A stretch of 32,000 nt of DNA, from the NCBI RefSeq assembly GCF_000015025.1, contig NC_008578.1, positions 2,250,001 to 2,282,000 of the forward strand, read 5' to 3'. The position numbers were made by a program, and so were the translations under genes. Numbering within the stretch: position 1 is the stretch's first letter; the number at the start of each line of letters is the position of its first letter. This DNA comes from Acidothermus cellulolyticus 11B (GTDB lineage: Bacteria > Actinomycetota > Actinomycetes > Acidothermales > Acidothermaceae). The notes beneath the pieces were generated by a model. The model was not told the origin of the DNA. It saw nothing but the letters and a program-made list of their open reading frames with translations, and did no database searches. This document shows positions 1 through 32,000 of this stretch, in pieces.

Positions 1-225
1 GGTTTTCCCGTCGTCGCTCAGCCGTACCTCGACCGGCACGGCCGGCGCATGTCGTTGATGCGCCCGGACGGCAAGGGAGCACGCCTCGGAGACGGCGAGC
101 CGTACCTCGTCGAGCAACGACTCCGGCAGTCCGGCACGACGGGCGACCGCTGTCGCGACAAACCGGGCAGTCCGCACGTGGGCGGGAAGCGCGGTAAACC
201 GCAAGGTCACCGTCGACCGCACCAT
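1..225 (-). CDS. Anti-sigma factor / serine protein kinase (RsbW/ApgA-like), N-terminal 75 aa; the gene continues beyond the window edge
   Basis: I translated the reverse strand from ATG (plus-strand cat at 223-225). It gives MVRSTVTLRFTALPAHVRTARFVATAVARRAGLPESLLDEVRLAVSEACSLAVRAHQ..., a typical N-terminus of HATPase-type anti-sigma factors encoded downstream of bldG. It is not in the ORF track because it is truncated by the edge. Confidence 0.7.
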   Translation of the reverse strand, partial: MVRSTVTLRFTALPAHVRTARFVATAVARRAGLPESLLDEVRLAVSEACSLAVRAHQRHAPAVPVEVRLSDDGKT

Positions 226-489
226 GGCCCCCCATCGAGTCTGTGAGCCCACATCCGTCGGTGAGCCCCCGCCGGTCTGCTCTCCAACCTTCTGTGATCG
301 GTCACCTGCGGGCTCTCCCGTCGTGATCCCCTTCCGCCGGCACTGCCGTCTGCGGACCCCTGCTGCCGGCTCTCCGGTCCGCGGACCCGTTCCTGCCGAC
401 GGCGGACCCCTTCCCGCGGGCCGCTCCGCGGTCCCTGGACCCTCACCCGCCGGCTCTTGCGCCGTTTGTGATCAGCATGGCGCACCCGA

Positions 490-831
490 TCAATCCGTCG
501 CGGCCAACGCCTCCTCGACCGAACTGTAGATCGGGAAGACCTTGGTAAGTCCCGTGATCCGGAAGATCTTCAAGATGCGCTCCTGGGTGCACACCAGCCG
601 TAACGAACCATCGTGGGCGCGCACCCGTTTGAGCCCGCCCACCAAGACGCCGAGCCCCGTGGAGTCGAGGAATTCGACGTTCTCCATGTCGACGATGATG
701 TGGTAGACGCCGGCTGACACAAGATCAATGAGCTGTTCGCGGAGTTTCGGTGCCGTGTAGACGTCGATCTCGCCGCTGACGCTGACCACCGTACGGTCAC
801 CCTCGGTCCGCGTTGACAGGGTTAGGTCCAC
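490..831 (-). CDS. bldG: STAS-domain anti-sigma factor antagonist (BldG/RsbV/SpoIIAA family)
   Basis: 113 aa. [34 protein letters not shown]...[17 protein letters not shown]...[16 protein letters not shown] is near-identical in pattern to Streptomyces BldG as I remember it. The phosphorylatable Ser lies in DSTGLG. GTG start with GGGAGG 7 nt upstream. Confidence 0.9.
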
Positions 832-882
832 GGATTGCCTCCCAAGCAGATCGGTGGGTCGGGTTGGGTTGCCCTACGGTGT

Positions 883-924
883 TGTGCCGGTGGCTACCCG
901 CTCTTCTGTGCCGGTGGCTACCCG
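883..924. repeat. Perfect 18-bp direct repeat TGTGCCGGTGGCTACCCG x2, 24-bp period
   Basis: Copies at 883-900 and 907-924, read directly. They lie in the divergent bldG/helicase intergenic region. Confidence 0.9.
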
Positions 925-948
925 GTTAGGAGGTATTCAATCACCCAC

Positions 949-1006
949 GCCGGCGGGACGGCCGGGTCGATCCCGGGCGCCGGCGGGACGGCCGCGTCGA
1001 TCCCGG
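949..1006. repeat. 28-bp tandem direct repeat GCCGGCGGGACGGCCG(G/C)GTCGATCCCGG x2, 30-bp period
   Basis: Copies at 949-976 and 979-1006 with one mismatch. TCACCCACG flanks both ends (941-949 and 1007-1015). Confidence 0.9.
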
Positions 1007-1040
1007 TCACCCACGGCCCTGGCTGGGAGACTGGATCGGC

Positions 1041-3557
1041 GTGAAGGTGCCTGCCGCGGTGGTACGCAGCGCGAAGGAGTCCGAGCCCGGCGAATCCGGC
1101 GCCGTTCTCACGGCAGGTGAGCGCGACCATCCCGATGTCGCGGCGCTCTTCGCCGGACGCTCGGTCCACGTCACCGGAGTCGCGACTCTTGCGCCGCGGG
1201 CAGAGCGCGCCGAACCGTGGCCATCGTGGGTGCCGGCGTCCGTGGTCAATGCCTTGCAGGCCACCGGAATTCACCAGCCGTGGCGTCATCAAGTCGAGAC
1301 AGCGGACCTTGCCTACCGCGGACAGCACGTGATCGTGACGACCGGGACGGCGTCGGGCAAGTCGCTCGCCTGCCTTCTTCCCGGCTTGGCGGCGATCGCT
1401 GCAGCGGAGGCGCAAGGCCGCGGCCAGCGGCGGACGCCGACCGTGCTGTATCTCAGTCCAACCAAGGCACTCGCAGCGGACCAGCTGACCCGGATTCGAG
1501 CGTGGGCGGTCCCGGGCGTCTGTGCGGCGATCTATGACGGAGACAGTTCGCCGGCGGACCGGTCCTGGGCCCGCCGGTACGCGAACGTCGTCTTGACCAA
1601 TCCCGACATGGTGCACTACGGGCTGCTGCCGGGTCATCGACGGTGGACGTCGCTCTGGCGTGGACTCCGCTACGTCGTCGTCGATGAATGCCACTGTTAC
1701 CGGGGAATTTTTGGCGCCCAGGTCGCCGCCGTGCTCCGCCGATTGCGGCGGATTTGCCGACACTACGGCGCCGATCCCGTCTTCGTTTGCGCATCGGCGA
1801 CGGTCGCCGAGCCGGACCGTGCGGCCCGGCTGCTCACCGGCGTACCGGCCCGGGTGGTACACGGTGACGCGGCTCCGCGCGCACCGCTTCGCTTCGCCTT
1901 CGTTGAACCAACGGGTGGATCGGCGGTGGCCGAGGCCGCATACGCTGTGGCGCAGCTGGTAGCCCGCGGTCAACGGGTCATCGCGTACATCAATTCGCGC
2001 CGGGGGACCGAGATTCTCGCGGCCGCAGCCCGGCGCCACCTGGAGACGATCAGACCCTCGGCTGTGCACGCTGTCGCGGCATATCGGGGCGGCTATCTCC
2101 CCGACGAGCGCCGCCGGCTGGAGGCTGAGCTGCGTTCGGGACGATTGCGGGGACTCGCGGCGACGTCCGCACTGGAGTTGGGCGTTGATGTCGCCGGGGT
2201 TGACGCGGTAGTGCTGGTCGGCTTCCCCGGGACGCGTGCGTCGTTATGGCAGCAGGTCGGCCGCGCGGGACGCCGGAACTCCCCGGCACTCGCCGTGTTC
2301 ATTGCCCGGGATGACCCACTGGATCGCTACCTCGTCCGGCGTCCCGAGACACTGCTGGACGGAGGGGTTGAGGCATTTGTCTTCGATCCAGGGAATCGCT
2401 ATGTGCTCGCGCCGCAGGTATGCGCAGCCGCAGCTGAATTGCCGTTGACATCGGAGGATGTCGAGGTGTTCTCGGCACCTCCAGGCGGTGCTGTATTTTC
2501 GGCACCCCCTGGCACGTCGGTGTCTTCGCGCGGGTCGGCACCTCACGCACCTCCCCCCGGTCCGGCGATTCCCGGCACATCGGTATCCGCGGGCGGTCCG
2601 GCGATTCCCAGCGCATCGGTATCCGCGGCCGGGTCAGCACCTACTGACGATGCCGCCGCACTATTCGACGACCTGACACGCCGGGGGCTGCTTCGCCGCC
2701 GTCGGGACGGCTGGCACTGGGTGAGGCGCGAGTCGCCGACGGCGTCGATCGATTTGCGGGGCGCGGGCGGTGGGACGGTCGACATTGTCGAGCTCCCGAC
2801 CGGTCAGCTGCTCGGAACCGCAACCGACGTGCACGCCGATGTCACCTTGCACCCCGGGGCGGTGTATGTGCATCAGGGACAGAGTTTTCTCGTGGAGAGC
2901 TACGATGCCGAGGCGCGTGCTGTGCTGGTGCGGGCGGCGGACGTCGACTATGTGACCATCGCAGAGGAAGTGACCGACATTCGCGTCGTTGAAACCGTGG
3001 CGACCACAATGCGGGACACGGCGACGGTCTGTTTTGGCCAGGTGGCCGTGCTGCGGCAGGTCGTCGGCTTCGCCCGTAAGCGACTGCTCACCGGAGAGTT
3101 TCTGGATCGATTTCCGCTGGAACCGCGCACGCAGCGGTTGGCCACGAAGGCGGTGTGGTGGACCGTTGAGGAGGACGCGCTGCGTCGCGCCGCCCTGACA
3201 CCGGAGCGGTATCCGGGAGCCGCGCACGCAGCGGAGCACTCAGCAATCGGCCTCCTGCCGCTCTTCGCGACCTGCGATCGATGGGACATCGGGGGCGTGT
3301 CCACCGCCTGGCATCCGGACACCGGCCGGCTTACCGTATTCGTCTACGACGGTTATCCCGGCGGGGCGGGAATTGCTGAGCGCGGCTATACAGCGTACCG
3401 ACAGTGGCTTCACGCGACCCGAGACGCCATCGCCCGATGCGCATGCGACCACGGCTGTCCGTCGTGCATTCAGTCACCAAAGTGCGGAAACGGGAACGAG
3501 CCGCTGGATAAGGCCGGGGCAATTGAGCTCCTCGACGTCGTATTAGCAGGCGGATAG
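1041..3557 (+). CDS. DEAD/DEAH (DECH)-box helicase with C-terminal DUF1998/MrfA-type zinc domain ('helicase/secretion neighbourhood' helicase, Rv3649-like)
   Basis: Walker A TGTASGKS, DECH box VVVDECHCYRG, helicase-C motifs (AATSALELGVD, QQVGRAGRR) and C-terminal CACDHGCPSCIQSPKCGNGNEPLDK. GTG start; alternative in-frame GTGs at 1047 and 1059. Confidence 0.9.
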   Translation: MKVPAAVVRSAKESEPGESGAVLTAGERDHPDVAALFAGRSVHVTGVATLAPRAERAEPWPSWVPASVVNALQATGIHQPWRHQVETADLAYRGQHVIVTTGTASGKSLACLLPGLAAIAAAEAQGRGQRRTPTVLYLSPTKALAADQLTRIRAWAVPGVCAAIYDGDSSPADRSWARRYANVVLTNPDMVHYGLLPGHRRWTSLWRGLRYVVVDECHCYRGIFGAQVAAVLRRLRRICRHYGADPVFVCASATVAEPDRAARLLTGVPARVVHGDAAPRAPLRFAFVEPTGGSAVAEAAYAVAQLVARGQRVIAYINSRRGTEILAAAARRHLETIRPSAVHAVAAYRGGYLPDERRRLEAELRSGRLRGLAATSALELGVDVAGVDAVVLVGFPGTRASLWQQVGRAGRRNSPALAVFIARDDPLDRYLVRRPETLLDGGVEAFVFDPGNRYVLAPQVCAAAAELPLTSEDVEVFSAPPGGAVFSAPPGTSVSSRGSAPHAPPPGPAIPGTSVSAGGPAIPSASVSAAGSAPTDDAAALFDDLTRRGLLRRRRDGWHWVRRESPTASIDLRGAGGGTVDIVELPTGQLLGTATDVHADVTLHPGAVYVHQGQSFLVESYDAEARAVLVRAADVDYVTIAEEVTDIRVVETVATTMRDTATVCFGQVAVLRQVVGFARKRLLTGEFLDRFPLEPRTQRLATKAVWWTVEEDALRRAALTPERYPGAAHAAEHSAIGLLPLFATCDRWDIGGVSTAWHPDTGRLTVFVYDGYPGGAGIAERGYTAYRQWLHATRDAIARCACDHGCPSCIQSPKCGNGNEPLDKAGAIELLDVVLAGG
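2559..2630 (+). repeat. In-frame 36-bp tandem duplication inside the helicase gene (GPAIPGTSVSAG / GPAIPSASVSAA)
   Basis: GGTCCGGCGATTCCCGGCACATCGGTATCCGCGGGC at 2559-2594 and GGTCCGGCGATTCCCAGCGCATCGGTATCCGCGGCC at 2595-2630. A more degenerate 27-bp pair lies at 2469-2486 and 2496-2513 (FSAPPG x2). Confidence 0.9.
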
Positions 3558-3582
3558 TCGACCGCAGCCTGACTATGGATGG

Positions 3583-4089
3583 TCACGAAGAGACGTGATT
3601 TCCTGTTGGCGCCAGACCCTCTGATGTCACCGCTGCGGGACCGGCTCGAGCTTCCGCTCTCACGGTGACAACCCAGCGGTGCGCAGCGTACAGCGGCACA
3701 TCGACGCGTACCTCTACGTCGACAATGCCGTTCACAATGCGACACGTGGTGAGGTTCGCGTGATTTCGCTCAGCGACCTGGGCTGCCGCTGTGCACGCGG
3801 ACCGGCGGGTCGTTTCGTCCGATTCGGTGGATGGTGTGGTGGCGCCGTCACGGTCACCGGTATTCAGGGCCGCGGTTCCGTTGAATTCCGCCGTGGTTTC
3901 GAGCCGAGCAGCGGCCGCCAGAGCAGCGAGATCGGCAGCTCCACCCGCGGCGTGTCGCCCTGAGATGACGGTTCCGAGTGAGAGGCCAACCCACCCGATC
4001 GTCATGGCCAGAAATACGGCCGACACAAACCAGAGGCTCGCACTGCCATTGTCAGTACTCCGGCGCGGTCTCCACGTATGTATCGCCAT
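3583..4089 (-). CDS. Rv3654c-family TadE-like protein (helicase/secretion neighbourhood TadE-like)
   Basis: 168 aa. N-terminal TM segment GSASLWFVSAVFLAMTIGWV followed by RHAAGGAADLAALAAA, the pattern of this family. It is the last gene of the tad-like operon. Confidence 0.75.
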   Translation of the reverse strand: MAIHTWRPRRSTDNGSASLWFVSAVFLAMTIGWVGLSLGTVISGRHAAGGAADLAALAAAARLETTAEFNGTAALNTGDRDGATTPSTESDETTRRSACTAAAQVAERNHANLTTCRIVNGIVDVEVRVDVPLYAAHRWVVTVRAEARAGPAAVTSEGLAPTGNHVSS

Positions 4090-4165
4090 GTAGATTTCTC
4101 CTCTCTATCAGCCGTCTGGAGAACGCCGACACATGTAGCTGTCGGTCGATCCCAGCGTCTTGGCG

Positions 4166-4624
4166 TTACCATTCGGGTTCAGCGAATGCGGTGGCGGTCA
4201 CCGAGGAAATGCCTGAATGGTGAAGGAGCTCTGGCCCGATCCGGGCTTGCACGACCACCTCGATGAGCTGAGGGGTATCCGGATCCGTCGGATCGACCCG
4301 TCGTGTGAGAAGCACACTCGCACCGGACGGCGCCGCGAGCCGGGCGGCTGCGACTGCTAGGGAATCGGGCTCCCCGCGTGCCGCAGCTCGGGCGCCGGCC
4401 CGCGCCGCATCGATGACCCGGATCTGCGCGATACCGACGGCGACCGCCCACAGGATGAAGGTGAGGATGAGGGCGACCACCGGCAACGCGACCGCGGTTT
4501 CGGCGGTGACGAAGCCTGCAGACGTCGGCGTACCGACGCCGATGTTGACGAGTTCGATGCCTTCCAGGCGTCTGTCACGACGCCTGGTCACCAACCGGTA
4601 CCAAAATCCGCTGCGTCCTTGCAT
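4166..4624 (-). CDS. TadE-family pilus-assembly/minor-pilin-like protein (Rv3655c-like)
   Basis: The track ORF 4166-5182 is over-extended across flp and tadC. Trimmed to the ATG at 4624 (152 aa). It contains the TadE-type N-terminal motif GFVTAETAVALPVVALILTFILW. The start is uncertain. Confidence 0.7.
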   Translation of the reverse strand: MQGRSGFWYRLVTRRRDRRLEGIELVNIGVGTPTSAGFVTAETAVALPVVALILTFILWAVAVGIAQIRVIDAARAGARAAARGEPDSLAVAAARLAAPSGASVLLTRRVDPTDPDTPQLIEVVVQARIGPELLHHSGISSVTATAFAEPEW

Positions 4625-4650
4625 GCCAGACCAACCGCTTTCACTCGAAA

Positions 4651-4911
4651 CTAGAACGGAGCCTTGAGCGCACGCGTCACCAGACCGGTCAGCAGTTGCA
4701 GCACCGTGCTGCTCGTCACGACTTTGTACAGCAACGCAGCAAAGGCACATGCCGCCAGGGTGCCGATGGCGTATTCGGCTGTTGACATGCCTGCGTCGTG
4801 CATGGCCCTGCACCGCACCACCCGCTTGAGAAGCGCGACGGACCTGCATCGCACGGGCGACCGTCGAAGATGCTGAGACATGAGCCGAAATGCTCCGATG
4901 ACAGTCGACAT
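4651..4911 (-). CDS. flp: Flp-family prepilin-like protein (DUF4244, Rv3656c-like)
   Basis: 86 aa. Flp processing signature G/XXXXEY is present as AG|MSTAEY, followed by the hydrophobic helix AIGTLAACAFAALLYKVV. The ATG at 4911 is preceded by GGAGGAGGA with a 3-nt spacer. Confidence 0.75.
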   Translation of the reverse strand: MSTVIGAFRLMSQHLRRSPVRCRSVALLKRVVRCRAMHDAGMSTAEYAIGTLAACAFAALLYKVVTSSTVLQLLTGLVTRALKAPF

Positions 4912-5046
4912 CGTTCCTCCTCCGGTGCAAAAGTTCCGTCTTACGACGACGCGTCCAGCATTCCAACCCGCGGCGACATACGGCGTTCTTGATGCATAGG
5001 CCGTGGATGCTGCGCCCGTACGTTGTGGAAACGCTGCGCCACGCGA

Positions 5047-5658
5047 TTACCGCGGCCAGAGTGAATGCGCAAAACCAAAGATGACCGGCAGAACGCCGAC
5101 CAGAAGAAATGCCGGTAAGAAACACACACCAAGGGGCAGCGCCATCCGTACGCCCGCCCGGGCGGTGGCCTGCGCCGCCCACGCTCGAACCGTCCGGCGC
5201 CGTTCGTCAGCCAGCCGCGTCAATGTGCCGGCAAGGGCAAGGCCCGAGTTCTCCGCTTGTCCAAATGCCCGCGCGACCTCGGTCCAGCCGAGTTCGGCCG
5301 GCACCTCGGCCCACGCTTGCACCGCAGACGCGCCGAGCCGAAGCGCGCTGGATACCGCGGGAAGGGGCGTGTTGAGACTGTCACGACCCAACGCCTCGAC
5401 AACAAGCTCCAACGCCCGCCGACTGGTCACACCCGTTTCGAGACAAGCGGCAAGAAGGTCACACGCGAGAGGAAGAAGATCACCGGTAACCGCAGGAGAT
5501 CGTCGTGCTCGCGTCAGGACCTGTCGCCGTGGCCGGCCGGCATTCCACCGAAATCCCGGTGCAGCCAGCCGTCGGTGCATGCGTTTACGTGCGTCGCCGC
5601 CGGCGGCCGCGCATCCGAGGCCGATGAGAAACAGCCACAAGAAGATATCGGTCCGCAT
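5047..5658 (-). CDS. tadC: Type II secretion system F-family protein (TadC-like, Rv3657c-like)
   Basis: 203 aa. N- and C-terminal TM segments flank a T2SSF-like helical region. Its start lies 1 nt after the tadB stop. Confidence 0.75.
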   Translation of the reverse strand: MRTDIFLWLFLIGLGCAAAGGDARKRMHRRLAAPGFRWNAGRPRRQVLTRARRSPAVTGDLLPLACDLLAACLETGVTSRRALELVVEALGRDSLNTPLPAVSSALRLGASAVQAWAEVPAELGWTEVARAFGQAENSGLALAGTLTRLADERRRTVRAWAAQATARAGVRMALPLGVCFLPAFLLVGVLPVIFGFAHSLWPR

Positions 5659-5659
5659 G

Positions 5660-6478
5660 TCAGTGGTGCTGGAGAGTCGCCGCAGAATAGATGCGGGCCG
5701 CGATGCGCCGACACCACAGCAGGCCGCCGACTTCCAGAGCCACAGCTGCGCTCAGGCAGGCCAGACCAAGCGGGTGCCGGAACAAAAATTGCCAAGACGC
5801 GACGCCAATGACCGTGCCGAAGAGAAGACCGGCGATCGGCAGCGCACCGAGGAGCCGGATGGTGGCACGGGGCGCAGCGAGCGCGGTCTGCACCTCCTGG
5901 TGGAGGTCCACATCGGCTTGGATCGCATTCGCTGTCCGCTCGACCAGCCGAGCAAGACCCGCTCCGCTCTCGACACCGATCCGCCAGCACGGTGCGTAAC
6001 GCGCCAGATCGGCAAGCGGCGGGCCGCCGATTTTTGCCGTGGGTGTCACAAAAAGTTCGGTGACGCGGTCGATATCCCCGTGGCGCGCGGCGTCCGCAAT
6101 AGCAACGAACAGCCGAGCCAGCGCAGGGTGGTGCATCTCGCCGGCGGCCGCAGCCAACGCATCTGCCGGTACCCGCCCGGATCGCAACTGCGCAGCCCAC
6201 ACATGCCCAAATCGGACGAGTTCCGCCTTGACCGTTCTGCGGAGCTGACGCTGCACGCGCCGTGTCGCCCAGCCGACGGTTCCACCAGCGAACGCGCCGA
6301 TCACTGCTGCGGGAATGACGCCCACGACGAGGATGAGCCACACGAGAAACAGCGCCGCCGCCATCGGCAACGCATAACGGCGGGGCTGACCGCGCGCCGT
6401 TCGCGGCGCGCGACGTGAACCAGTCGTTGCACTGAGGACGGCCGCGCCAACCAAGCCCCCGATGACCCACGGGTTCAT
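5660..6478 (-). CDS. tadB: Type II secretion system F-family protein (TadB-like, Rv3658c-like)
   Basis: 272 aa polytopic membrane protein. ATGA overlap with the tadA stop at 6475-6478. Confidence 0.75.
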   Translation of the reverse strand: MNPWVIGGLVGAAVLSATTGSRRAPRTARGQPRRYALPMAAALFLVWLILVVGVIPAAVIGAFAGGTVGWATRRVQRQLRRTVKAELVRFGHVWAAQLRSGRVPADALAAAAGEMHHPALARLFVAIADAARHGDIDRVTELFVTPTAKIGGPPLADLARYAPCWRIGVESGAGLARLVERTANAIQADVDLHQEVQTALAAPRATIRLLGALPIAGLLFGTVIGVASWQFLFRHPLGLACLSAAVALEVGGLLWCRRIAARIYSAATLQHH

Positions 6479-7656
6479 GACACCGCCACGTGCGCGCCCA
6501 ACCAGTTCTCCAACACCCCAACGCCTCGGCCGCGCCAGAACTGCGTACCAGCCACCCCCACCGCAGGCACGACCGTCACCAGACCGTCACGGCGACGCTG
6601 CACAATTCCAATCGCCGACACCGTACGCACGCCAGCCGCATCCCGGACGATGTGAATCACGGCGCGTAGTCCGGCGGCAATGTGGCTGTGCACTGCAGCC
6701 CGACGCATCCCGCCAACCATCGCCAGAGCCTCCAGGCGGGCCGGAACATCCTCCGGCGAATTAGCGTGCAGCGTACCCGCACAGCCGTCGTGGCCGACGT
6801 TCAGCGCAGCGAGAAGGTCGATGCATTCAGTACCGCGTACCTCACCGATCACGATGCGGTCCGGCCGCATCCGGAGGGCTTCGCGAACCAATTGCCGCAC
6901 GCTGACGGCACCGGCGCCTTCGGCATTGGCGGGGCGCGCCTGCAGGCGGACAACGTGACGGTGAATTGTTTGGATTTCGGGCACGTCCTCAACGAGGACG
7001 ACCCGCTCTCTCGGGTGAACCAAACCGAGGAGGCAGCCAAGCAGCGTCGTTTTCCCGCTGCCGGTCGCGCCGCTGACAAGGAAGGAAATCCGGTTCGCCA
7101 CGAGCGCCTGTAAATACGGCGCAAGGCGCGGATCAATCGTCCGGCTCTCGACGAATTCCGTGAACCGAAACGGGCGACGACTAGGAACCCGAAACGATAG
7201 GTGCGTGCTGGTGGAAATCGGTGGGAGAACGGCGTGCATGCGAACCCCGTTCGGTAGCCGGACGTCGACACACGGCGCCGCCTCATCGAGCCGACGTCCA
7301 GCGGCGGCTGCCAGCCGGACGGCTAGTCGCCGTACGTCGGCGTCGCAACCGAGGTCGACGTCGACACGCTGCAGACCTGTTCCACGGTCAACCCACACCT
7401 CATCTGGTCCATTGACCAACACGTCCGTCACACCAGACGAGGCGAACAGCGGTTCAAGGACGCCGGCTCCGGAGATATCGGCGAACACCGCCTCAGCAGC
7501 CGCAAGAACACCCCGGACGCCAAGTGTTGGGGCGGCGCCTTCAGAGACCAGGGCATGGGCGACCTGAGCGCGGGAGATCGGGGCGTGCGCGGCGGCGAGG
7601 CGCAGCCGAACGGATCGGGTCAACGCCTCGGTCGCTGTCGGGGTCGATGTGGTCAT
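6475..7656 (-). CDS. tadA: TadA/CpaF-family secretion ATPase (helicase/secretion neighbourhood ATPase, Rv3659c-like)
   Basis: Walker A GATGSGKTTLL, VLVEDVPE (Asp box / Walker B region) and GHDGCAGTLHANS (His box). The ATG at 7656 forms an ATGA overlap with the ssd stop. An alternative GTG lies at 7674. Confidence 0.9.
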   Translation of the reverse strand: MTTSTPTATEALTRSVRLRLAAAHAPISRAQVAHALVSEGAAPTLGVRGVLAAAEAVFADISGAGVLEPLFASSGVTDVLVNGPDEVWVDRGTGLQRVDVDLGCDADVRRLAVRLAAAAGRRLDEAAPCVDVRLPNGVRMHAVLPPISTSTHLSFRVPSRRPFRFTEFVESRTIDPRLAPYLQALVANRISFLVSGATGSGKTTLLGCLLGLVHPRERVVLVEDVPEIQTIHRHVVRLQARPANAEGAGAVSVRQLVREALRMRPDRIVIGEVRGTECIDLLAALNVGHDGCAGTLHANSPEDVPARLEALAMVGGMRRAAVHSHIAAGLRAVIHIVRDAAGVRTVSAIGIVQRRRDGLVTVVPAVGVAGTQFWRGRGVGVLENWLGAHVAVS

Positions 7657-8810
7657 TGCGCCACGGCCTGCCACCGTGCAGCGAGCGGACCCGGACGCGT
7701 GGTCACCACCGCGGCCGCAATCCGCTGCAGGAGATGCGCACAGAGCCGCGCCAGCGCGCCCATGCCGGACGCACCCGGCGCCTCGCCCCGCTGCGCAGCG
7801 GCGACGAGCCGGGCTTCGTGTCGAACTTCACCCAGCCACGGAACGCCCAGGAGCCCGGCGATCTCCGGTCCACTCAGAGCGGCAGTCCGGCGTCGGGTGA
7901 CCACCCAGACGCGACCGCCCAACCGAGGGAGAAAAGCACGGGCCGCCGCGATCCCGCGAACGTCATCAGGCACGACGGCCAGCGTCACCTCAGAGTCGGG
8001 AAACGATCGCGGCGGAGCGGGCGCCGCCGCGCTGGCCTGCCCGCATTCATACCGCGGCAGATCGAAGACGAGAAGGTCGTTGCATCGACTCAGCGCTCCG
8101 ATCACCTGCGGGACGACCGGCTCGCTCATCGCGGTGAACCGCGACGGACTATGGCTCAGCACAACGAGATCGTCAAGCCGCGGCAACTGGTCACGCAACG
8201 CGCCCGCGGGCAGCCGTCCCTCGGCGCCCGTGAGATCGGCCCACCGGAGGCCCCGCGCTCCCTCTCCGCCGAAGAGCAGGTCGATGCCACCGCCCCACGG
8301 ATCGGCATCCACAAGTGCGGTGCGAATGCCATGCCGTCCCGCGACGGTCGCTAATCCGGCGGCCAATGTCGTCGCACCGCACCCACCGACGACCCCGGTA
8401 ATCGCGACGCTGACCGCGCGCGGGGGTCCTTCGAGGACGTCGGCGAGTTGTTCGCTGAGCCATGGTTCCGCCGTCGGCAACGCCGCGATGTGCTCAGCAC
8501 CCACAACGACCGCACGCTGCCAGGCATCCATCGCCGGCTCGCCCTGGACGACCAGAACGACCGCCGGCCTACGCGGCAGCGACCGCGCAACCTGATCAGT
8601 GACCTGCGCGGCATCCAGGATGATCAATGGAGCGTCCGTCCAGCGGTCCCGCGCGGCCACCAGATCAGGAGCAACATCCAGTTCGGTTCCTGTCGCGGCG
8701 GCAATCCGCAGCAGGTCATCGAGGAGTTGCTCAGAGCCGGTAATGACGAGCGGACGGCGGGGCCGCACGTCGAAGGCTTGCTCCGGCACCCACTGAGCCG
8801 ATGACGGCAT
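7653..8810 (-). CDS. ssd: Septum-site-determining / CpaE-like protein (Ssd, Rv3660c-like)
   Basis: The track ORF 7653-9269 is over-extended. Trimmed to the ATG at 8810 (385 aa). It has a receiver-like N-terminal domain plus a deviant ParA/MinD P-loop, ITGVVGGCGATTLAAGLA. Confidence 0.85.
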   Translation of the reverse strand: MPSSAQWVPEQAFDVRPRRPLVITGSEQLLDDLLRIAAATGTELDVAPDLVAARDRWTDAPLIILDAAQVTDQVARSLPRRPAVVLVVQGEPAMDAWQRAVVVGAEHIAALPTAEPWLSEQLADVLEGPPRAVSVAITGVVGGCGATTLAAGLATVAGRHGIRTALVDADPWGGGIDLLFGGEGARGLRWADLTGAEGRLPAGALRDQLPRLDDLVVLSHSPSRFTAMSEPVVPQVIGALSRCNDLLVFDLPRYECGQASAAAPAPPRSFPDSEVTLAVVPDDVRGIAAARAFLPRLGGRVWVVTRRRTAALSGPEIAGLLGVPWLGEVRHEARLVAAAQRGEAPGASGMGALARLCAHLLQRIAAAVVTTRPGPLAARWQAVAQ

Positions 8811-9104
8811 CCCACGCGGGCGCTCGTCGCCAATGGGATCAGCTGTGGTGTTCCAGATGGTCACGACGCCCCATTTCGGTGAGATCCGTGATTTCCGCTC
8901 TCGCACCTGGAGTCTTTCTGACGTGGATGGCGATCGGCCGCGGATCACACCATGCTGTGGACGGTCTCCATCGCAGTTGTGGACGGCAATGCACGCGCAG
9001 AGCCGGGATTGGGGCAGCAGCGGAAACGCGATCGCACAGCAGGGCAGACGCAGGACGCACAGAGACCGGACGGACAGCCGGCACAGAAACGCCAACATCG
9101 CCGG

Positions 9105-9232
9105 CGAAAACGCGCACAAAAGGAGTGGCCCCCGCCGGGGGGGTAGCGGGGGCCACTGCCCGGTACGGCTCTGGGGGGAAGAGCCGCACCCCCAACACGG
9201 TAACGCTTCCGGGGATGAACGCAACCCCGGAC
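9105..9232 (-). ncRNA. 6C-type small RNA (Rfam 6C; equivalent of M. tuberculosis B11/ncRv13660c)
   Basis: On the minus strand there are three hairpins. Hairpin 1 is TCCGGGG/CCCCGGA (9208-9230). Hairpin 2 is GGCUCU-UCCCCCC-AGAGCC (9167-9185). Hairpin 3 is GUGGCCCCCGC-UACCCCCCCG-GCGGGGGCCAC (9125-9156), followed by UCCUUUUGUGCGCGUUUUC. Two C-rich loops plus a position just upstream of ssd on the same strand match what is known of 6C. The ends are approximate. Confidence 0.7.
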
Positions 9233-9511
9233 ACGCATCGAATTCCCAGGACCCGGGTGGCGCAACCACAAATCGTCAAGATTTTTGCCGATCGCTCCGG
9301 ATTCGTCGCAACCTTTCCCCGAATGACCCTTCCGATCAACGCCGGTGGGGAGTACAAACAACGTCAGGAGCTACGCACTCCGCCCGCGGTACCCACGCGG
9401 GGCTTGGACCGTCTCAGGCCGTCGCAGGGGCAGCCTCGGGCTCTCCTCGACGTGACGAGTGCACGCTTGGTAACCCGGGCGGAGTGCGAGCTTCATGATT
9501 TTTCTGCCGTG

Positions 9512-9578
9512 GACGCCTGCGCCCATTTCCGCCGATGACGCCTCCGCCCATTTCTGCTGCGGACGCCTCCGCCCAGCC
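9512..9578. repeat. 25-bp tandem repeat GACGCCT(G/C)CGCCCATTTC... x2.7
   Basis: Copies start at 9512, 9537 and 9562 (the last is partial). Read directly. Confidence 0.85.
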
Positions 9579-9643
9579 ACTCTCCGGTGAGACAGGGCGT
9601 CGCGGCCCACCGATCGGACGTGATGATCCCGTTCGCCGACTCG

Positions 9644-9707
9644 TTTTCTTCCCGTATGTCGGCTTTTCTTCCCGTCTGTAGCCGCCACGTTCTTCCCATA
9701 TGTCGCC
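9644..9707. repeat. Three direct repeats of TTCTTCCCnTnTGT(C/A)GCC upstream of acs
   Basis: The TTCTTCCC cores start at 9646, 9666 and 9690 (spacing 20 and 24 bp). This is a lower-GC stretch. Confidence 0.85.
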
Positions 9708-9728
9708 ACCGCGCGAAAACCGCGTGCG

Positions 9729-9734
9729 GATAAT
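9729..9734 (+). promoter_or_regulatory. Candidate -10 hexamer GATAAT for acs
   Basis: It is the only near-consensus -10 element in the acs upstream region, about 90 nt before the GTG start and immediately downstream of the triple repeat. There is no convincing -35 element. Confidence 0.25.
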
Positions 9735-9824
9735 TGGCCTAGACCAGTGCCCTCCCCTATCCTGGCGACAGCCGGCCGGCCGTCGGCTCGGCGCCGTCCC
9801 GATCACGAAAGGAAGGGTGCAGCC

Positions 9825-11798
9825 GTGAGCGCGACTTCCCCGACCCTAGCCAACCTGCTGCACGAACAGCGCCGCTTTGATCCACCACCGGAACTCGCCG
9901 CGAACGCCATCGCGACGGCGTCCATTTACGAGGAGGCCGCGCGGGACCGGCTGGCGTTCTGGGCCGCGCAGGCCGAGCGGCTCACGTGGGCGACGCCTTG
10001 GGAACAGGTGCTCGACTGGAGCGACGCGCCCTTCGCCCGATGGTTCGTGGGCGGTCGGCTGAACGCCGCGGTGAACTGCCTCGACCGGCACGTCGCAGCG
10101 GGTTACGGCGGGAAGGTGGCGTTCTACTGGGAGGGCGAACCTGGTGACACCCGGGTCATCACCTACGCCGAGCTCACCGCGATGGTCTGCCAGGCCGCAA
10201 ACGCGCTCACCGAGCTGGGTGTCACCGCCGGCGACCGGGTCATGATCTACATGCCGATGATCCCGGAGACGGTCGTCGCCATGCTCGCGTGCGCCCGGAT
10301 CGGGGCGGTGCATTCGGTGGTCTTCGGTGGCTTCTCCGCGGAAGCGCTCGCTGGCAGGACCAATGACGCGCAAGCTCGGCTCATCATCACCGCGGACGGC
10401 GGTTTCCGCCGCGGTGCGGCGCATGCCCTCAAACCGGCGGTCGACGACGCGTGCGCGCAGTGTCCGCAAGTGGACAAGGTGCTCGTCGTACGCCGTACGG
10501 GTCAGGACATTCCCTGGAATGACGGACGCGATATCTGGTGGCATGACATCGTCGACCGTCAACCGTCCACCCACGAGGCGCAAGCATTCGACGCCGAGCA
10601 TCCGCTGTACATCATGTACACCAGTGGCACAACGGCCAAGCCAAAGGGAATTCTGCATACCACCGGGGGTTACCTGACCGGCGTGACCGCAACGCACCGC
10701 ATGGTCTTCGACCTGCACGAGGACACGGATTTGTATTGGTGCGGAGCAGATATCGGTTGGGTCACGGGGCACAGTTACATCGTGTACGGGCCGCTCGCCA
10801 ACCGGGCGACGTCGTTCATGTACGAAGGCACCCCGGACACGCCGGCGAAAGACCGCTGGTGGCAAATGATTGAGAAATACCGGGTTTCGATCCTCTACAC
10901 CGCGCCGACCACGATCCGCACGTTCATGAAGTGGGGGGAGGAATGGCCGGCGAAACACGACCTGTCGTCGCTGCGCGTGCTGGGCAGCGTCGGTGAACCC
11001 ATCAATCCGGAAGCGTGGATCTGGTACCGCACCCATATCGGCGGGAATCGCTGCCCCATCGTCGACACGTGGTGGCAGACGGAGACCGGAAGCATCATGA
11101 TTACCCCACTGCCGGGCGTCACCTCGACCAAACCGGGCGCGGCGATGCGGGCGTTCCCCGGCATCACCGTGGACGTCGTCGACAACGACGGAAACCCCGT
11201 CCCGAACGGCAGCGGCGGCTATCTCGTCATCACCGAACCGTGGCCGTCAATGCTCCGCGGAATCTGGGGCGATCCGCAGCGGTACATCGACACCTACTGG
11301 TCGCGGTTTCCCGGCAAATACTTCGCCGGCGACGGCGCGAAACGCGACGAAGACGGCGACATCTGGCTGCTCGGCCGTGTCGATGACGTCATGAATGTCT
11401 CGGGCCATCGGATTTCGACGACCGAAGTGGAGCACGCCCTTGTCTCGCACCCGAAAGTCGCCGAGGCCGCCGTGGTCGGCACCCATGACCCCGTGACCGG
11501 TCAAGCCATTGTCGCGTTCGTCACGGTTAAGGGATCGGTACCGGCGGACGAGGCGCAGGGAGCTGCTTTTGCCGCGGAGCTGCGGGCGCACGTGGCCAAG
11601 GAGATTGGGCCGATCGCGAAGCCGAGGGACATTCTCATCACCGCCGACCTGCCCAAGACCCGGTCCGGCAAAATCATGCGCCGACTGCTCCGGGACATCG
11701 CCGACCATCGCGAACTCGGCGACACGACGACACTCCTTGATCCGGGCGTCGTCCAGCAGATCGCAGCACAGCTGGCCGGCAGCGGAAACGAGGAGTAA
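9825..11798 (+). CDS. acs: Acetyl-CoA synthetase (AMP-forming)
   Basis: 657 aa from the GTG at 9825, which is preceded by GGAAGGG. Motifs YTSGTTAKPKG, WWQTETG and the C-terminal SGKIMRR are diagnostic. The track start at 9747 is over-extended. Confidence 0.95.
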   Translation: MSATSPTLANLLHEQRRFDPPPELAANAIATASIYEEAARDRLAFWAAQAERLTWATPWEQVLDWSDAPFARWFVGGRLNAAVNCLDRHVAAGYGGKVAFYWEGEPGDTRVITYAELTAMVCQAANALTELGVTAGDRVMIYMPMIPETVVAMLACARIGAVHSVVFGGFSAEALAGRTNDAQARLIITADGGFRRGAAHALKPAVDDACAQCPQVDKVLVVRRTGQDIPWNDGRDIWWHDIVDRQPSTHEAQAFDAEHPLYIMYTSGTTAKPKGILHTTGGYLTGVTATHRMVFDLHEDTDLYWCGADIGWVTGHSYIVYGPLANRATSFMYEGTPDTPAKDRWWQMIEKYRVSILYTAPTTIRTFMKWGEEWPAKHDLSSLRVLGSVGEPINPEAWIWYRTHIGGNRCPIVDTWWQTETGSIMITPLPGVTSTKPGAAMRAFPGITVDVVDNDGNPVPNGSGGYLVITEPWPSMLRGIWGDPQRYIDTYWSRFPGKYFAGDGAKRDEDGDIWLLGRVDDVMNVSGHRISTTEVEHALVSHPKVAEAAVVGTHDPVTGQAIVAFVTVKGSVPADEAQGAAFAAELRAHVAKEIGPIAKPRDILITADLPKTRSGKIMRRLLRDIADHRELGDTTTLLDPGVVQQIAAQLAGSGNEE

Positions 11799-11918
11799 CC
11801 GCGCAGCGGCATACCCGCCCGCGTAACCGCGCCAGGGCTCTCGTGACGACCGGTCGTACTGGACGGACGGCGTCACCGGCCGGGAATTCGTCGAGCACGG
11901 CTATACTCAGCGCGGGGC

Positions 11919-13169
11919 GTGCCGGGAAGTCTGGTCGGCGTCCGAAAAATGTCGACCAGGCGGGAGCGTATGCACACCCTCGAGCAGTTCGGCGCGCAAG
12001 TGCTCATCTGGGGCGTCGTCGGGTTTGCCGTGCTGCTCAGTCAGCGAATAGCACGGATCCTGCGCATCCCGGCAGCGGTCCTCGTCCTCGTCCTGGCCGC
12101 TGCGGTCGGCACGGTGCTCGGCGCGCACCGCCCGCACCTCGCCCTCGTCGTCGACGTCGTGACGGTGGCGCTCGTCGTCATCCTTTTTGACGGCGGGATG
12201 CACCTGGGACGCCGGTTTCGCAGCGCCGCGGGACCGATCGTAAGCCTGGGAACGCTCGGCACATTCCTGACCGCGGCGTTCATCGCCCTCGCGGCGCATT
12301 TCCTCTTCGGCATCGGCACATCAACCGCCCTGGCCCTCGGCGCAGCGCTGGCTCCGACAGATCCGGCGGTCGTCTTCTCGGTTCTCGCACATCGCGAACT
12401 CACCGGCAAGACATCGGCCATCCTGGAGGGGGAGTCGGGGGTTAATGATCCTGCCGGCATTGCTCTGCTGCTGGGGTTCGCCGCATTCGCTACCTCATCT
12501 CATGGATCGGCCGGGCAGATCGCAGCAACGTTCGCGGTACAAATGTGCGTGGGCGCTGTTGTCGGCATGCTCGGCGGTTGGCTGCTGCGCGTGGTGCATG
12601 CCAGGCCAACGCCGACGACGGTAGCGCCGGAACCGCTGCGGATCCTGGCCGTTGTCCTCACCATCTATGGTCTTGCGGTTGTGTTGCACGGGTCGGGATT
12701 TCTCGCCGTCCTGCTCGCCGGCATCGTCTTCGCCGACGAGCCGGAGCGGCCCGGACGCGCGGTACGCCAGTTCCACGGAACGCTCGCACACCTGGGAGAA
12801 ATCGTCGCGTTCGTCATGCTCGGACTCTCGTTCCGGCTCTCCGACCTCACCGCCGGGCACGCCTGGCTCATCGGCTTGATGCTCACGGCGCTGCTGATTT
12901 TCGTGCTCCGGCCGCTCGCCGTGCTGCCGCTGTTGATTCCGGTCCGCCTCACGCGGGGGGAACGCATCTTCATCGGCTGGGCAGGCTTGAAAGGGGCGGT
13001 GCCGATCCTCCTCGGCGCGCTCGCCGTCCATGCCGGTGTCCCGGATTCGACCCGCCTGTACGCCGTCGTCTTCGTGGTCGTCGCCCTGTCTGTCTGCGTG
13101 CAGGGAGCGACACTCTCCACGGTGGCGGAACGGCTCGGCGTTGCCACCCGACCGGCACCCGCTGACTGA
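11919..13169 (+). CDS. Cation:proton antiporter (Na+/H+ exchanger, CPA1 family)
   Basis: About 12 predicted TM segments. Motifs FDGGMHL, APTDPAVV and EGESGVNDP are typical of this family. The start is uncertain (GTG 11919, ATG 11949 or ATG 11970). Confidence 0.85.
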   Translation: MPGSLVGVRKMSTRRERMHTLEQFGAQVLIWGVVGFAVLLSQRIARILRIPAAVLVLVLAAAVGTVLGAHRPHLALVVDVVTVALVVILFDGGMHLGRRFRSAAGPIVSLGTLGTFLTAAFIALAAHFLFGIGTSTALALGAALAPTDPAVVFSVLAHRELTGKTSAILEGESGVNDPAGIALLLGFAAFATSSHGSAGQIAATFAVQMCVGAVVGMLGGWLLRVVHARPTPTTVAPEPLRILAVVLTIYGLAVVLHGSGFLAVLLAGIVFADEPERPGRAVRQFHGTLAHLGEIVAFVMLGLSFRLSDLTAGHAWLIGLMLTALLIFVLRPLAVLPLLIPVRLTRGERIFIGWAGLKGAVPILLGALAVHAGVPDSTRLYAVVFVVVALSVCVQGATLSTVAERLGVATRPAPAD

Positions 13170-13196
13170 CGACGACGCCGGCCGCGGATACCTCAA

Positions 13197-14012
13197 TCAG
13201 CTGCGCAGCGAAAACCGATGGCCGGTCAGCCAGCTCAGCACCCGCAATGCGTCGGCCGGTGTCCACGTCGCGTCGGCAGTATTGGTGAGATTTGCCCGCC
13301 CTTCGTCGTTGAGAAAATTCCGCTCCCCTGCGGTGAGCGGCGCGCCCGTGCCAACCGGCGGTCCCTGAATGACAAATCGCTCGTGCAACGACCCATCGAG
13401 AAAGACCAGCACATCCTGATGGGTGACGTCGTAGGTGAGGGGCTGTCCAGTCATCCAGTCAATACCGGGAGGTTGCTCCTCGGGAGCCTTGGCGTAATAG
13501 GCGCCGAAAAACTTCCACAGAGCGGCGATGTGCTGCGGCGTTGCTGTCCATAACTGCCAATTGGCGGACAGACCGGCGAAACTCCGGTACGCGTGCAACC
13601 GTTGGGGCGTATCTCGCTGCGGATCGACGGTGATACCGAGAAAAACGATTTTGTGATTGTGCTCCACCGACCCGGCGACTCGATTGAGTTGAGACATCGT
13701 AATAGGACAGACTTCTTGGCACAGGGTAAGAAAGTCGGTGAGCACGACCGCGCGCCCGCGCAACGCGGCAAGGCTTGTCGGCCTGCCGTTGTCGTCAACG
13801 AGCGGCAAATTGACGATTTCCGGCGGCAGCGGCCGGTCGAGCATGGTGCCGAGCGATGCCGGCGGTGGCGACGGTGGGGAGGAGTGCGAAACTCCGATCA
13901 GCGCTGCGACGACCGCGAGAACGCCGACCATCGCACCGCCGATCCACCACCGGCGCTTGTTGCGGCGCGTTGCAGCAGTCGTGGTCTGCGCGTGCGTGTG
14001 GGTATCGGTCAC
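13197..14012 (-). CDS. SCO-family (SCO1/SenC) thioredoxin-like copper chaperone
   Basis: N-terminal TM anchor, CQEVCP (CxxxC) motif and a downstream conserved His (DVTHQD). GTGA overlap with the upstream gene's stop at 14009-14012. Confidence 0.85.
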   Translation of the reverse strand: MTDTHTHAQTTTAATRRNKRRWWIGGAMVGVLAVVAALIGVSHSSPPSPPPASLGTMLDRPLPPEIVNLPLVDDNGRPTSLAALRGRAVVLTDFLTLCQEVCPITMSQLNRVAGSVEHNHKIVFLGITVDPQRDTPQRLHAYRSFAGLSANWQLWTATPQHIAALWKFFGAYYAKAPEEQPPGIDWMTGQPLTYDVTHQDVLVFLDGSLHERFVIQGPPVGTGAPLTAGERNFLNDEGRANLTNTADATWTPADALRVLSWLTGHRFSLRS

Positions 14013-15124
14013 GACGAGCCTCCGGTAGTTGTCGAGTGCTGCTCACCGCGCGAATCGTGTTCCTCCATCGCATGGAGACGGGCGAGGTAGGCGTTGTACG
14101 CCGCAAGCTGCTGATCGACGTCCGTATCGGTACCGGCACCATCGCGGGTGTTTTCCGCGGGCGGTTGTACCCCAACCCCTGATGCAGCACCGAGCGCAGC
14201 GAACCGCGCCGCCCGCAATGATTCCAGCCAGCGGCCCATGTCCATCCTGCCGCGGCCGGCAAGAACCGCGACAAAGGCGGCGAACATGATGACGAGCATG
14301 ATCCCATCGCCGCCGATCCACATGACGGCGCCACCCGCATGCAGATCGTCCAGCAGAGACGGCCCCCAGTCCCGGCGTCCGATGTACGCCGGAAATGGTT
14401 CGTAGCTGGTCTGGAGCAGCACGACGCCGGTGAAGGTGTCAACCGGCATTGCGAGAAACAGCAGGAAGAGGCGCAACGGGAATGTCAACCGCCAACGGAT
14501 CGGTTCGCGGCCGAGGAGGGGCAGGAAGTACAGATAGCCGGCGGCGAGATACCACACGTGCTCCAGGTCATGCACGGTTGAATTCGTCAGCACGAGATTC
14601 ATGAACGACGTGAGATGCGTCACGACCACCGTGACGGTGTAGGCCGATACGCCAACCAGGGGATGGGTCACCCATTGAATCGGCCGGGAGCGCAGCAGGC
14701 GTACCGCCCAGCGGTGGACGGGATTCCGGCTCGCGTGCAGCAGGAGCGTGAGCGGTTCGCCGAGAATGAGCAGCGGCGGAGCGACCATCAAGAGCAACAG
14801 GTGCTGCCACATGTGCACCCAGAACAGCACGTCGTCGTACGCCGCAAGCCCGCTCTCCGTTGCCACCGCGATGACCGCAAGCCCAGCAAAGAATGCCCCG
14901 GTGCGTGCAATCGGCCACGGACGTGACGGATGGCGTCGGCGTACCAGGACGATTCCCAACAGATACGCCGCGGCCGCGGCCGCCAACCCGGCCGTCACCA
15001 CCGGGGCGAACTGCCAATCGGTGAGCAAGCGATGCGTCGTCAGCGGGGGTGGGACGTCGTGCTCGTGCGCCACCGGGCGTATCGCCGCCGTCGCAATAAG
15101 CGAGTGAATACCGATCACCGCCAA
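14009..15124 (-). CDS. Cytochrome c oxidase assembly protein (caa3 CtaG family) / copper-handling membrane protein
   Basis: Polytopic membrane protein with MWQHLLLLMVAPPLLILGEP, characteristic of the Caa3_CtaG family. TTG start at 15124 or GTG at 15118. Confidence 0.8.
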   Translation of the reverse strand: MAVIGIHSLIATAAIRPVAHEHDVPPPLTTHRLLTDWQFAPVVTAGLAAAAAAYLLGIVLVRRRHPSRPWPIARTGAFFAGLAVIAVATESGLAAYDDVLFWVHMWQHLLLLMVAPPLLILGEPLTLLLHASRNPVHRWAVRLLRSRPIQWVTHPLVGVSAYTVTVVVTHLTSFMNLVLTNSTVHDLEHVWYLAAGYLYFLPLLGREPIRWRLTFPLRLFLLFLAMPVDTFTGVVLLQTSYEPFPAYIGRRDWGPSLLDDLHAGGAVMWIGGDGIMLVIMFAAFVAVLAGRGRMDMGRWLESLRAARFAALGAASGVGVQPPAENTRDGAGTDTDVDQQLAAYNAYLARLHAMEEHDSRGEQHSTTTGGSS

Positions 15125-15307
15125 GCCGCACCGCCTCGAGCAACGACATCGGCTTCCACCCTATGCAGCCGGAACGCGCGAACGAGAGGGCGGGCTGGAG
15201 GGTAGTGGGCAGCGGTCCTGCGGCGGACGCGGCCGCGGACACCACCGGCCCGGCAGATCACCGCAACCTCGGTCCCGGCGCAACCGCAGCCCGCCGGCGC
15301 CGGCCGC

Positions 15308-15313
15308 TACGGT
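15308..15313 (+). promoter_or_regulatory. Candidate -10 element TACGGT positioned for a leaderless marP mRNA
   Basis: A TANNNT hexamer ends 7 nt before the A of the ATG at 15320, and there is no SD sequence. This geometry is typical of actinobacterial leaderless transcripts. Confidence 0.3.
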
Positions 15314-15319
15314 GATTCC

Positions 15320-16507
15320 ATGCACGGCGATTGGCTCGACCTCCTCCTGCTCGTCCTCATCGCCGGCGCGGCCTTCGATGGGTACCGAGCCGGGTTCGTC
15401 GTCGGCGTGCTGTCCTTCGTCGGCTTGGTCGGCGGCGGCGTCGCCGGCGCATTCCTCGCCCCGGTTCTCGCCCGTCATTTCTCCGGAAATGCGCGCGCCA
15501 TTGCCGGCGTCATCACGGTTTTTGTCCTGGCATCCATTGGTCGAGCTCTCGCCGGTGCGCTGGGGGCATTTTTGCGGGACCGCGTCCGCGGGCAATCCGG
15601 ACGGGTCGTCGACGCGATAGCCGGGGCAATCGTCTCCGTCATCGCGGTTCTGCTCGTCGCATGGTTCATCGGAAGTTCGCTCGTACGATCACCGTTCCCT
15701 GCCGTCGCCCGCGCGGTGAACAATTCCCGGATCCTCGCCGCGGTTGACCGAGAAATGCCGCCGGCCGTGGCAGCGTGGTTCGCCAACTTTCGCCGCGTTG
15801 TCGTGGACGGCGCGTTGCCCCGGGTCTTCAGCGCACTCGGGGCTGAGCGAATCATTCCGGTCGCGCCTCCGGATCCGGCAATTCTGAGCGACCCGGATGT
15901 GCGCCGCGCAGAAGCGAGCGTGGTGAAAATCACCGGAATCGCCCGCGCCTGTTCCCGGGATGTCGAGGGAAGCGGCTTCGTCTTCGCACCCGGCCGGGTG
16001 ATGACCAATGCGCACGTCGTCGCCGGCGTGACCCACCCCGTCGTGCACCTCGCCACGTCCGACGCCCGTTACGCCGCAGTCGTGGTGTATTACGACCCAC
16101 GTGTCGACGTCGCCGTGTTGCGGGTCGACGGTCTCACCGCGCCGCCACTGCAATTCGACCAGACACAGGCGGAGACCGGGGATTCCGCGGCCATCGCCGG
16201 TTTCCCGGAGAACGGGCCGTACACCGTCGTTCCGGCCCGAATCCGCGGCGCTGAATTCGCCCGCGGGCCGGACATCTACCAGTCGACACAAGTGACCCGC
16301 GAAGTTTACGCAATCCGCGGTGACGTGGAGCCGGGCAATTCCGGCGGCCCGCTTCTCGACCCGGCGGGCCGCGTGGACGGCGTCATCTTTGGGAAAGCGG
16401 TCAACGATCCGCAGACGGGTTACGCGCTCACGGCCGCGCAAGTCGCCGCTGCGGCGCGCGCCGGCGTCACGGCGACGCAGCCGGTCTCCACCCAGGGATG
16501 CGATTAG
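15320..16507 (+). CDS. marP: MarP-family membrane serine protease (CvpA domain + S1C trypsin-like domain, Rv3671c-like)
   Basis: N-terminal CvpA-like TM region. Catalytic His (TNAHVVAG), Asp (DVAVLRV) and Ser (GNSGGPL). Confidence 0.9.
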   Translation: MHGDWLDLLLLVLIAGAAFDGYRAGFVVGVLSFVGLVGGGVAGAFLAPVLARHFSGNARAIAGVITVFVLASIGRALAGALGAFLRDRVRGQSGRVVDAIAGAIVSVIAVLLVAWFIGSSLVRSPFPAVARAVNNSRILAAVDREMPPAVAAWFANFRRVVVDGALPRVFSALGAERIIPVAPPDPAILSDPDVRRAEASVVKITGIARACSRDVEGSGFVFAPGRVMTNAHVVAGVTHPVVHLATSDARYAAVVVYYDPRVDVAVLRVDGLTAPPLQFDQTQAETGDSAAIAGFPENGPYTVVPARIRGAEFARGPDIYQSTQVTREVYAIRGDVEPGNSGGPLLDPAGRVDGVIFGKAVNDPQTGYALTAAQVAAAARAGVTATQPVSTQGCD

Positions 16508-16555
16508 CGTTCCTGCTCATCGCGTGAAGACCCGTCGCCTCCGGCGCTGCCGGCG

Positions 16556-17119
16556 TTACCGGGCACCGTTGCCGACGTCCGTGCCGGCATTGCCGATGCC
16601 AGCACTGCCGTTGCCAGCGGAAACCGACGTCGTCGACGGTTGCGCTGTCCGGCCGAGAAGGCGAATGCCCGGAAGCTCACCGTCGCCGTCGTCGAGACGC
16701 GCACAATATTCCCGCACGTGGCGCACGACCTCATCGGTGTCGACACCATAGGTGGGTCCCGCGTATCGGCTGAGCCGTTCGACGGCCCGGCCGAGCAGCG
16801 CACGCGCGCCAATTCGGTTACCCCGCAGCGCGTGGGTGACGCCGACGGCCAGCTGCGCCAAGCCCTGCCAGAAATCCCGCTCACCCGGCGGCCCCTGTTT
16901 CCATGCCGCTTCAAAAACCTCATGGGCATGAAACGGCAGCCCTTCGTCGAGATAACGCTGTCCGAGTTCGACCGCCGCCTCGCCAAAGACCACGAGGTCG
17001 TCCGGCACGCGCGGCACCGCACTCTCAGCGTCCCGCGGCAACGGCCGGCCAAGGATGTCGCGAGGGCGGGCGTTCCGCGGCCGACCGTCCGCGTCCCTGT
17101 CCCGCGACATCGGGCTCAT
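16556..17119 (-). CDS. DUF309 domain-containing protein
   Basis: FHAHEVFEAAWK...FWQGLAQLAVGVTHALRGN matches the DUF309 pattern. Trimmed to the ATG at 17119, 4 nt after the upstream gene's stop. Confidence 0.7.
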   Translation of the reverse strand: MSPMSRDRDADGRPRNARPRDILGRPLPRDAESAVPRVPDDLVVFGEAAVELGQRYLDEGLPFHAHEVFEAAWKQGPPGERDFWQGLAQLAVGVTHALRGNRIGARALLGRAVERLSRYAGPTYGVDTDEVVRHVREYCARLDDGDGELPGIRLLGRTAQPSTTSVSAGNGSAGIGNAGTDVGNGAR

Positions 17120-17123
17120 CCCG

Positions 17124-18050
17124 TCACCGGCTCCGGTCCAACTCGTCCAACCAGTGCAGGATTTCTTGGCCAACGAGCTTGGGTTTCTCCTCGGGCAGCA
17201 GATGCCCGGCGTCGGCGATCACGCGCCACGAATATGCGCCGTCGACATACCGCCCGGAACCAGCCGCCGTCCGAGGCAGCACGAACGGATCAGCACCGCC
17301 GTGGAGCTGCAGGGTCGGCGCCTGAATCCGCGACCGCCGGAGCAATCGCGCGAACCGCAGCCCGTCAGCACGGAATTGCGATCGCATCCACCAGCGGAAA
17401 TACTCCAACGCCGAGTGGGCGACGTGCGGAATTTGCATGTGCGCCCGGTAGCGACGCAGTGCGTCATCGTCCCGCCAGCCACCTGCACTCCACGCGGTCA
17501 ACAGCGTGGCGACCGCCTCGGCATCCCGGCGTACCAGCGCCCGCTCCGGCCACCAGGGCAGCTGGTAGGTGAAGAGCGGCGCACTGGCCCGCAACTGGCC
17601 ACCGGGATCGGTGACGAGCGCGGTCCGGGCGCGAAGGGGATGCGCCGCGCCGAGGACGACCAGTCCGCGCACCAGCGCCGGATACAGCGCCGCCGTCGTC
17701 CAGGCGGCGAATCCTCCCCAGTCGTGCCCGATGAGGACGGCGTCCCGGGCGCCCAGGGCGCGGATCATGCCGGCGACGTCACCCGCAAGGGTGAATGCGT
17801 CGTACCCACGCGGGGGCTTGTCACTGCCGCCGTAGCCCCGCAGATCAGGTGCGACGCACCGGTACCCCGCGCTCGCGACGTCCTGCAGCAGATGCCGCAT
17901 GCTCCACCAGAACTGCGGAAAACCGTGCAGCAGAAGGACAAGCGGCCCGTCGCCGAGCTCGGCTGCGTGGAACCGCATGCCGTTGGCGGTGATGTCCCGG
18001 TGTCCCCACGGCCCCTCGGCAAACACGACGGCATGGTCCGGGATGGGCAT
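17124..18050 (-). CDS. Alpha/beta hydrolase, epoxide-hydrolase-like (EphE/Rv3670-like)
   Basis: HGFPQFWW oxyanion-hole motif and GHDWGG nucleophile elbow. 308 aa. Confidence 0.85.
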   Translation of the reverse strand: MPIPDHAVVFAEGPWGHRDITANGMRFHAAELGDGPLVLLLHGFPQFWWSMRHLLQDVASAGYRCVAPDLRGYGGSDKPPRGYDAFTLAGDVAGMIRALGARDAVLIGHDWGGFAAWTTAALYPALVRGLVVLGAAHPLRARTALVTDPGGQLRASAPLFTYQLPWWPERALVRRDAEAVATLLTAWSAGGWRDDDALRRYRAHMQIPHVAHSALEYFRWWMRSQFRADGLRFARLLRRSRIQAPTLQLHGGADPFVLPRTAAGSGRYVDGAYSWRVIADAGHLLPEEKPKLVGQEILHWLDELDRSR

Positions 18051-18083
18051 GCGCCCAGCGTGCCACAGACCCGGGCCGGGAGC

Positions 18084-18758
18084 CTATGCCCGGTCGGCGG
18101 ACGCCGGCAGATCCCGGACGTCGTCCACCGGCCACGGCACTGCCCACCCGCCGGCCGTGAGCAGCCAGTCCAATAGCCGGGCGGTGAAGCCCCAGATGAA
18201 GAATCCCCCGCCTGCGGTCCCCCGGAGGTCGAACGCCGGACCGGACCCGCCATTGGGGTATCGCACCTGGTACCGATGCGCCGGATCGGCCAGCCACCGC
18301 AGCGGCACCCGCGCAACCGCGACCACCTCGGCCGGGTCCACCGGCCGCACCGCGGACGGTCGTGCCCACCACGCAAGGACCGGAACGACGTCGAAGCCCG
18401 ACACGACCAGCGAACGTGGCGCGAGCACCCGCAGGACGCGAACACCGTCCGGGTCGAAGCCGGTCTCTTCGGCCGCCTCACGAAGCGCGGTGGCAATCGG
18501 ACCGTCGTCGGACGGCTCGCGCGCCCCGCCGGGGAATGCGACCTGGCCGGGATGGTGCCGGGACGCCGGACTCCGCTCGATCAGCAGCACGTCCGGACCG
18601 TGCGGCCCGGTGCCGAGAAGGATGAGCACCGCACTTGCGCGACCGCCGGAACTCGGCGGTGCGGCCTCGTCCGGCGCGGTGAGCAGCGGGGCAAGCCAAT
18701 CCGGTGCATCCGCCTGTCGACGCACATCGGCGCGGCCCCCGGCGGACGGTGCCGTCAT
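18084..18758 (-). CDS. NUDIX hydrolase (CoA pyrophosphatase-like, Rv3672c-like)
   Basis: NUDIX box GQVAFPGGAREPSDDGPIATALREAAEETG. Trimmed to the ATG at 18758, which forms an ATGA overlap with the tlpA-like stop. The track ORF to 19211 is over-extended. Confidence 0.8.
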   Translation of the reverse strand: MTAPSAGGRADVRRQADAPDWLAPLLTAPDEAAPPSSGGRASAVLILLGTGPHGPDVLLIERSPASRHHPGQVAFPGGAREPSDDGPIATALREAAEETGFDPDGVRVLRVLAPRSLVVSGFDVVPVLAWWARPSAVRPVDPAEVVAVARVPLRWLADPAHRYQVRYPNGGSGPAFDLRGTAGGGFFIWGFTARLLDWLLTAGGWAVPWPVDDVRDLPASADRA

Positions 18759-19363
18759 GACAGCGGGAGGCCGAGGTAGCGGGCTACGTCGCGTTCCAGA
18801 TCCCCGCGGTGCAGCTCCCCGATATGTCGTCCCGCGATAGAACCATCGGCGGCGACGTACAGCGTGACGGGGATACCGGTCAGCGCCAGGCGATTCACCA
18901 GCGTCCCGGTCGCGTCGAAGACCGACGGATAGTGCAGCCCGAGCCCTGCGGCCAGAGAAAGCGCGTCGTTGGGCGTGTCGGGAAACGCGCCGTCGACAAC
19001 GCCGAGCACCCCGACCCGGCTGCCGTGCGCCGCGAAGAACCGTTGCAGCAGCGGACCTTCGGCTCGGCACGGCGTGCAATGCGAGGACCAAATGTTCACA
19101 ACGAGGGGCCCGCGGAGACGGGCGAGGTTGACGGCAGGTCCAGTGCCCAGACAGGGCAGGGTCAGATCCGGCAATCCGTTCGGCGCAGCCGATCCAGTCG
19201 CCGACGGACACCGGTCGAGATCAGCCTGCTGAACGAGCGCCACGCTCGGTTTGGGCACGGAACTGCCGGTCGCCGTCACCCGGTTGATCGCGAAAGCAAC
19301 CGCAACCAGCAGCGCGACGACCGCTGCCCCCGTCCACACCCGCCGCCGCGACATCCCACCCAT
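18755..19363 (-). CDS. TlpA-family thiol:disulfide oxidoreductase (thioredoxin fold, Rv3673c-like)
   Basis: N-terminal TM anchor and the WSSHCTPCRAE CxxC active site. Confidence 0.85.
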   Translation of the reverse strand: MGGMSRRRVWTGAAVVALLVAVAFAINRVTATGSSVPKPSVALVQQADLDRCPSATGSAAPNGLPDLTLPCLGTGPAVNLARLRGPLVVNIWSSHCTPCRAEGPLLQRFFAAHGSRVGVLGVVDGAFPDTPNDALSLAAGLGLHYPSVFDATGTLVNRLALTGIPVTLYVAADGSIAGRHIGELHRGDLERDVARYLGLPLS

Positions 19364-19375
19364 CCCGAGCCGTAC

Positions 19376-20167
19376 TCACCGCAGGGCGTCAACCGGGCCG
19401 GTCTTGACGAGTTTTGCCGCCTCGACGGGGTCGGTAGGGCCGATCCCGTACGACGGGCACAACCGCGCAAGGCCGCACGCGCCGCACGCCGGTTTCCGGG
19501 CATGACACACCCGGCGTCCATGCCAGATCATCCGGTGGGAGAGCGCGGTCCACTCCTCGCGGGGAATAAGCGCCGCAATCTCCTGCTCAACGACAACCGG
19601 ATCATTCGACGTCGTCCAGCCGAACCGCTTGGCCAGTCGCAGCACGTGCGTATCGACGGTGATCCCCGGGATGCCGAACGCCGTGCCGAGAACAACATTC
19701 GCCGTCTTGCGCCCGACACCCGGCAGAGTGACGAGGTCGTCCAGGCGGTCCGGAACCTCACCGCCGAACCGCTCGCAGAGTGCCTGTGCCATGCCGATGA
19801 TGGCGGCTGTCTTGTTGCGATAGAAGCCGGTGGAGGCGATGAGCTTCTCCAATTCGGCGCGATCGGCGGCCGCGTAATCCGCAGCACTGCGGTATTTGGC
19901 GAACAATGCGGGGGTCACCATGTTGACCCGCTGGTCCGTGCACTGCGCAGACAGGATCGTGGCCACCAGAAGTTCCAGCGGGTTGGAGAAATTCAGCTCG
20001 CAGTGCGCATCGGGGTACAGCTCGGCAAGCGCCTTCGCGATCGCCCGGGCCTGGCGGACCCGGGCCCGGTCCGGCGGAGCGGAGGATTGCCCTTTGCCAC
20101 GGACGGCGGTCCCGCGGCTCGCCGCGGCACGCGTCGCCGCGGTCCGATTGACGCTGGTGGAAACCAC
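19376..20167 (-). CDS. nth: Endonuclease III (DNA glycosylase / AP lyase)
   Basis: HhH-GPD motif [13 protein letters not shown] and 4Fe-4S cluster loop [17 protein letters not shown]. The track ORF to 20947 is over-extended. A GTG at 20167 is proposed (263 aa), but the start is uncertain. Confidence 0.9.
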
Positions 20168-20278
20168 GAATTGCAGCCTAGACGGCTGGGACGAGCCGAT
20201 CTCAGCCTCGGGTGACCATCGGCCGGTGAACGGAGCAATTCCGCTGTCCGGGTGACATGCCGATGATGCGCCGATCGG

Positions 20279-20944
20279 GTGCTCAAGCGGTTCCGAGAGG
20301 CCGCCGATCCCGGCAAGGGAACGGGGCGACAGCAGGATCGCCGACTCTTTGACCCGACCCAGAGACGGAGCGACGTGAGCGCGGAACGTGTGGCCGGACG
20401 GACCCGACCATCGGCGTCCACCCCGCAGAACACCGCCCGGTCGCACACTCCGCAACGGAACCCCAATTTCGACCATCTCTCGCTTCACGATTTGCGTGCC
20501 TACCGGCAGGCCCTCGTCGAGGAGGAGGACCGCGTCTCGTACTGGCGGCGCATCATCCAAGCACGGCTCGATCTCGTGCGTGCCGGCGAAGCAGGTGAGA
20601 TCAACACGGCGGCGGTCCGCCACGTTCTCGCGGAAGCGCGGCTGGACGCCGGCCGTAGGGCGTTGATCCGCATCCTGCCGAACGACGACATGCCCCCGCT
20701 GCCAAACTTGGACCGCCTTTGGGAGCGGCAGCCCCGACCGGGGGACACCCGCTACAACGAGATGCTGGCCCGGGAACTCGCCGGAGCGGAGATCCAACTC
20801 TCTGCGTACCGTGCCGCCCTGCATCGGCGAATCGAGGCCGCCACCAAGGAATTGATTGCCCGCTACCGCGAAGATCCCAGCCTCTGCCTGCTCGCCCTCC
20901 CCGTCGAACCGGCCCAGATGCGCGAACGCCGACGCCCGGTGTGA
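20279..20944 (+). CDS. Coiled-coil protein with an RsiG-like c-di-GMP-binding signature (putative anti-sigma factor of the RsiG family)
   Basis: Residues 83-98, [16 protein letters not shown], fit E(X)3S(X)2R(X)3Q(X)3D exactly. Residues 171-186, [16 protein letters not shown], form a second copy with Q->H and D->E. The N-terminal 65 aa are disordered and the start is uncertain. The functional call is an inference. Confidence 0.5.
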
Positions 20945-20955
20945 CAATCACCCAC

Positions 20956-21630
20956 ATGGACGACGTGCTCAGCGGTTTACCGCTGTTCGCCGCCCTCGAT
21001 GAAGAGGCGGACACCGCCTTGCGCCAAGCGATGTCCTACGAGCGGTTCGCGCGCGGCCAGGTGATTTTCAACGAGGGTGATCCCGGCGACAAGTTGTACG
21101 CAATCATCGAAGGCAAGGTCAAACTCGCCCGCACAGCGCCGGACGGCAGGGAGAACCTGCAAGCCGTCCTGGGGCCAGGAGAGATGTTCGGTGAGCTCTC
21201 GCTCTTTGACCCTAAGCCGCGTACCGCCGGTGCGATCGCGGTGACCGATGCCGTCTTGGCATCGCTGGCGCACGACGCTCTGCGCCCGTGGCTGACCGGC
21301 CGTCCCGACGTGGCGATGCAGCTGCTCCGCGCCCTCGCCCAGCGGTTGCGCCGGACCAACGACGTACTCGCCGATCTGGTCTTCTCCGACGTCCCCGCCA
21401 GGGTGGCCAAGGCTCTCCTCGGGTTGGCGGAACGTTTTGGCGAAGAGACACCGGAGGGGTTGTACGTCGCGCACGACCTCACCCAGGAGGAACTTGCGCA
21501 GATGGTCGGTGCGTCTCGCGAGACAGTCAATAAAGCGCTGGCGGACTTCGCGAACCGCGGCTGGCTGCGGGTCGAACCACGCGCCGTCCTCATCAAGGAC
21601 CTTGACGGCCTGACCCGCCGCGCAAAATAA
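20956..21630 (+). CDS. crp: cAMP receptor protein, Crp/Fnr-family transcriptional regulator (Rv3676-like)
   Basis: 224 aa from the ATG at 20956. cNMP-binding motif GEMFGELSLFD..PRTA and C-terminal HTH TQEELAQMVGASRETVNKAL. The track start at 20719 is over-extended. Confidence 0.95.
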   Translation: MDDVLSGLPLFAALDEEADTALRQAMSYERFARGQVIFNEGDPGDKLYAIIEGKVKLARTAPDGRENLQAVLGPGEMFGELSLFDPKPRTAGAIAVTDAVLASLAHDALRPWLTGRPDVAMQLLRALAQRLRRTNDVLADLVFSDVPARVAKALLGLAERFGEETPEGLYVAHDLTQEELAQMVGASRETVNKALADFANRGWLRVEPRAVLIKDLDGLTRRAK

Positions 21631-21657
21631 CGCCGTACGCCGCGTTTTGCTGCGCTG

Positions 21658-21870
21658 ATGTCCGTCATCACGTCATTCATGCTGTCCCCGGTGTTCGGCG
21701 TGCTCACGCTACTGATCATAGGTCCCCTCGGATTCATTTTGAGCCTCATCTACTGGCGTCTGCTGATGGAATTCTTCGTCGCCTTCTTCCGTATCCACGA
21801 CCAACTCAACGTCATCGCACAAAAGATGACCGAGACTCCGGTCAGCGCCATGACAGCGGCGCAAGGCTGA
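21658..21870 (+). CDS. Small two-TM membrane protein, DUF4282-like
   Basis: 70 aa. Two hydrophobic helices and a WRLLMEFFVAFFRIHDQL segment resembling the DUF4282 C-terminal motif. Third codon positions are mostly G/C despite the low overall GC. A strong hairpin follows. Confidence 0.55.
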   Translation: MSVITSFMLSPVFGVLTLLIIGPLGFILSLIYWRLLMEFFVAFFRIHDQLNVIAQKMTETPVSAMTAAQG

Positions 21871-21885
21871 TTGGGCGAAGCATTC

Positions 21886-21921
21886 GAGCGGGCGGGTGCC
21901 AAGACGGCGTCCCGCCCGCTC
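21886..21921 (+). terminator. GC-rich stem-loop (11-bp stem GAGCGGGCGGG / CCCGCCCGCTC) downstream of the small membrane protein gene
   Basis: Inverted repeat read directly. There is no U-tract, as in the I-shaped terminators common in actinobacteria. Confidence 0.5.
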
Positions 21922-22090
21922 ACGGAGGAATAGACGGCAACGCGGTTTTCATCAGGCAGGTAAAGAAGCGTCCCGCCCGCTCACGGGAAAAATGCACGCA
22001 TCCGGGAATGACTGCAGGCATTGCCGGGCGGGTGGCGCCGAGGTGCTGCGGCAGACCAGCACATACCCCACAGCGGCGCGCAGTGCGTCG

Positions 22091-22897
22091 TCAGTGACCT
22101 TCCGATGACAATGCCGCTTCCCAGTCCGCGAAATCTGCGGGAAGCTCGCCAATGTCCCGCACGTAAGCGAGTTGCGCGAGCAGAGTCGAATACGCCGCCG
22201 CACTCAACTCGGGCACGACCTCCGGACGATAGACCGCGTCATAGACCTCGTCCACGTCGCGGGCACCGTTTCTCAAGGCCGACCGGATGCGTTCCAACCG
22301 CTGCTCCCGATGCTGCAACAATTCCGAAAGCGCGGCGGCGGCGTCCGTGCGCACCGGACCGTGCCCGGGTAGCAGGGTGTCGATGGCATGGTCCGCGACG
22401 AATTCTGCAAGCCGGCGCAGGGTGCGCAGATACGCGCCGAGATTCCCGTCCGGCCAGGCAACCAGGCTGCTTCCCGCGCCGAGCACGGTGTCGCCGGTGA
22501 GCAGGGCGCGGTCGGCGGTCACCGCGAAACACACCGAATCCTGGGTGTGACCCGGTGCAGCGATAACCTCAACGGCGAGACCGCCGACCCGCAGCTGTTC
22601 GCCGTCCGCCAGCGGCGGACCGCCCTGGCAGAGTCGCGGATCCGCCGCCCGAACGGGGGCGTCCACCATCGCGGCCACCCGCAGAGCCGCCTCCGCGTGG
22701 TCCACGTGACCGTGCGTGAGGACGACCGCCACTCCGCGCGCTCCGCGCACCGCCTCGGCAATACGGCGCAGATGCCGCGCGGACGCCGGACCTGGGTCGG
22801 CGACAATCACCTCGCCGCCGTCGGTGATGACCCACGTGTTGGTGCCGGCCAGCGTGTACGGCGATGGATTGTCCGCGCGAATCAACTGCGTGTGCAT
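22091..22897 (-). CDS. MBL-fold metallo-hydrolase (Rv3677c-like)
   Basis: THGHVDHAE metal-binding motif and a downstream APGHT. 268 aa. Confidence 0.85.
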   Translation of the reverse strand: MHTQLIRADNPSPYTLAGTNTWVITDGGEVIVADPGPASARHLRRIAEAVRGARGVAVVLTHGHVDHAEAALRVAAMVDAPVRAADPRLCQGGPPLADGEQLRVGGLAVEVIAAPGHTQDSVCFAVTADRALLTGDTVLGAGSSLVAWPDGNLGAYLRTLRRLAEFVADHAIDTLLPGHGPVRTDAAAALSELLQHREQRLERIRSALRNGARDVDEVYDAVYRPEVVPELSAAAYSTLLAQLAYVRDIGELPADFADWEAALSSEGH

Positions 22898-23001
22898 GGC
22901 TCCTCCGCTGCCAGGCTATGCACGCACGACGCCTTGGCGGCGGCTCGCGCCGGCGGCGGCTCGCGTCAGCCGCAGCCCGGTGGCAAAGCGACCGGCGTCG
23001 G

Positions 23002-23709
23002 TCACGGCGCGGCCGTGTTCACGAAACACGGCGGATCCGCTGTCAGGTCAATGGTGAGCGCGAACCGACGCACCCGGTGCTCAGCCTGAAGCACCTGCGC
23101 TGTGGACCGGAATTCCGCCAATTCCGCGAGGGTGTACAGCGTCGGCGGAAGCATGAGCCAGCCTCGCGTCTGTGCGGCATGCAATGCAGCGGCCGGCTCG
23201 ACCCAGTACGCCGCCTGCGTCTCGGCGGCGTCAAGGACAACCCGCGTCGTCTCGGGTGCCGGTGCGACGAAGAAATACGTCTCGAACCGACGCGGCTCAT
23301 ACGGCGGGGTCAGCCAAATCGACCACAGGCGAAGGTCGGCGGGTTCGACGACAAGGCCGGTCTCTTCGGCCGTCTCCCGGACAGCAGCCCGCCGGAAGGC
23401 CGCCGAAGGGTCGCGTGCGGCGGTGGCCCGTGCTCCGGCTCCGCGACCGGGATCTGCGTCCCTCAAGCCGGCCCTGTCATCCAGCACATCGTCGCTCTCG
23501 TCAACTTTGCCACCGGGGAAAGCGTAGTGCCCACCGGCAAAGGAAAGCCCCGCGGCGCGGTGCACGAGGAGAACCCGTAACGGGTGGTCCCGCACGAGGA
23601 CAAGCGTCGCGGCCGGAACGGCAGGCACTGGGCTGGCGCCCTTGGTGGCAAAGGACCGCGCCCGGGCAATCGCAGCAGCGTCAGGCGGCGGGAATCGCAC
23701 GGTAGGCAC
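23002..23709 (-). CDS. NUDIX hydrolase
   Basis: FPGGKVDE...(insertion)...AAVRETAEETGL, a NUDIX box interrupted by an insertion. GTG start. Confidence 0.75.
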   Translation of the reverse strand: MPTVRFPPPDAAAIARARSFATKGASPVPAVPAATLVLVRDHPLRVLLVHRAAGLSFAGGHYAFPGGKVDESDDVLDDRAGLRDADPGRGAGARATAARDPSAAFRRAAVRETAEETGLVVEPADLRLWSIWLTPPYEPRRFETYFFVAPAPETTRVVLDAAETQAAYWVEPAAALHAAQTRGWLMLPPTLYTLAELAEFRSTAQVLQAEHRVRRFALTIDLTADPPCFVNTAAP

Positions 23710-23729
23710 GTGATGCGGCGCTCCCGGTC

Positions 23730-24215
23730 TCAGTCGTCGGCGACTTCGACGATCACCTCGACTTCGACCGGCGCGTCCAGCGGCAAGACCGCCACCCCAA
23801 CCGCGCTCCTCGCGTGCGCGCCGGCATCCCCGAAAACCTCGGTCAGCAATTCGCTGGCGCCGTTAATGACACCCGGTTGGCCCGTGAAACTTCGCGAGCT
23901 CGCGACGTACCCGACCACCTTGACCACCCGGCGTACCTTAGCGAGATCGCCTATCAGGTCGCGGATCGCGGCCAGCGCGTTCAGCGCGCAGATGCGGGCG
24001 GCGGCACGCGCCGCCTCCGGCGAGACCTCGGCGTCCACGTCGGTGCCGACCTTGCCTGTCTCGACCAGCTCGCCGTCCACCATGGGCAGCTGGCCCGAGG
24101 TGTACACGTAGCGTCCAGTCCGGACGGCGGGCACGTACGCCGCAACCGGCCGCGCCACCGCCGGCAGCCGGAGGCCGAGGGCGGCGAGGCGCTCTTCCGG
24201 AGTGGACGCGGTCAT
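23730..24215 (-). CDS. RidA / YjgF / L-PSP-family reactive-intermediate deaminase (Rv3678c-like)
   Basis: 161 aa. The pattern YVYTSGQLP...VKVVGYV...ARSAVGVAVLPLDAPVEVEVIVEV is typical of RidA. Confidence 0.9.
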   Translation of the reverse strand: MTASTPEERLAALGLRLPAVARPVAAYVPAVRTGRYVYTSGQLPMVDGELVETGKVGTDVDAEVSPEAARAAARICALNALAAIRDLIGDLAKVRRVVKVVGYVASSRSFTGQPGVINGASELLTEVFGDAGAHARSAVGVAVLPLDAPVEVEVIVEVADD

Positions 24216-24219
24216 CGGA

Positions 24220-24378
24220 TCACGCCTGCCGCGGTCGCTTGAAGTAGGCGACGAGTTGGTCGGGACCGGGTCCGGGAATCACCGTCACGAGTTCCCAACC
24301 GTCCGCGCCCCACGTGTCAAGGATCTGCTTGGTCGCATGGACGAGTAGCGGCACGGTCGCGTATTCCCAGGCACTCAC
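24220..24378 (-). CDS. DUF4177 domain-containing small protein (Rv3678A-like)
   Basis: WEYATVPLL...GADGWELV pattern. A GTG at 24378 with GGGAGG just upstream is preferred over the track start at 24420. Confidence 0.7.
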   Translation of the reverse strand: MSAWEYATVPLLVHATKQILDTWGADGWELVTVIPGPGPDQLVAYFKRPRQA

Positions 24379-24486
24379 CGAGCCTCCCTGCACCCCACCG
24401 GTGCGCGCTGACGCCTCCACCGGACACTCATCGATGACCTGAGCCTAACCAGCGCCGCCGCGGCGTCGGCTCTAGGCTCGACCATC

Positions 24487-25527
24487 ATGGGCGTCGACCG
24501 CGACTGGGAAGGCGTGCGATTGCACGTTGTCACCGGAAAGGGCGGCACGGGCAAGACAACCGTGGCCGCCGCCCTGGCCCTCGCCCTGGCCAGCGACGGA
24601 CGGCGAGCCCTGCTCGTCGAATGCGAGGGACGCCAGGGGATCGCCCGCCTCTTCGACACCCCGCCGTTGCCGTACGCCGAACGGAAACTGGCCGTCGCCC
24701 CCGGTGAAGGCATGGTGTACGGCCTGGCCATTGACCCCGAACAGGCGCTCCTCGAATACCTCGAGATGTATTACCACCTGGGCCGCCCCGCCCGGGTTCT
24801 GCAACGGGTGGGTGCCATCGATTTCGCCACGACCATCGCACCGGGCCTTCGGGACGTTCTCCTCACCGGCAAGGTGTACGAAGCAACCCGACGGCGGTTC
24901 AGCGGGAGCCGTCCGGCCAGAACCGCTGCGCGGATCGTCCGTCACGACGGCGTGCCGGCCGATGCCTACGTGTACGACGCCGTGGTGCTCGACGCGCCAC
25001 CGACCGGCCGGATCACCCGTTTCCTCAACGTCAATGCCGAGGTCGCCGACCTTGCCCGAGTTGGTCCGATCAACCGGCAGGCAGCATCGATCATGAGCCT
25101 GCTCCGATCACCACAGACCGCCGTCCACCTAGTGACAGTCTTGGAAGACATGCCGGTGCAGGAGACCCTGGACGGGATCGCGGAGCTGCGCCGCCAGCAA
25201 CTTCCCGTCGGGGCAATCGTGATCAATAGGGTGCAGCCGGCTCATCTGCCGACCTCGGCGTTGCGGGCCGTCGCCCGCGGCGAGGTCGACACCGCGGCGC
25301 TGCAACGCGGCCTCGCGAAACTCGGCATAGCCGCCGAACCGTCCACCGTCGACGCCCTCGCAGCCGAGACCATCGATGCGGCACGGACGGCGGTACGGGA
25401 GCGGCGTCTCCGGCACACGCTGTCCCAGGCGGGCCGCCCGACGTACGACCTCCCCGAACTGGACATCGGCGACATTGCCCGGCTGTACACGCTGGCCGCC
25501 GCACTTCGCGAGCAAGGAGCGGCATGA
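24487..25527 (+). CDS. ArsA/Get3-like P-loop ATPase (Rv3679-like)
   Basis: Deviant Walker A TGKGGTGKTTVAAALA, and DAVVLDAPPTG. 346 aa. Confidence 0.85.
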   Translation: MGVDRDWEGVRLHVVTGKGGTGKTTVAAALALALASDGRRALLVECEGRQGIARLFDTPPLPYAERKLAVAPGEGMVYGLAIDPEQALLEYLEMYYHLGRPARVLQRVGAIDFATTIAPGLRDVLLTGKVYEATRRRFSGSRPARTAARIVRHDGVPADAYVYDAVVLDAPPTGRITRFLNVNAEVADLARVGPINRQAASIMSLLRSPQTAVHLVTVLEDMPVQETLDGIAELRRQQLPVGAIVINRVQPAHLPTSALRAVARGEVDTAALQRGLAKLGIAAEPSTVDALAAETIDAARTAVRERRLRHTLSQAGRPTYDLPELDIGDIARLYTLAAALREQGAA

Positions 25528-26879
25528 CGGCCAACGACTCCGTGCTGCCGCCGGCAGAAGAATCGACGCCGCTGGCAAGCGAATCGACCCGGCGGGCTCC
25601 GCGCCGCAGCTCACCGACGCTGCCGTCATCCCTCCACGCGGACGCGCCGGCCGACCAGCCTGCGCCGATTCGGACTCGTCGTTCTCCGGCGTCTGCCCGC
25701 CCGACGAGATCGACGCCGCGCCACCGGCAACCGACGAACGGTACGCCGTCGGGCGTCCGTGCTCCCCGATTGGACGTCGACGCCCTGCTGATGAATCCCG
25801 GGACCCAAATCATCGTGTGCTGCGGCTCGGGCGGTGTAGGGAAGACGACCCTGGCCGCCGCGCTCGGCCTGCGCGCCGCCGAAGCCGGCCGGCGGGTCGT
25901 CACGCTGACGATCGACCCGGCGAGACGGCTGGCGCAGTCGCTGGGAATGACCGAACTGGACAACACGCCGCGTCCGGTGCCGGGCGTCCGCGGAACGGGC
26001 GAGCTGCACGCCATGATGCTCGACATGAAACGGACTTTCGACGAAATCGTCGAAGCCCACACCACACCGGCGCGCGCCGCGCAAATTTTAGCCAATCCTT
26101 TTTACCAGTCGTTGTCCTCCAGTTTCGCCGGCACTCAGGAATACATGGCGATGGAGAAGCTCGGCCAGCTCAAGGCGTCCGGGCGGTTCGATCTCATCGT
26201 CGTCGACACCCCGCCCGCGCGGTCGGCGCTGGATTTCCTTGATGCCCCGGCACGGCTTGCCCGGTTTCTTGACGGCCGGTTCATCCGGACATTGCTGGTG
26301 CCCACTGGCCGCGGATATCTGCGCGTCGTGCACGCCGGCCTGCAGTTCGTCACGGCGACAATGACGCGCTTACTGGGAGCCGCGCTGCTCGCGGATGTGC
26401 AGACCTTCGTTGCCGCGATGGACACCATGTTCGGCGGCCTGAGGGAACGGGCGGAGGCAACCGCTCGGTTGCTCCGCACGCCCGGCACGGCATTCGTGGT
26501 CGTCGCCGCACCGGAACCGGACGCACTTCGGGAGGCGTCGTACTTCATCGAACGGCTCATCGAAGACAACCTGCCGCTCGCAGGCGTGGTGATAAACCGG
26601 CTTCACCTGAGCGGAGCACCCGAAATTTCCGCCGCCCAAGCACGCGCCGCCGCCGAAACGCTCGACGGCGCAGCGGACGACGACACGGTCTTCGCCGCCG
26701 CCGTATTACGCACCCATGCCCAGCGAATGGAAATCGCAGCGGTGGAGCACAAACGGCTACACGGTTTCACGGTCGCGCATCCGCGGGTACCGGTCGCCTT
26801 CGCCCCCGCGTTCGCCGACGACATTCACGATGTGGCGGCGCTGCGCACTCTGGGATCCTCGATCGCGGCCGGCACGTGA
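25524..26879 (+). CDS. ArsA/Get3-like P-loop ATPase (Rv3680-like) with a long disordered N-terminal extension
   Basis: CGSGGVGKTTLAAAL P-loop and DLIVVDTPP. ATGA overlap with the upstream ArsA-like gene at 25524-25527. Confidence 0.85.
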   Translation: MTANDSVLPPAEESTPLASESTRRAPRRSSPTLPSSLHADAPADQPAPIRTRRSPASARPTRSTPRHRQPTNGTPSGVRAPRLDVDALLMNPGTQIIVCCGSGGVGKTTLAAALGLRAAEAGRRVVTLTIDPARRLAQSLGMTELDNTPRPVPGVRGTGELHAMMLDMKRTFDEIVEAHTTPARAAQILANPFYQSLSSSFAGTQEYMAMEKLGQLKASGRFDLIVVDTPPARSALDFLDAPARLARFLDGRFIRTLLVPTGRGYLRVVHAGLQFVTATMTRLLGAALLADVQTFVAAMDTMFGGLRERAEATARLLRTPGTAFVVVAAPEPDALREASYFIERLIEDNLPLAGVVINRLHLSGAPEISAAQARAAAETLDGAADDDTVFAAAVLRTHAQRMEIAAVEHKRLHGFTVAHPRVPVAFAPAFADDIHDVAALRTLGSSIAAGT

Positions 26880-26911
26880 CCGCACGAGACGGCGCTGTTG
26901 GACGGGCTTTC

Positions 26912-27220
26912 TCAGCTCGCTGCAGAGACGCCGTCACGATGGCTGCGTTCGAAATCCTCCATCGCTGCGGCAAGCAGGCGGCGCCACGACGTCACGTTGG
27001 GCCGGCGGCGGAGCAACGCGCGCCGCTCCCGTTCCGTCAAACCGCCCCACACCCCGAATTCCACCCGATTGTCCAGCGCATCGGCCAGGCACTCGGCCCG
27101 CACCGGGCACCGGTAGCAGATCGCCTTTGCCCGGTTCTGCGCCGCACCCTGCACGAACAATGCGTCCGGATCGACATTCCGGCAGGCCGCATACGCCGCC
27201 CAGTCTTTGATCCACGCCAT
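26912..27220 (-). CDS. whiB4: WhiB-family Fe-S transcription factor (WhiB4/WblA orthologue by sequence and synteny)
   Basis: C-X-C-X2-C-X5-C cysteines (ACRNVDPDALF...AICYRCPVRAEC) and the GVWGG turn. There is strong similarity to remembered Mtb WhiB4 (DPDELFVRGAAQ...DALDNKVEFGVWGG). The ATG at 27220 is preferred over 27259. Confidence 0.9.
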   Translation of the reverse strand: MAWIKDWAAYAACRNVDPDALFVQGAAQNRAKAICYRCPVRAECLADALDNRVEFGVWGGLTERERRALLRRRPNVTSWRRLLAAAMEDFERSHRDGVSAAS

Positions 27221-27430
27221 GATCGCCCCGTTCCGTCCACCGGCGCGGCGAGCGCCCACAGCAACCCGTCAACGCCTACCCCCCTTGGTGCACATCGCCG
27301 GCTGCACCTGCACAACCGCCCGATGTGTTCTTCGACGGTAGAGAAGATGCGGACGGCGGACCAGACTCCGTTCGGCCCATTTCCCGGTGGTCCATGCGGA
27401 CCATACCCTCCGTGACCGGCTGGCCACGCG

Positions 27431-29947
27431 ATGAGACCGTCGCAGGTGCGATGCGCCATTGTCCGCCGCGGGTACCCTGCAGGGGTGGCCACTGGGACGT
27501 CGACCGAAGGCCGGCTTGGGCCCGGCCGGATCTTCGGGCACCTCCTGACCCTCGGCTTCCTTGCACTACTCACCGGGGCGCTGGTAGCCGCCCTGGCCCT
27601 TCCGGTCGTCGGCGGCGCGGGCCTCGCCGTCCGCGACATGATCGGCAACATCAGCTTCACCGACCTGCCGCCCGAGCTCCAGACTCCGCCGTTGGCGCAA
27701 CGCTCAGTGATCCTCGCCGCTGACGGTACGGAACTGGCCACCTTCTACTACGAAAACCGGCAGTCAGTTTCGCTGTCGGACGTCGCCCCGGATATGCGGG
27801 AAGCAATCGTCGCCATCGAAGACGCCCGCTTCTACGAACACCACGGCATTGATCCCATCGGCATTCTGCGCGCGTTGATCCGTGACACGTCGAGCGGATC
27901 CGCGGTACAGGGGGCATCGACGATCACGCAGCAGTACGTCCGCCAGGCGCTGGTGGAAATCAACACGCAGAACGAGAATCAAGCAGGCGCCAAGGCCGCG
28001 ACGGCCAAAACGTTGAGCCGAAAGCTCACCGAAGCGCGCTACGCACTCGCCCTGGAACAGAAGCTGTCAAAGGACCAAATTCTTGAGGATTACCTGAATA
28101 CCGTGTATTTCGGCAGCGGCGCATACGGGATCGCCGCCGCCGCTCAGCACTACTTCAGCGAGGATCCATCCCAGCTCACCCTGCCGCAGGCCGCCCTCCT
28201 TGCGGGCGTCGTCAATAACCCGAGCCGCTTCGACCCCATCCTCAATCCACAGGACGCGCTTGCCCGGCGGAATGTCGTCCTCCAGCGGATGGCTGATCTG
28301 CACTACATTACGCAGGCGCAGGCGGACGCCGCGATGCAGGCTCCGATCGGCTTGAAAGTCTCAAAAATCCCCAACGGCTGCGCCACGTCCGTCGCGCCGT
28401 TCTTCTGCCAATACGTCGTCGACGAAATTCTGAACAATCCCGCCTTCGGGCCGACCCGGGCCGCGCGGACCAACTTACTCCTCCGCGGCGGGCTCACGAT
28501 ATCGACAACGCTCGACATGCACATGCAGGCCGCTGCACAGAACGCCGTCAATACCGTCATACCTCCGGACCCAACGAAAAACGCGGGACTCGCGGCCGCG
28601 ATCGATATCGTCGACCCGAAGACCGGTGCAATCCGGGCAATGGCCGTGGACCGTGCATTCGGCAGCGGCGAAGGCGAGACCGAAGTGAACCTCGCCGCGG
28701 ACTTGGCCCACGGCGGCTCGAGCGGCCGACACGCCGGCTCCACTTTCAAAATCTTCGTGCTCGCCAGTGCTTTGCAGCAAGGCATTCCGACCGGGCTCAC
28801 TCTGGTGTCACCGAACCGCATCACCATCAAGAAAGGTGCGATGACGGACTGCAACGGCGCTCCGACAAGTGAATGGAACGTCGCCAATGCGGGCGACAGC
28901 GAAGCCGGTACGTTCGACATGGTGCAGGCCACGAAACTCTCCGTGAACACCTATTTCGCCCAGCTGGAGGAGAAGACCGGGCTCTGCAAGCCGATCCAAA
29001 TCGCGGAAGCGATGGGAGTACGGCAAGCCACCGGGGCGCCGCTCGACCAGGTGCCCTCGTTCGTGCTCGGTGCCGAGGACGTCGACCCGCTCACGATCGC
29101 CGGTGCGTTTGCGACTCTTGCCAATCAAGGCACCTACTGTCCGCCGTTCGCCATCACCGCGGTCACCCGCCAACTCGGCGATACAACCACCTCGATTCAG
29201 GTGCCCGCGTCCACCTGCCGACGGGCAATCGACCCGGCCATCGCGAACGGCGTGACGTCCTTGCTCACCCACGTCCTCGAGCCCGGCGGCACCGGCGCGG
29301 GCCTGGGCATCGGCCGGCCGGCGGCGGGCAAGACCGGAACTGACGATGAATACCGCAACGCGTGGTTCAGCGGCTACACCCCGAATCTGGCTGCCTCGGT
29401 GTGGGTGGGGAATCCCGACTCGACGACGCCGATGCGCGCAATCACCGTGAACGGTCACTACTACCGGGAGGTGTTCGGGGCGACCTTGGCCGGTCCCATC
29501 TGGCAGAAAGCCATGCAGGAGGCGGTGAAGAACCTACCGGTGCAAGCGTTTCCCCAAGCGCCGGACAGCGTGCTGAAGGGTCAGCCCATCACCGTGCCGG
29601 ACGTCGCCGGTCAGGATCCGCAGACGGCGGTGACCACCTTGCAACAGCTGGGTCTGGTCGTCACGGTCGATCCGACCCCGGTGTACTCCGACCAACCGGC
29701 CAATACCGTGGCCGGCACCGACCCGCCGGCCGGCTCGACCGTGTACGTGGGCAACACCATCACCGTGCACCTGAGCAACGGAGCAGGGCCTTCTCCGTCG
29801 GCCAGCCTTAGCCCGTCGGCGTCCCCATCGGCCACGGAATCGCCGTCCGCCAGCCCGTCGCCGTCGGCTTCGTCCAGCCCGCCGCTCATCGTCCCGCTCC
29901 CGCCGCCTCACCACCCGGGGCGTGGCGCACCGACCCCCTCCGGCTGA
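27431..29947 (+). CDS. ponA2: Class A penicillin-binding protein (transglycosylase + transpeptidase + PASTA), PonA2-like
   Basis: GT51 motifs EDARFYEHHGID, GASTITQQ and RKLTEA. Transpeptidase motifs STFK, SVN and KTGT. A PASTA-like segment, ITVPDVAGQD...ITVHLS, and an SPSA-rich tail. Confidence 0.9.
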   Translation: MRPSQVRCAIVRRGYPAGVATGTSTEGRLGPGRIFGHLLTLGFLALLTGALVAALALPVVGGAGLAVRDMIGNISFTDLPPELQTPPLAQRSVILAADGTELATFYYENRQSVSLSDVAPDMREAIVAIEDARFYEHHGIDPIGILRALIRDTSSGSAVQGASTITQQYVRQALVEINTQNENQAGAKAATAKTLSRKLTEARYALALEQKLSKDQILEDYLNTVYFGSGAYGIAAAAQHYFSEDPSQLTLPQAALLAGVVNNPSRFDPILNPQDALARRNVVLQRMADLHYITQAQADAAMQAPIGLKVSKIPNGCATSVAPFFCQYVVDEILNNPAFGPTRAARTNLLLRGGLTISTTLDMHMQAAAQNAVNTVIPPDPTKNAGLAAAIDIVDPKTGAIRAMAVDRAFGSGEGETEVNLAADLAHGGSSGRHAGSTFKIFVLASALQQGIPTGLTLVSPNRITIKKGAMTDCNGAPTSEWNVANAGDSEAGTFDMVQATKLSVNTYFAQLEEKTGLCKPIQIAEAMGVRQATGAPLDQVPSFVLGAEDVDPLTIAGAFATLANQGTYCPPFAITAVTRQLGDTTTSIQVPASTCRRAIDPAIANGVTSLLTHVLEPGGTGAGLGIGRPAAGKTGTDDEYRNAWFSGYTPNLAASVWVGNPDSTTPMRAITVNGHYYREVFGATLAGPIWQKAMQEAVKNLPVQAFPQAPDSVLKGQPITVPDVAGQDPQTAVTTLQQLGLVVTVDPTPVYSDQPANTVAGTDPPAGSTVYVGNTITVHLSNGAGPSPSASLSPSASPSATESPSASPSPSASSSPPLIVPLPPPHHPGRGAPTPSG

Positions 29948-29960
29948 AGCGGTCAGCCGG
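29940..29960. terminator. 8-bp-stem hairpin CCGGCTGA-agcgg-TCAGCCGG between convergent genes
   Basis: The left arm contains the ponA2 TGA stop and the right arm contains the TCA (the stop of the minus-strand gene). It is a possible bidirectional terminator. Confidence 0.4.
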
Positions 29961-30417
29961 CAAGCTGCTGCCGAACCTCGGCGGCGATCCGCGAACCGTC
30001 CGCGCGGCCGCTCAGGCGGGCGGTCAGCAGCTTCATGACCGGGCCGATGAAACGAGCCCCCTCCGGACCGGGGACCGCGCCAACCTCGGCGATGGCCTCG
30101 CGAACCGCGGCGCGCAACTCGTCATCGCTCAACGGCTCAGGTAAATATGCGGCGATCACCTCGGCCTCGGCCCGTTCCCGATCGGCGAGATCCTGCCGGC
30201 CGGCCGCGGCAAAGGCTTCGGCTGCCTCGTCCCGTTTCTTCCGCTCCCGAAGAAGAACCTTGATGATGTCCTCGTCGGTGAGCGTACGGGCCGTCGCGCC
30301 GCTCACCTCTTCGGTGGTAATCGCCGCGAGGGCCATCCGGAGTGTCGCGGTTCGCACCTCATCACGGGCCTTGATCGCGTGTGCGAGGTCAGCGCGGAGT
30401 CGCTCCTTGAGGGACAT
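29953..30417 (-). CDS. GatB/YqeY domain-containing protein
   Basis: MSLKERLRADLAHAIKARDEVRTATLRMALAAI... is the canonical YqeY N-terminus. The track start at 30507 would add 30 aa containing a duplicated decapeptide. Confidence 0.85.
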   Translation of the reverse strand: MSLKERLRADLAHAIKARDEVRTATLRMALAAITTEEVSGATARTLTDEDIIKVLLRERKKRDEAAEAFAAAGRQDLADRERAEAEVIAAYLPEPLSDDELRAAVREAIAEVGAVPGPEGARFIGPVMKLLTARLSGRADGSRIAAEVRQQLAG

Positions 30418-30431
30418 ACTGTTCAGTCTCG

Positions 30432-30491
30432 CATCGCTGCCCGGTGCGCCCGGGCGTTCCTCATCGCTGCCCGGCGCGCCCGGGCGTTCCT
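30432..30491. repeat. 30-bp tandem duplication CATCGCTGCCCGG(T/C)GCGCCCGGGCGTTCCT x2, each copy holding the palindrome CGCCCGGGCG
   Basis: Copies at 30432-30461 and 30462-30491 with one mismatch. A degenerate third copy of the core lies at 30532-30555. Confidence 0.9.
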
Positions 30492-30645
30492 CCAACGGAA
30501 TCTGCATCCGGGCGATTGGACGTCCCGCCTACCCGGTGCGACCGGGCGTCCCTCCGGGAATCGGTTCCCGAGCCGGTGTCCCGCGCTCGGGGCGGTCGGC
30601 GAAGAGCCCGCTGACCATACACCGGTTTCTGGAAGACTAGCCGGC

Positions 30646-31545
30646 ATGGTCACTCGTTCGGTGTGGCTCGTCCCCCTCGGCCTGGCAACCGCGGCCGTCG
30701 GTTACGCGGCCGGCATCGAGCGCCGGACTCCCGTGCTCCGCCGCGTCACCGTGCCCGTCCTGCCGGAGGGTGAACGACCGCTGCGCGTGCTTCACATCTC
30801 GGACGCACACCTCACGCCGCGACAGGGCTGGAAACGCCGGTGGCTCAGGAAACTCGACGACCTCCAACCGGACGTCATCGTCAACACCGGGGACAGCATC
30901 GCCCACCCGGAGGCCGTACCGGCTTTTGTTGACGCGATTCAACCGCTGCTCGCCCGGCCCGGCGTCTTCGTCCTGGGCTCAAACGATCGCTACGCGCCTC
31001 GGTTCAAGAATCCGCTCCGCTACCTTCTCCCGGACGACGGACGGCGGGTTCACGGGCCGATGTTGCCGTGGCGGGAATTGGTTGATTCCCTCGAGCGCCA
31101 CGGCTGGCGACACCTCGGAAACGCCCGTGCCGTGCTTGAAATCGGGGGGCGTCGGGTGGAGTTCCGCGGCGTCGACGACCCGCACATCTGGTGTGACCGG
31201 TACGACGACATCGCCGGCCCCGTCGACCGGAATGTGCTGATCGGCATCGGAGTCACGCATTCACCGGAGCCGAGGGTCGTGTCCCGGATGGCCGCCGATG
31301 GTTGCCGGCTCGTGCTCGCCGGACACACCCACGGCGGTCAACTCCGCGTGCCGTTCTACGGAGCCCTCGTCACCAACTGCGGCCTCGATCGACGCCGAGC
31401 GCGGGGACTCTCACGGTACGACGCCACCTGGCTGCACGTTTCCGCGGGACTGGGAACGTCGCCGCTTGCGCCCGTGCGGTTCTCCTGTCCACCGGAGGCG
31501 ACGCTGATCACGCTGGTTGGCCGCGACCACGCGCCCGTCGGCTGA
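30646..31545 (+). CDS. Metallophosphoesterase (Rv3683-like)
   Basis: N-terminal TM segment, then VLHISDAH, NTGDS and LAGHTHGGQ motifs. Trimmed to the ATG at 30646 (GGAAGA upstream). The track start at 30379 is over-extended. Confidence 0.85.
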   Translation: MVTRSVWLVPLGLATAAVGYAAGIERRTPVLRRVTVPVLPEGERPLRVLHISDAHLTPRQGWKRRWLRKLDDLQPDVIVNTGDSIAHPEAVPAFVDAIQPLLARPGVFVLGSNDRYAPRFKNPLRYLLPDDGRRVHGPMLPWRELVDSLERHGWRHLGNARAVLEIGGRRVEFRGVDDPHIWCDRYDDIAGPVDRNVLIGIGVTHSPEPRVVSRMAADGCRLVLAGHTHGGQLRVPFYGALVTNCGLDRRRARGLSRYDATWLHVSAGLGTSPLAPVRFSCPPEATLITLVGRDHAPVG

Positions 31546-31580
31546 CACCAGAAAATACAGGCGCAATGGGCTCGACCACG

Positions 31581-31657
<77 letters not shown>

Positions 31658-31738
31658 TCGACCGGGAGCAGTGTAGTCGAAGCAGCTCAAGACGAAGCAC
31701 CGAGGGAGTGATCCCGCCCGGCTAACCAACGTGGACCG

Positions 31739-32000
31739 CTACACCCCGACATTCTCGGCGCTGAGCATCCAGGCGTGCTTCTCAAGGTCTGTGATGATTT
31801 CCTGCAGCATATTCGCGGTGGGCGGATCCTCGGCTTCGACGTCCGGCAGCACCCGGCGGACCGTCGCAGCCGCACGGACAAGTCGTTCGGTCATCAGGTC
31901 GACGACACGCTTCGTGCTCTGCTCACCGGGCGGAAAGGCTGGCAGCGACGTCGAACCGGCGACCGTCGCCGTCCGGCCGTCCGGCGTCGCGTGCAATGCC
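31739..32000 (-). CDS. Dps/ferritin-like protein, C-terminal part (the N-terminus lies beyond the window)
   Basis: The C-terminal ...DPPTANMLQEIITDLEKHAWMLSAE resembles the conserved D..T.DLL..I...LEK..WML.A end of Dps proteins. The reading frame stays open to the window edge. Confidence 0.5.
   Translation of the reverse strand, partial: ALHATPDGRTATVAGSTSLPAFPPGEQSTKRVVDLMTERLVRAAATVRRVLPDVEAEDPPTANMLQEIITDLEKHAWMLSAENVGV

Follow-up and report, generated by a model that had tools for sequence, protein, structure and literature searches.

We analyzed a 32-kb stretch of Acidothermus cellulolyticus 11B DNA, hereafter called the window, in which the ORF list and the translation place a plus-strand open reading frame (ORF) encoding 221 amino acids at positions 20279 to 20944, with its TGA stop codon at 20942 to 20944. 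Upstream of this ORF and divergent from it lies the endonuclease III gene nth (19376 to 20167, minus strand; TIGR01083, 269 bits), whose start, a GTG at 20167, is approximate. Downstream, on the plus strand and separated from the stop codon by 11 nt, crp (20956 to 21630, starting with the ATG at 20956) encodes a regulator of the cAMP receptor protein family carrying the PF00027 (cNMP_binding) and PF13545 (HTH_Crp_2) domains. The placement of an rsiG-like gene between nth and crp, put forward in the first-pass annotation, was borne out in the window and is kept across related loci: the order nth, rsiG-like gene, crp was found in 74 to 79 of 80 related genome loci and extends to members only about 42% identical. 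At these loci, nth is upstream and divergent in 79 of 80 cases, and crp is 58 to 92% identical to the downstream gene. The gene order of the window follows that of M. tuberculosis Rv3670-Rv3683. A generic scan for sigma-70 promoters and terminators between 19900 and 21900 returned nothing useful.

Position 20279 marks no more than the earliest start that the maximal ORF allows. A GGAG sequence (20367 to 20370) precedes a GTG at 20375, and the public gene call (P0001; 189 aa, 100% identical) begins at this GTG, as do the homologues; in a 34-sequence alignment of these, nothing corresponds to the first 32 codons of the long ORF. In addition, a promoter-like motif (20282 to 20310) lies inside the proposed ORF, and since 76 of 83 related loci have this motif ahead of the gene without a fixed frame, it too argues for a start at GTG 20375. 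Thus, although the ORF first described does exist, its start at 20279 is probably wrong, and the rsiG-like coding sequence most likely extends from 20375 to 20944 on the plus strand and encodes 189 aa. Residue numbers are given here in the 221-aa frame; in the 189-aa frame, the two motifs discussed below correspond to E51-D66 (motif 1) and E139-E154 (motif 2).

Similarity searches agreed on the family to which the protein had been assigned. Pfam PF22802 (RsiG) matched residues 60 to 112 with a score of 56.2 bits (cutoff, 27; E value, 2.7e-15) and was present in 120 of 120 among the homologues listed, out of the 1683 found, while a search of NCBIfam with the protein gave no match. Searching the PDB with phmmer retrieved RsiG of Streptomyces venezuelae, RsiG(Sv) (6pfj; E=6.8e-5), over residues 48 to 199, which covers both motif-bearing helices, and RsiG of Rubrobacter radiotolerans, RsiG(Rr) (7lq2-4), at an E value of about 1e-3; BLASTP against RsiG(Sv) gave 30% identity over 171 aa (E=4e-9). 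The RsiG-family identity proposed earlier is thus supported. An AF2 model of the protein (mean pLDDT, 77) predicts helices at residues 69-103, 111-118, 123-130, 144-149, 157-198, and 201-206, that is, a long pair (69-103 and 157-198, for the most part above 90) flanking three short ones, and a further short one at the C terminus, a layout matching that of RsiG. The best three Foldseek matches in the PDB were RsiG(Sv) chains, with probabilities of 1.0, 1.0, and 0.92 and weak statistics (E=0.024; TM, 0.37/0.48; rmsd, 9 A). Taken together, sequence comparison and predicted fold support the view that the protein is a genuine, diverged twin-helix member of the RsiG family. Membership in the single-motif homodimeric class of Rubrobacteria and Thermoleophilia was rejected in view of its length (189 to 221 aa) and of the second helix, which aligns to alpha-5 of RsiG(Sv).

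Besides the 1683 homologues, 710 representative clusters at 50% identity were obtained for the subfamily. In our searches its members came almost exclusively from metagenomes, as did the distant representatives in a cluster look-up, and many belong to uncultured actinobacteria resembling Acidothermaceae, Frankiaceae, and Sporichthyaceae; the closest named relative of the rsiG-like protein comes from an Acidothermus sp. MAG (81% identity).

Motif 1 (20525 to 20572, plus strand; residues E83-D98, helix 1) is an exact match to the c-di-GMP-binding signature E(X)3S(X)2R(X)3Q(X)3D, and motif 2 (20789 to 20836, plus strand; residues E171-E186, helix 5) keeps E, S, and R and has Q replaced by H and D by E. 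An intact first and a divergent second motif, as reported in the first-pass annotation, are therefore both present in the translation. Motif 1 aligns to motif 1 of RsiG(Sv) and of RsiG(Rr), and motif 2 aligns to RsiG(Sv) E162-D177. Across 34 homologues with a mean column identity of 52%, E83, S87, R90, Q94, D98, E171, S175, R178, and H182 are invariant, and position 186 is occupied by E, T, S, G, or A but never by D. With nine retained residues invariant and the Pfam RsiG cutoff exceeded, the motifs appear to reflect more than chance. Published work on motif 1 admits His at the Q position and reports that it can take over base stacking from Gln; with this His, four of the five signature positions of motif 2 are acceptable. 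Looking at the wider subfamily, we found that 46 of 150 representatives combine the motif-1 Q..D with a motif-2 H..D, and that D is the commonest state at the last position of motif 2 among the 150. The idea that the protein might be an evolutionary intermediate could thus not be upheld, since two motifs, the second with H and D, characterize the wider subfamily, and only the last Asp was lost in the subclade. Judging from these alignments, motif 2 of the window's subclade has degenerated in part and represents a derived state.

Base specificity in RsiG(Sv) is supplied by Asp and Arg, and a quadruple S. venezuelae RsiG mutant in which the Arg and the Asp of each motif were replaced by Ala did not bind c-di-GMP. 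Because the motif-2 Asp is absent in the subclade and this mutant does not bind, affinity or stoichiometry may differ here. The protein could even be an RsiG-derived anti-sigma factor or adaptor whose response to nucleotides has changed, through weak binding, asymmetric binding of a single ligand, recognition of another nucleotide, or ligand-free action. We consider this unlikely. Such a change would be in line with the single complete motif per monomer, with the missing motif-2 Asp in 34 of 34 close homologues, and with the fact that the scaffold can persist without the signature, as distant members devoid of the motif-1 Ser or Arg still keep a PPLP linker and an ELIARYRE C terminus. However, nine of the ten motif residues are invariant despite about 50% divergence, which points to continued selection for ligand contacts, the Glu at position 186 of the window protein retains a carboxylate, and single-motif homodimeric RsiGs bind c-di-GMP despite their altered architecture.

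The residues facing the sigma factor tell a similar story of conservation. In RsiG(Sv), I183 and Y187 contact sigma-4 of WhiG, and R54, R57, and Y69 are also published sigma-contact residues. L192 and Y196 of the rsiG-like protein align with I183 and Y187, R73 and R76 with R54 and R57, and Y88 with Y69, and all five are invariant in the 34 homologues; it is through these residues that RsiG(Sv) contacts sigma-4 and Tyr58 of WhiG. RsiG(Sv) R58 aligns with Q77, which is variable, and the contacts made by alpha-2 to alpha-4 are not alignable. A conserved C-terminal segment (20849 to 20902, plus strand), formed by the end of helix 5 and helix 6, corresponds to the surface with which RsiG(Sv) contacts sigma-4. 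A subfamily-specific linker located between the short helices in the middle, D-x-PPLP-x-L-x3-W (D137-W148; 20687 to 20722, plus strand), is invariant at D137, P139, P140, L141, P142, L144, and W148 in the 34 homologues, and its PPLP segment persists even in members with degenerate c-di-GMP motifs.

The promoter-like motif upstream of the gene is of the sigma-28/WhiG type and consists of CTCAAG (-35, 20282 to 20287), a 15-nt spacer, and GCCGATCC (-10, 20303 to 20310), on the plus strand. The published WhiG2 consensus is T(A/C)AA-N16-GCCGATAA, with a conserved central CGA, and both the spacing and the boxes at 20282 to 20310 fit it. The motif can be written as cTCAAG-N15-G(C/A)CGAT. Of the 83 related loci, 43 contain a match to the strict pattern in the 400 nt that precede the gene, at a density of 1.31 per kb, compared to 0.025 per kb elsewhere, an enrichment of about 52-fold; the 76 loci mentioned above carry the relaxed pattern. 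Positions left unconstrained by the pattern are also kept, namely, a C at -1 (73/76) and a G at +20 (74/76). The motif is found in each of the three frames at similar frequency (22/28/26), and in 38 of the 76 loci a stop codon in frame lies between it and the gene, indicating that it is noncoding. For the same reasons, we rejected GCCGATGC, which contains an ATG used by one gene caller, as a start context or coding sequence; this ATG is found in at most 46 of the 76 loci, whereas none of them lacks the CGA core. Within the window, the match is not significant by itself, with 2 found against 1.8 expected, and the weight of the motif comes entirely from its conservation across loci. The three other strict matches in the window (at 4522, 11713, and 25025) fall within coding sequences and do not exceed chance expectation, and a strict match recurring within crp of related loci stems from the conserved peptide K-I-x-R-x-A-x-D-G of Crp rather than from a promoter. 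On the basis of this conservation, we infer that the rsiG-like gene is transcribed from the WhiG-type promoter-like element.

The intergenic region between nth and the rsiG-like gene also harbors two exact GGGTGAC boxes, at 20210 to 20216 and 20250 to 20256. A GGTGA box is found in 62 of the 76 loci, mostly -11/-12, -22, -32, or -43 nt from the T of the -35 element.

We then considered how crp might be expressed. An extended -10-like box, TGTGACAAT (20940 to 20948, plus strand), overlaps the stop codon of the rsiG-like gene and ends 7 nt before the ATG of crp, whose start is not preceded by a Shine-Dalgarno sequence. In at least 15 of the Acidothermaceae-type loci L001 to L017, GTGTGA[CG]AATCAC is followed by 3 to 4 nt and the start codon, again without a Shine-Dalgarno sequence. 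This conservation holds whatever the distance between the rsiG-like gene and crp, including in relatives in which the gap is roughly 65 to 155 nt; other clades have GGAGG in place of the box. These observations suggest that TGTGACAAT acts as the crp promoter and that crp is probably leaderless. Cotranscription with the rsiG-like gene, advanced earlier as a possibility, stands in part: read-through into crp is possible, because a gap of only 11 nt leaves no room for a terminator, but crp need not depend on it, since it has its own conserved -10-like box and lacks a Shine-Dalgarno sequence.

The reading that we favor, with fair though far from full confidence, is that the gene encodes an RsiG-family anti-sigma factor which is armed by c-di-GMP, sequesters a WhiG-type sigma factor, and is itself expressed from a WhiG-type promoter in an FlgM-like feedback, crp having its own promoter. 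In such a scheme, the two long helices would form an antiparallel coiled coil binding a c-di-GMP dimer, to which motif 1 would make the full set of contacts, while motif 2 would provide E, S, R, and a stacking His, with a Glu instead of the base-reading Asp. The c-di-GMP-loaded protein would then sequester the WhiG-type sigma factor of the genome, and transcription of the rsiG-like gene by that same sigma factor would create a negative feedback of the FliA/FlgM type, gated by c-di-GMP. crp would be transcribed from its own, probably leaderless promoter, and read-through from the rsiG-like gene could also occur in this genome.

A more elaborate version, which strikes us as distinctly unlikely, would wire the c-di-GMP/WhiG switch to Crp: through WhiG-driven read-through, WhiG activity and hence the level of c-di-GMP would tune the dosage of Crp on top of the leaderless promoter, the nth-rsiG-crp linkage would represent cross talk of two second-messenger systems and not an inherited gene order, and the half-degenerate motif 2 would make the protein an asymmetric c-di-GMP sensor of lower stoichiometry.

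Slightly less credible still is the proposal that the main partner is not WhiG and that the linkage to crp reflects a tie to Crp/cAMP signaling, the protein modulating, for instance, Crp or another sigma factor as c-di-GMP changes. Members with as little as about 42% identity are indeed still adjacent to crp, whereas in S. venezuelae the neighbors of rsiG are dtd and an acetyltransferase gene, and a class III cyclase gene has been added beside crp in some clades. No whiG was found locally either: as stated in the first-pass annotation for the window, tblastn with an E. coli FliA query detected no sigma-28-type gene in the 32-kb window or in 84 related loci. However, gene order in the whole Rv3670-83-like block is very stable among actinobacteria, so that the adjacency may be merely inherited, and the spacing between the rsiG-like gene and crp ranges from 11 nt up to nearly 1.8 kb, some loci having additional genes in between. 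Moreover, the conserved sigma-4 contact residues and the upstream sigma-28-type motif point to a WhiG-type partner, the motif being indirect evidence for such a sigma factor, and a literature search found no paper linking RsiG to Crp.

Finally, high-GC DNA yields long ORFs in several frames, GC3 discriminates between them only weakly, and a 523-aa minus-strand ORF (19376 to 20947) overlaps the rsiG-like gene, but the notion of chance motif matches in a spurious ORF is ruled out for practical purposes by the Pfam score, by the 1683 homologues and 710 representative clusters with their strong conservation, by the conserved synteny, and by the endonuclease III model, which covers just the downstream part of the minus-strand ORF (approximately 19376 to 20053).

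We return to the favored reading, a c-di-GMP-armed anti-sigma factor of a WhiG-type sigma factor, and compare it to known systems. S. venezuelae RsiG (vnz_19430; PDB 6PFJ/6PFV) is a monomeric, twin-motif, c-di-GMP-armed anti-sigma factor of WhiG. The A. cellulolyticus protein shares with it the Pfam family, the two long motif helices separated by three short ones and followed by a short C-terminal helix, a complete motif 1, the E, S, and R of motif 2, the equivalents of Tyr69, Arg54, Arg57, Ile183, and Tyr187, and an (I/L)A-x-RYRE segment. It differs in being only 30% identical, in having an invariant His for Gln and no Asp in motif 2, and in carrying the conserved D-x-PPLP-x-L-x3-W in place of the c-di-GMP-wrapping loop, a region where the alignment is gapped. 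The genomic context, nth and crp here, is dtd and the acetyltransferase gene in S. venezuelae, and the sigma-28-type promoter motif is absent upstream of S. venezuelae rsiG. With R. radiotolerans RsiG (PDB 7LQ2-7LQ4), the motif-1 helix aligns, including the LS..L lead-in and E..(I/V)SY.RR..Q.R.D; in contrast to that single-motif homodimer, a second related helix is present in the same chain, as expected of a monomer-type architecture.

In the FliA/FlgM circuit of flagellated bacteria, the gene for the anti-sigma-28 factor is transcribed from a sigma-28-dependent promoter. The present locus resembles this circuit in that an anti-sigma gene stands behind a promoter motif of the sigma family expected to be its target, which predicts a homeostatic negative feedback. 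Unlike FlgM, to which it has no relationship in sequence or fold, the rsiG-like protein would be made to release its sigma factor by a fall in c-di-GMP and not by flagellar export, and use of the promoter is deduced from sequence here, while the FliA/FlgM circuit is established.

A "second copy" of RsiG, Acel_1994, has been reported in A. cellulolyticus 11B, in which the reciprocal best hit is Acel_0065 (Schumacher et al. 2021, PMC8325347). Going by gene order, our guess is that the crp-linked gene is orthologous to Acel_1994. That article leaves the linkage to crp, the difference in motif 2, and the WhiG-type promoter unmentioned, the term "crp" having 0 occurrences in it.

According to published descriptions, no sigma/anti-sigma pair other than RsiG-WhiG is known to be under the control of c-di-GMP, and studies of it have dealt with Streptomyces, Rubrobacter, and a Geodermatophilus pair. 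The existing RsiG-WhiG model is not overturned by the present data. The subfamily is set apart by its position next to crp, by a different conserved linker, by loss of the motif-2 Asp in one subclade, and by the WhiG-type promoter motif, whose conservation predicts an autoregulatory feedback of rsiG that is not described in the RsiG literature examined. If our reading holds true, the protein would be a natural "one-and-a-half-motif" variant for testing the number of base-specific contacts that recognition of c-di-GMP requires, and the locus would offer a concrete site at which to seek coupling of c-di-GMP and cAMP regulation.

The gene of interest lies within a maximal ORF of 221 amino acids at positions 20279 to 20944 (plus strand). 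Its motif 1 (residues 83 to 98) matches the E(X)3S(X)2R(X)3Q(X)3D signature exactly, and its motif 2 (residues 171 to 186) keeps E, S, and R but carries H in place of Q and E in place of D. The TGA stop codon (20942 to 20944) is located 11 nt ahead of the ATG of crp, a Crp-family gene (20956 to 21630, plus strand) encoding cNMP_binding and HTH_Crp_2 domains, while the divergently oriented nth, encoding endonuclease III (TIGR01083, 269 bits), lies upstream. The first-pass annotation had correctly described the two motifs, the 11-nt spacing, and the position between nth and crp. A minus-strand ORF of 523 amino acids overlaps the gene, but it is merely an upstream extension of nth and was rejected as a rival gene.

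Several searches agreed in assigning the protein to the RsiG family. It matched the Pfam profile PF22802 (RsiG-like) with 56 bits (gathering cutoff, 27; E = 2.7e-15) and aligned by BLASTP to RsiG of Streptomyces venezuelae (RsiGSv) with 30% identity over 171 residues. RsiGSv was also the best hit among PDB sequences (6pfj/6pfv; E = 6.8e-5; residues 48 to 199, both motifs in register), followed by three Rubrobacter radiotolerans RsiG entries (E of about 1e-3). An AlphaFold2 model, built on an alignment of 34 homologues (mean pLDDT, 77), showed long helices at residues 69 to 103 and 157 to 198, mostly above 90, with three short helices between them and one after, reproducing the α1 to α6 layout of RsiG. 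Foldseek ranked RsiGSv chains first to third in the PDB (probabilities 1.0, 1.0, and 0.92), with modest figures (E = 0.024; TM, 0.37/0.48). The protein is thus almost certainly an RsiG family member, and the central reading of the first pass, an RsiG-like protein with an intact motif 1 and a divergent motif 2 encoded beside crp, was right. A large protein collection contained 1683 homologues, and a 50%-identity library yielded 710 representative clusters at E ≤ 1e-3, 125 of them at E ≤ 1e-30. In NCBI records, many RsiG proteins from Streptomyces bear the name "ABC transporter substrate-binding protein," which looks like an annotation error; UniRef uses "RsiG family protein."

Searching the window with the published WhiG consensus, T(A/C)AA-N16-GCCGATAA, revealed TCAA-N16-GCCGATCC at 20283 to 20310, inside the 221-residue ORF and 65 nt upstream of a GTG at 20375. 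Within the window alone such a match is at chance level, and its weight rests on conservation across loci. Of 83 related loci, 43 carried the strict pattern in the 400 nt preceding the gene, at a density of 1.31 per kb versus 0.025 per kb elsewhere (1.75 Mb searched), and 76 carried a relaxed pattern, T[CT]AA[GC]-N15-NNCGA (background, 0.11 per kb). Among these 76 loci, positions left unconstrained were yet conserved, namely, the C before the T (73), the G at +20 (74), and the C at +27 (67), and the 15-nt spacer was variable. Relative to the reading frame, the motif was spread over the three phases (22, 28, and 26 loci), an in-frame stop separated it from the gene in 38 loci, and the first in-frame start codon came a median of 28 nt past the -10 box. 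The distribution over all phases, the intervening stops, and the conservation indicate, at the sequence level, a noncoding element built like a sigma-28-family promoter, down to the conserved CGA at its center. With such an element inside the ORF, the coding sequence most likely begins at GTG 20375, preceded by GGAG at 20367 to 20370 and in agreement with the public 189-residue gene call, and not at 20279 as initially proposed.

The conserved motif points to a probable WhiG/FliA-type sigma factor in these genomes, one that would transcribe the gene of its presumed anti-sigma factor; a search of the window and of the related loci retrieved turned up no sigma-28 gene. FliA transcribes flgM, the gene of its own anti-sigma factor, and the rsiG-like gene is predicted to be likewise controlled by the sigma factor that its product would inhibit. 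No such motif was found upstream of S. venezuelae rsiG. The portions of the RsiG/WhiG literature searched describe WhiG autoregulation and DGC/PDE targets and do not name rsiG as a WhiG target. Elsewhere in the window, no convincing WhiG-type promoter was seen at the Tad-type pilus cluster (4166 to 9269, minus strand; TadE-like, T2SSF-type membrane, T2SSE-type ATPase, and CbiA/ParA-like proteins), and a strict consensus match at 4522 to 4548 was discarded since it falls within a coding region. The nth/rsiG intergenic region also contains repeated GGGTGA(C/T) boxes (20210 to 20216 and 20250 to 20256; variants at 20224 to 20231 and 20277 to 20282), whose reverse complement resembles the direct repeats to which regulators of the OmpR family, PhoP and MtrA among them, bind. 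A GGTGA box was present in 62 of the 76 loci, mostly at -11/-12, -22, -32, or -43 nt relative to the -35 T, offsets with roughly helical phasing.

E83, S87, R90, Q94, D98, E171, S175, R178, and H182 were invariant in the 34 homologues (mean column identity, 52%), and position 186 was E, T, S, G, or A but never D. The first pass had considered the protein a possible evolutionary intermediate. However, the commonest pattern in the wider subfamily (150 representatives) was a Q..D motif 1 with an H..D motif 2 (46 sequences), and variants without the final motif 2 Asp were concentrated among the highest-scoring relatives of the window protein. This argues for a twin-motif architecture with one contact lost and against an intermediate between single- and twin-motif forms. 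In RsiGSv, the flipped-out guanines are read on their Watson-Crick face by the two Asp residues, Gln residues stack on these bases, and Arg and Asp confer base specificity (Gallagher et al. 2020); His is regarded as equivalent to Gln for stacking. We would thus expect an asymmetric c-di-GMP site in which one base-reading contact is weakened (Glu, in the window protein) or missing (in relatives). In lower-scoring members (P0184, P0191, P0205, P0214, P0265, and others; L083, 845 to 1435), the motif 1 Ser is replaced by Asp, Ala, or Thr or the Arg is lost, with the LP-x-LPDL..W linker and the ELIARYRE C terminus retained; these may be ligand-independent derivatives. The P0265 gene adjoins a CheX chemotaxis gene.

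We mapped the RsiGSv residues that contact WhiG in the structure onto the protein by alignment. Tyr69, which stacks on WhiG Tyr58, corresponds to the invariant Y88; Arg54 and Arg57, which both contact WhiG Glu240 in sigma-4, correspond to the invariant R73 and R76; and Ile183 and Tyr187, on the sigma-4 surface, correspond to L192, invariant in the subfamily, and the invariant Y196. The best-conserved stretch common to both proteins is (I/L)A-x-RYRE. In contrast, the c-di-GMP-wrapping loop of RsiGSv has no clear counterpart in the subfamily, which instead harbors an invariant D-x-PPLP-x-L-x3-W.

By domain content, the window runs from a helicase, Tad-type pilus genes, acs, an Na/H exchanger, SCO1, and CtaG through a CvpA-trypsin protease, DUF309, an alpha/beta hydrolase, NUDIX, a thioredoxin-like protein, and nth to the rsiG-like gene, crp, DUF4282 (a small protein; 21658 to 21870, plus strand, directly after crp), metallo-beta-lactamase, NUDIX, YjgF, two ArsA-like ATPases, a WhiB protein, a class A PBP, and a metallophosphatase. 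We take this to be the Rv3670-Rv3683 order of Mycobacterium tuberculosis, with the WhiB-family gene (26912 to 27268, minus strand) presumably in the slot of whiB4. The closest named relative was an Acidothermus sp. MAG protein (81% identity; large protein collection). In species-representative genomes, 300 relatives were confirmed; the best 80 all came from MAGs (labelled Acidothermaceae, Frankiaceae, Frankiales, Sporichthyaceae, or "Mycobacteriales"), with nth upstream in 79 cases and crp downstream in 74. Two distant members (about 42 to 44% identical) also precede crp (P0273 in L081 and P0247 in L082), unlike S. venezuelae rsiG, whose neighborhood has dtd on one side, an Eis-like acetyltransferase gene on the other, and no crp. 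Schumacher et al. (2021, PMC8325347) found RsiG in 134 of the 673 reference actinobacterial genomes; Frankia, Sporichthya, and Mycobacterium lacked it, and A. cellulolyticus alone had two copies, Acel_0065 and a second one, Acel_1994. Acel_1994 may be the crp-linked type.

The first pass had also proposed possible cotranscription with crp. Read-through from an upstream promoter could occur, since the two genes are too close for a terminator to fit between them. On the other hand, crp lacks a Shine-Dalgarno sequence, and an extended -10-like sequence, TGTGACAAT (20940 to 20948, plus strand), overlaps the rsiG-like stop codon and ends 7 nt ahead of the crp ATG. In at least 15 of the Acidothermaceae-type loci L001 to L017, a GTGTGA[CG]AATCAC box followed by 3 to 4 nt and the start codon is kept, even where the rsiG-crp gap reaches roughly 65 to 155 nt; other clades instead show GGAGG as a Shine-Dalgarno sequence or, near the start, a -10-like hexamer of another sequence. 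This suggests that crp in this lineage has its own putative promoter and a leaderless mRNA, and we infer that the 11-nt spacing resulted from loss of intergenic DNA. Across loci the spacing ranged between 11 nt and nearly 1.8 kb, with genes inserted in some, such as a PIG-L family deacetylase gene in one MAG (L002, 7436 to 8137, plus strand), which argues against an obligatory operon. In locus L019, a 1180-residue protein (7498 to 11040, minus strand) with class III adenylate/guanylate cyclase and AAA ATPase domains and TPR repeats adjoins crp, so that a cyclase and Crp pair sits locally beside the rsiG-like gene; many Frankiaceae-type loci have a gap of about 3.5 kb between crp and the metallo-beta-lactamase gene, similar in size to the L019 insertion.

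Overall, the function that we favor, with somewhat better than even confidence, is that of a c-di-GMP-armed anti-sigma factor for a WhiG-type sigma factor, which would itself transcribe the rsiG-like gene and thereby establish a FlgM-like transcriptional feedback.
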